Made by a program: the position numbers and the translations under genes. A model generated the notes under the pieces. It was not told where the DNA came from. It was given only the letters and a program-made list of their open reading frames with translations, and did no database searches. Shown one piece after another: positions 1-64,000 of a stretch of 64,000 nt of DNA. Source of the stretch: Candidatus Bathyarchaeota archaeon (GTDB lineage: Archaea > Thermoproteota > Bathyarchaeia > Bathyarchaeales > Bathycorpusculaceae); the NCBI GenBank assembly GCA_963707955.1, contig OY970176.1, positions 224,001-288,000 of the forward strand, in the 5' to 3' direction. Position 1 is the stretch's first letter, and each line of letters opens with the position of its first letter.

Positions 1-49
1 GCCAGTCAACCTGGTCGTTTATTATCCTGGAACGTTTTGCGGCGACACT

Positions 50-3000
50 TTGGACCTGTTCGTTGGCCTTTCTAGGTCGACCGTTTACGACCCAGAATCA
101 TCTGGCTTCTACGAGTGCACGACGCTGGCGCCGAATATCCAGTGGGCGGGCAACACTTACATGCTTGACTGTGGAGACAACTCAACGCTGATTTACGTCT
201 ACGTAAACGGCTCCGAAACCATCGTCTCCCCTAACCCCCAGTGCTTCTCCACGGTTCAGACTGATCTGAGTCCGTTGGGAAGTGGCGGGTGTCTGAACGT
301 GACCGCATTCGTCAACGGCACAAACCGCTTCGAAGCGAAAACCGTGACCGACATCTTCAACTTGACAGAGACCAACGTTTCCGACGTGCCCTCCGCGGGC
401 AGCGGCAACTTCGATTTGAACTATTCCCTCAGCGTCTCCGACGGTAACGAGACAACCTACTATGACACGCAAAACTCCGTTAACGTCACCGCCTCCCTGT
501 TTGACTCTCCAGTCTACAACGCTTCAGCGACAGTCACCACCGCCAAACTCCTAAGCCGCTCAGCCACCAACAGCACCGGATGGGCATCTATACCCTCAGG
601 CTGCAATTACCTCCGCGTACAATCCGCCTGCCTCCTTCAACCCAACATGGCTTCGCCCCTAGCAGACGTTGACCATAGCGGATTTGTTAACCAGCATGAT
701 GAAATACTTGTAATGGAGCATGAGAACTCGACTATTGGCGATTCACTGTATGATTGGCGCTATGATCTCAACGGCGACGGCGCGATAAACCTGACTGACC
801 AGGATATAGTTACTGCAAGCTCAAACTGGGGCCACAGCATTACGTATTTGGTTGCTGGGAATTGCACTGGTAGCTACAATGCTAATTATGATTTCAGTGG
901 TGTGGAAGTTGATTTTAACACGGGCCAGAGGGCGTACTTGGACAGCCTCGGCTTCACAAGCGTTCCCGCCGGCGCGCAGTGGCTTAACATGTCGATTGGA
1001 GGCGTTGTAGAATTCTTTAATGCTCAACCGGCGCAGAACGCTTCCACCGACAACGTCGGCGTTGCCAGCATAGGCTGGCGTCCAGAGATTGTGGGATTGG
1101 ATGTTGTTCAGGCCAAGCTGCCCTCAACGTTCAACGTGACCGTGTCGAAGTCAGCCTCTCAGCCTAATTACGCGGAGGTGAACGCTTCTTTGAACGTTGC
1201 CAACTACTTCTACGTGCTGAAGAGACCTGTGGACATCACTGTTAACCTGAAACCGCTTAACGCCTCCTATCCTATGGGCGAATCGGGGAACATCACTATG
1301 AGCGAATTGGACCAAGTTACTGGACAACCAGTCCCATATTTGCCCTTCAACCTTAGCGTGTCGAGTCCGAATGGCAATGTGAATGACACTTGGAGTGAAG
1401 AGGGAACTTTTGACGGGTCTGGAACGAATGAGACGGTCTGCCCCATGCAGGGAAACTTTATTTACAACGTTAATGTTTCATGGGCAGACTTTGGGGACAA
1501 CGCTGCAGGCGCTTGCAGCAGCCTTTTCGATTTCAGGTGGCCCACGAACATCACATCGGAAGCTGGCAACGTGACAAACGCCTCAGAAGGCGAAAACGAG
1601 ACTCTCTATTTTCTTCTAACCAACGGCATCAACGGTGCGCGGGTGGGAGGGGAGCCTATCTGCTTCGACGTCAACGGCAGCTATTGCTATTGCAATGGCA
1701 CATCCTGGCCCTTTAGTGGCGTCTACTACGGCACAACCGTAGTGATCGGCGCTGTCGAGTTCAACTGGACGGTGCCGCCCTACGGCAGCGGGACGTACGA
1801 TGTGACTGCCATGTTTAACGGTGACACCAACTATTGCCCCTGCCAAACCAGCATGATCGTCAACGCCAGCGCTGTGCCCCTCGGAGTCTTGTTCAGCGTC
1901 ACACCAGACGAGTTTGAAAACGGAACCAACGTGCTGCTGAACGCCACCATCATAGACCCCTCCACAGGCGCGCCCTTCACAAGCCAGAACGTGAACGTCA
2001 ACTTCTACAACGTGGACTCGAACGGCGTCCAGCAGAAACTAGGCACGAACTCCACCGGCAACACTGGCATGGCCTTTTGGAGCCTGAACTACGCGAGCAA
2101 CGGGAACGCTTACGCCTACAAGGCCGATATAAACGCGGACTCCGTGAGCGGTGTTCTCCGTCAAGGCATCGCCAGCAGCCCAATCCAGCTCACCGTGGGC
2201 AACGCAACCGTGCTCCTGCTGAACGTTTCCCGAGGCATCTCTTCCACAAACCACACGATTGAGAGCCAACTGCTGAGCGATGGCACGGGCGTCCCGAACG
2301 AGACCGTGACCATCACCGTTAACGGCCAATCTTTTCAGAACAAGACAGACCCGAACGGCTACTTCAACGTGTCCATCGACCTCGAACCTGAATGCCCCAA
2401 CGGCACTACCGCGTACCAGAACGTTACCTACACGATAACAGCCAGCTTCGCAGGCGATAATCCCTCCAACGCCACCGCCTACGACAACACGCTAGACGGC
2501 TCCAGCTACGCCGAGTGCACTACCACACAGTACTGCTACGAACCCAGCACCAACACCACAGCACTAACTGTAAACCCACAGTCCACGCAGGCGACGACTG
2601 CGACAGAGACGCCTAAGCAGATGCAGCAGGATGCAAAAAGTAACGGATGCCTCAGCGTCTACAGCGAGTGGAGCTGGTGGTACCCCTGGTACCGATTGCA
2701 TTTCAAAATAACCATAAGCGACCCAACCACAATTGATGTTGGCGTTTCGTTTCTTCCAGGCGGGAGTACGCAGTCTAGTAAAGGACTGGGAATCTTCAAC
2801 CAGCTCGACGAAGAATTCGTTAAGTCGTTTGTAATAGATACGGGAACTTTGATGGGGGAATACGCATTGGCAAAAATCGGTTTTTGGTTCGGACAACCAT
2901 GGGTTGTAGCTGGAGCCTTTGTTGCTGAGGTTGCTGAAGATGGTTTTATATTAGGGTATTTTTGGAACAACGGGGGCGAGTTGCTTGCATTCGGAATAGT

Positions 3001-3223
3001 TAATATTATCATGGGCTTACTTGCAACTCAAGGAAATTTCGCGGCGAGCTTCTTGAACCTGTTGACCATGGTGACTACGGCGACGATGGCAGCCTTGCTG
3101 CTCATAACTACCGGTGCAATAGCGTCAGGAGGGTCATATATGTGGAACCCTGTTAACCCGTTTCAGGTTGGGTTGTCTTTTGCTTGTGCTGCTTTGGCTC
3201 TCGGTAGGTGGGCAGGACTGTGA
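50..3223 (+). CDS. Very large secreted/surface glycoprotein, probably 5'-truncated by the window: dockerin-like duplicated Ca-loop, Ig-like repeats, WWYPWYRLH motif, hydrophobic C-terminal domain
   Basis: 1057-aa ORF with no obvious signal peptide, and the frame is open back to the window edge. Very many N-x-S/T sequons. DVDHSGFVNQHD...DLNGDGAINLTD dockerin-type loops at ~660-815. Ig-like 'TITVNG..TD.NGYF..Y.ITASFAGD' repeats. Last ~150 aa contain several hydrophobic helices. Confidence 0.8.
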   Translation: MDLFVGLSRSTVYDPESSGFYECTTLAPNIQWAGNTYMLDCGDNSTLIYVYVNGSETIVSPNPQCFSTVQTDLSPLGSGGCLNVTAFVNGTNRFEAKTVTDIFNLTETNVSDVPSAGSGNFDLNYSLSVSDGNETTYYDTQNSVNVTASLFDSPVYNASATVTTAKLLSRSATNSTGWASIPSGCNYLRVQSACLLQPNMASPLADVDHSGFVNQHDEILVMEHENSTIGDSLYDWRYDLNGDGAINLTDQDIVTASSNWGHSITYLVAGNCTGSYNANYDFSGVEVDFNTGQRAYLDSLGFTSVPAGAQWLNMSIGGVVEFFNAQPAQNASTDNVGVASIGWRPEIVGLDVVQAKLPSTFNVTVSKSASQPNYAEVNASLNVANYFYVLKRPVDITVNLKPLNASYPMGESGNITMSELDQVTGQPVPYLPFNLSVSSPNGNVNDTWSEEGTFDGSGTNETVCPMQGNFIYNVNVSWADFGDNAAGACSSLFDFRWPTNITSEAGNVTNASEGENETLYFLLTNGINGARVGGEPICFDVNGSYCYCNGTSWPFSGVYYGTTVVIGAVEFNWTVPPYGSGTYDVTAMFNGDTNYCPCQTSMIVNASAVPLGVLFSVTPDEFENGTNVLLNATIIDPSTGAPFTSQNVNVNFYNVDSNGVQQKLGTNSTGNTGMAFWSLNYASNGNAYAYKADINADSVSGVLRQGIASSPIQLTVGNATVLLLNVSRGISSTNHTIESQLLSDGTGVPNETVTITVNGQSFQNKTDPNGYFNVSIDLEPECPNGTTAYQNVTYTITASFAGDNPSNATAYDNTLDGSSYAECTTTQYCYEPSTNTTALTVNPQSTQATTATETPKQMQQDAKSNGCLSVYSEWSWWYPWYRLHFKITISDPTTIDVGVSFLPGGSTQSSKGLGIFNQLDEEFVKSFVIDTGTLMGEYALAKIGFWFGQPWVVAGAFVAEVAEDGFILGYFWNNGGELLAFGIVNIIMGLLATQGNFAASFLNLLTMVTTATMAALLLITTGAIASGGSYMWNPVNPFQVGLSFACAALALGRWAGL
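2161..2704 (+). repeat. Direct repeat copy 1 (~544 bp; copy 2 at 4811-5354)
   Basis: tcaaggcatcgccagcagcccaatccagct vs tcaaggcgtcgccagcagcccagtccagct; shared ccacacgattgagagccaactgctgagcga and gccaccgcctacgacaacacgctagacgg. Confidence 0.95.
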
Positions 3224-3227
3224 TAGG

Positions 3228-3680
3228 GTGAGCGAGGCTGAATTGACGCTTGAAGAAAGAAACCATCTGTACACGCTGTGCGGTATGATGCTTCTCGTGG
3301 TGTCTTTTTCATTCTTAGCGTGGTTACTCTTTTTTGAGCAATCCAATTTTACGCGAGGCGGATGGAGCATGTTTATCTGGTTTGGGCTGCCTTACAGCAT
3401 CATCGGACCGACATCCTTTTTCCTAGCTTACGAGGCCTTTTACCCTAGAAGACTCAGAAGATCACACATGTTTCACCTGAAAAGATTTTTCCGCCGTACG
3501 CTCAGTTTGGCAGCCGTAATGGTGTCCTTCCCTGCAACTGTGTCTTTTTCTGAGGTCGCATTTTCCAAAACGTTGGGGAGCGAAGCTTTGTATCCAGGCA
3601 TGGTTTTGTGGGTTTTTGTGTTTTTTGCCGCTGTCCTTCTGTGGCTGAGGCGACAAAATTCGAGAAGTCCTAAATGGTGA
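3228..3680 (+). CDS. Small 4-TM membrane protein, candidate immunity partner
   Basis: GTG 4 nt after the stop of the upstream giant ORF; about four hydrophobic segments. Confidence 0.7.
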   Translation: MSEAELTLEERNHLYTLCGMMLLVVSFSFLAWLLFFEQSNFTRGGWSMFIWFGLPYSIIGPTSFFLAYEAFYPRRLRRSHMFHLKRFFRRTLSLAAVMVSFPATVSFSEVAFSKTLGSEALYPGMVLWVFVFFAAVLLWLRRQNSRSPKW

Positions 3681-3759
3681 AAACGATAGAATCAAACTTT
3701 AGCGTGTGCTAATCTTGTTTCCTTGCCTTTTGGTGCGTGTGATATCTCTCTCTGTCTCT

Positions 3760-4172
3760 CTATCTATGTCTAAGTAGTTGTCTGAGGCCATGCTTCTTTA
3801 ACAGTTGATTGTATCCTTCAAGCTTTGCGAGGACGATCTCTTTAGCAACCTGCAAGCCTTTCCCATTCTTCAGAGCTTTATACTGAGAGATCCGCGTTTT
3901 GACATTGCTGCCATCATCGAAACTTCTTAAGACTGCAACCGGATTACGGTTCTGCGTGAATATGTGAACCGATATGTTCCAGAATCCACCACAAGCAAGC
4001 GCTCCGGAGCTAATCAAGTTTTCATTTTTAACCTGTATCTCTGAAATCGCCTGTTCAAACATGGGATACTTTTCTGTCTTGCCGATTCTATCTTTCACGA
4101 CTGGACATCCTTTTGCATCCAGAGATATGAGCCGTAGCCGTTTAATGCGAGCTTTACGGTTTTGGTCTTCAT
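3760..4172 (-). pseudogene. cas1: cas1 (solo-type) N-terminal fragment, frameshifted and truncated
   Basis: Joined frames read MKTKTVKLALNGYGSYLWMQ/KGCPVVKD..YPMFE..ISSGALACGGFWNISVHIFTQNRNPVAVLRSFDD..TRISQYKAL..VAKEIVLAKLEG, resembling the Cas1 N-terminal beta domain and first helices. The catalytic C-terminal half is absent. Confidence 0.75.
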
Positions 4173-4290
4173 CTTTAGCCTCTCTAATTATAATAAGGCT
4201 GAAATGTGGTTAATACACCTAGATAGAATAATCTTCCAGAAGCCATATCATGCAGAAATCTTAAATCAGCACAGCAACAGAGAACAAACT

Positions 4291-4690
4291 ATGAGTGTGG
4301 ACAATGATTCTAGCAAGCCAACAAAGGAGCGCGCGCGCTAGACTGGGATTAAGAAGAGCGCGTTGTCCTCTCTGTGGAGAAGAATTGCCTACTTACTCCG
4401 ACTATCAACAGCATGTGAAGACGAGGCATTATAATTTTTTATCTTGAATCGAGAAAAGGAACGAAAACCATGATATTGGCTGTTGCGTTAATGGCGGTTC
4501 TTACAACATCGTATGTAACGTATTTTATGAAACAACCATTGAGCCTTCTCAGTTCCTTGTTATTGTTCTCATGATAATTAGCATTGGAGCTGCTTTCTAC
4601 GTTATATGCCGACAACTACTTCTCTTTCAGAAATACAAAGAGACTCTAGACTTACCCAATAATTCTTTAGCTGTGATAAAGGATTCCTAG
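4291..4690 (+). pseudogene. Degraded C2H2 zinc-finger plus transmembrane protein
   Basis: CPLCGEELPTYSDYQQHVKTRH (C-x2-C-x12-H-x4-H) at ~4364-4429, followed by hydrophobic segments broken by stops and frameshifts. Confidence 0.5.
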
Positions 4691-4810
4691 AGAACCACTC
4701 GCTCGGGGCCTGAATTTCATTGACATAACTGGAGTTGCCTTTGATTTCGTGCATTTCTGGCCATCGTTCGTTCCTTCACGGAGGGAAATCGTCCTAAGAA
4801 ACCCTCAAAC

Positions 4811-5457
4811 TCAAGGCGTCGCCAGCAGCCCAGTCCAGCTTACCGTAGCCAAGCCCACCGTGCTCCTGCTCAACGTTTCCCGAGCCAACTCTTCCATAAA
4901 CCACACGATTGAGAGCCAACTGCTGAGCGACGGCACAGGCGTCTCAAACGAGAACGTGGCCATCACCGTTAACGGCGAATCCTTCCAGAACACGACAGAC
5001 CAGAACGGCTACTTCAACCTGTCCCTTGACCTCCAACCAAAATGCCCCAATGGTCAAACCTCGTACCAGAACGTCACCTACACGATAACATCCAGCTTCG
5101 CAGGTGACCACCCCACCAACGCCACCGCCTACGACAACACGCTAGACGGAGAACAGTACGCAGCGTGCACAACCATTCAGTACGGCTACGAACCCAGCAG
5201 CAACACTACGGTACTGACCGTAACCCCACAATCAACATTAACAACGATGCTAACCGAAACGCCTGAAGAGATGCAGAAGCAAGAAGAGCAGAATGGAACT
5301 CTGAAGATTTACAACGAGTAGAGCTAGTGGTATCCATGGTACAGACTGCACTTTGTTGGGAATGGAATGGACAAACTCTGATTATAGTCGGTATTGCGGC
5401 TTTGCGATTTGCCGATATAGGTTATCTTCTAGACTCGCCTTTGAAGGAAGAATGAAA
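4811..5457 (+). pseudogene. Orphan C-terminal cassette homologous to 2161-2704 of the giant surface protein, with a different degraded tip
   Basis: Gap-free colinear copy at offset 2650 nt. It reads E*S*WYPWYRLHF where the full gene has EWSWWYPWYRLHF, and it lacks the N-terminal domains. Confidence 0.85.
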
Positions 5458-5495
5458 GAGTGGCTCGGAAGCGCTCTCTTCTCTTATTCCACAAA

Positions 5496-6938
5496 TCAAG
5501 ATGTGCCTATTTCTTTCTTGAATACTTCCCCTAAGTCTTTTCCCCAGTTATCTAGGGCTTTGAGCTTTCCAAGGAAAAACCTGAGCACTGGCGGTTCGGA
5601 CACGAACTTCAAACCTTTCACTAGGTCTCTGTGCGTGTAAAGCCATTTTATCCTGTCAACTGCGTAGTCGATGTGCGACACCGTGTAGACTCTTCTGGGC
5701 AATGCGATTCTTGTTAGTTCTATGTCGGCAAAGACTTCTTTTCCTTCCTTGTTCCTGTCCATTGAAATTGTGCCTCTTTCCATGCTTCTTATTCCTGAGG
5801 CAATGTAAAGTCCGGCTGCGAGTGCTCCTGCTGGATATTGCGACTGAGGTATGTTTGGCAGAAACTTCATCGCGTCGAGATGGCATGCCAATCCGCCTGG
5901 CGGCGTGACTACTGGGATTCCAGCCTTGACAAGCTTGTTGACGAAGTATTTGATCTGTTCGACTGCGCAGCCTGCGACGTCTGGGTCTACCATTTCCCTC
6001 ATTCCGACGGCCATTGCGCCGACTTCTCTCATCGACATGCCGCCGTACGTGAAGAACCCTTCGTACACTGGGAGCCACGGTTGTATCTGCTCGAACAGTT
6101 TCTGATTGTTGGTTGCTATGCAGCCGCCTCTGACGCAGGTGTTTTTTCTTCCGCTCATATAATAAATGTCTGCGATGCTGCACATCTCTTTGACTATTTC
6201 CGCGACTGTCTTGTTCTCGTATGCTTTCTCTCGCTGTCTTATGAGGTAGGCGTTTTCACAGATCAGACTTCCGTCTATGACGAGAAGCAAGTCGTTCTCG
6301 GTGCAGATCTGTTTGATCTCCTTCAGGTTCTTCATCGAGAACGGTTGTCCACCGATCAGGTTGGTCGTTGCTTCCATTCGCACAAAGCCAATCTTGTCCT
6401 TGCCGTATTTCTTGATGACGTTCCTGAGCTTCTGCGGGTCCATACATCCTTTGAAGAGGTTTGTGCTCTCGGTTTTCAACGCATCATCATAATAGATCTC
6501 TAGAACCTGCATGCCTTGGAGCTCAATGTGAGCTTTCGTGGTCGTGAAGTGGTAGTTCGTGGGGATAACGCCGTCCGGTTTGGCGAAAACCTTTGCCAGG
6601 AGATGTTCCGCCGCTCTGCCTTGATGCACGTTCATCACGTACTTGTATCCAAGGACGTCTTCAACTGCTTTGGCAAACTCATAGAAAGTCATGCTGCCAG
6701 CGTAAGCATCATCAACTCTCATCATGCCAGCGAACTGGTTGTCGCTCATAGCGTTTACGCCGCTGTCCGTGAGCATGTCCAGAAATATGTCCTTAGTTTT
6801 AAGCAGGAACGTGTTGTAACCGGCCTCTTCGATGGCTCTGAGCCGTTGGTCAACAGGAACTAACTGGACTTTTTGCACCATTCTGGCCTTGTGCATCTCA
6901 ATCGGAATTTCCTCGCCTGAAGAAAGTCTGATAGACAT
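5496..6938 (-). CDS. tpl: Tyrosine phenol-lyase / tryptophanase family PLP beta-eliminating lyase with TPL-type residues
   Basis: LTDSG, DDAYAGS, HQGRAAE, PLP-Lys motif SGRKN; FTTT, RSMERG and LRFF match TPL rather than TnaA. Confidence 0.8.
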   Translation of the reverse strand: MSIRLSSGEEIPIEMHKARMVQKVQLVPVDQRLRAIEEAGYNTFLLKTKDIFLDMLTDSGVNAMSDNQFAGMMRVDDAYAGSMTFYEFAKAVEDVLGYKYVMNVHQGRAAEHLLAKVFAKPDGVIPTNYHFTTTKAHIELQGMQVLEIYYDDALKTESTNLFKGCMDPQKLRNVIKKYGKDKIGFVRMEATTNLIGGQPFSMKNLKEIKQICTENDLLLVIDGSLICENAYLIRQREKAYENKTVAEIVKEMCSIADIYYMSGRKNTCVRGGCIATNNQKLFEQIQPWLPVYEGFFTYGGMSMREVGAMAVGMREMVDPDVAGCAVEQIKYFVNKLVKAGIPVVTPPGGLACHLDAMKFLPNIPQSQYPAGALAAGLYIASGIRSMERGTISMDRNKEGKEVFADIELTRIALPRRVYTVSHIDYAVDRIKWLYTHRDLVKGLKFVSEPPVLRFFLGKLKALDNWGKDLGEVFKKEIGTS

Positions 6939-7090
6939 AATGGAAACCTCAAGAGTTTGCTCTTATCACGTTTACGTTTTTATAATCCTTTCGGTCTAAC
7001 ATTCTTGTTCGATCATCGTCAATTTTCTCACCAAAAGCTATATGTGAAAGGTTAAGACTGTGAGGATTTTCAACAAGTCTGAGGAGAAGT

Positions 7091-8971
7091 TTGTTGCCTG
7101 ATTCGAAAGTCTTGCTGCAGGACAAGCCGGGAAAACGGGTGCTCCTGCTAGGCAATGAGGCCATTGCCCGAGGGATTCTCGAGGCAGGGATAGGTGTTGT
7201 GACCACATACCCCGGTACACCCGCGTCTGAGATAGGCGACTCCGTGTCGGAAATCGCTTCTGAAGCCGGTGTGTACATGGAGTACTCCGTCAACGAAATG
7301 GTTGCGGTCGAGGTCGGTGCCGGAGCTGCAAGCTGTGGAGTGAGAGCTCTCGCAGCAATGAAGCATGTTGGGCTCAACGTGGCCGCCGACATGGTCATGA
7401 CGTTGGCTTATACCGGTGTAAGAGCAGGCTACGTCATCGTCACGGCAGACGACCCTGAGTGTTACAGCTCCCAGAATGAGCAGGACAACCGCTTCTACGC
7501 GCTGCTTTCAAACCTGCCGTGCTTGGAGCCTTCCGACCCTCAAGAAGCGAAGGACATGACTGTCTCAGCCATCGAGATATCCGAAAAACTCGAGTTGCCA
7601 GTGCTCCTGAGAACCACAACGCGCGTGAGCCACACTCGCGGACCAGTCGAGTACAAAAGCATCGTGAAACCAAACCTACAGGGCAATTTCATCAGAGACG
7701 TGCAGCGTTTGGTGATGGTGCCAGCGTTTTCGAGGCCGAAGCACGAAGTGCTCTTGAGACAGGCCGCAAAGGCAAAGGAAATCAGTGATGCATCTCCCTA
7801 CAACAGAGTTGTCAAGAAAGGCAAAGAATTCGGCATTATATCCTCAGGCGCGGCTTACAACTACGCGGTTGAAGCAGCAAACCTGCTGAGCCTGGACGCG
7901 GGCATTCTGAAACTCGGGATGACGCATCCGCTTCCAGAAAAAATGATCGGACGATTCTTGAAAGCCTTCGACAAAATCGTCATCGTCGAAGAGCTTGAAC
8001 CATACTTGGAAATGCAGGTCAAAGCAATAGCTAAGGATCACGCGCCAATCGTCGAAATATTCGGAAAAATGGTCAAGCAATTCTTTCCGAATGAAGGAGA
8101 GCTTTCAACTCGCATAGTCGCAGCAGGTTTGGCTAAGATAACGGGCAGAAAGCTGCCGATAGATTTCCAAAGGATCAGTGAAAAATATGCTGAAGCCACC
8201 AGAGACTTGCCTTCCAGACCGCCAATACTCTGCGCTGGCTGTCCGCACAGAGCATCCTTCTACGTGTTGAGAAGAGTTGGAGGAGACAAGGCACTCTACT
8301 CAACCGACATAGGTTGCTACGCTTTGGGAACCGCGCCGCCGTTGAACGTTGGAGACATCATGACGTGCATGGGTGCAAGCATAGGCACTGCTCAAGGAAT
8401 GAGCAAAGCGACAGGCAGAGAAACCATTGCGATCATCGGAGACTCGACGTTTTTCCACGCGGGAATTCCTGGCCTGGTGAACGCTGTTTATAACAAGAGC
8501 AAGGTCCTCACAGTGGTTCTGGACAATCTTGCAACAGCGATGACCGGGCATCAGCCGCATCCTGGGACAGGCATGACTGGAATGCACGCTTCAACGGAGA
8601 GAATTCTCATTGAAAACGTCGCTGAAGGATGTGGCGTCAAATACGTCAAGGTGGTGGACCCGTTCAAAACAAAAGAAGCTGCTGCAGTGTTGAGAGAGGC
8701 CCTGCAACAACCTGGGCCTTCAGTTGTCGTTTTCCGGGCTCCCTGCACTTTGATGGCCGTCAAGGAGAAGAGGCAGAGAGGAATCAAAGTCGAGCCGACC
8801 AGAATCACTGATAAATGCACGAACTGCATGGCCTGCATCAAACTTCTAGGCTGTCCAGCCATTGTCGTTGAAGAGGGAAAGGTGAAAATCGACGAAGACT
8901 CTTGCACTGCCTGTGGACTTTGCATTTCGGTTTGTCCCTACGGCGCCATAGAAGGAAGCTGTGCAGAATGA
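7091..8971 (+). CDS. iorA: Indolepyruvate:ferredoxin oxidoreductase alpha subunit
   Basis: GNEAIARG, YPGTP, MKHVGLNVAAD, CAGCPHR, DIGCY, GDSTFFH, C-terminal 2x[4Fe-4S]. Confidence 0.95.
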   Translation: MLPDSKVLLQDKPGKRVLLLGNEAIARGILEAGIGVVTTYPGTPASEIGDSVSEIASEAGVYMEYSVNEMVAVEVGAGAASCGVRALAAMKHVGLNVAADMVMTLAYTGVRAGYVIVTADDPECYSSQNEQDNRFYALLSNLPCLEPSDPQEAKDMTVSAIEISEKLELPVLLRTTTRVSHTRGPVEYKSIVKPNLQGNFIRDVQRLVMVPAFSRPKHEVLLRQAAKAKEISDASPYNRVVKKGKEFGIISSGAAYNYAVEAANLLSLDAGILKLGMTHPLPEKMIGRFLKAFDKIVIVEELEPYLEMQVKAIAKDHAPIVEIFGKMVKQFFPNEGELSTRIVAAGLAKITGRKLPIDFQRISEKYAEATRDLPSRPPILCAGCPHRASFYVLRRVGGDKALYSTDIGCYALGTAPPLNVGDIMTCMGASIGTAQGMSKATGRETIAIIGDSTFFHAGIPGLVNAVYNKSKVLTVVLDNLATAMTGHQPHPGTGMTGMHASTERILIENVAEGCGVKYVKVVDPFKTKEAAAVLREALQQPGPSVVVFRAPCTLMAVKEKRQRGIKVEPTRITDKCTNCMACIKLLGCPAIVVEEGKVKIDEDSCTACGLCISVCPYGAIEGSCAE

Positions 8972-9576
8972 AGGAGTTCAACGTCGTTCTGGCCGGCGTT
9001 GGCGGGCAAGGCACGCTCTTGGCGGCTGAGGCCATAGGCGTGGCCGCCGTTAAGGATGAACTGAACGTCAGGGTGAGCGAGATCCATGGTATGGCCCAAC
9101 GGGGCGGAGCAGTCGTTTCAACAGTGAGAATAGGCGAAGACGCTCTGTCTTCAACAGTGTTGGATGGACAAGCAGACGTGCTTTTGGGATTTGAGCCCTT
9201 TGAAACGCTTCGGAACCTGAAGTACGCTTCGGAAAAGACGTTGGTCATGATGAGCACGGAAAGGATTCCGCCAACGGAATTAGCCGCGAAGAACGTGAAA
9301 TATCCAAGCATAGAAAAACTCGTTGAGAAGGTTCAAATCTTCACTTGCCACGTACTTCTCGTTGATGCGCCACGGTTAGCTAAGAAAGCTGGAAGCAGTC
9401 TTGCACAGAATGTTGTGCTGCTCGGGGCTTTGGCCGGCACTGGGGTGTTGCCTGTGAAGACTGAAAGCCTGAAGGAAGCCGTCCGGGAGCTTGTTCCAGC
9501 AAAACACTTGGAGATGAACCTCAGAGCCTTCGAGCTGGGCCTGGAAAGCGTGACGGTGGAAAAGAAGAAGACTTAG
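8968..9576 (+). CDS. iorB: Indolepyruvate:ferredoxin oxidoreductase beta subunit
   Basis: GVGGQG, EIHGMAQRGGAV; ATGA overlap with iorA. Confidence 0.93.
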   Translation: MKEFNVVLAGVGGQGTLLAAEAIGVAAVKDELNVRVSEIHGMAQRGGAVVSTVRIGEDALSSTVLDGQADVLLGFEPFETLRNLKYASEKTLVMMSTERIPPTELAAKNVKYPSIEKLVEKVQIFTCHVLLVDAPRLAKKAGSSLAQNVVLLGALAGTGVLPVKTESLKEAVRELVPAKHLEMNLRAFELGLESVTVEKKKT

Positions 9577-9938
9577 GTGTCTTCAGGTTTCGAAGATGCT
9601 GTGCTTGTCTTCTCGTTTTCCAGTATGGCTTTTAGCATGCTCTGATATAGCTTCATGTCGGAAACGTCGACCACCGGGATCTGGAAGCTCTTGTCTATCT
9701 CGTAGAGTTTTTCATACTTCGGAAACTTCACGTAGCAGACCTGGCTTACAGGAAACTCTTTCTTCTTCAACTCCTGCTCGAAGGATTTCTCGTAGACTTC
9801 TAAGCATAGAAGATAGCCGTCTATCCAGTACAGCCTGTTCGCACCGTAGGTTGCTGCGCACCACGCGATGTTCTCTCTCGACCGGTTATCCAAGCCTAGA
9901 AGGCAAATCTTCTTCGTCGGACTGATTTCAACATCCAT
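9573..9938 (-). CDS. Hypothetical protein
   Basis: 121-aa ORF directly downstream of the XPF gene, same strand. Confidence 0.7.
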   Translation of the reverse strand: MDVEISPTKKICLLGLDNRSRENIAWCAATYGANRLYWIDGYLLCLEVYEKSFEQELKKKEFPVSQVCYVKFPKYEKLYEIDKSFQIPVVDVSDMKLYQSMLKAILENEKTSTASSKPEDT

Positions 9939-9944
9939 GTCTGT

Positions 9945-10655
9945 TCACTCCCTGAACTGCGTATTCAACACTTCTTTAACCTTGCTGCTTATCTTCGGGC
10001 CAAGTCCGTGCACAGTTTCGGACCAGTCGTCAACGTTTATCACAGCGTTCAAAGGAGTCTGATAGCACTTGAGTATTGCCAGGGCTTTCTCTCTGCCAAC
10101 GTTGGGCAGGCTGGCCAAAAAGTAGACCTGAGCGTCTGCCGTTGTGTCAACTCTTTTGAAGGGGTGAACCGTCGGTGCCCGTTTCTCAATTATCTGCTCT
10201 TGCCGTGCGGCCACATAGAGGAAGTCAACAGTCTCCTTGTAAGACGTCGTGTTTATTATGGCCACACCGTTTCTGGCCAAGTTGAACATCGCACCCCAAA
10301 CTGACGCGGGCTGGATCCTGCTGTACTTATAGATTATAGGCAGGTAGCCCTCTAGCAATATGATGCTTTTCGGATAGACCTCCTTAAGCCTGAACAGCTG
10401 CTCGAAAAGAAAACGCCGCGTGAGAGTGTAAACAAAATCTTGAACAGTCTTCCTCTCAACGGCACACACGTCAGACAAAACATAGTCACCCTTCTCCAAA
10501 ACCTCAGTCTTCACCGTCACACCGCGCTCTCTAAGCCCCTTAACAATCTTCGACGCAGTGCTTGCCTCGCGACTATCCACAATAATCGTCGGCTGCTCCT
10601 GCTCTGCCCGTTTCTTCTCTCGCAAATAAGGAAGCAAGCTTTCAGTTCCGGACAT
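9945..10655 (-). CDS. xpf: Short XPF/ERCC4 structure-specific endonuclease
   Basis: IIVDSRE, GDY, VERKTVQDF nuclease motif, C-terminal HhH pair; no helicase domain. Confidence 0.88.
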   Translation of the reverse strand: MSGTESLLPYLREKKRAEQEQPTIIVDSREASTASKIVKGLRERGVTVKTEVLEKGDYVLSDVCAVERKTVQDFVYTLTRRFLFEQLFRLKEVYPKSIILLEGYLPIIYKYSRIQPASVWGAMFNLARNGVAIINTTSYKETVDFLYVAARQEQIIEKRAPTVHPFKRVDTTADAQVYFLASLPNVGREKALAILKCYQTPLNAVINVDDWSETVHGLGPKISSKVKEVLNTQFRE

Positions 10656-10809
10656 GCGTTCAACCAACAGAAAATACCTCAACTCACACCGTCTTATTTG
10701 GGTTTGCTGTCCTTAGAAGAAAGAGACAGGCACGTTAGCAACGTCCGAGCGGAACAGATGAAATCAGAAGACGGCGTGAAGCAAAAGTAAATTGCGTTGA
10801 AAAAAGACA

Positions 10810-10975
10810 ACCCTTGCCTGGGCTCCACCCAAAGCGCTACGCACAAAGTCGTCTTCATGCCCGCGAGAAGTCAGTAGGGCCTTGCCCAACGCCTGCGTGC
10901 AGTACTAGTACCCTAGGGGGGGAGGGTGGAATAGACGGGGCCAAAACGCGAATACAGGGATGTAGCGTATTCCAC
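10810..10975. repeat. Dispersed ~170-bp non-coding repeat, copy 1 (inverted relative to copy 2 at 21576-21746)
   Basis: Reverse complement gtggaatacgctacatccctgtattcgcgttttggccccgtctattccaccctcc..ccctagggtactagtactgcacgcaggcgtt closely matches 21576 onward. Confidence 0.9.
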
Positions 10976-11011
10976 AAGCGCTGAGCGCAGAGAAAAAATG
11001 GGACTTCGCGT

Positions 11012-12103
11012 TTAGAAAGTTGTGAAGCCACTGACCGTTTTCTTGTCGAACCTTTTGACCAGTTCCAGCGTCAGCTTTGTGGCGTTTTCCACGTCTTCAA
11101 AGCTCAGGATGCCGACGTGAGAGTGGATGTGGCGGGTTGGCACGCCTATAACTATGCTCGGGCATCCCGCTCTGCTCATGTGAATCCTGCCTGCGTCCGA
11201 TCCTCCTCCTGCGACCAACGAGAGCTGGTAAGGAATCTTCAGCTTCTTCGCAGTGTCTATAACGAACTGCTTCAACGCCTGGTTCGGAATCATAGAACTG
11301 TCAAACGTTAGTACCGAAGGGCCCTTGCCCATTCTAGCCGGTGCCTCCTGAGGCTGAACTCCTGGAACGTCACCTGCGATGTCAACTTCCAGCACGACAG
11401 CTACGTCTGGGTCAACGATGTGAGAAACCGTCGCTGCACCCCTCGCTCCGACTTCTTCCTGCGCCGTGGCCGCGCCGTAAACCGTGTTCGGATGCTTGAC
11501 CTTCTCCTCTGAAAGATTGCGCACAACTTCCATGGCGATGAACGCGCCTATCCTGTCGTCAAAAGCCTTTCCCATCCCAAGCTTGCCGCCGCGTATAGTC
11601 GAGAAACCCGAATAAGGCACAACTGGGTCGCCTATCTTGACGCCCACAGCCTCAGCTTCCTTCTTGCTCGTCGCACCGACGTCAATGTACATCATCTTCT
11701 TCTCAACCACCTTCTTCTGCTCCTCAGGCGGCAGCAGATGCGGCGGTTTCGCTGCGATCACGCCGTGCAGGTCTCCCTTCTCGGTTCTCACTACCACGCG
11801 CTGAGACAGTAGAACTTGGTCCCACCATCCGCCCAACGGGTTGAACGTCAGGAAGCCAGTTTTATCATCTATGCCCGAAACGACGAACCCAACCTCATCA
11901 ATGTGCCCGCAAAGCAGAACACGAGGCTGCTCCGCTGTTCCTCTTTGAGTGAAGATAACCGAACCAAGCTTATCCGTGGTCACCTCGTCAGCATACGCTT
12001 TGACAGCCTTCTTCACGATCGCCGCCGTCTCAACCTCAAACCCAGCCGGTCCGAAGGACTCAAGCATTTCTTTCAAAAGATCCAGAGACCTCTTGTCTAT
12101 CAT
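11012..12103 (-). CDS. M42 family (TET) aminopeptidase
   Basis: GHIDEVG, KAFDDRIG, QEEVGARGA, GGGSDAG, RHIHS. Confidence 0.93.
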   Translation of the reverse strand: MIDKRSLDLLKEMLESFGPAGFEVETAAIVKKAVKAYADEVTTDKLGSVIFTQRGTAEQPRVLLCGHIDEVGFVVSGIDDKTGFLTFNPLGGWWDQVLLSQRVVVRTEKGDLHGVIAAKPPHLLPPEEQKKVVEKKMMYIDVGATSKKEAEAVGVKIGDPVVPYSGFSTIRGGKLGMGKAFDDRIGAFIAMEVVRNLSEEKVKHPNTVYGAATAQEEVGARGAATVSHIVDPDVAVVLEVDIAGDVPGVQPQEAPARMGKGPSVLTFDSSMIPNQALKQFVIDTAKKLKIPYQLSLVAGGGSDAGRIHMSRAGCPSIVIGVPTRHIHSHVGILSFEDVENATKLTLELVKRFDKKTVSGFTTF

Positions 12104-12325
12104 GTTTCATTTCGCACCTTAACATTGAATTGTGGTCTCTCTATATAGCTCTATATTTATGTGCGTTGTGTCCACACATCCTGAGCTTGCATCAGTCAAA
12201 GATTGCGCCGCCTCGCCTGTGCTGAAAAAAGGGGTTACTCTCACAGACTTTTTCACTAATTCCCTGCAAAACTCAGTTATATATAGAACGTCCAGAGTTC
12301 TGCAAACAATCAGGGGCTGGCGTCT

Positions 12326-12889
12326 TTGAACCACCGCAGGTTCTATGGTGATGAAACGGAAAGGCGAAAGTGGCAGAATCCTGAAGCCATCCTGACTGCC
12401 ATCGGTTTGAAACCCGGTTTCACTTTCATCGATGTTGGGTGTGGAGAGGGCTTTTTCGCTATTCCAGCCGCGAAAATCGTCGGCAAGAAAGGCAGAGTGT
12501 ACGCTTTAGACCTCGACGAGGATGCGATCACAGAGTTGAAGAAAAAAGCCGCAAGAGAAGGCTTGAAAAACCTCAATGCAGTGGTCGGCGGGGCTGAAGA
12601 CACGGTCTTCTGTGAAGCCTGCGCAGACATTGTTTTCTTCGGCATCGTCCTCCACGACTTCAGCATGCCAGCTAAGGTCTTGGCAAATGCTAAGACTATG
12701 CTCAAACCTGCAGGACGACTTGTTGATCTAGACTGGAAAAAAGAACTCACGGACTTCGGTCCACCGTTACAAAAACGTTTCAGTGAGGAACAGGCCTCCA
12801 ACCTGATCAGAGAGGCAGGCTTCAAAGTGGAACAGGCAAAGCAAGCTGGACCCTCCCACTATATCATCATCGCAACCCATCGAGCTTAA
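12326..12889 (+). CDS. Class I SAM-dependent methyltransferase
   Basis: DVGCGEG motif I, VYALD, LKPAGRL. Confidence 0.88.
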   Translation: MNHRRFYGDETERRKWQNPEAILTAIGLKPGFTFIDVGCGEGFFAIPAAKIVGKKGRVYALDLDEDAITELKKKAAREGLKNLNAVVGGAEDTVFCEACADIVFFGIVLHDFSMPAKVLANAKTMLKPAGRLVDLDWKKELTDFGPPLQKRFSEEQASNLIREAGFKVEQAKQAGPSHYIIIATHRA

Positions 12890-13058
12890 GACGGTCCAGA
12901 AAAAAGCGTCCACGCCAAAGCCTCAACTGACCTGTGAACCTTGATTTGAACGGTGTTTCGCTCAGTTTTCTCTTCAGCCTCAAATAAGTTGACGAATAGG
13001 ATGCGAAAAGATGACTCAAACGCGGTTTGGACTATGCTACAAAAAAGATGGGAGAAAA

Positions 13059-14363
13059 TTATGGCCCTTTCTTCGTGATCTCCTTGACGATGCCTGCGGC
13101 CACTGTGGTGCCCATGTCTCTGACTGCGAAGCGTCCCAGCTCTTCGAAATCGGCGAAGGTTTCTATGGAAATGGGGTGAAGCGGCTCCATCTTGACTATT
13201 GCAGCGTCTCCGGTTTTTAGGAAGGCAGGTTTTTCCTCGACAACTTGTCCGGTTCGTGGGTCGATCTTTCTTATGAGCTCTGTGAGCTTGCACGCAACCT
13301 GCCCTGTGTGATAGTGCAGCACTGGTGTGTAGCCTGCTGCGACGGCTGTCGGGTGATAGATCACAATTATTTGTCCGATGAACTCTTTGGCCACCGTCGG
13401 CGGGTTTGCGACGTGTCCACACACATCTCCGCGGTGGATGTCCGTTTTAGCTACGCCTCTGATGTTGAAGCCTATGTTGTCGCCTGGTTCAGCTTTCGGA
13501 ATCCTTTCGTGGTGCATTTCCAGAGATTTAACGTCGCCCTGTTTGTTGCTTGGCATGAAGATGACAACATCGTTTTCTTTGATCACGCCTGTTTCGACTC
13601 TGCCGACGGGAACAGTGCCCACACCTGTTATGCTGTACACGTCTTGAATTGGAACTCTCAACGGCTTGTTCGTGGGTTTAGAAGGCACTTCAAACATGTC
13701 CAACGCTTCAATGAGTGTTGGTCCTGTGTACCATGGCATGTGTTCGCTTTTCTTCACCAGGTTCTCTCCTGTCCAGCCTGATGTCGGGACGAACGGAATC
13801 TTGTCAACCTTGAAACCCACCATTTTGAGCATTCTGCCTACTTCGTTCTTGATCTCGTTGTATCGGTCTTGGCTGTAGTTAACTGAAACGTCGTCCATCT
13901 TGTTGACGGCAACGATCAGTTGGCGAACACCCAGAGTGAAGGCCAAGAACGCGTGTTCCCTGGTCTGGCCGCCTGGTCCTATACCAGCCTCGAATTCTCC
14001 TCTTCTGGAAGAGCAGAACAGTATAGCTCCGTCAGCTTGGCTTGCGCCAGTAATCATGTTTTTGACGAAGTCTCTGTGACCCGGCGCATCTATGACGGTG
14101 AAGTAATACCTCTTCGTCTCAAACTTCAGAAACCTAAGGTCTATCGTCAAGCCTCTTTCTCGTTCCTCTTTAAGGTTGTCCAGCACCCATGCAAACTTGA
14201 AGCTCTCTTTTCCTGCTAACTTGGCTTCCTCTTCGAACTGCTTTATTGTTCGCTCATCAACTGCTCCTGCGAGATAGAGCAGGTGTCCTGTTGTGGTTGA
14301 TTTTCCGTGGTCCACGTGTCCCATGATCACGAGGTTCATGTGCGGCTTCCCAACTTTGCTCAT
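13059..14363 (-). CDS. tuf: Translation elongation factor EF-1 alpha
   Basis: [39 protein letters not shown]. Confidence 0.98.
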
Positions 14364-14476
14364 TTCTTCTCCTCCTGTTTTCTGAAATCTCCATCAAATT
14401 TTGGTGAATTCGTTTACACAACTGTTCATTCAGTTATTTTAAGTTTATCATATTCGGCTGAATGTTCGTTTGGCGT

Positions 14477-14700
14477 TTAGGAACCATATACGGAAAATCT
14501 TTTCGGTCTTCGGTAATAGCTGACATACGTTTCTCCTATTTTGCGCTCGTCGTATTTCTGAAAGCCAGCTACCCCCAACTTCCTGATTTCTTCTTCGGTT
14601 GTGGCCGTGGCAACTTCAAACTTGTCGTCCTTGATATTGATCATGCTGACGTATTTCATTGTTTTTTCAATTCACTTGTGTCCGAGTAGCCTTGCACTAT
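14477..14700 (-). pseudogene. Tyrosine recombinase C-terminal relic
   Basis: ARLLGHK*IEKTMKY followed by ..EEEIRKLGVAGFQKYDERKIGETYVSYYRRPK, homologous to the tail of the integrase at 60692-62131. Confidence 0.8.
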
Positions 14701-14755
14701 GCAAAGATTCCGAAAATGCCTAGACCATTTTGCGAAAAATGTTGGTGCCAAGGAC

Positions 14756-15310
14756 TTAGCCTCGTAATTTTGGAGGCTTTTTGTATATCTCCTCTCGCCA
14801 TTTTCGTTCCCAGCTAGCCCATCCTGTCTTCACAAGGCTTTCTCTTAGATTGGGTCTTTCAGCAACCCACTCCAGTAACGTCCAGAAGCGTGTCTTATCT
14901 CTAAGTATTTCTTCTGGGACTCCTTCTTCAACACACCATCTTACGTAGCCTCTATCAACCATATCCTTCAGCTCGCCTGTGTTTTCTACCGTTTGAACGT
15001 TGAACCCTCTGTTTTGCAGGTGTTTCCGAACGCTGGACAGAACATATTCTGAACACACTTTGAAACAAGTTCCGACTTCAGGCTGCATGACCTGGATTAT
15101 CTCGTCGGCAATTTTCACAGCGTCATCCAAGTATTTCTTGTTCTGGAATTCTGGCGGCTGAAAGGACGAGACTGGGATTCTGCGTTCCATGAGCATTGGG
15201 TTTGGAGGGCAAAGCGCCCCCACTACCACACCCAATAACAGGTCGCCCCATCCTACGGCGTCCACTAGAATCTCCTTCCCAGAAAAATAACAGTCCAACG
15301 CCAAAGACAA
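14756..15310 (-). CDS. Hypothetical protein with an N-terminal motif loosely like RNase HII
   Basis: ILVDAVGWGDLLLGVVVGA resembles the RNase HII first strand (DEAGRG..GP.VV) but lacks the Glu. Confidence 0.55.
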   Translation of the reverse strand: MSLALDCYFSGKEILVDAVGWGDLLLGVVVGALCPPNPMLMERRIPVSSFQPPEFQNKKYLDDAVKIADEIIQVMQPEVGTCFKVCSEYVLSSVRKHLQNRGFNVQTVENTGELKDMVDRGYVRWCVEEGVPEEILRDKTRFWTLLEWVAERPNLRESLVKTGWASWERKWREEIYKKPPKLRG

Positions 15311-15399
15311 TCACCGAGGATTCAAACACGCTATATTTGGTGTATTTGTTTTTCTATTTTTTGTCTCAAATCGACCGATTCTGCACATCGCAGACTGAA

Positions 15400-16044
15400 T
15401 TACCATTCGTCCCGCTTGCTAATCACATCTTTCTTCATTGTGTCTTCAATTTCTCGGTAGATGTCTTTTTCACTGTCTGAGACAACAGCTATGCCCTCAC
15501 CTTCAATCCTCTTGACTATTGGGACTTTTTTCAGTCTGGATTCTCGTTTCTGTGGGAGATATTCGATCGTTGCCTCTTTCAAGGTGTAAGCACATATCTG
15601 TCCAGAAGACGACAGTTCGTACATTTCAACTTTGACCGCGTGAGGTCCTGGTTCCATTCCATTCAGGTCGAGTGTTGCCTTCAACGTAAACTCGTCGGTT
15701 GTGCCAAAACTATGCAGGATGTCAAATAGAACGGATTTAGTTCTTTTTTCGTCAAACCATAAGTCCGACTTTATCTTTGAAAAAGCATTCTTATCAGGAG
15801 CCGGCTTGAACTCAACGTCCAGAGTCAACTCATCCTCTTCCATCACTGAGCCAATCTTCGTAATGATGATTTGCTTGTTCTGTTTATCTGGCGTTTCAGC
15901 AAAAGAGGAAGGCAACAACTCTTCTTCTTCAGGCAGTTTTTTCTGAGGCTCCGCGGGCAGATTGTCCAATGTCAGTTGTTTACCTGTCTTGTAGCTTGCA
16001 CGCATTTTTTCTCTTTCATGTTTTGTTTTCTTTCTTCTACCCAT
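15400..16044 (-). CDS. Hypothetical protein (basic N-terminus, beta-rich core)
   Basis: Long ORF; likely start MGRRKK at 16044. Confidence 0.65.
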   Translation of the reverse strand: MGRRKKTKHEREKMRASYKTGKQLTLDNLPAEPQKKLPEEEELLPSSFAETPDKQNKQIIITKIGSVMEEDELTLDVEFKPAPDKNAFSKIKSDLWFDEKRTKSVLFDILHSFGTTDEFTLKATLDLNGMEPGPHAVKVEMYELSSSGQICAYTLKEATIEYLPQKRESRLKKVPIVKRIEGEGIAVVSDSEKDIYREIEDTMKKDVISKRDEW

Positions 16045-16236
16045 AACAACGGGGTTCATATGATACAATAAGGATTCTCGATAAATATATCTGACCAGAA
16101 AAAGAGGGGATTGGGCGGGTAACGTCTCCATGTTCTGAACCTTATAAGTCTATGATAAACAAAAATACTGAAATGCCCCGCATCGGAACGAATATAAAAC
16201 TTGGTTTTTGAGTTATAACCTGGACGAGTTTAGGTT

Positions 16237-17413
16237 ATGCCAGCAAACTTGCCTCCTGACGCTAGAAAGAAATGGGCAGAGGTTGAAGCGACAAAGAAGC
16301 CGAAAGAAAGACTCCAGCGCATGGAAGAGTTTCTGAGTTTGGTGCCGAAGCACAAGGGCACCGCGAAGACCTGCGCACAGGTCAAGAAGCAGATGGCCGC
16401 CCTGCGGAGAGAGTTGGAAGACAAGAAGAGGAAGAAGACCGGAAAAAGCGGACCCAAACTTTTCATAGAAAAAGAAGGTGCCGCCCAAATAGCTTTGATA
16501 AGCCTAACAAAAGCCGGGAAGAGCAAGCTTGCTCTCGGCTGTTACCCACGCCAAGGTTGAAGTCTCAACCAATCCCTACACCACAAGGGAACCAGTGCCG
16601 GGAATAATGGATTATCAAGACATGCAGCTTCAAATCATTGAAGCTCCTGCACTTATTGAAGGAGCAGCGGACGGTCGGGCTTGGGGACCTAAGACTCTGG
16701 GCATCGCCCGGAACGCTGATGGGTTAATGCTTCTGGTCGACTTGTCGCAAGACCCCGTCAAGCAGATGTCTGTTATTTTGGATGAAATGGGCAAGGCCCG
16801 CATATCAACAAGCAAACCGAAGTCGAGGGTTGAGGTTGAAAGAAGGTTCATGGGAGCCGGCTTGCGAATCATACTTATGGGAAAGCTTCTGGACTGCACC
16901 TTCAAAGATGTTGAGGAGTTGCTCAAGAGCTACAACGTTAGAGACGGAGTCGTGAAGATACACGGTGAAGCCATGCTGGGCGAAGTTGAAGACGCGATTT
17001 TTGAAAGCACCGTGTACAAGGCGGCCGTAGTGGTTGCAAACAAAATCGACATCGACGGAGCTGAAGGAAATCTGAAGCTTCTCAAGGCCTACTTGGGGAA
17101 CAGGCTTCCGGTAGTCGCCGTTTCAAGCAAAAAAGGAACAGGTTTAAAGAACCTTGCCGAAACATTGGTTAAGGCATTGGAAATAATGCGAATCTACACA
17201 AAGGAACCTAATGAGAAGGAATACTCCAAGAAACCCTTTGTGCTTAGGAAGAACTCAACGATATATGATTTGGCGAAGAGCATTCACAGCGATTTCAAGG
17301 ATAATTTCAACTTTGCCAAGGTTTGGTCCAGCCGTCTTGTCTTCAGCCCTCAGAGGGTTGGGGCAAACTTCACTCTTGAGGATGGAGACGTCGTCGAGAT
17401 TCATTTAAAATAG
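16237..17413 (+). CDS. DRG/OBG-family GTPase with TGS domain, apparent +1 frameshift near 16525
   Basis: MPANLPP..PKHKGT N-terminus, GKS(S)LL Walker A split across frames, PYTT, ANKID, SIHSDF..LEDGDVVEIH TGS. Confidence 0.85.
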
Positions 17414-17429
17414 AACCGCGAAACCTGCG

Positions 17430-18023
17430 CTATCTTGACGCCTGAGCTATTCTTTCGATTTCGTTGCGCTTTGCAACAGCAAAGCTTTTCATGTCGTTGT
17501 TTCCCGCCATTATCAACTCTTCTGCCAAACACTCCTCTGCTGAACGAGGGTTGTTTATTGAAGCCTGTCTGGCTCCCTCGGTTATGTTTCTCAGTGCGAG
17601 GTCGATTCTTCTCTGCGGAGCAACGTCCACGGAAAGATGGTACACGATGCCACCGTAACTGATCCTTGTCGTGTCCTCACATGGAGCAGAATTCTCCACA
17701 GCTTTTACCAAAACTTCAACAGGGTTTTTGCCAGTGCGAAGGTTAATTATCTCAAAAGCGTTTCTCGCCATGCTTATGACTCTGGCCTTTTTCCCAGAGT
17801 TCTTTCCAGGTCGCATCATATCGTTTATCAGCCTTTCCACGATGCTGACGCTTGCTTTCCGAAAACGCTTGTGCTCATGTCTCCCCATGCTGTGAGGAAT
17901 GACAATTGGTCTGAGTGAAATATATCTCTGCAGCCCGGCGTCTCTGACTTCCACACCCTTGAAGCTCCATTTCGCGAAAAGCTTGATCTCTTTTTCCGGT
18001 TTCTCCGCTTGCTTCTGACTCAA
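17430..18023 (-). CDS. rps7: 30S ribosomal protein uS7
   Basis: KLFAKWS, IVERLIN, NPVEVLVKAVENSAP.ED, VDVAPQRRID. Confidence 0.96.
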   Translation of the reverse strand: MSQKQAEKPEKEIKLFAKWSFKGVEVRDAGLQRYISLRPIVIPHSMGRHEHKRFRKASVSIVERLINDMMRPGKNSGKKARVISMARNAFEIINLRTGKNPVEVLVKAVENSAPCEDTTRISYGGIVYHLSVDVAPQRRIDLALRNITEGARQASINNPRSAEECLAEELIMAGNNDMKSFAVAKRNEIERIAQASR

Positions 18024-18028
18024 AATTT

Positions 18029-18469
18029 TCACCGAGCTGGCTTCTGCTTCCGCCCATAGACAAGTTCGTTGAGAGAAACGCCGTTGACCGTTATGACCTT
18101 CCACCGCACGCCTGGGATGTCGCCCATGCTTCTGCCTCGTGAACCTCCTATGCCTTCGACCAGGACCTCATCGTGCTCGTCAACAACGTTTAGAGCTCCG
18201 TCTCCAGGCAAAAAGGCAGTGATCGCTCGGCCATTCTTGATCAGCTGAGTTCTCACGCATTTCCTTATAGCGCTGTTGGGCTGCTTGCTTTCAACGCCCA
18301 CTTTTTCAAGAACGATGCCACGCCCCATGGGTGCTCCTTCAAGAGGATCAGCTTTAACGTCCAACCTCAGCATTCGACGTTTGTAGTACATGCTGCTCCA
18401 GCGATATTTCTTCCTTTTCTCCACAAGCGCTCTTGCGGCGAATTCGCCTCTTGGGGACTTGGAACCCAT
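18029..18469 (-). CDS. rps12: 30S ribosomal protein uS12
   Basis: [33 protein letters not shown]. Confidence 0.97.
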
Positions 18470-18612
18470 GCGTGGTTTCCTCTGGCTACGTCTAATCATC
18501 AGACTGATATTTAAACTGAGCTACACCATTCAGACCGCGCGTGTCATCTGACAGCGTTTGAAATCAAAGGCTTTAAGGAACCTGATTCCACCAATTGAGC
18601 ACAGAAGGGTGA

Positions 18613-19851
18613 GTGGCTTTGAGATACGTGGACTTTGTTGACTTGAAATACGCTCCTAAAGACACGGATGTCGTCTGCACGTTCATTGTTGAGCCAAACG
18701 GAGTGAGCATGAAAGAAGCGGCTGGAGCCGTTGCTGCTGAGAGTTCTATAGGAACGTGGACAGAACTCACAACCGTTAAGCCTTACGTTGACAAGCTTGC
18801 CGCTCATGTTTTCAGCGTACGGAACAGCGTAGTGAAAATTGCTTATCCAGCGGGGCTTTTCGAACTGGGAAACATGCCTAACATCCTGAGCAGCGTTTCG
18901 GGAAACGTTTTCGGGTTGAGAACCCTGGCGAATTTGAGGCTTGATGACATCAGCTTTCCCGAGAGTCTTGTCGGAAGCTTCAAAGGTCCAAGGTATGGTG
19001 TTGAGGGAATTCGAGAGCTTCTGAAAGTTTACGGTCGTCCGTTGTTGGGTACGATAATCAAGCCTAAGCTGGGTCTGAAAACCAGTGACCACGCCAAAGT
19101 GGCCTACGAAGCTTGGGTCGGTGGGTGCGACATGGTTAAGGATGATGAGAACCTGAGCGGCCAGAGTTTCAACCCTTTTGAAGCCCGTCTCGTGAAAACC
19201 TTAGAGAGCAGAGACAGGGCTGAGGAGGAGACGGGTGAGAGAAAGGTTTACATGGTGAATGTCACGGCTGAAACGGAGGAGATGCTTAGAAGAGCAGAAC
19301 TTGTTCTCAGGCAGGGCGGAGAGTACGTGATGATTGACATTTTGACGTGTGGTTTTGCGGCTTTGCAGACTTTTCGAGAGCAGGGCTTTAACCTTGTGAT
19401 TCACGCGCATAGAGCTGGGCATGCGGCCATTACGAGGAACTCGAAGCATGGTGTTTCGATGCGAGTGTTGGCCAAAGTCGCGAGAATGATAGGGGTGGAT
19501 CAGCTTCACGTTGGCACTGTTGTCGGAAAAATGTCTGAGACGAGGGAAGATGTGGCCGAAAACTGTGAGGCGCTGAAGACGGAGATGAGCGGTTTAAAAC
19601 CTGTGATGCCGGTGGCTTCTGGCGGTCTGCATCCTGGGCTAGTTCCAGCGTTGATGCGGTTCTTTGGAGAAGATTTCGTTATTCAAGCCGGAGGAGGCAT
19701 CCATGGCCACAGGGATGGCACGATATCAGGAGCCAGGGCGATGAGGCAGGCGGTTGAGGCCACGTTGGAAGGCACGTCTCTGAAGGATTTTGCTGAGAAC
19801 CATGCGGAACTGAGAGCGGCCCTTGAAACCTGGGGATGCAGCAGGCAGTAG
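18613..19851 (+). CDS. rbcL: Form III RuBisCO large subunit
   Basis: ESSIGTW, GNVFG, KPKLGL, KDDENL, HAHRAGH, DQLHVGT.VGKM, SGGLHP, QAGGG catalytic motifs all present. Confidence 0.95.
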   Translation: MALRYVDFVDLKYAPKDTDVVCTFIVEPNGVSMKEAAGAVAAESSIGTWTELTTVKPYVDKLAAHVFSVRNSVVKIAYPAGLFELGNMPNILSSVSGNVFGLRTLANLRLDDISFPESLVGSFKGPRYGVEGIRELLKVYGRPLLGTIIKPKLGLKTSDHAKVAYEAWVGGCDMVKDDENLSGQSFNPFEARLVKTLESRDRAEEETGERKVYMVNVTAETEEMLRRAELVLRQGGEYVMIDILTCGFAALQTFREQGFNLVIHAHRAGHAAITRNSKHGVSMRVLAKVARMIGVDQLHVGTVVGKMSETREDVAENCEALKTEMSGLKPVMPVASGGLHPGLVPALMRFFGEDFVIQAGGGIHGHRDGTISGARAMRQAVEATLEGTSLKDFAENHAELRAALETWGCSRQ

Positions 19852-19856
19852 GTTGG

Positions 19857-20798
19857 TTATTCGAAGACCCAGGGGTATTTCCTGTGCATCACTTCTGTTA
19901 TCGAGTGTGGAGAGATCATTCCTTCTTCGCATATTATTCCGTGGATGAAGTCTCTTCTGGTCACGTCGAAGGCGGGGTTTCTGACGACGAGGTTCTTAGG
20001 TGCGTCTTTCCAGATCTCGCTGGGACTTCTTTCCTCTATTTTTTCATAGTCTCCGTACATGGTGGCTGGGTCGAATTTGAGGAGTTCGGACACGACGTAG
20101 AAGGGCGTTCGGGCTTCATGGGCGGCGAGGGCAACGATGCTGGTTCCGATCTTGTTTATCACGTTTCCCTCGGATGTTATTGCATCGGCGCCGACGACCA
20201 CGAGGTCGACTTGGTTCATGAAGAACCGTGTTGCTGAGTCTATGATGAAAGTTGTTTTTATGCCCAGTTCGAGGAGCTCTTTCGCTGTGGTTTGTCCCTG
20301 AAATGTGGGTCTTGTCTCTGTGCAGATGACTTCGAAGAGTTTTCCTTCGTGTTTGGCTTTTCTTAGCAGGTTTGTGACTGTTGAAGAGTGGCAGTGCGTG
20401 AAAATTGCGGAGTTGTTCTTGATTCTTCTGGCTCCTATCTCGGCGATTTTCCTGTTTGATTCTTCTAGGTCTGTGAGGAACTGTTCTGACGTTAGTGAAA
20501 CCGTTTCTGCGAGCCTTTTCACGTTTCTCTCTTCGCTCTTTTCAACCTTGTTTATTATCATTCTCAGCGCGTTTCTCATGAGCGGCTCGGTTGCTCTTGA
20601 AGCGAAGAGGGTTTCCTTGGCCTTCAAGAGTTCTCTTAGAAAATCTTTCTTGCTGGGGGCTTCTGTCTGCCCGGCCAGCGTCTGCACTGCTTTTATGGCG
20701 GCGATGGCCACGTTCCTTGCGCCTTGAACTTCGAGCCTTCTTATTCTTTTTGCTGCGGTCTGAATTGGGTCTGACAAGTGCCTCACCTGCAGATACAA
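19857..20798 (-). CDS. Ribose-1,5-bisphosphate isomerase (eIF-2B family)
   Basis: VQGARNVA, SRATEPLMRN, THCHSSTV, ETRP, GADAI, NKIGT, NPAFDVT; convergent with rbcL. Confidence 0.88.
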   Translation of the reverse strand: MYLQVRHLSDPIQTAAKRIRRLEVQGARNVAIAAIKAVQTLAGQTEAPSKKDFLRELLKAKETLFASRATEPLMRNALRMIINKVEKSEERNVKRLAETVSLTSEQFLTDLEESNRKIAEIGARRIKNNSAIFTHCHSSTVTNLLRKAKHEGKLFEVICTETRPTFQGQTTAKELLELGIKTTFIIDSATRFFMNQVDLVVVGADAITSEGNVINKIGTSIVALAAHEARTPFYVVSELLKFDPATMYGDYEKIEERSPSEIWKDAPKNLVVRNPAFDVTRRDFIHGIICEEGMISPHSITEVMHRKYPWVFE

Positions 20799-20863
20799 TT
20801 AGCTTTCTAGTTCTTGAGGGTAGAATAAGCTTTGTGAATTTGTCGTCGTGAGAATCTGCTGTT

Positions 20864-21466
20864 CTATCTTGCGAATCGGTCGTTCTTCCAGACGTCAGCG
20901 GTGTCGCTGTAGCCTAGTTTTTCCCAGTATCCGAGTTCTTTCTTCGCTGTGAACCTTATCTTTGTTACCCATAAAGCGCTCTTGTAACCGTACTTGTCTG
21001 GGACGACGAGTCTGAGCGGGAAACCTGTGCCTTCCTCGAGGGGCCTATCGTCTAGTCCGTAGGCTAGGAGAACGTCTTCGCCGGAAAGCTCTGTCATCGA
21101 AAGCGAGGTTGTGTAGCCGTCGGCGCATTCGAACGTCACGAATCTAGCGGTTTCTTTTGGCCTGATCAGTTCGATTACGTTGCTGAAACGGACGCCTTCC
21201 CATTTGCAGTTGAGGACGCTCCATCCTTCGACGCAGTGGAAATCGCTCGCTGACTGGACTTTTGGAAGTTTGAGGACTTCATCCCATCTCAGCTTGACGG
21301 GTTTTTCGACTTCGCCGCTGACTTCCAGCGTATAGGTTTTTAAGTCGATTTTGGGGTTCGAAGGCGCGATGCCTGGGTGGTCTGTTCCCCATCTTAAGAG
21401 ACGTTTTATCGGTTTTTGGCCGGGAGGCAGCTTTTCAGGCTTGGTTTTGGGTTTCTCTGAAGTCAT
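20864..21466 (-). CDS. Sulfite oxidase-like molybdopterin-binding oxidoreductase
   Basis: DFHCVEGWS, WEGV, GFPLRLVVP.KYGYKSA.W, GYWE. Confidence 0.88.
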   Translation of the reverse strand: MTSEKPKTKPEKLPPGQKPIKRLLRWGTDHPGIAPSNPKIDLKTYTLEVSGEVEKPVKLRWDEVLKLPKVQSASDFHCVEGWSVLNCKWEGVRFSNVIELIRPKETARFVTFECADGYTTSLSMTELSGEDVLLAYGLDDRPLEEGTGFPLRLVVPDKYGYKSALWVTKIRFTAKKELGYWEKLGYSDTADVWKNDRFAR

Positions 21467-21575
21467 CCTTGTTCATGAGGCACTAGAATCGTGTTGGAGA
21501 TAAGGCTTACTAAGATATGATTGACTCGCCCTTTTTCGCGTCCGCTGCTCTGCCGCCTTTTGGTTCTTCTTTTTC

Positions 21576-21746
21576 GTGGAATAGGCTACATCCCTGTGTT
21601 CGCGTTTTGGCCTCGTCTATTTCACCCTCCCCCTCCCCCCTAGGGTACTAGTACTGCACGCAGGCGTTCGTGGAGGCCCTAGTGGATTGGCGCGGGCCTG
21701 AGGTCAGGCGTGTGTTGAAGGCTTCGCAGGGAGTCTGGGCAAGGGT
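21576..21746. repeat. Dispersed ~170-bp non-coding repeat, copy 2
   Basis: gtggaataggctacatccctgtgttcgcgttttggcctcgtctatttcaccctccccctcccccctagggtactagtactgcacgcaggcgtt...ggcaagggt. Confidence 0.9.
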
Positions 21747-21862
21747 AGTGACCGCGCAATGCTCTTCGCCGTTGCACGTCATTTTGTACGCACGCTAATT
21801 GACGAGGGGTTAGCGCGCGTGACTTGAGCTCGTTCCAATCAGCGCAATGGGTAAGTGTATTT

Positions 21863-22480
21863 CTACTTACCGATGGAGCTTGGATAGTTGTACTTATACG
21901 TGATTATTTGCCGAGGTTTGCGCGTCGCTGCTAGCGCGTAACCGATCAGTAATCCAGCGGCCAAGCCGCCAAGGTGTGCAAAAATGTTCACGTCTGGGCT
22001 TAGACTATTTATTATTAACAGGAAGAAAGAAAACAGCAACGCGGTAACTATAGATTGGCCGATGGCGCGGCTGGAGTAGATCGTGGACGCCCCAATAATG
22101 CCGAAGATGGCGCCTGAAGTTCCGATCGACCAGACGTCAGGGCCCATCAGGAGCGTTAGAAGTCCGCCAGCTAAGCCGCTTAGGAAATAGACTGCCAAGT
22201 ATTCTTTGAGGTCAAACAGTTTTTCAGCTCTGAGTCCGAATATCAGTAGGAAGAGCATGTTGCCGACGATGTGTAGGAGGTTAGCATGAATGAAAATGGC
22301 TGTCAAGAGTCGCCAGGCTTCGCCGTTGAGGACTAAAGCGTTGTTCTGTCCGTAGCTCGAGATAACCCAGTCGCTCGTGCCGTTGATGTTCCCGCTTAGA
22401 ATAGACGTGTAACCGTAGACGGCCACGTTTATCGCGATGAGTGTGTAGGTCGGCATGTACGTTTCTGAGTTCTTGAACAT
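21863..22480 (-). CDS. Rhomboid intramembrane serine protease
   Basis: WRLLTAIFIH, HIVGNM, GTSGAIFG (catalytic Ser), AHLGG (catalytic His). Confidence 0.92.
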   Translation of the reverse strand: MFKNSETYMPTYTLIAINVAVYGYTSILSGNINGTSDWVISSYGQNNALVLNGEAWRLLTAIFIHANLLHIVGNMLFLLIFGLRAEKLFDLKEYLAVYFLSGLAGGLLTLLMGPDVWSIGTSGAIFGIIGASTIYSSRAIGQSIVTALLFSFFLLIINSLSPDVNIFAHLGGLAAGLLIGYALAATRKPRQIITYKYNYPSSIGK

Positions 22481-22486
22481 CCGCTT

Positions 22487-22963
22487 TCAACCTTTGACCT
22501 GCTCGACGATTCTCTGCTTGATCTTTGACGAACTGTCCAGCTTGTCTGAGCTGAACTTGCTGATCTTCACGATTTTTATGTCTAACCCTTTCTTCTTGAT
22601 CGCATCTCTTACTTCCCGCTCCAAGCCGCTGACGTCGCTGTCATGACCAACCGCAACAACATCTGGCCTGATCTTTTCGAGAACCTTCTGCATGCTGAAA
22701 TTTTCATATCCCAGCATAGCCTCGTCAACGACCTTCAGTGAGGCGACGAGCGCGCAACGTTGATACTCGGGCATGACCGGCTTCTTTCCCTTCCTCTTCT
22801 CCACCGTGCTGTCCCGTGCCACAATCACTATGAGCTTGGCGTTCGGACCGCCTGCTTTTTTTGCTTCTTCAAGAAACCGCACGTGTCCCAAGTGCAGCAG
22901 GTCGAACACGCCTGAGGCAAGGACTACTTTGCGCTTCTCGTTTTCTGTGCTTTTTTTGGCCAT
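22487..22963 (-). CDS. ribL: Archaeal FAD synthetase (cytidylyltransferase family)
   Basis: GVFDLLHLGH, VARD, GHD. Confidence 0.85.
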   Translation of the reverse strand: MAKKSTENEKRKVVLASGVFDLLHLGHVRFLEEAKKAGGPNAKLIVIVARDSTVEKRKGKKPVMPEYQRCALVASLKVVDEAMLGYENFSMQKVLEKIRPDVVAVGHDSDVSGLEREVRDAIKKKGLDIKIVKISKFSSDKLDSSSKIKQRIVEQVKG

Positions 22964-23214
22964 TCGAAAGTGACCGCTCCTAACATTCTGAGTGCGTCGA
23001 GCAAGCCTTCACAGTAGGCGACAGAAGTTAAGCTGACCTCGGATTTCTTTTTTTCCATGTAATACTTCGCATCTTCAAGGTAGTCTTTAGCGCAGTCCAC
23101 GACCTTTCTCACGTTTTCAACGTTCACACTGAGAGGGTCCCTTGAAACTACTACTTTCGTGAAGACCTGTTCAGCAGAGGTGATGTATTTTGAAGCAAGC
23201 TCATCCAGGCTCAT
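22924..23214 (-). CDS. DUF357 family protein
   Basis: YLEDAKYY..SVAYCEGLLDALR; typical dph5 neighbour. Confidence 0.8.
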   Translation of the reverse strand: MSLDELASKYITSAEQVFTKVVVSRDPLSVNVENVRKVVDCAKDYLEDAKYYMEKKKSEVSLTSVAYCEGLLDALRMLGAVTFEWPKKAQKTRSAK

Positions 23215-24012
23215 TCTGCAAGCCTTCTCAAGGTTTCAGGTGCATCCGCTAACACTATTAATGCCTCAGCCTCCATGAAGTGAAGCCTCCCGGGAAAGAT
23301 TAAGCTGTGAGGGGGCTGACCAAAATCATAATCTAGAATGTCCATCACAGACCCTGCCTTGACTCTAGGGTTGCTGCTTCCAGCTCTCCGCAACGCCCAC
23401 AGCAAGCGTATCCATGGTGACTACGTTGTCTTTTCTTTTAGCCTCCGTTTTCGACAACTCTTTCAGGCCGTCGCCTATGCTTAGGTAGCGATTTCCGCTC
23501 ATTTCTATGTCTAGCAAGCAGAGGGTGTGTAGCCCCAGTTCCTTGTTTTGAGCGATGACTTCGTATGGAGTTTCAGATGAACTCTCATCTGGGAAAGGTA
23601 TGGTCACGCTTTTTCCAAACTTGTAGTTGTGCAATCCCGACAGGCCGATTGCTGCCGAAAGTATTGATGCTCCATGGATTATTCGGGTTCTTATCCCACG
23701 TTTTTCAGCTTCGATCCGCAAGGCAACATGAGTCGTTGCGATCATGGGATCCCCTGGAACAAGCAAAACTGCCTTCCCAGCATCCGCCGTGTCCAGAATG
23801 ATTTTTCCGTTCCGTTCTTCAAGGTCTTTCCTCACAACCAATTGAGGTTTCTTACGCGAGAGTTTTTCGAAGAGTTTCATCGAAAAGTCTGGGAGCAGAC
23901 TCGTATACAGCTCGATGAAGACATCGTCCGCCGTCTTCGTTTCCTCCAGTCCTCGAAGACTTATCCCCAAATGATCATGCAAACCAAGTCCAACGAAAAC
24001 CAGCTCACCCAA
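23211..24012 (-). CDS. dph5: Diphthine synthase, apparent +1 frameshift near 23390
   Basis: FVGLGL, ELYTS, VPGDPMIATTH, GLHNYKFGKSVTIPF, GLHTLCLLDI; continues in another frame as RAGS..DFGQPPHSLIFPG.LHFMEAE. Confidence 0.9.
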
Positions 24013-24306
24013 ACCTTTCAACCTCTTCACAACGGGAATTAAAAGTGGAGACTTAAAGCTTTAGTCTCATATCGACTTCATGCGCTGCAGTTTGATCTAT
24101 GAAAACCAAAGACATAGCTATGTTGTACGAAGGACTAGACACAGAACATCAGCGGAGGCACTCGTTCCCCGATTGAGAATTTGATTCGGAGGCAATTGAG
24201 AAAAGCAAAGAGGAATAAACATAATTGAACATGTGAGGTTTATGCGCGAAAGGATACCGAAAGCTCTAAATTCCCTCCGCTAGTTCTTTTCTGAACGAAA
24301 CCACGT

Positions 24307-24384
24307 GGGCCCGTAGCTCAGTAAGGTTAGAGCGGCGGACTCTTAATCCGTAGGCCGCGGGTTCAATTCCCGTCGGGCCCGCCA
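24307..24384 (+). tRNA. tRNA-Lys(CTT) with encoded CCA
   Basis: GGGCCCG acceptor stem, TAGCTCAG D-arm, anticodon arm gcgga-CTCTTAA-tccgt, GGTTCAATTCC T-loop, ends GGGCCCGCCA. Confidence 0.96.
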
Positions 24385-24494
24385 CTATTTTGGTATGGAA
24401 CCGGGGAGCCCCACTCCCAATTGGGTTCAAGTGCGCTCGTGGTGCGAAGAAATTTTATAAGAATCGGCTGGAGAGATTGGTTTGGGTGCATGGC

Positions 24495-25353
24495 GTGGAT
24501 AAGAGAAAACTGGGAAGGACAGGTCACGAGAGCACGTTGATAACGTTGGGCGGCGCAATCTTCATTTATCCAGTTGACGTGCAAGAGGAGAACGCGTTCA
24601 TCAGATTTGCTTTGGATCATGGAGTAAATCACGTGGATGTAGCGCCTACTTATGGTGATGCAGAAGTCAGATTGGGCAGATGGGTTAAGGAATATCGCAG
24701 AAACCTGTTTCTTGCGTGCAAGACGGATAAGAGAACCAAAAAAGAAGCCGCTGAAAAGTTGCGTCAGAGTCTTCTGAACCTTCAAACTGACTATTTCGAT
24801 CTCTACCAACTTCACGCACTTGACGATCCAAAGGAGCTGGAGATTGCTTTGGGAGAGAACGGTGCGATGGAGAGCTGTACTGGAGGCTAAAGAGCAAGGT
24901 CTGGTCAAATATATCGGTATAACGAGTCACAACCCGCAGACGATCTTGAAGGCGCTGGAATCCTTCGACTTTGACACAGTTCTGCTTCCTGTGAACTGTG
25001 TCCTTCATGCCCATCCTGAACCTTGCAACGATTATGAGCCCGTGCTTGCCCTAGCAGAAAGGAAAGACCTTGGAGTCATAGCTATGAAATCTGTGGCAAA
25101 AGGACCCTGGCCCGGCAAAGAGAAGACATCTAATACGTGGTACCGACCCTTTGATACTCAGGGAGACGTTGACGAGGCTTTGTGGTTCGCACTGTCACAG
25201 AACGTGACTACGGCAACCAGCTCTTCAGACATTCGAATAGCCAGAATGATGATCGATGCGGCTGAGCGCTATGTACCAATGAAAGAAAAGGAGCAACAGA
25301 AACTCCTGAGGAAAGCTTCTGCTCATCAACCTCTGTTCCCTAGCAAATCGTAA
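24495..25353 (+). CDS. Aldo/keto reductase, apparent +1 frameshift near 24872
   Basis: KRKLGRTG, DVAPTYGDAE, LACKT, DYFDLYQLH; continues in another frame as GLVKYIGITSH, GVIAMKS. Confidence 0.85.
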
Positions 25354-25942
25354 GCGCGAGCTATCGGACAATCGCGTGCTCTCTCTTTGCTTACTGCTAC
25401 GCGCGCTGAACGTGAATATGAATTTCTCCTGGGCTACCAACGCTCAAGCGTGAATTTATACTAATTTCCCTCCTTTTTTGGAAGTACAGTCTTGAAGTGG
25501 GCTGGCCGCATTCAATTCAAAAGCGGCTAAGCGCGCCCAAAAGTAGAATTTTCTAAGCCAAAAAAGATTGGTCTAAACCAAACTTGTTTCTATACTCCTT
25601 ATGAATGGGACAAGGATGAGTGTGATGTTGCGTGTTTCCCAGTGCTTGGTTGATGGGGCTGTTGAGGGCATCTCCGTGGATTGGATTGAGAAAACCCTTA
25701 CAATCCTCTGAGTGTGTCGTTGAGTTGGGAAACAGTGGAAGCATGGGAATTTCAGAAACAAAGCTTTGAACGGAGAGATTATGGGAAACAGGGCGTTTGC
25801 TTCGGAGACAGTGTGGGAAACCGCTGGAAACGCGCGCGCACAGGCTCAGTGGGTAAAGATAACGTTTAAAATGTGCCTCCTCGACTGAAATGATTAGCGC
25901 GCGCTAGATGAGGCTACAGGACTGGTAGTTGTGCCCTCAATA

Positions 25943-26595
25943 ATGGGAAAGAGATATTCCAAGGATTATTCAGATGAGGAGCTTCGGAAACAAGCTGGTG
26001 ACCTTGAGAATGCCGTCACGATTCCCGTGAACGTGGAAATAAAGCAGATCACAGGGTGCTCAACCTCGGCGAAGTGGAAAGTTACCTGAAAAAGGCGAAG
26101 AAGATCGGTCTTCAAGACTGCGGCTGCCGTGTTGAAAAAGGGAATTGTGATGCTCCTCGGAATGTTTGTATAAGCATAGATCCGTCTGACGATTACTTCA
26201 GTAAGAATGCAGGCTACCGGGCACGTGAGTCTACGCTGAGGGAGGCGCTTGACGCATTGAGGAAGAGTGACGAAGCTGGTCTGGTGCATATGGCGTATAC
26301 GATGAAGGGCGACGACCATGCTACTGTGATATGCAGTTGCTGCCCCTGCTGCTGCCACACCCTAGGTTGGCTTCTGCGTTTTGGAATGGCCACGAAGGTT
26401 CTCACGTCCAAATTTGTCGCAGAAGAGAACTATGAAAAATGTCTGAGGTGCCGTCGATGCGTTGACCGATGCGTCTTCGGGGCTAGAAGCCTTGAGGTAG
26501 GCGAACTAATTTTCGACAGTGCTCGATGTTTCGGTTGCGGTCTCTGCGTCTCAGCTTGTCCTGTGGACGCCATAACCCTGAAACACCGAACCTAG
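25943..26595 (+). CDS. 4Fe-4S dicluster protein, apparent 1-nt deletion near 26042
   Basis: CGCR, ICSCCPCCC, CxxCxxCxxxC twice; the N-terminal part ..AVTIPVNVEI lies in another frame. Confidence 0.8.
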
Positions 26596-26627
26596 TTTAT
26601 TGAACACGCCAGATAGAAGACCCTCGT

Positions 26628-26957
26628 TCAAGAGCTGAGTATTCGCATGATGTTGAACGAATTGACGAGGACCACTCCGAGGTAGAGCAGAACCAACGCT
26701 AAGGCTGCGCCGTAGACGACTTTCGGTTTCTTGGGATATGAAAAATACAGAACAAAAGGGATGAAGAATGACCAGAGTATTTTAACCCAAAAAGCAAATG
26801 TGGGAAATAACACGTAAAGGGGGTTTGTCTCGTGCTCGAAGAAAAGCCACGTCTGCACTATGTCGACCGCGTTCAGAATTGGAAAGAGAACCAGCCAGAG
26901 TTTGAAGAAATGTAATCTTTCGAACTGCGCACCGGTTTTTTCGGCCATCACCCTCAC
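26628..26957 (-). CDS. Small membrane protein (DUF5658-like)
   Basis: LNAVDIVQT..E.NP..K motif, 3 TM. Confidence 0.65.
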   Translation of the reverse strand: MRVMAEKTGAQFERLHFFKLWLVLFPILNAVDIVQTWLFFEHETNPLYVLFPTFAFWVKILWSFFIPFVLYFSYPKKPKVVYGAALALVLLYLGVVLVNSFNIMRILSS

Positions 26958-27615
26958 TGTGTGAAGTGGGAAAAGCCTTCGACTTAACTGTTCTGTACTC
27001 TGGCTAAGTAAGATTTCTAAATAATTCAGATGATGTTTCAGCTTCCACCTCCATCGTCAAGTTCTGCTATGTACCTTCTATGAGACAATGAAGACAGTTC
27101 CGCTTTCCTCGATCCCTGCATAGAATTCCCAAGCGCCAGCATAATTCCAGAAGCTGAAGAGTGAAACCTCCTGCAGGCACTTCAGTTCGTATTGAAAAAA
27201 GACGCCCACGCATAGAAATCAGAGTAGGCAACACAAACACAGTCAGTAACACAACTAAAACCGTAACGATAACATACAACTACTAAACCCGCTCTATTTT
27301 TCTAGTCTAATTGACGGAGTCGAAAAAGCTCTAGTCAAGCTTAAGCTAGATTAGACCTCGCCTTTTTCAAGATTGGAATCCAGAAAGAATTATCAGGATA
27401 TTTCCGTTGGAAATATTCGGCAACAGACTTTTTGATTTCAAAACTGTTCGTTCCATGCCTATCCGGTAAAGTAATCTGTGACCTGTAAAAGTGCGCGCGC
27501 GAAAACTTGTCACACAGCTTTATTTTCGAGTCATAAAAAGGTAGCGCGCGTCTTGGAATGTGTGGGTTGGAGGAAAGAATTAAGACGGTCTTTGATTATT
27601 TATGCATAGGTATAT

Positions 27616-27861
27616 GTGTTGAAGGAAACTGATGGGGCTGAACCGGAGGAGAGGGTTAGGAAGCGAGGGGTCAAGTTCTGTCCCAAATGCGGGTCGACTG
27701 AAGTCTATTGGGCTCGCGGCTTGCCGCAGCTTTGGTCTATGTGGGAATGCAGAAACTGTGGATATTACGGGGCATTCATCGTTGAAGACGGATTGTTGTC
27801 GAAGAAGATTCAGGAAGAATATGCCAAGAAACATCCACCGTCCGACGCAAAGCACGAATGA
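27616..27861 (+). CDS. Zinc-ribbon protein
   Basis: KFCPKCGS...WECRNCGY. Confidence 0.75.
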   Translation: MLKETDGAEPEERVRKRGVKFCPKCGSTEVYWARGLPQLWSMWECRNCGYYGAFIVEDGLLSKKIQEEYAKKHPPSDAKHE

Positions 27862-27987
27862 AACCTCTGCTTAGAATCCATCAGCGCACGCTTTGGCCAT
27901 TTTTAACCATTTTCGGAACAACGATGCGCGCTACAACAAACCTTTAACGTCGATATGTTCCTCTTAACTAACTGGTGGTGAGTGTGC

Positions 27988-28098
27988 GTGAGTGTGCGTA
28001 AGTGTGCAAAGTGTGGTAACAATATAGAGCAGGGTAAAGAGGTTGTAAAAGGAACCATATGGAAAAAATACTATCATGCTGAGTGTGCACCTAAATAG
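27988..28098 (+). CDS. 36-aa zinc-finger microprotein (half-LIM-like), absent from the ORF track
   Basis: MSVRKCAKCGNNIEQGKEVVKGTIWKKYYHAECAPK; GGTGGTGA RBS and CTTTAA TATA-like box upstream. Confidence 0.65.
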   Translation: MSVRKCAKCGNNIEQGKEVVKGTIWKKYYHAECAPK

Positions 28099-28104
28099 AT
28101 CAAT

Positions 28105-28159
28105 TGTAACGCGCGCGTTATTTGCCAATACAACTGTGATTTCAACAGCGCGCGTTACA
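28105..28159. repeat. 55-bp hairpin with perfect 12-bp arms
   Basis: TGTAACGCGCGC (28105-28116) and GCGCGCGTTACA (28148-28159). Confidence 0.9.
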
Positions 28160-28180
28160 GAGATGGACTTGACCCCGTTT

Positions 28181-28206
28181 GGGTTCTAATCCCTCCGGGC
28201 CCGCCA
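28181..28206 (+). repeat. Degenerate tRNA 3'-end copy (att-like)
   Basis: gggttctaatccctccgggcccgcca vs tRNA-Lys gggttcaattcccgtcgggcccgcca (4 mismatches). Confidence 0.75.
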
Positions 28207-28501
28207 ATAACAAGGATCTCTCTGATTGGGCGGAAGAAGGTGATGTTTCCTAGCTAAGTTTAGCTGGAAATTTGTCCCAAGCGAGAGTTCAATAGGATGG
28301 ATTTTTGAAGAAGAAAACTCTTCAGTCCGGTATTTCACGTTGCTTGATTTTCTAGACAGAAGTGAGCCCTGCCGAAGTTGCAACAGCCGAAAAAGCAATT
28401 GTCATTTCCCCCGTGGTCAGGAGATTCCTGCAGAATCAAAAGCGAGAAGGCTCTTTTTCTCTTTTGTTACCGAACTCGCCACAAAGACGGCGCGCGCTTT
28501 T

Positions 28502-29368
28502 TTAGGTTACGCGCGCTTTTCGTTCACTGTCAGGGGTCTGTTCAGGTTCAGGCTCTGTGCGATGTGCAAGCTCGTGGCGAGAGAATGTGACAAATAATTT
28601 CATGAGTTCAAATTGCTTCCCGAGATAGTCCAGTGATACTGACGGCAGTAAGCCGAGGAGTTTGTTTCTGATGTTGTTGAACGCGGTCCGAACCATTAGC
28701 GCAATAATAACAAACAAAAGTGCGGCAAGGTAAGGCATGACAAATCCTACAGAGTTGCGTGTGAACACTACCGCTGCACTAAACACTTGAGCAAAAACGA
28801 ATACAGCTGGAGGCATGATGAAAGACAGTACTGCAGTCGAGACGAAGAATGCTATTGACAACAAGAGATAGTATGCGCTTAGCCTCGGAAGCACAGTCTT
28901 CAAGATAGCCAACACATCAAAATCGCCCTTCCCAAAGCCGACGTTGTCCTTAACGGCTTTCGCAAAAACGTCTGCGTTGTGGAAAATCTCGTAGGCTTCT
29001 TCGAACATCATCAAGACGGCACAGATGCTTAGGACAAGAAGAGGAAACACCAACCCCAACTCAAAGATTGCGGCCACCAACCAGAAAAGCCCGCAAAAAG
29101 CCAGATACGGAACGAGAACCAACAAGGTAACGGGACTACTGTATGCTCCTCTTGATTCTAGAAAGGGGTCAAACGCGTTGAATCTCCTGTCAAAGATGCC
29201 AACAGACAAATTCTTTGGGAGGTTTTTTAAAACTCTTGACTTCCGATAAGAATACAGCGCAAATATGAAAGACAAGCAGCCCATCGAAAACAAAACCATT
29301 GACGCTCTAAAAGATGGAACACTAAAAATGGAGTAATCCATAATACCCCCCTCCAACAAATGCCACAT
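28502..29368 (-). CDS. Multi-pass membrane hypothetical protein
   Basis: 288-aa ORF with 5-6 hydrophobic segments. Confidence 0.7.
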   Translation of the reverse strand: MWHLLEGGIMDYSIFSVPSFRASMVLFSMGCLSFIFALYSYRKSRVLKNLPKNLSVGIFDRRFNAFDPFLESRGAYSSPVTLLVLVPYLAFCGLFWLVAAIFELGLVFPLLVLSICAVLMMFEEAYEIFHNADVFAKAVKDNVGFGKGDFDVLAILKTVLPRLSAYYLLLSIAFFVSTAVLSFIMPPAVFVFAQVFSAAVVFTRNSVGFVMPYLAALLFVIIALMVRTAFNNIRNKLLGLLPSVSLDYLGKQFELMKLFVTFSRHELAHRTEPEPEQTPDSERKARVT

Positions 29369-29728
29369 TAAATACGTTAGTGAACGAAACTAAAAAGCTT
29401 AGCGCACGCGCCAAAAAAGGTTCCGATCCTGACTGGGTTCCGAAACGGGCCGAAAGAGGAGAGATTAACAAAACACTTCGCTCGTGACAGCTATTTAGCT
29501 CTGAGCACCGCCCTATATACAATATTGAACGGTCTATACACTATTTGGAGAATCATAATAAGATGTCTGCAGAATGTATTGGAGGAGAAGGAGAATGAGA
29601 AAAGGACGAGGACAAAGCCACTTCTTAAAATTTTCAACCCCTCTCTTCGTCTATCTCTTCTTAGGCTTTGTCCTCGCCAAACGCTTCATGCTCGAAGGGG
29701 CTATACCTTATTGGGTTTGGTATGAGGG

Positions 29729-30280
29729 TTAAAGTTCCATCCCTCGAACCCAAACGTTTGATTTAAGCCAGGTTTCTGCTTCTTCGAATTCTGGCTGGTA
29801 CTTCACTAGACCACTTACAGAATTTAAAGCGCCTTCTTTTAGTTCCAGAACCATGAAGTTTTCGTCAGCATTGTACTCGTTGCTGAGTCCGTAAAGTCTT
29901 GCAGGTTTGAAACCAAAACGCGCGTAATAACGTACGTCACCTAATACGACTACGATCTCAAATCTCTTTTTTCGACATTCTTCAAGACCTTTAGTAACAA
30001 GAGTGGAACCTATACCTCGTCTTTGATATTCGGGTAAAACCGCTAAAGGCGCTAGGCCTAAGCCCCGCATGTTTTTGGGATTTGACTCAATTGTTATCGG
30101 TGAGAATAATATGTGACCGACAACTCTGTTATCAAATTTGGCAACCAAGGATATGGTTGCTTTATTTGCTTCACGCAACAAATCGACAAGGCGTGCTTCC
30201 ATAGGACCTTTGAATGCTCTTTCATTCACTTTTCTGACAGCTGAAATATCACTTTGCCTCTCTCTACTAATGAACAACAT
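29729..30280 (-). CDS. GNAT N-acetyltransferase (YhbS-like)
   Basis: VVGHILFS, LAPLAVLPEYQRRGIGS, VLGD..YYARFGF. Confidence 0.9.
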   Translation of the reverse strand: MLFISRERQSDISAVRKVNERAFKGPMEARLVDLLREANKATISLVAKFDNRVVGHILFSPITIESNPKNMRGLGLAPLAVLPEYQRRGIGSTLVTKGLEECRKKRFEIVVVLGDVRYYARFGFKPARLYGLSNEYNADENFMVLELKEGALNSVSGLVKYQPEFEEAETWLKSNVWVRGMEL

Positions 30281-30325
30281 TGAATATCACCTATTCTCTA
30301 TTTGGCGCGCAACCAAAAGCTAGGG

Positions 30326-31357
30326 TCACTTTGATTCTGCATTCTTGACCGCGATCACAGTTCTTCTCAACAGCAACTGGGCTGCTTCCTGCGTTGGCCA
30401 ACCGCCCAACCCGCAATCTGGGCCTGTGAAGCTCATGCGGTCCCCGTATTTCTCTCTCGCGGCCCTGAACCTCTTGCGTATGGTTGCTTCCTCTTCAGCT
30501 ATTTCTTCAACGCGTGGCTTCGTAATGCCTCTTTCATAAAGCTCCGCCATGATCGAGTCTATGTCTGTTCTGGACACGCCGACTCGCACCTGCTTGTCTG
30601 CCTGCTCAAGCATTCCTTTTGATAACCCTTCAATGTTCTTCGGGGACGCTGCATACTCGAACGACAGCACATCGACGTTCTTAACCTCGAGCACGTCAGT
30701 TATCCGTGAAGGAGAGTGAAGGTGTATCTGTCTCACAGCGCCGCTGAAGTCGAAGGCCTTCTCAAGAACCTCAATGATTGTTTCTCTTTCAGCGGAGATT
30801 TCCCTGAAACCGAAACTCGGCTCGTCTAAGGAAACCACGGCAGTTTTGATGTACTGTGAATTCAAAATCGAGTTTTTCGCGAAGCGCCTAACGTTTTCCG
30901 CGAACATCATAAGAACGTCCCTGTAGGCCACAGTTCCGACTTCCCTGAGATAGAGGTCCATCGGCCCCAGAATGCAGACACGGAGCTGCACCTTCCTTCC
31001 AAATTCCTCACACAACCTCTTAGCCTCCTCTTTGATCACGCACACTTCAGGCAGAAATGCTTGGTTTTCATCAATTAGATACGTCCCCTTGTCCATCACT
31101 TCCTTCAGCACATCTGCAAGCTGCTTGTGCATATCGTAATGCTGCGGATAGTTAACGATGTCAAGGCCGGTTTCGACCTTCTTCTTGAAGGAATCAACAA
31201 TCACTTGCCAGAAATTTTTCAACAAGAATTCGTCGCTCGTCAGCCCTTTTCCGCTTGAGATCGCCTTTCTAGCAAGAGCGTACGCCCTATCAAACGATTC
31301 CCGGTCTGTCTGAGACGGCAGTGGAAAACTTCCGACGTCATCAACCAACGTGCTCAT
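30326..31357 (-). CDS. Cobalamin-independent methionine synthase catalytic-domain-like protein
   Basis: DDVGSFP, LDEPS, IHLH, GPDCGLGGW. Confidence 0.7.
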   Translation of the reverse strand: MSTLVDDVGSFPLPSQTDRESFDRAYALARKAISSGKGLTSDEFLLKNFWQVIVDSFKKKVETGLDIVNYPQHYDMHKQLADVLKEVMDKGTYLIDENQAFLPEVCVIKEEAKRLCEEFGRKVQLRVCILGPMDLYLREVGTVAYRDVLMMFAENVRRFAKNSILNSQYIKTAVVSLDEPSFGFREISAERETIIEVLEKAFDFSGAVRQIHLHSPSRITDVLEVKNVDVLSFEYAASPKNIEGLSKGMLEQADKQVRVGVSRTDIDSIMAELYERGITKPRVEEIAEEEATIRKRFRAAREKYGDRMSFTGPDCGLGGWPTQEAAQLLLRRTVIAVKNAESK

Positions 31358-31522
31358 AAAAACAAGCATGGTCAAAACAGAATTTAAAGCTGCCCTCAGT
31401 CTGTACATGCTTGAAGACTAACCCGCAACGCCCTGTCCCTTTATTATGCGTGCACACTTGAACAGCACGTAGCTCCGCATCCAACATGAGCGGCCTCAGC
31501 GTCTTCAACGATGCTCGTCGAC

Positions 31523-31557
31523 TGTATATGCAAATTGTATATGCAAATTGTATATGC
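31523..31557. repeat. 13-bp tandem repeat (2.7 copies)
   Basis: tgtatatgcaaat tgtatatgcaaat tgtatatgc between divergent genes. Confidence 0.85.
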
Positions 31558-31702
31558 TTTTGAAAACGCGCTGTCAGCGAATTTAGGGACAGGCCAGCGC
31601 ACCGAAAGAACTACACTAGAACTGCCTTTTGGCCAAAGTTGCAACGGTTAACGAGCGGAACCGTTAAAGATTAAGAGCCAAGAATATCTAAGCTCGTTAG
31701 GT

Positions 31703-32941
31703 GTGATGCCCATGCAGACTGAAAACCTGTACAAGGAAATTGAAAAACTGCAAAGTCAGATGGTACAGGCCTTAATGGAGCTCATTCGTGTTCCAGCTAT
31801 AGCTCCGGAAAACGGCGGAGAAGGAGAATCAAAGAAAGCAGAAAAACTCGTTGAAATCTTGAAGGCTGCAGGCCTCGACAAAATCGAACGTTGCGACGCG
31901 GAAGACGAAAGAGTTCCGTCCAAGAAGAGGCCCAACATCATCGCACGATGCGCGGGGGAAACAAAGAAGGAAACGCTTTGGATAATCACGCACCTCGACA
32001 TAGTTCCACCAGGAGAGGATTCGCTTTGGACGGTTGCAAAACCATTTCAACCCATTATCAAAGACGGAAAAATCTACGGAAGAGGCAGCGAAGACAACAC
32101 GCAATCAATGGTTTCCTCCATCTTCGCAATAAAAGCCCTAAAGAACTTAGGAATCAAACCGAAAAGGACAGTCGCTCTCTGCTTCGTGGCTGACGAGGAG
32201 CAAGGAAGCACCTATGGAATCCAACACCTCATAAAACAGCAACTCTTCAAAAAAGAAGATCTGATAATCGTTCCAGACGGAGGAAACGCCATCGGAAATT
32301 TCGTCGAGATCGCTGAAAAGAGTGCTCTCTGGTTCAGAGTGCGCACCGTCGGCAAGCAGACTCACGCGAGCAGACCGGCAGACGGCCTCAACGCCCACCG
32401 CGTTGGAATGGAATATGCGTTGGCACTTGACAAAATGCTGCATGAGAAATACGCGGCGAAAGACGAGCATTTCGACCCTCCCGAAAGCACGTTTGAGCCG
32501 ACGAAGAAGGACAAGAATGTTGATGCAGTAAACATCGTTCCCGGCGAAGACGTAAACTATTTCGACTGCAGAATTCTACCTCACTACAGTGTGGAAGAAA
32601 TATTGTCGAACATCAAAGGGCTTGCACTAGAGTATCAACAGAAAACTGGAGCTAACATCAGCGTTGAATTGGTTCAGAAAACCGTGGCTCCGAAGCCAAC
32701 TGATGTGAACGCAAAGATTGTTCTCATGCTGAAAGAGGCCATCAAGAGTGTGAGACGAGTAGAACCGAAGGTTGGAGGAATCGGAGGAGGAACATGCGCT
32801 GCTTTCTTCAGAAGAATCGGCATCCCAGCAGTTGTGTGGAGCACAGAGGATGAGATGGCACACCAACCGAATGAATACGCAAAAATAGCAAACCTCGTTG
32901 ACGATGCCAAAATCTTCGCTTCCCTGGCGATCAGTCCCTAG
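31703..32941 (+). CDS. M20/DapE-family metallopeptidase
   Basis: HLDIVPPG, YGRGSED, DEEQGS, GKQTHAS, GGGT, AHQPNEY. Confidence 0.9.
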   Translation: MMPMQTENLYKEIEKLQSQMVQALMELIRVPAIAPENGGEGESKKAEKLVEILKAAGLDKIERCDAEDERVPSKKRPNIIARCAGETKKETLWIITHLDIVPPGEDSLWTVAKPFQPIIKDGKIYGRGSEDNTQSMVSSIFAIKALKNLGIKPKRTVALCFVADEEQGSTYGIQHLIKQQLFKKEDLIIVPDGGNAIGNFVEIAEKSALWFRVRTVGKQTHASRPADGLNAHRVGMEYALALDKMLHEKYAAKDEHFDPPESTFEPTKKDKNVDAVNIVPGEDVNYFDCRILPHYSVEEILSNIKGLALEYQQKTGANISVELVQKTVAPKPTDVNAKIVLMLKEAIKSVRRVEPKVGGIGGGTCAAFFRRIGIPAVVWSTEDEMAHQPNEYAKIANLVDDAKIFASLAISP

Positions 32942-33278
32942 GCAGAGCGCACCTATTTTCCAAGATCTGAACGACGAAGCCTGAAGGTCTCGGGCTGGCG
33001 TGTTCCTGAATTTTTTTGGGAAGTGGCTTGCGCTGCTCATTTTGCTCTTCAACCATATTTGGATCATATAGGATACCCGGGGGGGAGGGCGTGAGAGCGA
33101 GAGAGCACCCAGCCGAACCGTGACGGTCACCATCGAAAAACGTCATGCCTGCCTCCTGAACGGAATTTCAGAACCAACATGCGCGCTAAACCTTCTAGCA
33201 ATCGTTCGCAAGCTTTGAGAGGAAAAGCACTTAAATAATGTCGGCACGAAACTAGATTTCTCGAATCGAGGTTGTCTT

Positions 33279-33974
33279 ATGTCTGAAGCATCTCAGCTAT
33301 TCAAGCAAGTCATCAAGAGCAGAAGGAAGTCTCTTCTTGAAACAGAGGCCAAGACTGTCTGTATGGAGTACGGGATCCCCGTAACAAAGTTCAAGTTGGC
33401 GAAGAACGCGACAGAAGCTCTCAAGTTTGCGACGTCCATTGGTTTTCCAATAGTTCTGAAAATCGTTTCCCCGGACATCATCCATAAGTCAGACGTTGGA
33501 GGCGTCGTGGTCGGCATTAAAAACGCCCAAGAAGTTCGAAGCGGCTACAGAAACATCATGGATAATGTTAAGAAACATAATCCTAAGGCAAGGATCGTGG
33601 GTATGCTGGTTCAGGAAATGGCCCCAACCGGGACAGAAGTCATAGTAGGCTCAATTAAAGACCCGCAGTTTGGACCGGCTTTGATGTTTGGACTCGGCGG
33701 CGTTTTTGTGGAGGTTCTGAAAGACGTAACCTTCAGAATCGCACCTGTAAACGAAGACGAAGCAGCTGAAATGATAAGCGAGGTGAAGGCTTATCCTCTC
33801 TTGAAAGGCTACAGAAACATGCCTCCTGCTGACCTTAAGGCAATAATCAAGATCTTGGTGAACACTTCAAAGCTTGTTCTGGACAATCCTGAAATCAAAG
33901 AACTAGACCTGAACCCCATAATCGTGTACGAGAAGGGAGCAAAGACCGTCGACGCAAGAATCATACTTGAGTGA
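33279..33974 (+). CDS. acdB: ADP-forming acetate/acyl-CoA ligase beta subunit
   Basis: VLKIVSPDIIHKSDVGGV, VQEM, DPQFGP..FGLGG.FVE, ELDLNP, VDARI. Confidence 0.92.
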   Translation: MSEASQLFKQVIKSRRKSLLETEAKTVCMEYGIPVTKFKLAKNATEALKFATSIGFPIVLKIVSPDIIHKSDVGGVVVGIKNAQEVRSGYRNIMDNVKKHNPKARIVGMLVQEMAPTGTEVIVGSIKDPQFGPALMFGLGGVFVEVLKDVTFRIAPVNEDEAAEMISEVKAYPLLKGYRNMPPADLKAIIKILVNTSKLVLDNPEIKELDLNPIIVYEKGAKTVDARIILE

Positions 33975-34115
33975 ACCCACAACAGCAAAAAGAACGACAA
34001 ACTGGCCCTTTTTCAACAAAAGACGCTGCAACAAAACCGTCTCCTGGTAGCCCCGGGCTCAGGGGTAAGAGTAATTAAACAGATTCCAGAATGGAAAAGA
34101 CAGAAGGAAACAGCA

Positions 34116-34991
34116 TTGTCAACGCAGGAGAAAACGCGGGCGATCGACGAACTAATCCGGAGATTAGCACCTTTGACCGAACAAGAAGGCACATTGGACG
34201 ACGAAGCAAACAGACTGGCCGAGAGGCGGAACAGGCTAAATGAAGAGCTGAGAAACCTGCGCGCTGAAATACAAGAGCTACGCAGCGAGAGAGACCAGGC
34301 AAACGAAAAAGTGAAGGAACTAAAACAGCAGCGGAACACCACCACAGCCAGAATCCGCGAAAAGATTGAAGAAATAAAGAAACTAGGCGAGGAAAGGCAT
34401 GATTTCTCAAAGAAAATACCCTCAAGGAGCCATAGGGCTCTCGAAGAAGAAGTCGAAAGCATAGACTGGAAGATCCAGACAAGCTCCTTAACGCTGCAGG
34501 AAGAAAAGGACTTGGTCGGGAAAGTGAAGGCGCTGGAGACACAATTGGATGTCCACAGAAAAGTTGAACAGGTGGAAAGGAAGATCGACGCGTTGCACAA
34601 TGAGAACAAGAATCTTAAGGCTGAACGTGAACGCTGCCACGAAGCACTGACCGCCCAGTCGCAGAAGAGTCAGGAAATTCATGCCAAAATGCTGGCAAAA
34701 ATAGGGGAGTCAAGGAAAACTAAAATGGAGGCCGACGGCGCTCACAAGCGATTCGTAGAAGCAAGAGAAAAGACCAAACCGGTTCGAGAGGAGATCGCGG
34801 CCATTTCCCACAAAATCAGACAGTTGGAAACCGAAGTGCGAGAGGAACACGAGAAAGAAAGGAAGCAGAGTGAGAGCCTGCTTCGCCAGACGCTTGAGAA
34901 CAGAGCAATGGAGAAGCTGAGAAGAGGAGAGAAACTGAGCTGGGAAGAGTTCCAACTTGTCGCGGAAAAGGGATCGCAGTCTAAGGATTGA
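34116..34991 (+). CDS. Archaeal coiled-coil protein
   Basis: E/K/R-rich heptads, WKIQTSSL..EK, C-terminal GEKLSWEE. Confidence 0.8.
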   Translation: MSTQEKTRAIDELIRRLAPLTEQEGTLDDEANRLAERRNRLNEELRNLRAEIQELRSERDQANEKVKELKQQRNTTTARIREKIEEIKKLGEERHDFSKKIPSRSHRALEEEVESIDWKIQTSSLTLQEEKDLVGKVKALETQLDVHRKVEQVERKIDALHNENKNLKAERERCHEALTAQSQKSQEIHAKMLAKIGESRKTKMEADGAHKRFVEAREKTKPVREEIAAISHKIRQLETEVREEHEKERKQSESLLRQTLENRAMEKLRRGEKLSWEEFQLVAEKGSQSKD

Positions 34992-35203
34992 GCTCGTCGC
35001 GCGGCTCCATGTCCATTCTCCGACCATCGTGCTTGATGGCGGTGAAAAACGTTAGAATACCTCGTGCTCTTAGATTTGTAGCAAATCCATGGACTTTTTT
35101 GCAAGGGTTTGCGCTTCCGCCCGCGCTGAAAGGCACAAGATTGGTTGCAGAAACATAAGATTAAAGTGATTACGCACAGATATAATCAGAGAAAGAGATA
35201 AGG

Positions 35204-36382
35204 ATGAAAGAGGCGTCTGAAAAAGAACAGAAACGCATTCTTGTTCTGTGCGTGGACAGAGACGATGATCTAGGAACTAAGGCAGGAGTCAAGACGCCCG
35301 TTGTGGGAAGGGAAGAAAACCTCGATGCTGCGGTATCCTTGGCTCTGAAGGACCCTGAGGAACCTGACGCAAACGCCATCTTCGAGGCAGTACGCGTATA
35401 TGACCGATTGAAGGCAGATGACAAGCCGGATGAAGTCGTTCAGGTGGCAACTCTATCTGGCTCTGAACTTGGAGGGGTTAGCGCAGACAGAAAGGTTGTC
35501 TCTGAACTGAACGACCTGCTCGGTTCATTTTCTGCAAGCGAAGTAATTCTCGTGACTGACGGATACTCAGACCAAGCAGTCTTGCCAGTTGTTCAATCCA
35601 GGGTGCCCGTATCGTCTGTCAGAAGGATAGTCGTGAAGCACAGTGAGTCGATAGAGGAGACAGCTGCCCTCTTCTGGAAGTATCTCAGAACCGTAGTGGA
35701 GAATCCGCGCTACTCACGCATCGCACTGGGCTTGCCTGGTTTGCTCATTCTGATCCTAGCAATCTTTTCGATCGTCGGCTTTGTCCAGTATTACGTAATA
35801 GCCTTCGTGCTTGTCTTAAGCGTGTCCCTGCTTGTCAAAGGATTCGGAATAGACAGGATGGCTAAAGGTTTCTACAGGTGGATCAGAGAGTATTCCCCGC
35901 CGCCTCTTCGAGTGCAGATTTCAAGTTTCTCTGGGATCGCCGGAGTCTTGTGCGTAGTGCTTGGCGTCTACTTAGGTTGGACCACGGCCGCACCTGAGGT
36001 TTCTGTCCAAAGCAATATTGCTGGATATCTAAGTATCCTGCCTAGAGTCGCGGGCTTTTTCATCAGCGGCGCCATCTTTCTCATTGTGGTCGGGATTTGT
36101 GTAGCCCTATTAGGCAGAGCCATCAGATGGTACCTCGAACGTGACGCCAGACTGCTGCGCAACGGGGCGTTGATCGTCACGGTCGCTTGGTCCACAGAGA
36201 TTTTCCTCGCAGTTTCGGACCTGTTGACAGGAAATGCAGGGCCTGACAGGGTTGTTTTCGCGATACTTATCGGCATCTTAATCGGCGTGGCCTCGGTGCT
36301 TGTAATATTCGTCCTACACCGACGCGCAAAGGAATTTTTCCGCGAGACCGAAGAACAGGTCGAAGAACTTGGTGAAAACTAG
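35204..36382 (+). CDS. DUF373 family membrane protein
   Basis: LVLCVDRDDDLG.K, DPEEPDAN, VTDG, multi-TM C-terminus. Confidence 0.88.
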   Translation: MKEASEKEQKRILVLCVDRDDDLGTKAGVKTPVVGREENLDAAVSLALKDPEEPDANAIFEAVRVYDRLKADDKPDEVVQVATLSGSELGGVSADRKVVSELNDLLGSFSASEVILVTDGYSDQAVLPVVQSRVPVSSVRRIVVKHSESIEETAALFWKYLRTVVENPRYSRIALGLPGLLILILAIFSIVGFVQYYVIAFVLVLSVSLLVKGFGIDRMAKGFYRWIREYSPPPLRVQISSFSGIAGVLCVVLGVYLGWTTAAPEVSVQSNIAGYLSILPRVAGFFISGAIFLIVVGICVALLGRAIRWYLERDARLLRNGALIVTVAWSTEIFLAVSDLLTGNAGPDRVVFAILIGILIGVASVLVIFVLHRRAKEFFRETEEQVEELGEN

Positions 36383-37157
36383 CATTGCAATCATAGGCGG
36401 GTCAGGACTCGAGAGGTTATTCGAAAAGCCAGAACAGTCAATCGTAAAGACGCCCTACGGAACAGCCCCTCCTGTGTCAATTGGAAAAGTGGGAGGCAAA
36501 CAAGTGGTTTTCCTCCCGAGACATGGGCCTAACCATTCTGTTCCTCCCCATCGAATAAACTACAAGGCAAGCATCTGGGCCCTGCACACGCTTGGCGTCA
36601 GAAGAATATTCGCCACAAACGCTGTTGGCGCCATAAACCGCGATTTCAAGCCTGGCCAAATTGCTGTCCCTCACGACTTTGTGGACTTCACAAAAGCTCG
36701 GTGTACCACTTTCTATGACGAAGCACCGGTTACACACGTTGACTTTTCACAGCCCTACTGCCCACAAATGCGGAAACTCCTGCTCGACGCGGCGAGAAAG
36801 ACTGGATTACATGTGTGGGACAAGGTTGTGATGGTCTGCACCGAGGGCCCTCGTTTAGAAACGCCGGCAGAAATAGAAATGTTCAGGCGCTTGGGTTGCG
36901 ACATCGTAGGCATGACTGGTTTTCCAGAAGTTGTCTTGGCCAGAGAGCTTGAAATGTGCTATGCGTCAACATGTTACGTATCCAACATGGCTGCTGGAAT
37001 ACAAAAGGGGCTTTCAGCCCATGACGTTTCAAGGGTTTCCAAGCAGATCATGCCCAAGCTGGAGAAACTCTTAATTGAGAGCATTAGGGGTTTACCCATT
37101 GAGCGCGAGGAAGCTTGCCAGTGTGCTAGCGCACTTCGAAGCGCGAGGTTTGAATAA
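36369..37157 (+). CDS. MTAP-family purine nucleoside phosphorylase (6-oxopurine / methylthioinosine type)
   Basis: IIGGSG, TPYG, LPRHG..H..PPH.INY, EGPRLETPAE, VGMT; SNMAAG rather than the TDYD of MTAP. Confidence 0.88.
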   Translation: MVKTSIAIIGGSGLERLFEKPEQSIVKTPYGTAPPVSIGKVGGKQVVFLPRHGPNHSVPPHRINYKASIWALHTLGVRRIFATNAVGAINRDFKPGQIAVPHDFVDFTKARCTTFYDEAPVTHVDFSQPYCPQMRKLLLDAARKTGLHVWDKVVMVCTEGPRLETPAEIEMFRRLGCDIVGMTGFPEVVLARELEMCYASTCYVSNMAAGIQKGLSAHDVSRVSKQIMPKLEKLLIESIRGLPIEREEACQCASALRSARFE

Positions 37158-37940
37158 GTGTTCAAGACTGTGCTGTCCGCTGTCGGCGTTTACAGGCTCT
37201 ATGAAGGATGGCTGTGGCGTCAAGTAAAAACCGGTGAAAAGCCAGAGCACATAGCCATAATTCTTGACGGAAACAGAAGATGGGCTTCGGAGAACGTTCT
37301 TAACCCCTGGCTTGGACACGAGAAAGGTGCAGAAAAAGTTGAAGAGTTGCTTGACTGGTGTCTGAAACTGGATGTCAAATCTGTCACTCTCTACGCTTTT
37401 TCCACAGAAAACTTTCGACGCACAGCCGATGAGGTTGAAGAGATCATGCGCATCGCGGGTGAGCGGTTTCGCGAGCTTTTGACAGATGAGCGAATACGCA
37501 AAGACAAGGTCCGCGTTAAAGTCATTGGGAGAGTGAACCTCTTGCCTGCTGACCTGCAGCAGCTCATAGGGGAGGTGGAGAAGTCAACAGAGCACTATGA
37601 TGAACACTTCTTGAACTTCGCCTTCGCTTACGGTGGAAGGGCAGAAATTGTGGACGCAGCTAGGAAGATCGCTGAGCAGGTGCACGAAGGCAGGCTTAGC
37701 CCTGAGAAGGTAGACGAGAAAACGTTCGAGCAGTACCTTTACACATCGCACATGCCTCAGCAAGACCCAGACTTGATCATCAGAACTTCGGGCGAGGAGA
37801 GGCTGAGCGGTTTCTTGTTGTGGCAGTCTGCCTACAGCGAACTGTGTTTCTTAGATGTCTACTGGCCTGATTTCCGACTGATAGACCTGTTAAGGGCTGT
37901 TAGGACTTTCCAGAAGCGCAAGAGACGTTTCGGTGAATGA
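37158..37940 (+). CDS. uppS: cis-prenyltransferase (polyprenyl diphosphate synthase)
   Basis: ILDGNRRWA, YAFSTENF.R, YGGRAEI, IRTSGEERLSGFLLWQ. Confidence 0.95.
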   Translation: MFKTVLSAVGVYRLYEGWLWRQVKTGEKPEHIAIILDGNRRWASENVLNPWLGHEKGAEKVEELLDWCLKLDVKSVTLYAFSTENFRRTADEVEEIMRIAGERFRELLTDERIRKDKVRVKVIGRVNLLPADLQQLIGEVEKSTEHYDEHFLNFAFAYGGRAEIVDAARKIAEQVHEGRLSPEKVDEKTFEQYLYTSHMPQQDPDLIIRTSGEERLSGFLLWQSAYSELCFLDVYWPDFRLIDLLRAVRTFQKRKRRFGE

Positions 37941-37946
37941 GAACAT

Positions 37947-39170
37947 TTAAGCTCTTTTGCGTGCGCTCACTATCGAGACGACATCTCTGTCCCTCAGAAC
38001 GTAGTCTTCGCCAACTCGCTTGCCCTCTCTCGCCTCAGCCGCGTATATGAAGCCCTCTCCCAACTCTGTGTGAATTATGTAGGCAAGCTGACGTGCGGTC
38101 GTGCCGTACGGCACAAGATAGGCGTCAGGCAACACTCTTCCCGCGTGGTCGCTCAGGTGTTCCAAGTCTTCGACAGGATAGACTGTTATCATGTTCAACA
38201 GTTTGAAAAAAGCCGTGTTCACCGCTTCTTGAACCCCTGTTGAGCCGGAGTCGAAGAGGATCTTCTCTCTTATTATTTCCAACGCTTTGACTTGACTTTC
38301 ACTGAGTCTTTCAGGCGCGTTTATTTTGAAGTTGCAGTCTCCAGGCCTGTAGTCTATCAGCTGTTTCTCGGCGGCTCGTCTCAGCGCAAGCTCCGCCTCT
38401 GCGCAGACTGGGACGACAAGGCGGTTCGATTCCCTTAACCGCTCCAGGTTCGCCTGTGAAGTGGGAATGTCCATCTTGTTTGCAACGATTAACATTGGTT
38501 TAGAAACTTGTCTAAGCATGTTTACAAACGTTAGAAAATCTTCGTCACTCCAAAACGTTAGCTTCTCGCCGCTCAAGCCTGTTTTCCTTAGCGCTTCAAT
38601 AAGATGACCTCTTCTTATTCCGAGGCCGCTCAAACGCTCTTCTAGCAAAGTGAAAAGGTCTTTTGATTCGGCTTCTGTTGTTCTCGCAATCTTAGGCCAG
38701 TCCTTTTTCAGTATGGTCGCCATCCACATTGTTATCTCATGTTCCAGGAACCTTACGTCTTCCAGAGGATCATGCTCGCCTTGTTTGCAGAGTCTCCCTT
38801 CGCAGTCCGTTCCCCCAGAGGCATCAACGATGTGAATCAGCACATCTGCCTTTCTGATTTCGTCCAGGAACTGGTTGCCCAAGCCTCTTCCTTCCCATGC
38901 ACCGGGCACTAGCCCCGCGCAGTCGATAAACTCTATGGGGATCAGTCTCACGCCGCTCATGCAGATGGAGTTAGCAGGATTGTCGCTGACGTTAAACTCT
39001 TCGTGGACGCAGGGGGTTCGAACGTAGCCTACTCCTCTGTTGGGCTTTATCGTGGTAAAAGGGTAGTTTGCTATTTCGGCTGGCGCAAGAGTTGCTGCAC
39101 TAAAGAAAGTTGACTTGCCCGTGTTGGGCTTTCCAACGATGCCCAACAGCCTCGAATAGGATTTCTGCAT
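37947..39170 (-). CDS. YchF/OLA1-like translation-associated NTPase
   Basis: GKPNTGKST, NYPFTTIKPN, DCAGLVPGA..GRGLGNQFL, NKMD, TGS domain. Confidence 0.92.
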   Translation of the reverse strand: MQKSYSRLLGIVGKPNTGKSTFFSAATLAPAEIANYPFTTIKPNRGVGYVRTPCVHEEFNVSDNPANSICMSGVRLIPIEFIDCAGLVPGAWEGRGLGNQFLDEIRKADVLIHIVDASGGTDCEGRLCKQGEHDPLEDVRFLEHEITMWMATILKKDWPKIARTTEAESKDLFTLLEERLSGLGIRRGHLIEALRKTGLSGEKLTFWSDEDFLTFVNMLRQVSKPMLIVANKMDIPTSQANLERLRESNRLVVPVCAEAELALRRAAEKQLIDYRPGDCNFKINAPERLSESQVKALEIIREKILFDSGSTGVQEAVNTAFFKLLNMITVYPVEDLEHLSDHAGRVLPDAYLVPYGTTARQLAYIIHTELGEGFIYAAEAREGKRVGEDYVLRDRDVVSIVSARKRA

Positions 39171-39336
39171 GTCACATCTCACCAAAACTCTGTTTGTGAT
39201 GTCCTGGGCATTGCTCGCAAATACTCTGCCTAGCGTCGGTCTGTTTAACTTTGAACTCTTTCCTTAAGCTATGGTCAATCACAGATTAATATAAGAGTGC
39301 AGGGGGTCTATATGAAGTGAACCATCACGCCAAAGG

Positions 39337-40314
39337 TTGGAAAGACGAATGGTGGCAAACCTGTCGAAAGGACTAATTGCTGACATGTTTCAGAAGATGC
39401 TTGAGATCCGCTTCTTCGAAGAGAGGGTCTTCGAGCTGTACGGCCAAAACCTTGTTCCGGGCACGATACACCTCTACGCTGGTGAAGAGGCTGTGGCAGT
39501 GGGTATCTGCAGTGGCCTTCGAAAAGATGATCTCATCACGAGCACACACCGCGGTCATGGGCACTGCATAGCCAAGGGAGCCGACTTGAAACGCATAATG
39601 GCTGAGATTCTGGGCAAAGAAACTGGGTACTGCAAGGGGAAAGGAGGCTCGATGCACATTGCCGATTTCAACATCGGCATGCTGGGTGCCACCGCGGTCG
39701 TTGGAGCTGGATTACCGATAGCCGTCGGCGCTGGACTGACGATAAAGCTCGGGAGAAAAGACCGAGTGGTGGCATGCTTTTTCGGCGAAGGAGCTTCAAA
39801 CCAAGGAACTTTTCATGAGAGTTTGAACCTCGCTTCGGCATGGTCTTTGCCCGTGATTTTTGTCTGCGAGAACAATCTCTACGCCATGGGAACACGTCAA
39901 TCTAGGATAATGAAGCTTCAGAACGTGGCTGACCGCGCTGTGGCCTATGGAATGCCAGGTGAAGTCGTTGACGGAAACGACGTTCTGGATGTTTATGAAG
40001 CGGCCTGCAGAGCGGTTCACAGGGCAAGAAACGGTGAGGGCCCAACGCTCATCGAATGCAAAACTTACAGACACAAGGGACATTCTCGTGTCGACTCAGC
40101 CAAGTACAGGGCTAAAGAAGAGGTTCAAGAATGGTTAGCCAAAGACCCGGTCAAAAAACTGAAGGAGAGGATGCTGCGAGACAATACTTTGTCGGCGGAG
40201 GAGGTTGAAAAGATAGAGAAGACAGCCTTGGCTGAAGTTGAAGAAGCCGCAAGGTTTGCCCTAGGCAGCCGTTTTCCTGCTCCCGAAGAGGCTCTGGAAG
40301 ATGTCTATGGCTAG
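39337..40314 (+). CDS. pdhA: Pyruvate/acetoin dehydrogenase E1 alpha
   Basis: HLYAGEEA, STHRGHGH, GKGGSMH, GEGASNQG, ENN.Y, TYRHKGHS. Confidence 0.9.
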   Translation: MERRMVANLSKGLIADMFQKMLEIRFFEERVFELYGQNLVPGTIHLYAGEEAVAVGICSGLRKDDLITSTHRGHGHCIAKGADLKRIMAEILGKETGYCKGKGGSMHIADFNIGMLGATAVVGAGLPIAVGAGLTIKLGRKDRVVACFFGEGASNQGTFHESLNLASAWSLPVIFVCENNLYAMGTRQSRIMKLQNVADRAVAYGMPGEVVDGNDVLDVYEAACRAVHRARNGEGPTLIECKTYRHKGHSRVDSAKYRAKEEVQEWLAKDPVKKLKERMLRDNTLSAEEVEKIEKTALAEVEEAARFALGSRFPAPEEALEDVYG

Positions 40315-40329
40315 AAGGAGAGGAAGCAC

Positions 40330-41304
40330 ATGAGGAGAATCTCCTACCGAGAAGCACTCCGTGAAGCCTTGAGAGAAGAGATGCGGAGAGACCCCACTGT
40401 GTTCTTGCTGGGAGAGGATATTGGCAGATACTGGGGCGGAGCCTTCAAGGTCACTGAGGGTTTGGCGGCGGAATTTGGGGACGAGAGGGTCAGGGACACG
40501 CCGATCTCTGAGTCAGCCATAATTGGGACGGCAGTAGGCGCTGCAATAACGGGCATGCGGCCTGTTGCAGAGATCATGTTCGGAGACTTGACTGCCCTTG
40601 CTATGGATCAAATCGCGAATCAAGCGGCAAAGATACGTTACATGTTCGGAGGCCAAGCGAGCTGTCCGATGGTTATCAGAACACCCTTCGGTGCAGGCGT
40701 CAACATCGCTTCCCATCATTCTCAAAGCTTGGAAGCATGGTTCATGCACGTTCCCGGATTGTACGTGGCTGTGCCTTCCACACCTTATGACGCAAAGGGA
40801 CTTCTGAAGACGGCCATACGCGGGAACAACCCCGTCTTTTTCTGCGAACACAAGATGCTTTACCCCGTTGAAGGAGACGTTCCAGAAGAGGAGTGCCTGA
40901 TTCCCTTCGGCGTCGCGGACGTTAAGAGGGAGGGGTCAGATGCTACGGTGGTCGCTACTATGTTCATGGTTCACAAAGCCTTGGCAGCGACTGAGAGCCT
41001 CGAAAAAGAAGGCATAAGCGTAGAAGTCGTCGACCCAAGAACCTTGACACCCTTAGACAAAAGAACGATCGTCAATTCTGTCAAGAAAACTGGAAGAATA
41101 GTTATAGTAAGCGAAGATTGCAAGACAGCTGGCGTGAGCGCAGAGATTGCGGCTGTGGTCGCCGAAGAAGCCATAGACTATTTGGATGCGCCGATAAAAC
41201 GCGTGACGGCACCGGACACACCAATTCCATTCAGCCCACCTTTGGAGCAGTTCGTAATCCCGAATGAGAAAGCGATAATCAGAGCCGTGAAGGAGGTTGT
41301 CTAG
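40330..41304 (+). CDS. pdhB: Pyruvate/acetoin dehydrogenase E1 beta
   Basis: GEDIG, DTPISE, RPVAEIMF, HHSQ, PYDAKGLL. Confidence 0.9.
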   Translation: MRRISYREALREALREEMRRDPTVFLLGEDIGRYWGGAFKVTEGLAAEFGDERVRDTPISESAIIGTAVGAAITGMRPVAEIMFGDLTALAMDQIANQAAKIRYMFGGQASCPMVIRTPFGAGVNIASHHSQSLEAWFMHVPGLYVAVPSTPYDAKGLLKTAIRGNNPVFFCEHKMLYPVEGDVPEEECLIPFGVADVKREGSDATVVATMFMVHKALAATESLEKEGISVEVVDPRTLTPLDKRTIVNSVKKTGRIVIVSEDCKTAGVSAEIAAVVAEEAIDYLDAPIKRVTAPDTPIPFSPPLEQFVIPNEKAIIRAVKEVV

Positions 41305-41305
41305 A

Positions 41306-42412
41306 ATGCCAACGACCGTCGTGATGCCCCGACTCAGCCTGACAATGAAGGTGGGCACCGTGGGCAAGTGGTACAAGAAGGAAGGCGAAGCCGTCGAAAA
41401 AGGAGAACCAATCGCGGAAATAGTCTCTGAAAAAGCGACCTACGACTTGGAAGCATCATCTTCAGGGATCATACGGAAGATCCTAGTCAAAGAAGGCGTC
41501 GATGCGCCTGTCAACGCGGTCCTAGCCGTAATAGGCACGCGTGACGAGACACTCCCTGAAATAGGGGCGCAGGCTGAAGCCCCCCAGACCGCCGAAACTG
41601 ACGGTGAGAAGCGAGTTGTTGCTTCGCCAGCAGCCAAACGTTTGGCAAGAGAACATAGGATCGACTTATCAAACGTACACGGAAGTGGCCCTGAAGGACG
41701 AATCGTAGAGGACGACGTCACTAGACTCATAGAACCGAAAGGCGGAACTCAGCCCAAGGTCAAAGAAGTCGTACCCTTAAGCGGTTTCAGAAAAACCACC
41801 GCAGAACGGCTTTCCATGAGCTTCAGGACAGCTCCGCACAGTGCGGTTGTGATGGAGGTTGATGTTTCCAAAGCCACAGGGCTTCATGAAAGACTCCAAG
41901 TATCCTATACCACCCTCATCATAAAGGCCGTAGCAACAGCGCTGACTGAAATGCCCATCGTAAACTCAACTCTCGAAGGCGACCGAATAAAAATCTTCGC
42001 GGACGTGAACGTGGGCGTTGCCATCGCCACAGCAAACGGCCTAGTCGTCCCAGTCATACGTAACGCGGATCAAAAGACCTTGAAAGACATTGACGCTGCA
42101 GTCTTGGAGCTAACCGAAAAGGCGCAGCTGGCAAAATTGTCGAGAGAAGAAGTGACCGGAGGAACCTTCACTGTCACTAACCTAGGCATGTACGGAGTCG
42201 ACTTTTTCATTCCAATAATCAACCCACCGGAAGCTGCTATACTCGCGGTTGGAAGAATCGCTGAAAAGCCGGCGTCAGTCAACGGCAAGGTCGAGGTCAA
42301 GCCTGTGATGATGTTAAGCCTCTCCTATGACCACAGGGTAATCGACGGCGCTCCTGCAGCCGAGTTCCTCCGAAAAATCAAAGACAAATTAGAGAATAGT
42401 TCGAGTTTCTAA
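41306..42412 (+). CDS. pdhC: Dihydrolipoamide acyltransferase E2
   Basis: Lipoyl domain SEKA, E3-binding ASPAAKRLA..GSGPEGRI, catalytic DHRVIDG. Confidence 0.92.
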   Translation: MPTTVVMPRLSLTMKVGTVGKWYKKEGEAVEKGEPIAEIVSEKATYDLEASSSGIIRKILVKEGVDAPVNAVLAVIGTRDETLPEIGAQAEAPQTAETDGEKRVVASPAAKRLAREHRIDLSNVHGSGPEGRIVEDDVTRLIEPKGGTQPKVKEVVPLSGFRKTTAERLSMSFRTAPHSAVVMEVDVSKATGLHERLQVSYTTLIIKAVATALTEMPIVNSTLEGDRIKIFADVNVGVAIATANGLVVPVIRNADQKTLKDIDAAVLELTEKAQLAKLSREEVTGGTFTVTNLGMYGVDFFIPIINPPEAAILAVGRIAEKPASVNGKVEVKPVMMLSLSYDHRVIDGAPAAEFLRKIKDKLENSSSF

Positions 42413-42542
42413 GAATAGCCCTTAACCGTTTGAAACATTCTGTGTCCTGTCCGACGCTTTCAAGGGCGCATGGAGGCTTTCTACGTAATCGTGCATTTGG
42501 AAAGTTTTAAGTGCCGAGCCAAAGAAAAGCCATTGAACTCAG

Positions 42543-43568
42543 ATGAAGGCCGCCGTATACTACAGTCCGCGGGACACACGGATAGAAGAGGTTGCTATAC
42601 CTGAAATCGGTGATCATGAAGTCCTCGTTGAGATGAAAGCCTGCGGGATTTGTGGTTCAGACCTAATGGAATGGTATCTCAAACCTCGCGCTCCTCTTGT
42701 CCTTGGGCACGAACCTTCAGGAATAATCGCAAAGAGGGGAAAGAAAGTTGAAGGGGTCAACCGGGGAGACAGGGTGTTTGTACATCACCACGTTGCCTGC
42801 ATGACATGCCACTACTGTCTGAACGGCGACTATACCTTGTGCGACCAGTTCCACAAAACTAACATCAAGCCCGGCGGGTTTGCACAGTTCTTCAAAGTTC
42901 CAGTTCCGAACCTTCAGCTTGACACCTTGAAAATCCCAGAACACGTGTCCTTCGAAGAAGCCACTCTTATCGAACCTGTCGGGTGCTGTGTGAGAGCGCT
43001 CAACAAGTGCAATTTCAAGGTAGAGGATTCAGTAGCGGTAATCGGCGCAGGGCCCACTGGGTTGATCCACACGGCTCTGTCAAAAATCTACGGCGCGTCA
43101 ACAACGATCGTGAGCGACCTGATAGACTTTCGATTGAATTTCGCGAGGAAGTTTGGAGCAGACGTGCTTGTCAATCCAAACAGTGAAGATTTGACAGCGG
43201 TCGTCAGGTCTGTAACTGAGGGCAGAGGTGTGGACATAGCGATCGTCACCGCACCGAACTTACAGGCGTACAGAGCGGGGATCAATGTTTGCAGGAAAGG
43301 CGGCAAGCTCTGCGTTTTCGCTCCCACCAATCCTGCCGCTCACTTACGAATGAGCCCGAAAGAACTGTTTTTCTCTGAGACCCAGATAATACCGTCTTAT
43401 TCAACGTCGCACTTGGAAACGCGAACAGCATTGCACCTCATCGAGTCCGGCAGGATAAAAGCAAAGGAGTTAATAACGCACCGCTTCAAGCTGGAAGACG
43501 CCGCAAAAGCTTTCAGAACAGCCCTGGAAAGCACAGAAAGCTTGAAAGTGGTCATCTTGAATAAGTGA
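42543..43568 (+). CDS. Zn-dependent medium-chain alcohol/polyol dehydrogenase
   Basis: CGICGSD, GHE, CxxCxxC..C, GAGPTG. Confidence 0.9.
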   Translation: MKAAVYYSPRDTRIEEVAIPEIGDHEVLVEMKACGICGSDLMEWYLKPRAPLVLGHEPSGIIAKRGKKVEGVNRGDRVFVHHHVACMTCHYCLNGDYTLCDQFHKTNIKPGGFAQFFKVPVPNLQLDTLKIPEHVSFEEATLIEPVGCCVRALNKCNFKVEDSVAVIGAGPTGLIHTALSKIYGASTTIVSDLIDFRLNFARKFGADVLVNPNSEDLTAVVRSVTEGRGVDIAIVTAPNLQAYRAGINVCRKGGKLCVFAPTNPAAHLRMSPKELFFSETQIIPSYSTSHLETRTALHLIESGRIKAKELITHRFKLEDAAKAFRTALESTESLKVVILNK

Positions 43569-43578
43569 AGGAGACGGG

Positions 43579-43998
43579 TTGCTTCCCATGAACGTTAGAA
43601 ACGAAGTGCAGAGTGTCATCTTTGATCAGAAAGACGGAAAACTTGTCATGCTGGTCCAAAAGAAGGACAGAAGGGCCGCTACTCCACACTGGAGACTTCT
43701 TAAGGGAGGAGTCAACGAGGGAGAAACAGAAGTTGAGGCGCTTAGGCGGGAGATTTTTGAAGAGACTGGTCTGAAGAATATCAAGATCATGGGTCAGGTC
43801 CACAAGTATGAGTTTATCTTCAACGAGGTTAGACACACGGTGTCCAGTTTCTTAGTGAAGGCAGACTCCAGAGAACCCGTGAGACTTCAGGAGTCAGAAC
43901 TTGCAGGTTACGCCTGGATGCAGCTTGAGAACGCCAATCGGCTGTTGTACTGGCGCAACGAGAAGGAAGCCGTGAGAAAGTTAAGCCAGTTTCCTTAA
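43579..43998 (+). CDS. NUDIX hydrolase
   Basis: GGVNEGETEVEALRREIFEETGL Nudix box. Confidence 0.9.
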   Translation: MLPMNVRNEVQSVIFDQKDGKLVMLVQKKDRRAATPHWRLLKGGVNEGETEVEALRREIFEETGLKNIKIMGQVHKYEFIFNEVRHTVSSFLVKADSREPVRLQESELAGYAWMQLENANRLLYWRNEKEAVRKLSQFP

Positions 43999-44040
43999 TT
44001 GCTGTGACGTTGACACTATTACTGTTCAGGGTGCTGAAAG

Positions 44041-45084
44041 GTGAGCGACGAAAGAATGAGGGCAGCGATGCTTTACGGCGTAACAGATCTGAGAGTGGAA
44101 GAGGTAGAGGTTCCGAAGGCCGGAGCTGGCGAGGTTCTTGTGAGAGTCAAAGCAGCGACAACATGTGGCACAGACCTGAAGATCTTTCAGAGAGGCTACG
44201 TTGAGAACGTGATAAAGCTTCCAACAATCTTTGGCCACGAGTGGGCGGGCGAAGCTGTTGAGGTCGGCGAAGGGCTCGAGTGGCCGAAGGAGGGCATGCA
44301 TGTGCGTGCCGGGAACAGCGCGCCATGCTTGCATTGTACGATGTGCCAGAAAGGCAAGTACAATCTTTGCGAGAACATGATTTGGCTCTGGGGAGCATAT
44401 GCAGAGTACATCAAGGTTCCAGCACGCATGGTTCTGGTGAACATGCAGGAGATCCCGCAAGGCGTATCCTACGAAGAGGCCGCGATCACCGAGCCTTTGG
44501 CATGCGTTCTGCACGGCGTTGAGGAAGCAGGGGTCAGAATGGGTGACACCGTTGCGATCATAGGTGCTGGACCAATAGGGCTACTTCACCTTCTAACCGT
44601 CAAGAAGATGGGCGTTGAAAAGACAATAATGATTGACCTTGTGGATGAGAGACTAGAGTTTGCTAAGAAGCTAGGCGTCGATGAGGCTATCAACGGCCGA
44701 AGAGAAAATGTAATACAAAGAGTCAGGGACCTTACAAGCGGGTACGGCGCTGACGTTGCAATAGAAGCGATAGGCCTGCCTGCAACTTGGGAGCAAGCAA
44801 TGAAACTGGCAAAGAAAGGCGGAACTGTCCTAGAGTTCGGCGGTTGCCCTCCTGGCACAGAGGTCAAGGTCAACGCTGAACAGCTTCACTACGGCGAGTT
44901 GACGGTTCTAGGCGCATTCCACACCACTCCTCTACATTTCAGAAAAGCTCTGAACCTAATAGCCTCAAGGACAATTGACGTGAGGCCGCTCATAACGCGG
45001 AGGATGAAACTTGAAGACATCAAAGAGGCTTTTCAGATTCTCTCAACCTCCAAAAACGAAATAAAGATCGGAATCATCCCATGA
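44041..45084 (+). CDS. Zn-dependent medium-chain alcohol/polyol dehydrogenase
   Basis: TCGTD, GHEWAG, CLHCTMC..C, GAGPIG. Confidence 0.9.
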   Translation: MSDERMRAAMLYGVTDLRVEEVEVPKAGAGEVLVRVKAATTCGTDLKIFQRGYVENVIKLPTIFGHEWAGEAVEVGEGLEWPKEGMHVRAGNSAPCLHCTMCQKGKYNLCENMIWLWGAYAEYIKVPARMVLVNMQEIPQGVSYEEAAITEPLACVLHGVEEAGVRMGDTVAIIGAGPIGLLHLLTVKKMGVEKTIMIDLVDERLEFAKKLGVDEAINGRRENVIQRVRDLTSGYGADVAIEAIGLPATWEQAMKLAKKGGTVLEFGGCPPGTEVKVNAEQLHYGELTVLGAFHTTPLHFRKALNLIASRTIDVRPLITRRMKLEDIKEAFQILSTSKNEIKIGIIP

Positions 45085-45088
45085 TCAA

Positions 45089-45523
45089 TTGATGGACAGT
45101 TCGAAGTCTGAAATCGCGGGCTACATTCTCAGAATAGCAACTGAACAATGGGTCGACCACGTTTTTGAAATGGCAATCTATTACACCAACATGAAAAGAA
45201 AGTGGAAGTCTGGACAAGCAATTCTATTCATTCACAAAACCAGAACTGGAGACGCATTCGTCGGTTACGGCGTGGTTGACCACATGGCCGAAAGTAGCGC
45301 GTTATCCGAAGAGGACAGGCTCGAATGCGAAAGAGGCAGTTGGAAAAGGGCCATAGAGTTCAAGTATGTCAAGCGGTTTGAGAAACCGTTGCTAGTCAAA
45401 CAGACGTTCTTGAAGGGCTCAAAACGTCACGGAAGATTCGTTCACGGCCTAGAACTCAACAAAAAACAATTGGAGCAGATCCTAGACCAGGCTGAAAAAA
45501 GTCCTCCTCACCAAAAGTCTTAA
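45089..45523 (+). CDS. EVE/PUA-like domain protein
   Basis: W..GQAILFIH...AFVGYGVV...IEFKYVKRFEKPL pattern typical of EVE-like folds. Confidence 0.55.
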   Translation: MMDSSKSEIAGYILRIATEQWVDHVFEMAIYYTNMKRKWKSGQAILFIHKTRTGDAFVGYGVVDHMAESSALSEEDRLECERGSWKRAIEFKYVKRFEKPLLVKQTFLKGSKRHGRFVHGLELNKKQLEQILDQAEKSPPHQKS

Positions 45524-45561
45524 TACATGTCATCCGCGAATGGCTAAGACGGAGAAGCCTT

Positions 45562-45928
45562 ATGGTTTACTGTACAAAATGTGGCAGCAAGAATCCTGAC
45601 GATGCTAAGGTTTGCTCACAGTGCGGAGCTTCACTGTTATGCAGTTGGTGAACGCGAGGGGCAGGGTCGAGTTGAGGACGAATGCTGGGGAACGCGCAGA
45701 GAGGGCGAACCTTACAGGCGGATGGAAATCGAGTGCTTCGGCATCCCCAGGGGCGGCGTAATCGTTGGGATAGCCATAGGCGTGATCATCTTACTCGCAG
45801 GTGTCATAGTGCTTATGCAACAAGCAGGCCTGATTTCTACTAGCGTCAGCGTTTGGCCGTTTGCCATCATAATCTTTGGAATACTGATAGTCATCGGCGC
45901 CTTGTACGGGCTGAGTCGAAGAAGGTAG
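45562..45928 (+). CDS. Zinc-ribbon plus 2-TM protein, apparent +1 frameshift near 45636
   Basis: MVYCTKCGSKNPDDAKVCSQCGASL, then a frame change to YAVGE..ECFGIPRGG.. and TM helices. Confidence 0.75.
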
Positions 45929-45932
45929 CGCT

Positions 45933-46646
45933 CTACTCTTTTTTTCGTTTGCATTGGTAGTTGCAAATCAGACAGATTCTCGAATGATCCCACTGTGAAA
46001 TGGCTATTCGTGTCATGATCCAAAACACGACTAGACCCATCATGTACAGGTCAACGAAAAAGTTGCCTATGTGTTGATCCATTCCAATCACAATCAGAGA
46101 GCTTCCGAACACGAAAAAGGCATTCGCGGCAGCGCGCATCCATCCCTTGAACGTGAACTGGATGAAACCGACTAGAGGTCCGAGCAGTCCGATCGCCAAG
46201 TATAGAAGGCTGAACCCTCCTATGGAAAGTCCCAAGAAAAAGTAAGCAACACTCATCGCCACAGCAAGAGAAGCTCCTACGACTAAGCCTGAGCACGCGG
46301 CGCAATACGAGGTGCGTCTGAACTGAATTGTATGGGCTGAGAACCTTCCACAGTTCGGGTGATGTGCTTTGGAGCCCACTGAGGACACGATTTTCGATTC
46401 CTGTACAGACGTTGCTTTGGGTACGTGAGTGTCGAACGACGTGGAGCATTTTCTCGGCGAAAGTGCAGCTGCGGTTCCTGCAACGCATATCACGATGAAA
46501 GTGGAGCCGATCAGCGGTTCTCGCAGAAAGAGGTCCGCTGAGACCTTCGGTGGATACGCCATCATCAACAACGTGGTAAACAGACCGAACAGCGAAACAA
46601 ACAGCGTAAATTTCATCATGAACGGCGGTCTTGTTTCGGTCTTCAT
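45933..46646 (-). CDS. Membrane protein with Cys/His motifs
   Basis: HHPNCGRFSAH, CAACSG, C-terminal CxxC, ~5 TM; ATGA overlap with the corrected radical SAM stop. Confidence 0.7.
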   Translation of the reverse strand: MKTETRPPFMMKFTLFVSLFGLFTTLLMMAYPPKVSADLFLREPLIGSTFIVICVAGTAAALSPRKCSTSFDTHVPKATSVQESKIVSSVGSKAHHPNCGRFSAHTIQFRRTSYCAACSGLVVGASLAVAMSVAYFFLGLSIGGFSLLYLAIGLLGPLVGFIQFTFKGWMRAAANAFFVFGSSLIVIGMDQHIGNFFVDLYMMGLVVFWIMTRIAISQWDHSRICLICNYQCKRKKE

Positions 46647-48081
46647 GCAGGGACGCCCACAAAAAGGCTCTTGAACTGTTCCAGCAGTGCCTTGCCCGCC
46701 ATGTACCTGAAAACCCTTCTTTTCAGCTGGTTGCTTGAGAACACGCCTGCAGTTTTCTTTTCCACGGGCCGTAGAAGCTTCTGTAACATTCATAAAGCTG
46801 TTCCTGCAACTCCGTTCTTGACAATGTTTCTGTCGGCATTATTGCGTGAACCATGTCGTAATGTGACCAGTTGAAGTCTTCGATCCACCCGTTTCGTCTT
46901 GCTTCCTCGTAGACTTGAGTTCCAGGGAAAGGCGTCAGAACGCCGAACATCACAAAGTCTGGGTCAAGAGCGTTCGCGAATTCTCTCTGCTTTCTTATCG
47001 ACTCGACAGTGTCCTTTCGTCCGCCTATTATGAGCATCACGTGTGCGAAGATGTCGTTCTCTTTGAGAAGTCTCACAGCTGTCTTTGCTTGTTCCGGGGT
47101 TATGTCCTTCTTAAACGCGTTCAACGTTGATGGTTCAGAGTTCTCAACGCCTAGAAGAACCCAGTTAAGCCCAGACTTCCGCAGTTTCGGCAGGGCTTCC
47201 TTGTTTCTGACTATGTCGTCGCATCTTGCCTGCACAAACCAGGTTGCTTTGTCGGATACCCTGGTTTTGATGATTTCGTCAGCGAGGTCGTTGGCACGCG
47301 TGCCTGCGCCGAAGTTGTCGTCTGTCAACCAGATGAACCTGCTGGCGAAGTTTCTGTGGCAGAATTCCATTTCGTTAGCAACACGCTTCGGCGACTTCAG
47401 CCTCCACGTTCCCTGCCAGTGCTTCCATTGCGTGCAGAAGATGCAGTCGTGCGGGCATCCTCTTGAACCTTCAATCAGCGCGTAGACCGCGTCGCGTCCT
47501 GCCATCATTGCAAAGTGATACTTACTCATGGTATGCTGTACGAGGTGATAGCCAGGGTACGGCAATTCCTCCAAATTCTCAATCAGCGGTCTGGGTGGAT
47601 TATGGATGATTCTTCCTCGCTGTCTGAAAGAGATGCCCATGATTTTCGGAAGATTCGATTTCTCTTTTGCCTTAGTTACGAGTTCAGCTAGGGTTCGTTC
47701 CCCTTCTCCGCGCACGATCACGTCTATCACGGGATATTCTTTCAGGCTTTCCTGAGCTGTTGCCGTGAAATGCTGGCCCCCGGTGACCGTGAGGATGTTT
47801 GGGTCCACTTTCTTGACCGTTTCCAGAGTTCTGGCGACCACGTACGTGTTGCAGGTGGCCAGCGAGCTCGATGCAACGATGTCAGGGCTGGATGCTACGA
47901 TCCGTTTCTCCATTCTGCTCCAATCCGCATGTTCTGCGTTGCAGTCGAGGATCTCGATCTCAACGTCCTTAGCTTCCTTCTCGACGTAAGCGGCCAGTTG
48001 AATAATTCCATAGGGTGGTGGCAGGTACTCACCCATGACGAACCACATGTCTTTAGGCGGCTCAATAAACATGATTTTCAT
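46643..48081 (-). CDS. B12-binding radical SAM protein, apparent 1-nt deletion near 46747
   Basis: PPYG, GGQH, GEGE, SRGCPHDCIFC, DDNF, TPFPGT; restoring the frame gives ..GVFSSNQLKRRVFRYMAG..VPA*. Confidence 0.88.
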
Positions 48082-48303
48082 TCTAACCCTTCTTTAGAAA
48101 TGTCCGCGTTTCTCTTCTAAGAATGCTGATTTGAGCGTGCTAACTGTCACAGGTCAACCTGTCCATGAGCTGCTTGGATGATTCGCTTCTTTCCCCGTTT
48201 CTGGTTCCCTTCGTGCTTGATCACTTTGTGGCAAGACGCTAGACGAAAGAGCTTAAATCCTGACTGGAGCCTATTCGTTGTCTCATTGCGGAAGGGGGAG
48301 CAA

Positions 48304-49932
48304 GTGGTTAAGTACGTTTTTGTGACTGGCGGCGTTCTGAGCTCTGTTGGGAAGGGGATTTTGACTTCTTCTATCGGCAAGATTCTTCAGGCAAGAGGGC
48401 TCAAGGTCAACGTGATAAAGATTGATCCCTACGTGAATGTTGATGCTGGAACGATGAACCCATACATGCACGGTGAGGTCTACGTGACGGATGACGGCGG
48501 CGAGACGGACCTCGACTTGGGCTGGTACGAACGCTTTCTCGACTTGAACCTGAAGAAGGAGAACAACATCACAACGGGCCTAGTGTACAAGGCAGTGATC
48601 GAGAAAGAGAGGAGAGGTGACTTCCTCGGAAGATGCGTGCAAATCGTGCCACATGTAACGAACGAGATAAAACATCGCATACGCGACGTTGCAAAAGACT
48701 CAGATGCTGATGTCATCTTAACCGAGGTCGGAGGCACAGTGGGGGACATTGAAGGTCTACCTTTTCTTGAAGCGATCCGGCAGATGCGTCTTGAAGAGGG
48801 CTATGAAAACACCCTGTACGTGCACGTTGCTCTGGTTCCGATATTGGATGTCACAGGAGAAATGAAGACGAAACCGCTTCAGCACAGCGTGAATGAACTG
48901 CGGCGGATCGGTATACAGCCAGACACGATCGTTGCGAGAAGCCCTGAGATGATCGACTCTGAGGCCCTTAGAAAGATCGCCCTTTTCGGCACGATACCCG
49001 AAAATGCGGTCTTCTGTTCGTACAACGTGCCGTCTATCTATCAGGTTCCTCTCATACTGGATGAACAGGGGATGAGCGATTTCATCTGCAAGAGGCTTGG
49101 GTTTTCAGAGCGATCACAAGACTTTAACGATTGGAGAAGCTTCGTGGACGCAGTCTTGAAGCCAGAGCACGAAGTGAAGATTGCTCTGGTAGGCAAGTAC
49201 GCGAACCTTGCTGACAGCTACGTGAGCATGAGTGAAGCTATGAAACACGCTGGCGCAGCGTGCAAAAGCAGAGTGTGTGTTGATTATATTGAAGCTGAGA
49301 AGCTTGAGCAAAATCCTGACTGCACGAAGATGCTTGAAGATGTTGATGGAATATTCGTGCCTTACGGCTTCGGTCCGCGAGGAACCGAAGGAAAGATAAC
49401 GGCGATCAGGTTCGCAAGAGAGAACGACGTACCATTTCTCGGCATATGCTATGGTTTCCAGCTTGCAGTGATAGAGTTTGCCCGTGATGTCTGCGGCTTG
49501 ACGGACGCGAACAGCACGGAGATCAACCCTAGCTCAGCCTATCCGGTGATCGACCTGATGCCTGAACAGCGGGGAATAGAACTCAAGGGGGCCACGATGC
49601 GGCTTGGTGCTCACAAAATAGTCGTCGAACCCGACACGCTAGCACATTGCCTTTACAACAGCGGGGAAGTCTACGAGCGACATCGCCACAGGTTCGAGGT
49701 CAACCTCGACTATTCCGAAACTCTTCGAAAGAATGGGCTGGTGTTCTCTGGAAAGAGCTCAGACGCGAGGAGGATGGAGATTCTGGAGTTGGCCGATCAT
49801 TTCTTCTTCTTCGCGTCACAGTTTCATGGAGAGTTCAAGAGTCGACCTGGGAGACCTGACCCAGAATACTACGGTTTCGTAAAAGCGTGTCTAGACAAAA
49901 AACAGGGCAGGCGGAAGCCTGAATTCAGGTAG
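48304..49932 (+). CDS. pyrG: CTP synthase
   Basis: KYVFVTGGVLSSVGKG, KIDPYVNVDAGTMNP, KTKPLQHSV, GICYG, ERHRHRFEVN. Confidence 0.97.
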   Translation: MVKYVFVTGGVLSSVGKGILTSSIGKILQARGLKVNVIKIDPYVNVDAGTMNPYMHGEVYVTDDGGETDLDLGWYERFLDLNLKKENNITTGLVYKAVIEKERRGDFLGRCVQIVPHVTNEIKHRIRDVAKDSDADVILTEVGGTVGDIEGLPFLEAIRQMRLEEGYENTLYVHVALVPILDVTGEMKTKPLQHSVNELRRIGIQPDTIVARSPEMIDSEALRKIALFGTIPENAVFCSYNVPSIYQVPLILDEQGMSDFICKRLGFSERSQDFNDWRSFVDAVLKPEHEVKIALVGKYANLADSYVSMSEAMKHAGAACKSRVCVDYIEAEKLEQNPDCTKMLEDVDGIFVPYGFGPRGTEGKITAIRFARENDVPFLGICYGFQLAVIEFARDVCGLTDANSTEINPSSAYPVIDLMPEQRGIELKGATMRLGAHKIVVEPDTLAHCLYNSGEVYERHRHRFEVNLDYSETLRKNGLVFSGKSSDARRMEILELADHFFFFASQFHGEFKSRPGRPDPEYYGFVKACLDKKQGRRKPEFR

Positions 49933-49950
49933 GCTTCGTGAAGCGCGTCA

Positions 49951-50400
49951 TCAATGGTTTGGAAACAGCTTCTTGTGTTCCACCATCATACACCTGTTCA
50001 TGACAACTGTTAAGCCTGCGGCTCTCGCAGTCGTTGCCGCTTGTTCGTTGATTATTCCAAGCTGCATCCAAACGACGTACGGTCTGTCGTAGCGTTCCTT
50101 CAGCTTAACCGCCTCTTCAACTATTGGCGGCACATCGGCGGAGGGCCTGAAGATGTCCACGATGTCTAGGGTCCTCTGAATTTCGGGCGGAATTTCAAGC
50201 AGACTCTTGTAGCTTTTCTCCCCTAAGACCTCGTCCGCGGTGGGGTTCACGGGAACGATGCGGAACCCTTGACTTTTCAAGTATTCAGCCACTCGGTGAC
50301 TTTCCTTGGAGGGGTCGCGCGACAGCCCCACAACTGCAACGGTCTTGTACTTGGTAAGGATTTCCTTCGCCCTGTCCTTGCTCAAACCCGCAACCTTCAA
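49951..50400 (-). CDS. CoA-binding protein (YccU-like)
   Basis: AVVGLS, VPVNP, DIVDIFRP, WMQLGI, MNRC. Confidence 0.9.
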   Translation of the reverse strand: MKVAGLSKDRAKEILTKYKTVAVVGLSRDPSKESHRVAEYLKSQGFRIVPVNPTADEVLGEKSYKSLLEIPPEIQRTLDIVDIFRPSADVPPIVEEAVKLKERYDRPYVVWMQLGIINEQAATTARAAGLTVVMNRCMMVEHKKLFPNH

Positions 50401-50779
50401 AGAGGCAATTGGTTGAAGGCCGCTTGTCGTACTTAAGGCATTCTTCTACGGTTTGGAGTGATTCATTTGACAAGCGCTCTAATCTCTAATAATGATTGTG
50501 TTTTCATAACTGCTTTATTAGGCAACAGATTCTTTGTTGAATGCTCGCCGTCCAAGGCAGCTCAACGAGGTTTGAACAAGAGGGATTATAATCACAACGA
50601 ATATACATCCTTCCAAGTTCAAACAGAAAACGACGCTTGCAGAGGAATATGCAGTAGTTCTTCTGTTCATTATCGCCGGCGTATCAGCATACGTAATAGA
50701 TTCGGAAGTTGACGCATTCATCTATCACGAGGGGACATTCTTTAATGTTCTAACTTCTATTTCGCTTGGCAACCTCCCT

Positions 50780-52738
50780 ATGCGGTTATACATACTGGCG
50801 TCTCTTGTTATTCTCGGCGTTTTCATGCGCGGAGCTCTGGCTAACCGCAAGAAGAGCGAGGAAAGACTTGCTGCATTAAACTTCTACGGCGGAAAACTGA
50901 ACACGGCCAAGGATGTTCAAGAAGTCTATGAATTAACTGTAGACGCCATGGAGAAAACATTGGGTTTTGAATATGCCGCGTTTATGGTTGCAGAGAGAAG
51001 CACTCTTAAGGTTGTATGCTATCGCGGACGTTCGGAACCACAACTCCGTGAACTTCCGGTCGGCGGGGCAAACGGTGTGACAGTGAGAGCGATGAAGACA
51101 GGCGCACCCATCCTCGTTCCAGACGTGAGTAAAGACAAGGAATATGTTGCTGGCTACCCTGGGATTCGGTCAGAGCTTGCCGTTCCAATCGCTGCAGATG
51201 ACAAGATCCTAGGCGTTCTGAACGTCGAAAGCAGCAAACAAGGAGCATTCAGTGAGAGGGATGCGACTTTGCTTCAGGTCTTGGCTTCGCATGCTGGGAC
51301 AGCGATCACCAACCTCTTAAGGCAGGGGGAAATTGAGAAGCGCAGTGACCAAATGGCTTTGCTGCTGAAGAACTCTGCTGAGATCATTCACTCCGCAAGC
51401 TTGCGGCGACGTCTCCAAACGATCGTTGAGGCAATCAGAGACCTTGGGTGGCGAAGAGTTGTTATCTCCGTCAGAGACGAAAACATGGAGATGAGGAGCC
51501 CCGATGACTTGGTAACCGTGGGCATAACGGACGAAGAGAGAGAACACATGTGGGACAACAGACCGCCAGGTAGCGTCGTTCGTGAAAGTTTTGGGCCAGA
51601 GTATGAGCGTTTCAGAATCGGCGAATTCTACTACTCGCCTTGGAGTGACCCTTGGGTTAGAGAAAGACAGAGAAGCGTCAGCAACCTCGTTGAAAGCCAT
51701 CTCAAACCTGAAGACATGATTGACTGGGACCCACAAGACATGCTATACGCTCCGCTACGATTGGCTGACCGCCGCATCGTAGGTCGACTAGTCATGGATG
51801 ATCCTCTTGATGGGAAGAAACCCACTCTGGAATCTCTGAGACCTCTGGAACTCTTCCTAAGCCAAGCGGCAGTGGCCATCGAAAATGCTCAGCTGATTCA
51901 GCGGTTGAACGATGCCGGGGCCAAACTTGAGGAATACGCAGACCATCTTGAAGCGAAGGTTGAAGATAGGACCCGAGAGTTGAAAGAAGCTCAAAACCGA
52001 CTTCTCAAGTCCGAGAGACTCGCAGCAATCGGTGAACTGGCTGGGATGGTTGGCCATGACCTGCGCAATCCTTTGACTGGCATAACGGGTGCAGCCTATT
52101 ACCTGAAGAACAAAGTGGGTGAGACGACGAATGGCAAGGCAAGAGAGATGCTCGAAATCATCGAGAAAAACATTGCATACTCTAATAAGATCATCAACGA
52201 CCTCCTGGACTATTCAAGAGAAATCAAGCTTGAACTGGTTGAAAGCAGCCCCAAAACGATAGTGGAAGAAGCCTTGTCTCTCGTAAAAATTCCAAGAAAC
52301 GTGAAGGTCTTGGATTTGACGAAGAGCGAGCCGAAGGTAGAAGTTGACGTTGACAAGCTGAAAAGAGCCTTTGTCAATATTATAAAGAACGCTGTGGAAG
52401 CCATGCCGAAGGGGGGGAGACTGGCAATCAAGAGCAAAAGGTCCGCTGTTGACTGCGAAATTGCTTTTTCAGACACGGGAACAGGCATGGCGGATCATAT
52501 GCTGGGAAATTTGTGGTCACCGTTGTACACGACAAAGGCGAAAGGAATGGGCTTCGGCCTGCCCATCTGCAAACGGATCGTGGAAGCACACGGAGGCAAA
52601 ATCGCTGTGGAAACCGCTTTGGCAAAGGGAACAACTTTCACAGTGAGCATTCCCATCAACCAGCCGAAGCTAGAAGAGGTCTGCACGTTCGTACCAGAAT
52701 CTTCGTTGCAGAAGATCACAAACGGGTGCCAAAACTAA
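50780..52738 (+). CDS. GAF-GAF sensor histidine kinase; frame open upstream to 50576 with extra TM segments
   Basis: SELAVPI..GVLNVES GAF, GHDLRNPL H-box, NAVEAM, DTGTG, GMGFGL. Confidence 0.92.
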   Translation: MRLYILASLVILGVFMRGALANRKKSEERLAALNFYGGKLNTAKDVQEVYELTVDAMEKTLGFEYAAFMVAERSTLKVVCYRGRSEPQLRELPVGGANGVTVRAMKTGAPILVPDVSKDKEYVAGYPGIRSELAVPIAADDKILGVLNVESSKQGAFSERDATLLQVLASHAGTAITNLLRQGEIEKRSDQMALLLKNSAEIIHSASLRRRLQTIVEAIRDLGWRRVVISVRDENMEMRSPDDLVTVGITDEEREHMWDNRPPGSVVRESFGPEYERFRIGEFYYSPWSDPWVRERQRSVSNLVESHLKPEDMIDWDPQDMLYAPLRLADRRIVGRLVMDDPLDGKKPTLESLRPLELFLSQAAVAIENAQLIQRLNDAGAKLEEYADHLEAKVEDRTRELKEAQNRLLKSERLAAIGELAGMVGHDLRNPLTGITGAAYYLKNKVGETTNGKAREMLEIIEKNIAYSNKIINDLLDYSREIKLELVESSPKTIVEEALSLVKIPRNVKVLDLTKSEPKVEVDVDKLKRAFVNIIKNAVEAMPKGGRLAIKSKRSAVDCEIAFSDTGTGMADHMLGNLWSPLYTTKAKGMGFGLPICKRIVEAHGGKIAVETALAKGTTFTVSIPINQPKLEEVCTFVPESSLQKITNGCQN

Positions 52739-52960
52739 ATCATATTTGAAGTTCTGGCGGCGTGCTGCCTGTTGGGAAACGATTTTTTTGCCTCGGCTTG
52801 TTCCGGCAATGTTTATTGACAGCTCGCTGATGCTATCTGTCCTGTTTGAACTTCTGGAAGTGGTACCGAGCGACCGCGCAAAGAAGCATCTTCTCGGAAC
52901 AATGCTTCAGTCGAGTGCTTTAGCTCCACATGCCATATAAGTTGCTGGCTGTTCTGACTC

Positions 52961-53488
52961 TTGCCGAGGAATGGTTTGAAGAGCGAAGGAGATTCGTCTT
53001 CAGTTGAACAGTATCGCAGCCGATTAGAGAACGCCGCTAGCTACGGCGAGGTCTGGGAAATCGTTAAGGACACGGTGGAGTTTGCCTTACACAGGCGAAG
53101 AGGCAGCATGATGCTGTTTCTGGACGACTTACCGATTCAGCTCGGCGCCTACCACTCGCTGGGGACCAACAACATCGTTTTGAACAGAGTTCTGGTTCAG
53201 ATCGTGGAAGCAGCAATTGAAAGCAGGAGAGTGGTTAACGCCTTGGTGTACAACTTGTTGCTGCATGAATACTTGCACGCTCTGGGTGAAGTTTCTGAGG
53301 CCGGCGTCAGAGGGTTCGTTATTGAGGTTTGCAGAAAATCTTTCGGTCAAGACTACGTTGCAACCCGCATAGCCGTTAAGAGTCCTTGGGCCCTACTCAG
53401 GGGGATACCTCTTGACAGCGTAAGCGTTCCCAAACGTGTCATGGAAATCGTTAAGGACTTCGAAAAGCCCGACAAGTACATCGTCTAA
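52961..53488 (+). CDS. Hypothetical protein with HExxH metalloprotease motif
   Basis: LLHEYLHALG..E. Confidence 0.7.
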   Translation: MPRNGLKSEGDSSSVEQYRSRLENAASYGEVWEIVKDTVEFALHRRRGSMMLFLDDLPIQLGAYHSLGTNNIVLNRVLVQIVEAAIESRRVVNALVYNLLLHEYLHALGEVSEAGVRGFVIEVCRKSFGQDYVATRIAVKSPWALLRGIPLDSVSVPKRVMEIVKDFEKPDKYIV

Positions 53489-53625
53489 GGCCTGCCTTGT
53501 GGGTTTTTCATACGAGCCAATGCTTCTTGTGCAAACTAGAGTTAGTCCAGATTTGGCGCATCCTTGAGGCGGGATTGGGCGCGAAAAGTGAAAAGGACTT
53601 TAGCATTGTGGTTCTTTGAACGTGG

Positions 53626-54627
53626 CTATTTGGTCTTCTCGAAGTGAATGACGTAGACAAGTTGGTCCTCATCCCATTCAGTATGCGTTTTTTTCCACAG
53701 TTTCTTGAACTGCTCCAGAGTGTATCCGCCTTCTCTCTTCGCGTCTTCTTCGTCAAAGTATTTCAAACGTTTCCTTTCAACTGATGAGATTCGCAGGTCT
53801 GCAACGTGGGGTTCCCATATGGCTGCGCGAACTATTGCGCCTGCCTTGATCTTGGGGTCAGGTACGCCTGTTCTGGAAGTCTGAGTTTTCATTCCCTTGA
53901 GCAGTGGTTCCTTATCGACTGCTTCGAACTGCATCTCGTATGGGGCCTCGGCGACCTCTTGCATGACCTGCTCGACCGGCTTTTCAGGTTCATGGGCCAA
54001 CTTCTCTATGACCTGCGCCTTTTCATTCGCTGGAAGCCTCTTCTCAGCCAGCTTCTTGATCGCTTCCACCCTCTTTCCAGGCTCTTCAACCGCCCGCCCC
54101 ACTCTTACAGCTGTCAAATAATCTATCTTTCCCTCAGGTACCTGCCCAGAAACCGTTGAAGGGGCCACATATTTCTGCGCTTCCTTCGGAATCACTTCAA
54201 TCGTTCGGAGCCAAAGAGAGACGGCGTCGCTGCTGACACCGATCTTCTTGGCTACCGCAGCCTGAGAAGGATATTTTTCGCCACAATTGTCTAGAAGATA
54301 CCTGCAGACCTTTCCTTTTTCGATTGCACTGAGGTCCTCTCTCTGCACGTTCTCGATCAAGTTTAATTGCACAACTTCACCGTCGCTGTACTCTCTAACT
54401 ATGACAGGAATCTTCTCAAGGCCAGCTTGCTGCGAAGCCCTGTAGCGCCTTTCACCAAGGACTACTTCAAACTCGCCGTTCGACGGCCTGACGATAATAG
54501 GCTGAAGCAAGCCGACCTCTCTTATGCTGACAGCAAGCTCGTTGAGGCGCACTATGTTCACTTCCAACCTCGGGTTAAGCTTTGACGGATGAATCTTCTT
54601 GAGCTCGATTTCGACCACAGCGGACAT
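53626..54627 (-). CDS. ParB/Spo0J-like protein fused to a C-terminal ASCH domain
   Basis: NPR, SIREVGLLQPIIVR, GERRYRA, LIENVQREDLSAIE, HTH; C-terminal GMKTQTSR..DAKREG..VYVIHF. Confidence 0.85.
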   Translation of the reverse strand: MSAVVEIELKKIHPSKLNPRLEVNIVRLNELAVSIREVGLLQPIIVRPSNGEFEVVLGERRYRASQQAGLEKIPVIVREYSDGEVVQLNLIENVQREDLSAIEKGKVCRYLLDNCGEKYPSQAAVAKKIGVSSDAVSLWLRTIEVIPKEAQKYVAPSTVSGQVPEGKIDYLTAVRVGRAVEEPGKRVEAIKKLAEKRLPANEKAQVIEKLAHEPEKPVEQVMQEVAEAPYEMQFEAVDKEPLLKGMKTQTSRTGVPDPKIKAGAIVRAAIWEPHVADLRISSVERKRLKYFDEEDAKREGGYTLEQFKKLWKKTHTEWDEDQLVYVIHFEKTK

Positions 54628-54718
54628 GAGTCCCAGCTCCTAAGTTTCGTGTTTATTGCAGTTGATTTCACTATTTAAGAAGTTGCAGTGACTGTTCGGT
54701 TCTGCATAGTGGGGAGTT

Positions 54719-55273
54719 TTACAGACCTATCTGCGAAGCTGATTTTTTCAGCCCGTTCAATGATATGCCGAAAAACTTCTCCCTGGGGATCCCTATCTGC
54801 TCGCAGAAGAGTATCCTCTCCCTGTCCGCGCCTCTTGCAAAGTCCTTTTCCCTGAACTTCTTGGCGACCGATTCGACCCTAACGTCTGCCAGTTTTTTCG
54901 AAGGCATGACTAGAGCGCAGGCAATAAGCAGACCTGAAACAGCGTCAGCAGCGATCAAGGCTTTCTCCATTTTTGTTTCAGGCTTAACGGCCGTGTGCTC
55001 AAAGTTATGAGCCTTGACCGCTCTTATCACATCTTCACTCACGGACTCTTTCAACATGTCCTCAGCCAAAAGACTGTGACGCTGGGGTGTCGCCTCAGTT
55101 CTTTCGTAGTCAACATCGTGAAGCAAGCCTGTTAGCCCCCACTTTTCCTCGTCTTCTGCGAGGTACGTGGCCAATTCTCTCATTATAGCTTCAACGGCGA
55201 TCATGTGATAAAGGACGTTCTTCTTCAAGACGTGGCTCTTCACCAACTCGAGAGCTTGTTCGCGCGTCAACAT
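54719..55273 (-). CDS. HD-domain phosphohydrolase
   Basis: HMIAVE, GLLHDVDY, H..AH, AADAVSGL. Confidence 0.88.
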   Translation of the reverse strand: MLTREQALELVKSHVLKKNVLYHMIAVEAIMRELATYLAEDEEKWGLTGLLHDVDYERTEATPQRHSLLAEDMLKESVSEDVIRAVKAHNFEHTAVKPETKMEKALIAADAVSGLLIACALVMPSKKLADVRVESVAKKFREKDFARGADRERILFCEQIGIPREKFFGISLNGLKKSASQIGL

Positions 55274-55422
55274 AGGCTCCACCTGCACCTATGTACAAGC
55301 GAATAGGATTTAATGCTTGAGATACAAGGTTCTCTTTCCACCCGGGAAGAAACTGGCGGTGCCCTTCTAGAAATTGGCAAACTATATAATGGTGCTGAGT
55401 GCCCTCTTGCTTTCGTTGATGG

Positions 55423-56517
55423 GTGCGAAGGTTTTTGTCTGCACCGAAGTATAAGGTTACTTGGAAAACTCTGCTACTGCTGATCATTGGACTAGTCGCC
55501 TTCTTCGTTTACATCTACGTTTTCAACGTTGACCTCCAAGAGATCATCGCAAAGGTCCAGCAGACCAACCCCTACTACTACACTCTAGCGGCAATAGCCT
55601 CAGTTCTCGACATAGTCTTTTTCACTCTGGCTTGGCACTCCCTGCTCAGGTTCCTTTCAGTGAAGCTTTCAGTCTTCAAGTCATTCGCCTTCGTTTGGGC
55701 AGGGATATTCGTTGACACGCTGATCCCTGCAGAGTCCGTCAGCGGGGAAATCACGAAGATCTACTTGGTGAACAGGGAGCAAAACGGAGCGGCAGGGAAA
55801 GCAACGGCCTCTGTTGTTGCGCACAGGCTTATTGGAATGGGAATAAACATCGCAGTTTTGCTGGTAGGTGCGGGCCTCTTGCTGTTTGAGAGCCAGCTTT
55901 ACGGAATTGTGCTGGGCCTCCTACTCTTTCTCATCACTGCGATTTCCATTTTGTTCATTCTAGTTCTTCTGCTATGCTTCAGAGAAAAGTGGACTTACCG
56001 TATCGTTGACGGCGTGATCGGGTTTGCAGAGCGTATAAGCAGGGGGCATTGGAGATTGAAGAAGTTACGGGGACAAGTTGTTGAAATTCACAGGTCTTTT
56101 CACGTCGCAATCAAAGAATACGTGCATGCTCCAAGAACGCTGTTCATCGCCTCTCTTTTCACGGTGATTGCGTGGGTCCTGTCTATGTCAGTGTTGTATC
56201 TCACGTTCGTGTCCATGGGATATCCTCAAATAAGCTGGAGTGCCATACTAGTGATCTCCGCCATCTTCGTAGCTGTAAAGTCTGTTCCGACAGGGGTTCC
56301 GTTTGGAGTAGGCCTGCCAGAAATAGCCTTGACAACCCTGCTTGTCTTTTTCGGGGTTCCTTGGACGATAAGCGCAACTGCCACGATTTTGATGCGTTTG
56401 TTGACGTCGTGGCTGAGGTTTTTCATAGGTTTTGGGGCACAGCAGTGGATAGGCGCGAAAGCTGTCATCACAAGGCAGAACATTGAAACTGGCCCTGCAC
56501 CAGACTGCAAAAGCTAA
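55423..56517 (+). CDS. UPF0104 / lysylphosphatidylglycerol synthase TM (flippase-like) protein
   Basis: PAESVSGE..K, P.G.G.PE, R..TSW; ~8 TM. Confidence 0.82.
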   Translation: MRRFLSAPKYKVTWKTLLLLIIGLVAFFVYIYVFNVDLQEIIAKVQQTNPYYYTLAAIASVLDIVFFTLAWHSLLRFLSVKLSVFKSFAFVWAGIFVDTLIPAESVSGEITKIYLVNREQNGAAGKATASVVAHRLIGMGINIAVLLVGAGLLLFESQLYGIVLGLLLFLITAISILFILVLLLCFREKWTYRIVDGVIGFAERISRGHWRLKKLRGQVVEIHRSFHVAIKEYVHAPRTLFIASLFTVIAWVLSMSVLYLTFVSMGYPQISWSAILVISAIFVAVKSVPTGVPFGVGLPEIALTTLLVFFGVPWTISATATILMRLLTSWLRFFIGFGAQQWIGAKAVITRQNIETGPAPDCKS

Positions 56518-56553
56518 ATTCAACCTTGGAATATTCTTGAAAGATGTTAGACC

Positions 56554-57006
56554 ATGACAGCGGTAATAGAAGACGCTCTGGTTAGACACCTCGACAGACT
56601 CTGTGAAATCGAAACCGAATGCTTCAGAGATGAGGCCTTCACCAAGGAGCAGATCCTTCAGCTGCTCAAGGAATACAACTGTGTGAACTTGGTCGCCAGA
56701 GTGGATGGAATAATCGCAGGTTTCGTCATAGGCCTGATGTACGTTGACAGGAAAGCTCTGTACGCACACATACTAACCATAGACGTGTCGCCAGCTCACC
56801 GTCGAAGGGGGATCGGCCGGTTGCTCCTTCAAGAAATAGAGCGAATCTTTAAGGAGAAAGGCGTCAAAGCGTCTCACCTTGAAGTGAGGGAAGACAACGT
56901 CGCGGCTATCAACCTTTACAGAAAGTTGGGCTACGAGAAGATCGGTAAACTCAGGAACTATTATGGCAAGGCGAACGGCATATACTTTAAGAAGGTTTTA
57001 GCCTAG
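56554..57006 (+). CDS. rimI: RimI/Ard1-like N-acetyltransferase
   Basis: HILTIDVSPAHRRRGIG, LEVREDN..AINLYRKLGY, NYY. Confidence 0.85.
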   Translation: MTAVIEDALVRHLDRLCEIETECFRDEAFTKEQILQLLKEYNCVNLVARVDGIIAGFVIGLMYVDRKALYAHILTIDVSPAHRRRGIGRLLLQEIERIFKEKGVKASHLEVREDNVAAINLYRKLGYEKIGKLRNYYGKANGIYFKKVLA

Positions 57007-57420
57007 TTTTAGGAGTTTCAGCTTCGTTTTTTCATCATACCTTCTCCGCAAGTGGACGCTGGCGGCTTCGACTACGACCAGTTCTGCTGTCGGGCCAACG
57101 CGACAACCTTTCATCAAGTGGCCGCCATAGGTTTCACCGTTTTCGTTTGAAACAACGATGTGCGCGTGGACTATTGTTTCGCCTTTTTCATCAACAGCCA
57201 GATTACCCATGCACGAAGCCACTTCCAGAGGGCCATTCAACTTTGTAGTTACGTACTCTCCTTCCTTGTAACATCCGAGCACCGCGCACTTCAAGGCTCC
57301 GATAAGCATGAATATTCCGGCCTTTACGCCACTCTCATCTGCATTTTTCTTAATGGATTCAGCCACATCGTCATCTTCTTGCAGGCGCGAGAAGAAGAGC
57401 TTTCCACAATGTCCTTCCAA
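56998..57420 (-). CDS. PPC (DUF296) domain protein
   Basis: IGAL, EVASCMGN, HAHIV, GGHL, TAEL. Confidence 0.88.
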   Translation of the reverse strand: MEGHCGKLFFSRLQEDDDVAESIKKNADESGVKAGIFMLIGALKCAVLGCYKEGEYVTTKLNGPLEVASCMGNLAVDEKGETIVHAHIVVSNENGETYGGHLMKGCRVGPTAELVVVEAASVHLRRRYDEKTKLKLLKLG

Positions 57421-57505
57421 GAGACAACCGCCCTCTCATTCTGAGTACTATGAGTGCCCTTTGGATTCTGAAACACAAACCCTAAAAGCGTTTCGTCGGT
57501 ATATC

Positions 57506-57790
57506 ATGAAAGCGTCGTGGAAAACTTTGACTGCAAAAGAAAACGGTGATGGGCAGAACATTGTCCAGGCAATAGTGATCCTCATTCGGAACACGACTTG
57601 GAGATGCGGAAAGCTTGAGCGACTGATAGTAAAGAATCTCTGCAGGAGGAGTGCAGGTTTGGGAAAATCTGGAATGCCCATCAGAGAGATGATTCAGAGC
57701 TTCAAGTTGACTGGAAAGAAAAAGAGCGAGTTCTTGGACGCTTTGAAGAGGCTAGAGAGAAGGAATATAATAAGAATCTCGATCGTTTAG
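57506..57790 (+). CDS. Small basic hypothetical protein (winged-helix-like)
   Basis: EFLDALKRLERRNIIRI C-terminus. Confidence 0.55.
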   Translation: MKASWKTLTAKENGDGQNIVQAIVILIRNTTWRCGKLERLIVKNLCRRSAGLGKSGMPIREMIQSFKLTGKKKSEFLDALKRLERRNIIRISIV

Positions 57791-57817
57791 TTTCCTGAGA
57801 CGCTTGCTCAACGCTTC

Positions 57818-58324
57818 TCAGGACTTTTTTAGGATTTCTTTGGCGTTTTCGATCCATTTTCCGGTGAAATAGGGCGCTATCTTCAGTTTTGCGGCCAAGT
57901 CTTCTGCTGAAGCTTTTGACAAATCCTCGACTGTCTTTATGCCTATGGCATTCAGTTGCTGTGCGCGTTTCTCCTTGATTCCTTTGACTTCTAGGAGTCC
58001 TATAGGCGGCGGTTTGACTTCTGCCACTGGTATGGCTTGAACAATTGGTTCAGGCTTTGCTTCCTCTGGTTTCTTCTCTTCCACGACTTCTGTGACCTTT
58101 GGCGCCGGCACTGATACTGCGAGGGGTGGAGGTGGAGCAACCGCCATTTGCGTGGTTACTGTCTGTTTCGGTCTCTGCGTGTAGCCCAACCCGATGAAGA
58201 CAAGTCCGAAGACGACGGGTGTTACTGTCCACAATGGCTGTGTGGTAATGTAGACCGCCGCCGAAACACCGGAGATGATGAAGCATATTACTGCAACCGC
58301 GTATAATGCATAGTCTGAGCGCAT
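57818..58324 (-). CDS. Membrane-anchored helix-hairpin-helix protein (DUF4332-like)
   Basis: 2 N-terminal TM, Pro-rich linker, VKGIKEKRAQQL..IGIKTVEDL. Confidence 0.75.
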   Translation of the reverse strand: MRSDYALYAVAVICFIISGVSAAVYITTQPLWTVTPVVFGLVFIGLGYTQRPKQTVTTQMAVAPPPPLAVSVPAPKVTEVVEEKKPEEAKPEPIVQAIPVAEVKPPPIGLLEVKGIKEKRAQQLNAIGIKTVEDLSKASAEDLAAKLKIAPYFTGKWIENAKEILKKS

Positions 58325-58437
58325 GTAGTTTTCTCCAGCTATCTATCTTCTATGGAAGTGTTTAAATAATTTTCTACATTCGTCGTGCAAAAAAGGAAGA
58401 ATTTAGGCTTGTTTATGATTATTTTTCGTTTGCAGGT

Positions 58438-59823
58438 TTACTTGCCTAGCAACTTGTCTTCCGGCGGCATAGGCTTGATTAGGCCCTGCTTCATGAGCGC
58501 TCTGAGCGATTCGCGAGCATTCTGGATTATCGCAACAGCTCTGTCGTAGAGCTCTTTCCTGCTCGGTTTTATTCTTGCCACTCCCTCGTCTATGGATTTC
58601 AGCGCGCAGGCCACTGCTTCGCGTGGGAAGACTTCCCACTCCTCCATCCTTGGAAGAATATCTTTTTCATGCATTCCGCGTTCTTCAGCGAACTTGGCAA
58701 GCTCTTGGGCCGCGGCGATGCACATGTCATCCGTGACGGTTCTTGCCCTGACATCAAGCACGCCTCGGAATATCCCTGGAAATCCTAGGCTGTTGTTGAC
58801 TTGGTTAGGAAAGTCGCTTCTTCCTGTTGCCACGATTCGAGCTCCCCCCTCTTCAGCTTCCCAGGGCCATATTTCGGGTATCGGGTTTGCGCACGCGAAG
58901 ACTACCGAATTGTCAGCCATGGTCTTTATCCACTCTTTCCTAATCGTGCCGGGCCCAGGTTTTGACGCGGCCACAACGGCATCAGCACCCTTGAAGGCTT
59001 CCTCTATGCTGCCTGTCCTATGCTCCGCGTTTGTCTTCTGCGCCAACTCGTACTTCCACGGGTCTTCACTCTTGACCAAGTCTTTCCTGCCCGGGTACAC
59101 TAGACCTTTCGTGTCGACGAACATGATGTTTCCAGGCTTTATCCCCCACCTTATCAGAACGAATGCGGTCCGCAAGTTCGCCGAACCCGCACCTACCAGA
59201 GTTATCAACGTCTTCTTCGGATCCTTGCCCACAATCTTGAAGGCGTTCATCAGGCCTGCCAGGATTACCGTCGCCGTTCCCTGCTGGTCGTCATGCCAAA
59301 CGGGGATTTGCAGCCGTTCTCTTGCCTTCTCAAGAACGTGGAAACACTTCGGCTTCTCTATGTCTTCTAGGTTTATGCCGCCAAACGTCGGTTCAATAAG
59401 CTCACATGTTCTGATTATTTCCTCAGGGTTCTTCGTCCTGAGACAGATCGGAAAGGCGTCCACCCCGCCTAAGTACTTGAAAAGCAGGGCTTTTCCTTCC
59501 ATCACCGGCAATCCAGCTTCTGGACCTATGTCGCCCAGTCCTAGCACCCGGGTTCCATCCGACACGATGGCCGTGTAGTTCCAACGGTTCGTGAGCTCGA
59601 AAGACTTGTCTCGGTCTGCTTGGATCTCTCTGCATACAGCGGCCACGCCCGGCGTGTACCATATGGCAAAATCGTTCGGGCTTTCGACGGCGCATTTGGG
59701 CATTATCTGGACTTTCCCTTCGTAGAACCTGTGCAGTGGCGGAGCTAGCATTGAAGGTTTTTTCGCCTTTGCCAACAGTTCTTCCACTGTTGGTTTGACT
59801 TCTTTGCCTTTTGGTTTAGACAT
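58438..59823 (-). CDS. NAD(P)-dependent malic enzyme
   Basis: YTPGVA, SDGTRVLGLGDIGP, PVMEGKA, INLEDI, HDDQQGT, ANP.PEI, TGRSDFPNQVNN. Confidence 0.95.
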   Translation of the reverse strand: MSKPKGKEVKPTVEELLAKAKKPSMLAPPLHRFYEGKVQIMPKCAVESPNDFAIWYTPGVAAVCREIQADRDKSFELTNRWNYTAIVSDGTRVLGLGDIGPEAGLPVMEGKALLFKYLGGVDAFPICLRTKNPEEIIRTCELIEPTFGGINLEDIEKPKCFHVLEKARERLQIPVWHDDQQGTATVILAGLMNAFKIVGKDPKKTLITLVGAGSANLRTAFVLIRWGIKPGNIMFVDTKGLVYPGRKDLVKSEDPWKYELAQKTNAEHRTGSIEEAFKGADAVVAASKPGPGTIRKEWIKTMADNSVVFACANPIPEIWPWEAEEGGARIVATGRSDFPNQVNNSLGFPGIFRGVLDVRARTVTDDMCIAAAQELAKFAEERGMHEKDILPRMEEWEVFPREAVACALKSIDEGVARIKPSRKELYDRAVAIIQNARESLRALMKQGLIKPMPPEDKLLGK

Positions 59824-60076
59824 CTCTACCTTCTCCTCTGATGGAAAGCTGTTGTCTTCGTGCAAAAGCTTTAAAGATTGTGGTTGACTTGACCAGAAGC
59901 TACATAGAAGGATTCATAGTCTTCACTAATTTGGCGAGGAGAGTCTGTTTTTTCGCTTTTGGACCGACTCTAAAAATATTCTGTCTGAGTCACAAACTCT
60001 TTTTCGGCCGCGAACATGTCCCCTTGCTCTTTTGGTAAAAGAAAATGGTGGAGGGTGTCTAAATCGTGGGTCCCGT

Positions 60077-60574
60077 CTAGTAGCGTCTTTGTCGGTAGCC
60101 GCCTCTTCTGTCTCGTCCGCCGAAATCGCGTCTGCCGCCGCCGAAGTCTCCTCTGTCGCCTCCTCTGAACGGCCTTCTCGGCTGTTCGTACACTTGGGTG
60201 GACATGTTGTTTTCAGTGTTCACTTCACCCGCAATTGGTTGCTCCGCAATTTCCAGTGTGCCGTATCTTCCGACGTTCAGACGCATGTTGCCCCTGAACA
60301 GGTTTATGTAACCGTTCTTGACGTTTATCGTGTCTCCTTCTTTCACTTTCTCAATGTTGTCGTCCCAGAGTGTTACGTAAATGCATCCTGTCTCGTCTCC
60401 GACCATTGCGTCGCTCACTTTGTGCGGCTCTCCGTCTCTTCCGGCGGCAACGTTTCTGACTTCGCTCTTAGATAAGACCTTTGCCAGAACGTTAACGGCT
60501 CTGGAAGAGGGGTTTAATTCGCCCACTTTCGCGTCTACGGGTTGTCTAGCTCCAGTAAAACCTTCAACTGCCAA
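60077..60574 (-). CDS. ssb: Single OB-fold ssDNA-binding protein with RGG-rich tail
   Basis: VGDETGCIYVTLWD, G.INLFRG.MRLNVGRYG, Gly/Arg tail. Confidence 0.9.
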   Translation of the reverse strand: MAVEGFTGARQPVDAKVGELNPSSRAVNVLAKVLSKSEVRNVAAGRDGEPHKVSDAMVGDETGCIYVTLWDDNIEKVKEGDTINVKNGYINLFRGNMRLNVGRYGTLEIAEQPIAGEVNTENNMSTQVYEQPRRPFRGGDRGDFGGGRRDFGGRDRRGGYRQRRY

Positions 60575-60691
60575 GCTTTTTCAACGTCCTATTTTTTCAA
60601 CGATTCAACCATAACAAAATAACCACACTTAAGCCTTTTGGTGCGTACTTTTTTTAGCTAAGTACCTACCTTTTCTGGTTCCCAGCCGCGG

Positions 60692-62131
60692 TTAGACTTT
60701 GATGCTGCTTCTGAGGGCTTTGGGCCTGCGGTAGTAGCTTATGACGGTTCCTGCGACTGTGCGTTCGTCGTATTTCTGAGCGCCCAGCATACCCATCTGC
60801 TTGATTTCCTCGTCTGTCGACGCGGTGAAAACGTCGTAGTCTTCGGGCCTTGTCAGCTTGATTCTTCTCACGTATTTCATCGTGCTGTTGATGTTTCGGT
60901 GTCTCAGTTTCTCTTTGACGATGAGCATGTTGCCGTTGAAAAGCCAGGCTAACTGTGTTCCAGCCCAATGTCGGAAGCTGACGAAGCTTACTTTGAGGAG
61001 CCTTGGGTTCTGAGTGCGCGCTGCTGCTCTTCTTCTCAGTTTAATGTAGATGCTCTGCATGTTGCGGTACGTTGTGGGGAAAACTTTGGTACTCGTCTTC
61101 GGAAGCGCGTCCAGCATGTTTAACAGTTTCGGGCTGACCTCAAACTCTCCTGCCAAGTGGTCTTTGACCGGATGGTTTATGGCTATGACGCCTCGTTTGG
61201 TGTCGACGTCTTCCCAGCCGATTCTGAGGACCTCCTCTGGATCTGCGAAGGTTTCTTTCAAGCTTTGCAGGTAGGCTCTGAGCCGCGCACTCGTCGTTGC
61301 CGATATCAACGTGTCAAGTTCGTCTTCTTGCGGCAGGAAGAAAATGAAGTCTTCTTGCCTGTACGAGGGCATAGTCCAGCTGAGACCCGCCATCCGCGTA
61401 AAAGCGTCGTAAGCGTACGCAGCCTGCATTTTGGTTCCGTCTTTCCACTTTTTCTTTGAGATTATGGCCTTGACCTTGTCCGGGTTGTAGATGTCGCAGC
61501 CTTCCGAGTTGAGCAGCATGCGTATGCACGTGGTATACTTGCAGTTGGCGCCGTAGCCTTCCTTGTCCAGGTAAAGAGCGTACTGCAGGAGAAGGCCCTT
61601 CTTGGCTTTCGCGTCTAACGTGCCCAGGTGTGCCTTGACTTCTTCTCTATCTCCACCAACAGTCTTCGTTTCTGTTGGAGTGCTCAAGTTTTTCGCCTCG
61701 ATTTCCTCGGCGCATACTCGGCCACTCAGATCTATAGTGCTCGTGCTTCTTAAGCTCAATCTCTCAAGGTTCTCAACATTCTCAACTGCTTGAGACGACG
61801 AATATTCAACCTTGGAAGGCTCAGAAAAGCGGTATCCGCAGAGTTTGCAGTAATATCGTTGAACCTGCTGCTTGACGCCTTCCCTGGACACGAAGCGGAA
61901 TCCGCTGTGAATGATTGCCTGGGACCCACATTCCGGACACCTGAGGGGCTGGTTTGGGAGCTGCTGCGGCTGGATCTCCTGGTCAAGACCCAACTTCCCA
62001 TTGGTTCGTCGCTTTGCCGAGGTGTAAGGTGAAAGTGAAAGAACAGCTTTTCCCCCAGCCCCGTTTTCATTCGTGTTCGTCGTCGTCATCGTCAGCCCTT
62101 CTAGGTCGAGCTCCTCGCGAGACAATACCAC
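60692..62131 (-). CDS. Tyrosine recombinase/integrase with N-terminal zinc ribbon
   Basis: CPECGS..QRYYCKLCGYRFS; SFRHW, LRHRNINSTMKY (His and Tyr); first catalytic box reads ETFADPEE. Confidence 0.85.
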   Translation of the reverse strand: MVLSREELDLEGLTMTTTNTNENGAGGKAVLSLSPYTSAKRRTNGKLGLDQEIQPQQLPNQPLRCPECGSQAIIHSGFRFVSREGVKQQVQRYYCKLCGYRFSEPSKVEYSSSQAVENVENLERLSLRSTSTIDLSGRVCAEEIEAKNLSTPTETKTVGGDREEVKAHLGTLDAKAKKGLLLQYALYLDKEGYGANCKYTTCIRMLLNSEGCDIYNPDKVKAIISKKKWKDGTKMQAAYAYDAFTRMAGLSWTMPSYRQEDFIFFLPQEDELDTLISATTSARLRAYLQSLKETFADPEEVLRIGWEDVDTKRGVIAINHPVKDHLAGEFEVSPKLLNMLDALPKTSTKVFPTTYRNMQSIYIKLRRRAAARTQNPRLLKVSFVSFRHWAGTQLAWLFNGNMLIVKEKLRHRNINSTMKYVRRIKLTRPEDYDVFTASTDEEIKQMGMLGAQKYDERTVAGTVISYYRRPKALRSSIKV

Positions 62132-62406
62132 TCTTTGATGAGGGTCCAGCGGTCGCCACCGAATTCGTGCATAAGCAGGTTTCCTACTCCTCGATGCCAG
62201 CTAACTTCAGCGCTTACGAGGATGCCGACGACCTGGCCTGCCGGAGTTTCCACGATGCAATGATAATTCAGGAAGCGCCTCAGCATCGTCTGCGCCTCTG
62301 ATGGGCTAGCCACTTTTTCCCCTCGGTTTTGAGAATGAAATCTTGGCAGTAAGGGGCCCGCGACAAGCATCCACCGGCCATGCATGCTAACGCTCGCTTC
62401 AAGCAT
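62101..62406 (-). CDS. Hypothetical protein of the integrated element
   Basis: Short ORF overlapping both neighbours, same strand. Confidence 0.4.
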   Translation of the reverse strand: MLEASVSMHGRWMLVAGPLLPRFHSQNRGEKVASPSEAQTMLRRFLNYHCIVETPAGQVVGILVSAEVSWHRGVGNLLMHEFGGDRWTLIKEWYCLARSST

Positions 62407-64000
62407 GCTGCTGCTCTCCTGCGATTAGCTTCTCAAGTTTGAGGCCGCAGTCTGAGCAGAGGAGTCCCCAGGATCCGTCGTGCTCTGTTACTTGCCACTC
62501 CATGTGAACCCTGCGACCGCAGGCCTGGCAGTTGTTCTCTCCAAAATCGCTCATCAGCCGTCCAAGCTTCTGCGTCTTAGAAGCTAGGTCCTGAAGTATT
62601 TGTGGAGAATGCAGATTTTGCACGCTTTTCTGATTATCTGTTTTTTCCTGCACGCTTTCAGCCGAGGGGCCTTCGTTTGGGCTTAGAACATTAACCGAGG
62701 AATCCTGATTTTCGTCTGAGAAGTGCCTAGTGTATATGGCTTCAGGCGTCGTCTCAGCATCATCGACCAAGTTTTCTCTGAGTAAAATTTTGTTTTCCTC
62801 GATTATCGATTGGGCCTCATTTAGCCAAGCTTTGAACGATTCGAGGCTGAAAAAAACAGATAAATCGTTTTGCGTGCATTCTCCGTTTTTTTCCTGAATC
62901 ACTTCAAGCAGGTTCTCCCGCTTGTCCGCTGGGTTAGGAATCTTCGACATGTAGCCGATCAAGCATAGAAAGTCAACCCAGTTGCGGATCGTGTCGCTGC
63001 TCTTGCGATCTGGAAACTTCGCGTTCCAAGAGTCAGTCAGGTCCTTGACAGTCAGCAGGGAATCCACCTTCTCCTTGGCCATTGGCTCAACGACTTCATG
63101 GAAGAATCGCAGGTGATGACTGGCAGCGCTTGTCTCCGTTGTCTCCCGGATCTCCTGCCAGAGGGCCAGGGTGTTATCATAATCTGTCTTCGTTGCCAGC
63201 ACATACGCGCGCTGCATGTCCTTCAGCTTCCTGACGAGAATGGGCCTCTGTGCAAGGTGAAACAACGCGCTAACCTGGATCAGGCCCAGCACGTGTTTGA
63301 AGTCTCTCATGGACCTTGGAAACCGTGCAGGAAACGTGTTCGCAAATGCTGCAGCATACGGAACGATGGCCTCGAGCTCCTGCACGTGAGCCTTGAAGTA
63401 TGCGATGTACGCCTCCAACAGAACGTCGTCCTGGTCCTTCTCAAACTTCCAGGGAAAAGCAGCCTTTGACCCCGTTAGTACGTTAGCATCTTTGAATTTG
63501 GCTTCCGTCGTCTCCGGCGTGAACGTGAAGCTCCTCGTAGCCAAGTCCTGGATGAACCTCTCGCTGGTACTGCAGAAAATCGTCGCAGGCCAACCTCGCA
63601 AAACAACATGCGTCGTCCGGAGGGCTCCCTTCTGACCTGTGTCCGTGAACTTGTAGCTGATCTCAAAAACGTCATGGCTTAGGACTGGCCGAAGCTTGTT
63701 GAATGTCTCGATGTTTGGCGCCTCGACGAACACGAGGATCCTGTCTTGGAGGTCGACGACGTAATGTGCGGTCTTGATTTTTTCCTTGAATTCCCGGTAC
63801 GCGTCTTTCTCTTCCTCTGTAGCGTCCTTGTCCGGCTTGGAAACGATTATGATAGGCTCGCCGTCCTCGTCGACGAGCAGGCCTCGATCGTGCACTAGGG
63901 CCGTAGGCGATAGGCCTCCCAAGAACCAGACGTCCTCTTTCGGAAAGTTTGTCAGGCTGTTGACGACAACGTATGTTTTTCCGATGCTGCTTTCACCTCG
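62399..64000 (-). CDS. Mobile-element P-loop ATPase/helicase (AAA+/MCM-like), 5'-truncated by the window
   Basis: Frame open to the window end with Walker A GESSIGKT; ILVFVE Walker B-like; TR and R..RD Arg motifs; C-terminal winged helix and CxxC..CxxC. Confidence 0.75.
   Translation of the reverse strand, partial: RGESSIGKTYVVVNSLTNFPKEDVWFLGGLSPTALVHDRGLLVDEDGEPIIIVSKPDKDATEEEKDAYREFKEKIKTAHYVVDLQDRILVFVEAPNIETFNKLRPVLSHDVFEISYKFTDTGQKGALRTTHVVLRGWPATIFCSTSERFIQDLATRSFTFTPETTEAKFKDANVLTGSKAAFPWKFEKDQDDVLLEAYIAYFKAHVQELEAIVPYAAAFANTFPARFPRSMRDFKHVLGLIQVSALFHLAQRPILVRKLKDMQRAYVLATKTDYDNTLALWQEIRETTETSAASHHLRFFHEVVEPMAKEKVDSLLTVKDLTDSWNAKFPDRKSSDTIRNWVDFLCLIGYMSKIPNPADKRENLLEVIQEKNGECTQNDLSVFFSLESFKAWLNEAQSIIEENKILLRENLVDDAETTPEAIYTRHFSDENQDSSVNVLSPNEGPSAESVQEKTDNQKSVQNLHSPQILQDLASKTQKLGRLMSDFGENNCQACGRRVHMEWQVTEHDGSWGLLCSDCGLKLEKLIAGEQQHA

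Follow-up and report, generated by a model that had tools for sequence, protein, structure and literature searches.

A candidate polymorphic effector/immunity-type cassette system in Bathyarchaeia

Introduction

What might an archaeal cell do with a large surface protein whose C-terminal end is replaced from copy to copy, and whose gene is followed by a small membrane-protein gene and a broken copy of its own end? This question is raised by a 64,000-nucleotide stretch of DNA (the window; positions 224,001 to 288,000 of contig OY970176.1, assembly GCA_963707955.1) from a Candidatus Bathyarchaeota archaeon. In sediments, few archaea are as abundant as Bathyarchaeia, and to our knowledge almost nothing is known about their interactions with each other. 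An earlier note, made from the letters of the window, had compared the locus with the cassette layout of bacterial polymorphic toxin loci; none of the three outcomes that it named as refuting this idea was observed. Tip diversity, partner covariation and recurring orphans support this comparison with respect to architecture and mode of evolution, and we consider it somewhat probable that the locus represents a Bathyarchaeia-specific polymorphic effector/immunity-type cassette system. No published description of a Bathyarchaeia tip/partner system was found in the literature.

Organization of the locus

The order of stalk, junction, hydrophobic tip and membrane-protein gene given in the earlier note was recovered element by element (Table 1). 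At full length (L006:4439-9223 in the genome), the main gene starts 1,562 nt upstream of the window and encodes a protein of 1,594 aa, in which a hydrophobic N-terminal segment (export signal or anchor) is followed by a long stalk rich in N-glycosylation sequons. The protein had been called a giant Ig-like/dockerin surface protein; a large, signal-bearing protein it is, but both domain names correspond to scores under the Pfam curated cut-offs (Big_3_5, 31.2 bits versus 35.5; Dockerin_1, 18.1 bits versus 22.9). Across the family, a signal- or anchor-like hydrophobic start is present in 9 of 9 complete main genes, and the stalks measure 1,240-1,950 aa with sub-threshold Ig-like matches.

The junction follows the family consensus KTPEQMQxEAEQxGWLxxWHEFSWWYPWYRLH, in which P34 and W35 are invariant and W31, W32, Y33 and R37 are present in at least 90% of 57-59 sequences. 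It is modelled as a helix and the first two strands of a four-stranded sheet. In the model of the window tip, two further beta strands and a six-helix bundle come next, with two to three of the helices strongly hydrophobic. The size proposed for the tip, about 170 aa, agrees with the 176 aa measured. The proposed four-TM gene was likewise confirmed: its GTG start lies 4 nt past the main-gene stop, and its product has homologs at other loci in the 4-TM partner family, which accompanies cluster-0 tips there. The extramembrane loops of the partner are short, so that any contact with the tip must, on this reading of the sequence, take place within the membrane. The expressed copy in the window, with its cluster-0 tip and partner, is intact.

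Table 1. Features of the surface-protein locus (positions in the window)
Feature	Position	Strand	Basis or remark
Main gene, 3' 1,073 codons	2..3223	+	ORF leaves the window at its 5' end
Stalk-end segment copied in the orphan	2161..2703	+	Nucleotide comparison
Conserved pre-tip junction TETPKQMQQDAKSNGCLSVYSEWSWWYPWYRLHF	2603..2704	+	Family alignment, structure model
Junction motif EWSWWYPWYRLHF	2666-2704	+	173 residues further to the stop at 3221-3223
Tip, 176 aa after WWYPWY, tip cluster 0	2693..3223	+	Clustering, structure model
Partner gene, 150 aa, GTG start, partner cluster 0	3228..3680	+	Four hydrophobic segments by eye
Relic of cluster-2 tip C-terminal end (ARGLNFIDITGVAFDFVHF)	4680..4757	+	74% over 19 aa, E 7e-7
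Orphan stalk-end fragment and junction, without start or signal	4811..5354	+	Nucleotide comparison
Decayed start of cluster-1 tip	5351..5505	+	Match in two other frames (55% identity over 31 aa; E 2e-9)

The single orphan of the window is a dead relic and no usable spare. Positions 4811-5353 repeat 2161-2703 without gaps over 543 nt (some 544 bp had been reported), with 87% identity in the first 300 nt and 71% in the last 197; a blastn comparison of the orphan with the stalk end (81% over 545 nt, E 1.5e-146) shows that the repeat is not due to chance. The segment at 2161-2703 shares 80-84% nucleotide identity with three other copies in the genome. As had been noticed, similarity between orphan and main gene stops exactly after the motif. 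Read in frame, the orphan ends in IYNE, a stop, S, a stop, WYPWYRLHFVGNGMDKL and a further stop, and two Trp codons of the motif have changed from TGG to TAG (5319-5321 and 5325-5327). Logan contigs of runs X1, X2 and X3 had 0 differences across this stretch, an agreement that does not amount to independent support for the stops because the three runs come from one study and possibly from the source sample. The earlier note had also assigned the orphan a different, frameshifted tip. It does belong to another tip family (cluster 1), but as a spare it fails, being a relic without a partner: the match covers the first ~55 residues of a cluster-1 tip, about 50 frameshifted codons are left, the relic abuts a convergent gene ending at 5496, and no partner gene follows it. 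Directly upstream of the orphan stalk fragment, the cluster-2 relic is in frame and matches several cluster-2 tips.

Recurrence across genomes and metagenomes

Searches with the motif pattern and tblastn found the junction at 64 metagenome and 4 genome loci, and all 4 genome loci come from records whose titles name Bathyarchaeia or Bathyarchaeota MAGs. From 1.84 billion representatives, a profile search retrieved 233 proteins at E<=0.001; among the 150 matches listed, the module ends within about 40 residues of the C-terminus, save in the 673-aa protein P0035. Across the class the system is patchily distributed, being present in 7 of 401 genomes, G000 included. The genome of the window holds a second locus of this layout; its paralog shares 83% nucleotide identity over 4,208 nt and is unrelated beyond, and in three copies in the genome similarity is lost within ~15 nt past the motif. 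Two to three modules stand at 25 loci, this second locus among them. Orphan modules thus recur in other genomes, as had been anticipated, and 46 non-redundant orphan cassettes were collected. A partner-like gene also stands alone, with no tip, at genome positions 2298644-2299330. Beside the two loci of this genome, no shared conserved neighbours, including secretion or delivery genes, were seen.

Tip families and their partners

The 57 unique tips fall into 8 clusters, with lengths of ~165-230 aa across families, and all are helical and hydrophobic (Kyte-Doolittle >=1.6 over 19 aa in the tip helices). When the junction and beta part were removed, hhalign probabilities among the helical parts of the three largest clusters were 5%, 27% and 7%; the tips form at least 8 barely alignable families. 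Hypervariable tips, as opposed to a single conserved C-terminus, are what the earlier note had predicted. AlphaFold2 models of two tip families (pLDDT 83.3 and 81.9) nevertheless share a helix, a four-strand sheet and a bundle of 6-7 helices, and the weak motifs D.G..LP and WN are common to all tips. Because of this one predicted architecture and these common motifs, the tips may be one diverged domain and not unrelated toxins. Every large tip cluster occurs in the main as well as in the orphan position.

A multi-TM gene (ORF of at least 100 aa, at least 3 TM, start -41 to +24 nt from the tip stop) adjoins 57 of 62 eligible intact tips, and one of the five misses is the window's own partner, undercounted by the crude TM rule. 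The partners are small proteins with 3-7 TM segments in 13 clusters. Partners were homologous in 139 of 140 module pairs with tips at least 40% alike versus 17 of 1,086 pairs with tips less than 20% alike (Spearman 0.74 between tip and partner similarity); these pairs, like those used for dN/dS below, are not phylogenetically independent, and within sample series only identical contigs were collapsed. The proposal that the downstream gene is tip-specific is therefore upheld.

The 46 cassettes are 5'-truncated, an orphan being defined by an open stalk frame of <400 aa, and a signal-like start is present in 1 of them, compared to all of the complete main genes. Their tips are intact in 38 cases, short in 5 and cut by contig ends in 3, so that 38 of 43 scorable tips are intact. 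For orphan-orphan tip pairs, dN/dS ranged from 0.08 to 0.19 (17 of 17 pairs), and for orphan partner pairs from 0.11 to 0.18 (4 of 4), many of the dS values being saturated (>2). By these values, purifying selection maintains the signal-less cassettes intact. Between genomes, the similarity of stalks is uncoupled from that of tips, with related stalks carrying different tips and divergent stalks the same tip. Compared with the window protein, P0004 is similar in both parts (stalk end 74.5%, tip 67%), P0006 in the stalk end (73%; tip 18%) and P0005 in the tip (65%; stalk end 36.5%).

Homology and fold searches gave little to name these proteins by. Pfam returned 0 credible matches on the 57 tips, the Colicin family included, and no toxin or immunity family on the partners scanned; NCBIfam matched neither tips nor partners, and neither database placed a signalling domain in them. 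Sequences in the PDB matching the tip numbered 0, and neither Foldseek nor VIA found a matching solved fold. For the tip model, Foldseek gave colicin N at the level of noise (E=1, TM 0.22), and the best VIA matches were designed bundles (Z 8.8, generic). A PGF-CTERM-type sorting anchor, consisting of a short motif, a single TM and a basic tail, was considered and rejected, as NCBIfam found no match on protein or tip and the tip has 176 aa and six helices.

Comparison with known systems

The locus resembles CdiA-CT/CdiI (the E. coli EC93 type, in which the CT acts on the membrane and CdiI has 2 TM segments) in several ways. First, a long exported stalk and a short junction precede the variable C-terminus (VENN there, WWYPWYRLH here). 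Second, a cognate small gene lies directly downstream. Third, downstream orphans retain a piece of the stalk and have no start or signal. In contrast, there is no sequence or fold relation and no CdiB-like transporter, archaea being without an outer membrane; most CdiA-CTs are soluble enzymes, in contrast to the helical, hydrophobic tips of all families here; and the partners here have 3-7 TM segments.

In Rhs, WapA and MafB systems, as is proposed here, a new C-terminus with its immunity gene displaces the old one, which is left downstream as an orphan, and the phylogeny of the stalk is uncoupled from that of the tip. Sec-only systems exist in bacteria, and MafB and WapA need no other export route. 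Unlike these systems, the protein has no Rhs/YD repeats, DPxGL or known pretoxin domain by Pfam, and the archaeal locus has no detectable similarity to the bacterial versions. Pore-forming colicins (A, E1, Ia, N) carry a helical bundle of ~180-200 aa with a hydrophobic helical hairpin that a small 3-4-TM immunity protein recognises within the membrane. The analogy would be one of working principle (helical bundle and polytopic membrane partner); here a beta sheet precedes the tip, the tip is covalently joined to a surface stalk, and the Pfam colicin model does not match. In Proteus mirabilis, the polymorphic membrane-associated protein IdsD is recognised by its cognate polytopic membrane partner IdsE, a likeness to the present pair; IdsD travels by a type VI system, has no stalk or orphan arrays, and shows no sequence relation to the present proteins.

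The features by which polymorphic toxin systems are recognised (Zhang et al. 2012, PMC3482391) include an exported stalk, a junction with polymorphic tips, a covarying adjacent gene and orphan cassettes, all of which are seen here, and homology to a known toxin, pretoxin or immunity domain, which is not. The same paper lists Imm-CdiI as a two-TM immunity protein. By its account, most lineages of archaea generally have no polymorphic toxin systems, and the few archaeal ones known to its authors group within bacterial radiations. The nearest analogue, and the sole archaea-native one found in print, is VARTIG of Thermococcales. Makarova et al. (2021, PMC8416519) described a large Ig-domain protein with a hypervariable C-terminal region and small, mostly transmembrane downstream genes, likened its organization to polymorphic toxin systems, and left its function unknown. 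The authors report no counterparts outside Thermococcales, and Bathyarchaeia has 0 occurrences in the paper. By its description there, VARTIG (arCOG07710) differs from the present family in what varies, an Ig domain ending in DNNxxxGG there and a predicted helical, hydrophobic domain after WWYPWY here. By eye, none of the 30 tip sequences inspected, out of 59, has a DNNxxxGG-type end.

Possible functions

On the effector/immunity reading, homologous recombination, taking place in the stalk end or in the junction, would bring new tip/partner cassettes into the expressed gene, and the displaced cassette would stay downstream (C-terminal displacement, cf. Rhs and CdiA). The tip may be an effector that inserts into the membrane of neighbouring archaea, possibly forming pores, and the partner would neutralise its cognate tip inside the membrane, shielding the producer during export and kin from each other. 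Tip toxicity, partner immunity and contact-dependent delivery are our inference. More tentatively, and not quite expecting it to hold in full, we propose that Bathyarchaeia may possess a polymorphic toxin system of their own, independent of bacteria, in which a giant, glycosylated filament on the cell surface would display a membrane-inserting (pore-forming) domain of a new class, so as to kill or mark neighbouring archaea without the cognate polytopic immunity protein, and silent arrays serve as an exchangeable arsenal and immunity collection.

The hydrophobicity of the tip helices is a difficulty for this reading, since Sec export would probably leave the tips in the producer's own membrane, as it does an anchor, and their transfer to another cell is then hard to picture. 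The Trp-rich junction, also expected at a membrane interface, likewise counts against an effector, as do the missing matches to toxin or immunity families and solved folds and the lack of conserved delivery genes beside the two loci. The main rival builds on this ground. The tip would be the protein's own multi-helix C-terminal anchor, the partner its cognate subunit within the membrane, be it for stabilisation, for insertion or for signalling, and the arrays by-products of frequent recombination among paralogous surface-protein genes, with no antagonism. Hydrophobic helices after a Sec-type signal and a long exported stalk, an aromatic-rich junction, one modelled architecture in two tip families, short partner loops and the absence of delivery genes nearby would all suit such an anchor. 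We hold it to be unlikely, because it leaves unexplained why signal-less spare tips and partners stay intact under purifying selection and gives no cause for the existence of at least 8 tip families that can barely be aligned and that each have a partner family of their own. Near-identical stalks with different tips and a partner-like gene without a tip are also unaccounted for, and no family of archaeal sorting signals matched in NCBIfam.

This architecture and covariation could equally serve non-lethal identity or kin recognition, in which the tip and partner of touching cells or vesicles bind only if cognate and signal self versus non-self, as with IdsD and IdsE, whose membrane-embedded nature both components share. 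Computationally this is indistinguishable from the toxin reading; arrays that gather spare partners, however, fit an immunity collection better than a single identity, and tip and partner have no signalling domains, which makes recognition alone rather improbable. Escape from viruses or predators for which the surface protein is the receptor, with silent cassettes for antigenic or phase variation, is very improbable: such layouts do also serve surface variation and the distribution is patchy, but what varies is the hydrophobic end close to the membrane, which has a membrane partner, and the exposed stalk is conserved between copies.

Implications

If Bathyarchaeia do have a toxin system of their own, no native contact (or vesicle) weapon between archaea would have been described before it in this lineage, one of the most abundant in sediments. 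Beside VARTIG, the family offers a second, independent archaeal case with a much cleaner cassette logic. The junction motif is precise, so that every member of the family can be found. Candidates for membrane-active effector/immunity pairs can be drawn from 13 clusters of partners and at least 8 tip families, all of these new, and the loci offer a natural system for recombinational cassette exchange in uncultured archaea. Should the tips be pore formers, they would represent a new fold class for pore formation.

Architecture of the main gene, its tip and its partner

The main gene encodes a giant surface protein in which a stalk leads, through a WWYPWY junction motif, to a hydrophobic tip. The giant stalk, the junction, the tip and a gene of four-transmembrane type starting 4 nt later, as described in the earlier note, were all found at their positions in the window. 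The reading frame is already open at the 5′ edge of the window, and the full-length gene, taken from the genome sequence, encodes 1,594 aa (L006:4439-9223) in a source genome that consists of a single contig of 2.35 Mb, of which the window covers C1:224001-288000. The protein begins with a basic stretch followed by a hydrophobic segment of approximately 22 residues and ends with ...SVYSEWSWWYPWYRLHF and 173 residues more. Matches of the stalk to Ig-like (Big_3_5) and dockerin domains in Pfam and NCBIfam were sub-threshold only. The GC content is about 57% at the stalk end, about 47% in the tip and the partner, and about 40-43% in the spacer.

The window tip contains two segments above 1.6 on the Kyte-Doolittle scale, in addition to further amphipathic helices with acidic residues. 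The partner, a small membrane protein, is encoded by an ORF of 150 aa with four hydrophobic segments that begins with GTG 4 nt past the main-gene stop. The positive-inside rule, applied by eye, predicted that both of its ends and the basic loop PRRLRRSHMFHLKRFFRR are cytoplasmic. The two outside loops comprise just 10-12 residues each and are so short that contact between the tip and the partner must be intramembrane. Rfam searches (E<=0.1, window 1-8000) and tRNA scans (both loci) gave no matches.

The same anatomy was found in the collected loci. A scripted count gave 98 occurrences of the motif, 80 of them non-redundant, with the junction consensus KTPEQMQxEAEQxGWLxxWHEFSWWYPWYRLH and intact tips of 164-232 aa. 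Partner ORFs of 119-256 aa with at least three hydrophobic segments, with start codons between -41 and +24 nt relative to the stop, lie next to 57 of 62 non-redundant intact tips that have at least 450 nt behind them. Among the five misses is the partner in the window itself, undercounted by the crude Kyte-Doolittle rule; the other four are ORFs of 54-90 aa. In locus L062, tip and partner seem to be fused in a single frame.

Coordinates of features in the window and at other sites of the collected sequences (C1, source genome)
Feature	Location	Strand	Remarks
Main gene ORF	window 2-3223	+	
Stalk-end repeat, first block	window 4811-5110 and 2161-2460		87% identity
Stalk-end repeat, second block	window 5157-5353 and 2507-2703		71% identity
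Cas1 fragment	window 3760-4095	-	111-aa ORF; PF01867, E 1.3e-10, 41.4 bits, above cut-off; profile 32-120 of 283
ORF adjoining Cas1 fragment	window 4295-4444		50 aa, C2H2-zinc-finger-like, below cut-offs
C-terminal relic of yet another tip family	window 4680-4757		sequence match, just upstream of orphan
Tip relic of orphan	window 5351-5505		first ~55 residues of other tip family in two shifted frames (55%/31 aa, E 2e-9)
ORF converging on orphan	window 5496-6938	-	480 aa
Two ORFs following	window 7091-9576	+	626 aa and 224 aa
Locus 2, item 1	C1:2119021-2123938 (L007:3021-7938)		1,564-aa main-gene paralog; variant junction, tip of another family
Locus 2, item 2			multi-TM ORF after paralog
Locus 2, item 3			5′-truncated copy, 522-aa open frame, WSWWYPWYRVHY, intact tip of third family
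Locus 2, item 4			256-aa multi-TM ORF; 7 hydrophobic segments (crude rule)
Locus 2, item 5			another decayed fragment
Stand-alone multi-TM ORF	C1:2298644-2299330	-	229 aa
Cohesin-domain match	C1:2213510-2213818	+	above Pfam cut-off; open frame 546 aa
Cohesin-domain match	C1:475691-476032	-	above Pfam cut-off; open frame 996 aa
Open frame past motif	L062:10034 onward		406 aa, 8 hydrophobic segments

Diversity of the tips and covariation with the partners

The comparison set contained 74 complete modules (junction, tip and partner) of the 98 and yielded 57 unique tips; excluded were short or cut tips, tips above 300 aa, and partners that were missing, cut or below 100 aa. The one conserved C-terminus that the earlier note had set against its own reading was not what these sequences have: the tips fall into 8 clusters and their partners into 13, and the three large tip clusters, with the junction and the beta part removed, gave hhalign probabilities of 5%, 27% and 7%. 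Weak motifs (D.G..LP and WN) are common to the tip clusters, and AF2 models of two tip families (pLDDT 83.3 and 81.9) predict the same layout of a helix, a four-strand sheet and six to seven helices. These common motifs and the shared modelled layout make a very old common origin of the tips likely.

The partner is specific to its tip, as had been proposed. Partners were homologous in 139 of 140 pairs whose tips were at least 40% alike, compared to 17 of 1,086 pairs whose tips were less than 20% alike, and tip and partner similarity were correlated with a Spearman coefficient of 0.74 across pairs that are phylogenetically non-independent. Co-folding of the window tip with its partner gave a score of 0.00, which carries no weight either way.

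Pfam contained no credible match for any of the 57 tips, Pfam and NCBIfam gave nothing for the window tip and the scanned partners, and a search of the tip against PDB sequences found no match. With two tip models, Foldseek against PDB returned nothing at E<=0.001, and a wide VIA-align search with the first model returned generic designed helical bundles only (best Z 8.8). A colicin-like fold for the tip was considered and is unsupported. In the ESM Atlas, the best score was 0.86 and a PT-TG cluster ranked 27th with 0.82, and these hits are leads only.

Orphan cassettes in the window and beyond

The orphan in the window consists of a 5′-truncated stalk end and junction followed by a different tip, and these parts of the earlier claim hold. 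The equal spacing of 2650 in both repeat blocks indicates that the stalk-end repeat is gapless, and blastn aligned it over 545 nt (81%, E 1.5e-146). What does not hold is its use as a spare. The in-frame reading is ...IYNE*S*WYPWYRLHFVGNGMDKL*, with two Trp codons of the motif changed to TAG stops, and the tip is truncated and frameshifted, stopping against a convergent gene that ends at 5496 with no partner gene behind. The TAG stretch showed 0 differences in contigs of three sequencing runs, which share one study and are not independent support. Reading TAG as an amino acid was rejected as unlikely, as both TAGs stand at near-invariant Trp positions (at least 90% of sequences) and are followed by a frameshifted, truncated tip. 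The orphan of the window, lacking a partner gene, is a dead relic.

No RNA run is listed among the sequencing runs that contain this sequence. Logan contigs from 4 DNA runs contained no joint between the main and the orphan junctions; such contigs lose rare variants and are silent on switching. Run X3 has a loose end at 5345, and the translation of its continuation, read by eye, matches the start of the locus-2 orphan tip; this end is therefore cross-mapping of that paralog. The Cas1 fragment lies in the low-GC spacer with the partner gene on one side and the orphan on the other, and together with the adjoining zinc-finger-like ORF it may be the relic of a mobile element. The 480-, 626- and 224-aa ORFs resemble, by eye, a beta-eliminating lyase (tryptophanase-like) and subunits of indolepyruvate:ferredoxin oxidoreductase.

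Orphans recur elsewhere, which agrees with the earlier expectation: 46 non-redundant modules have an open stalk frame shorter than 400 aa that corresponds to the 5′-truncated last stalk domain(s), and tandem arrays of 2-3 modules are present in 25 loci, where the next stalk fragment usually starts at the end of the preceding partner gene or a few nt from it. A signal-like start was found in 1 of 46 orphans compared to 9 of 9 complete main genes. Orphan tips are intact in 38 of 46 cases, short in 5 and cut by contig ends in 3. For tip pairs 50-97% identical with dS<3 (NG86), dN/dS was 0.08-0.19 in 17 of 17 orphan-orphan pairs, 0.09 and 0.12 in two main-main pairs, and 0.09-0.29 in 14 orphan-main pairs; orphan partners, compared from 45% identity, gave 0.11-0.18 in 4 of 4 pairs. 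Many pairs have saturated dS (>2), and those with dS <1.3 give 0.10-0.19. The orphans are not junk.

Every large tip cluster is present in both full-length genes and orphans. Three other proteins were compared with that of the window. The stalk ends of P0004 and P0006 resemble that of the window protein (74.5% and 73%, respectively); P0004 also shares its tip type (67%), and the tip of P0006 is a different one (18%). In P0005, the stalk end has diverged (36.5%) and the tip is again of the type found on the window protein (65%).

Second locus in the source genome

A sequence search found four further matches in the source genome, and an ORF map was drawn for 2.116-2.131 Mb, which contains a second locus of the same layout. 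Over 4,208 nt, its main-gene paralog is 83% nt identical to the window gene, and the two are unrelated further on; in three copies, similarity to the window gene ends at most about 15 nt past the motif. Relative to its closest relative, the main tip of this locus carries a frame shift between 2123514 and 2123543, which may be an error of the assembly or mark a true pseudogene, and the partner gene is intact.

Elsewhere in the genome, the stand-alone 229-aa ORF shares 32% identity with the 7-TM partner family of cluster-1 tips and has no tip nearby; it is a candidate immunity-only gene. The two cohesin-domain matches may be docking partners of the dockerin-like stalk segment, itself a sub-threshold match.

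Distribution of the family

A word-index protein search with the tip found 5 proteins, and the family emerged only through scans with the junction motif, which matched 64 metagenome loci and 4 loci in GTDB genomes, all 4 titled as Bathyarchaeia or Bathyarchaeota MAGs. A profile of the 57 junction-plus-tip sequences, searched against 1.84 billion proteins, matched 233 representatives at E<=0.001 and 175 at E<=1e-10. In all but one of the best 150 of the 233, the module ends no more than about 40 residues from the C-terminus; most of the 150 matches listed are 170-460 aa long, that is, orphans as gene finders call them, and about 20 exceed 1,400 aa. In a class sample of 401 genomes, 7 had a match: the source genome, a further 5 out of the 103 that represent its family, and a single one of the 11 from another family of the same order. 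This is an undercount, as repeats are often missing from MAG assemblies. The one other species of the genus in the sample (89% complete) gave no family match.

Mechanism and function

These results demonstrate how the system is built and how it evolves. They confirm the observation of the earlier note, and they support its interpretation as far as the architecture is concerned. The likeness to CdiA, Rhs and MafB loci drawn in the earlier note is borne out, as stalk, junction, variable tip, adjacent gene and orphans correspond, and the C-terminal displacement arrays of those systems are matched in Bathyarchaeia. A new tip and partner would be installed by recombination within the junction or the conserved end of the stalk, and the displaced pair would remain downstream as a silent yet maintained cassette.

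Pore-forming colicins and EC93 CdiA-CT have polytopic immunity proteins, and a working likeness of the tip and its partner to these pairs is proposed. The most likely reading, which we favor by a modest degree, is that the tip is a putative membrane-acting effector and the partner a putative intramembrane immunity protein. Export is the main obstacle to this reading, as Sec export of so hydrophobic helices would probably leave them in the producer's own membrane. This favors a less probable alternative, in which the tip anchors the protein there; an effector would otherwise have to be delivered through vesicles, membrane fusion or membrane contact. That the pair forms a non-lethal identity system is rather improbable, and by sequence such a system is not separable from a toxin.

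Zhang et al. 2012 (PMC3482391) state that most archaeal lineages generally lack polymorphic toxin systems and that the few known from archaea fall inside bacterial families; they also list one two-helix pore-forming toxin domain and immunity proteins with two TM segments. Makarova et al. 2021 (PMC8416519) describe VARTIG of Thermococcales, in which a large Ig protein ends in a hypervariable Ig domain and is followed by genes for membrane proteins; the authors saw no counterpart in other archaea. The full-text literature search returned no description of the junction/tip family; the 2019 mBio survey of the same group or the VARTIG supplementary tables could mention related loci. Collectively, the family is a new form, native to archaea, of the polymorphic toxin/immunity architecture, whose membrane tips and putative immunity partners are uncharacterised.
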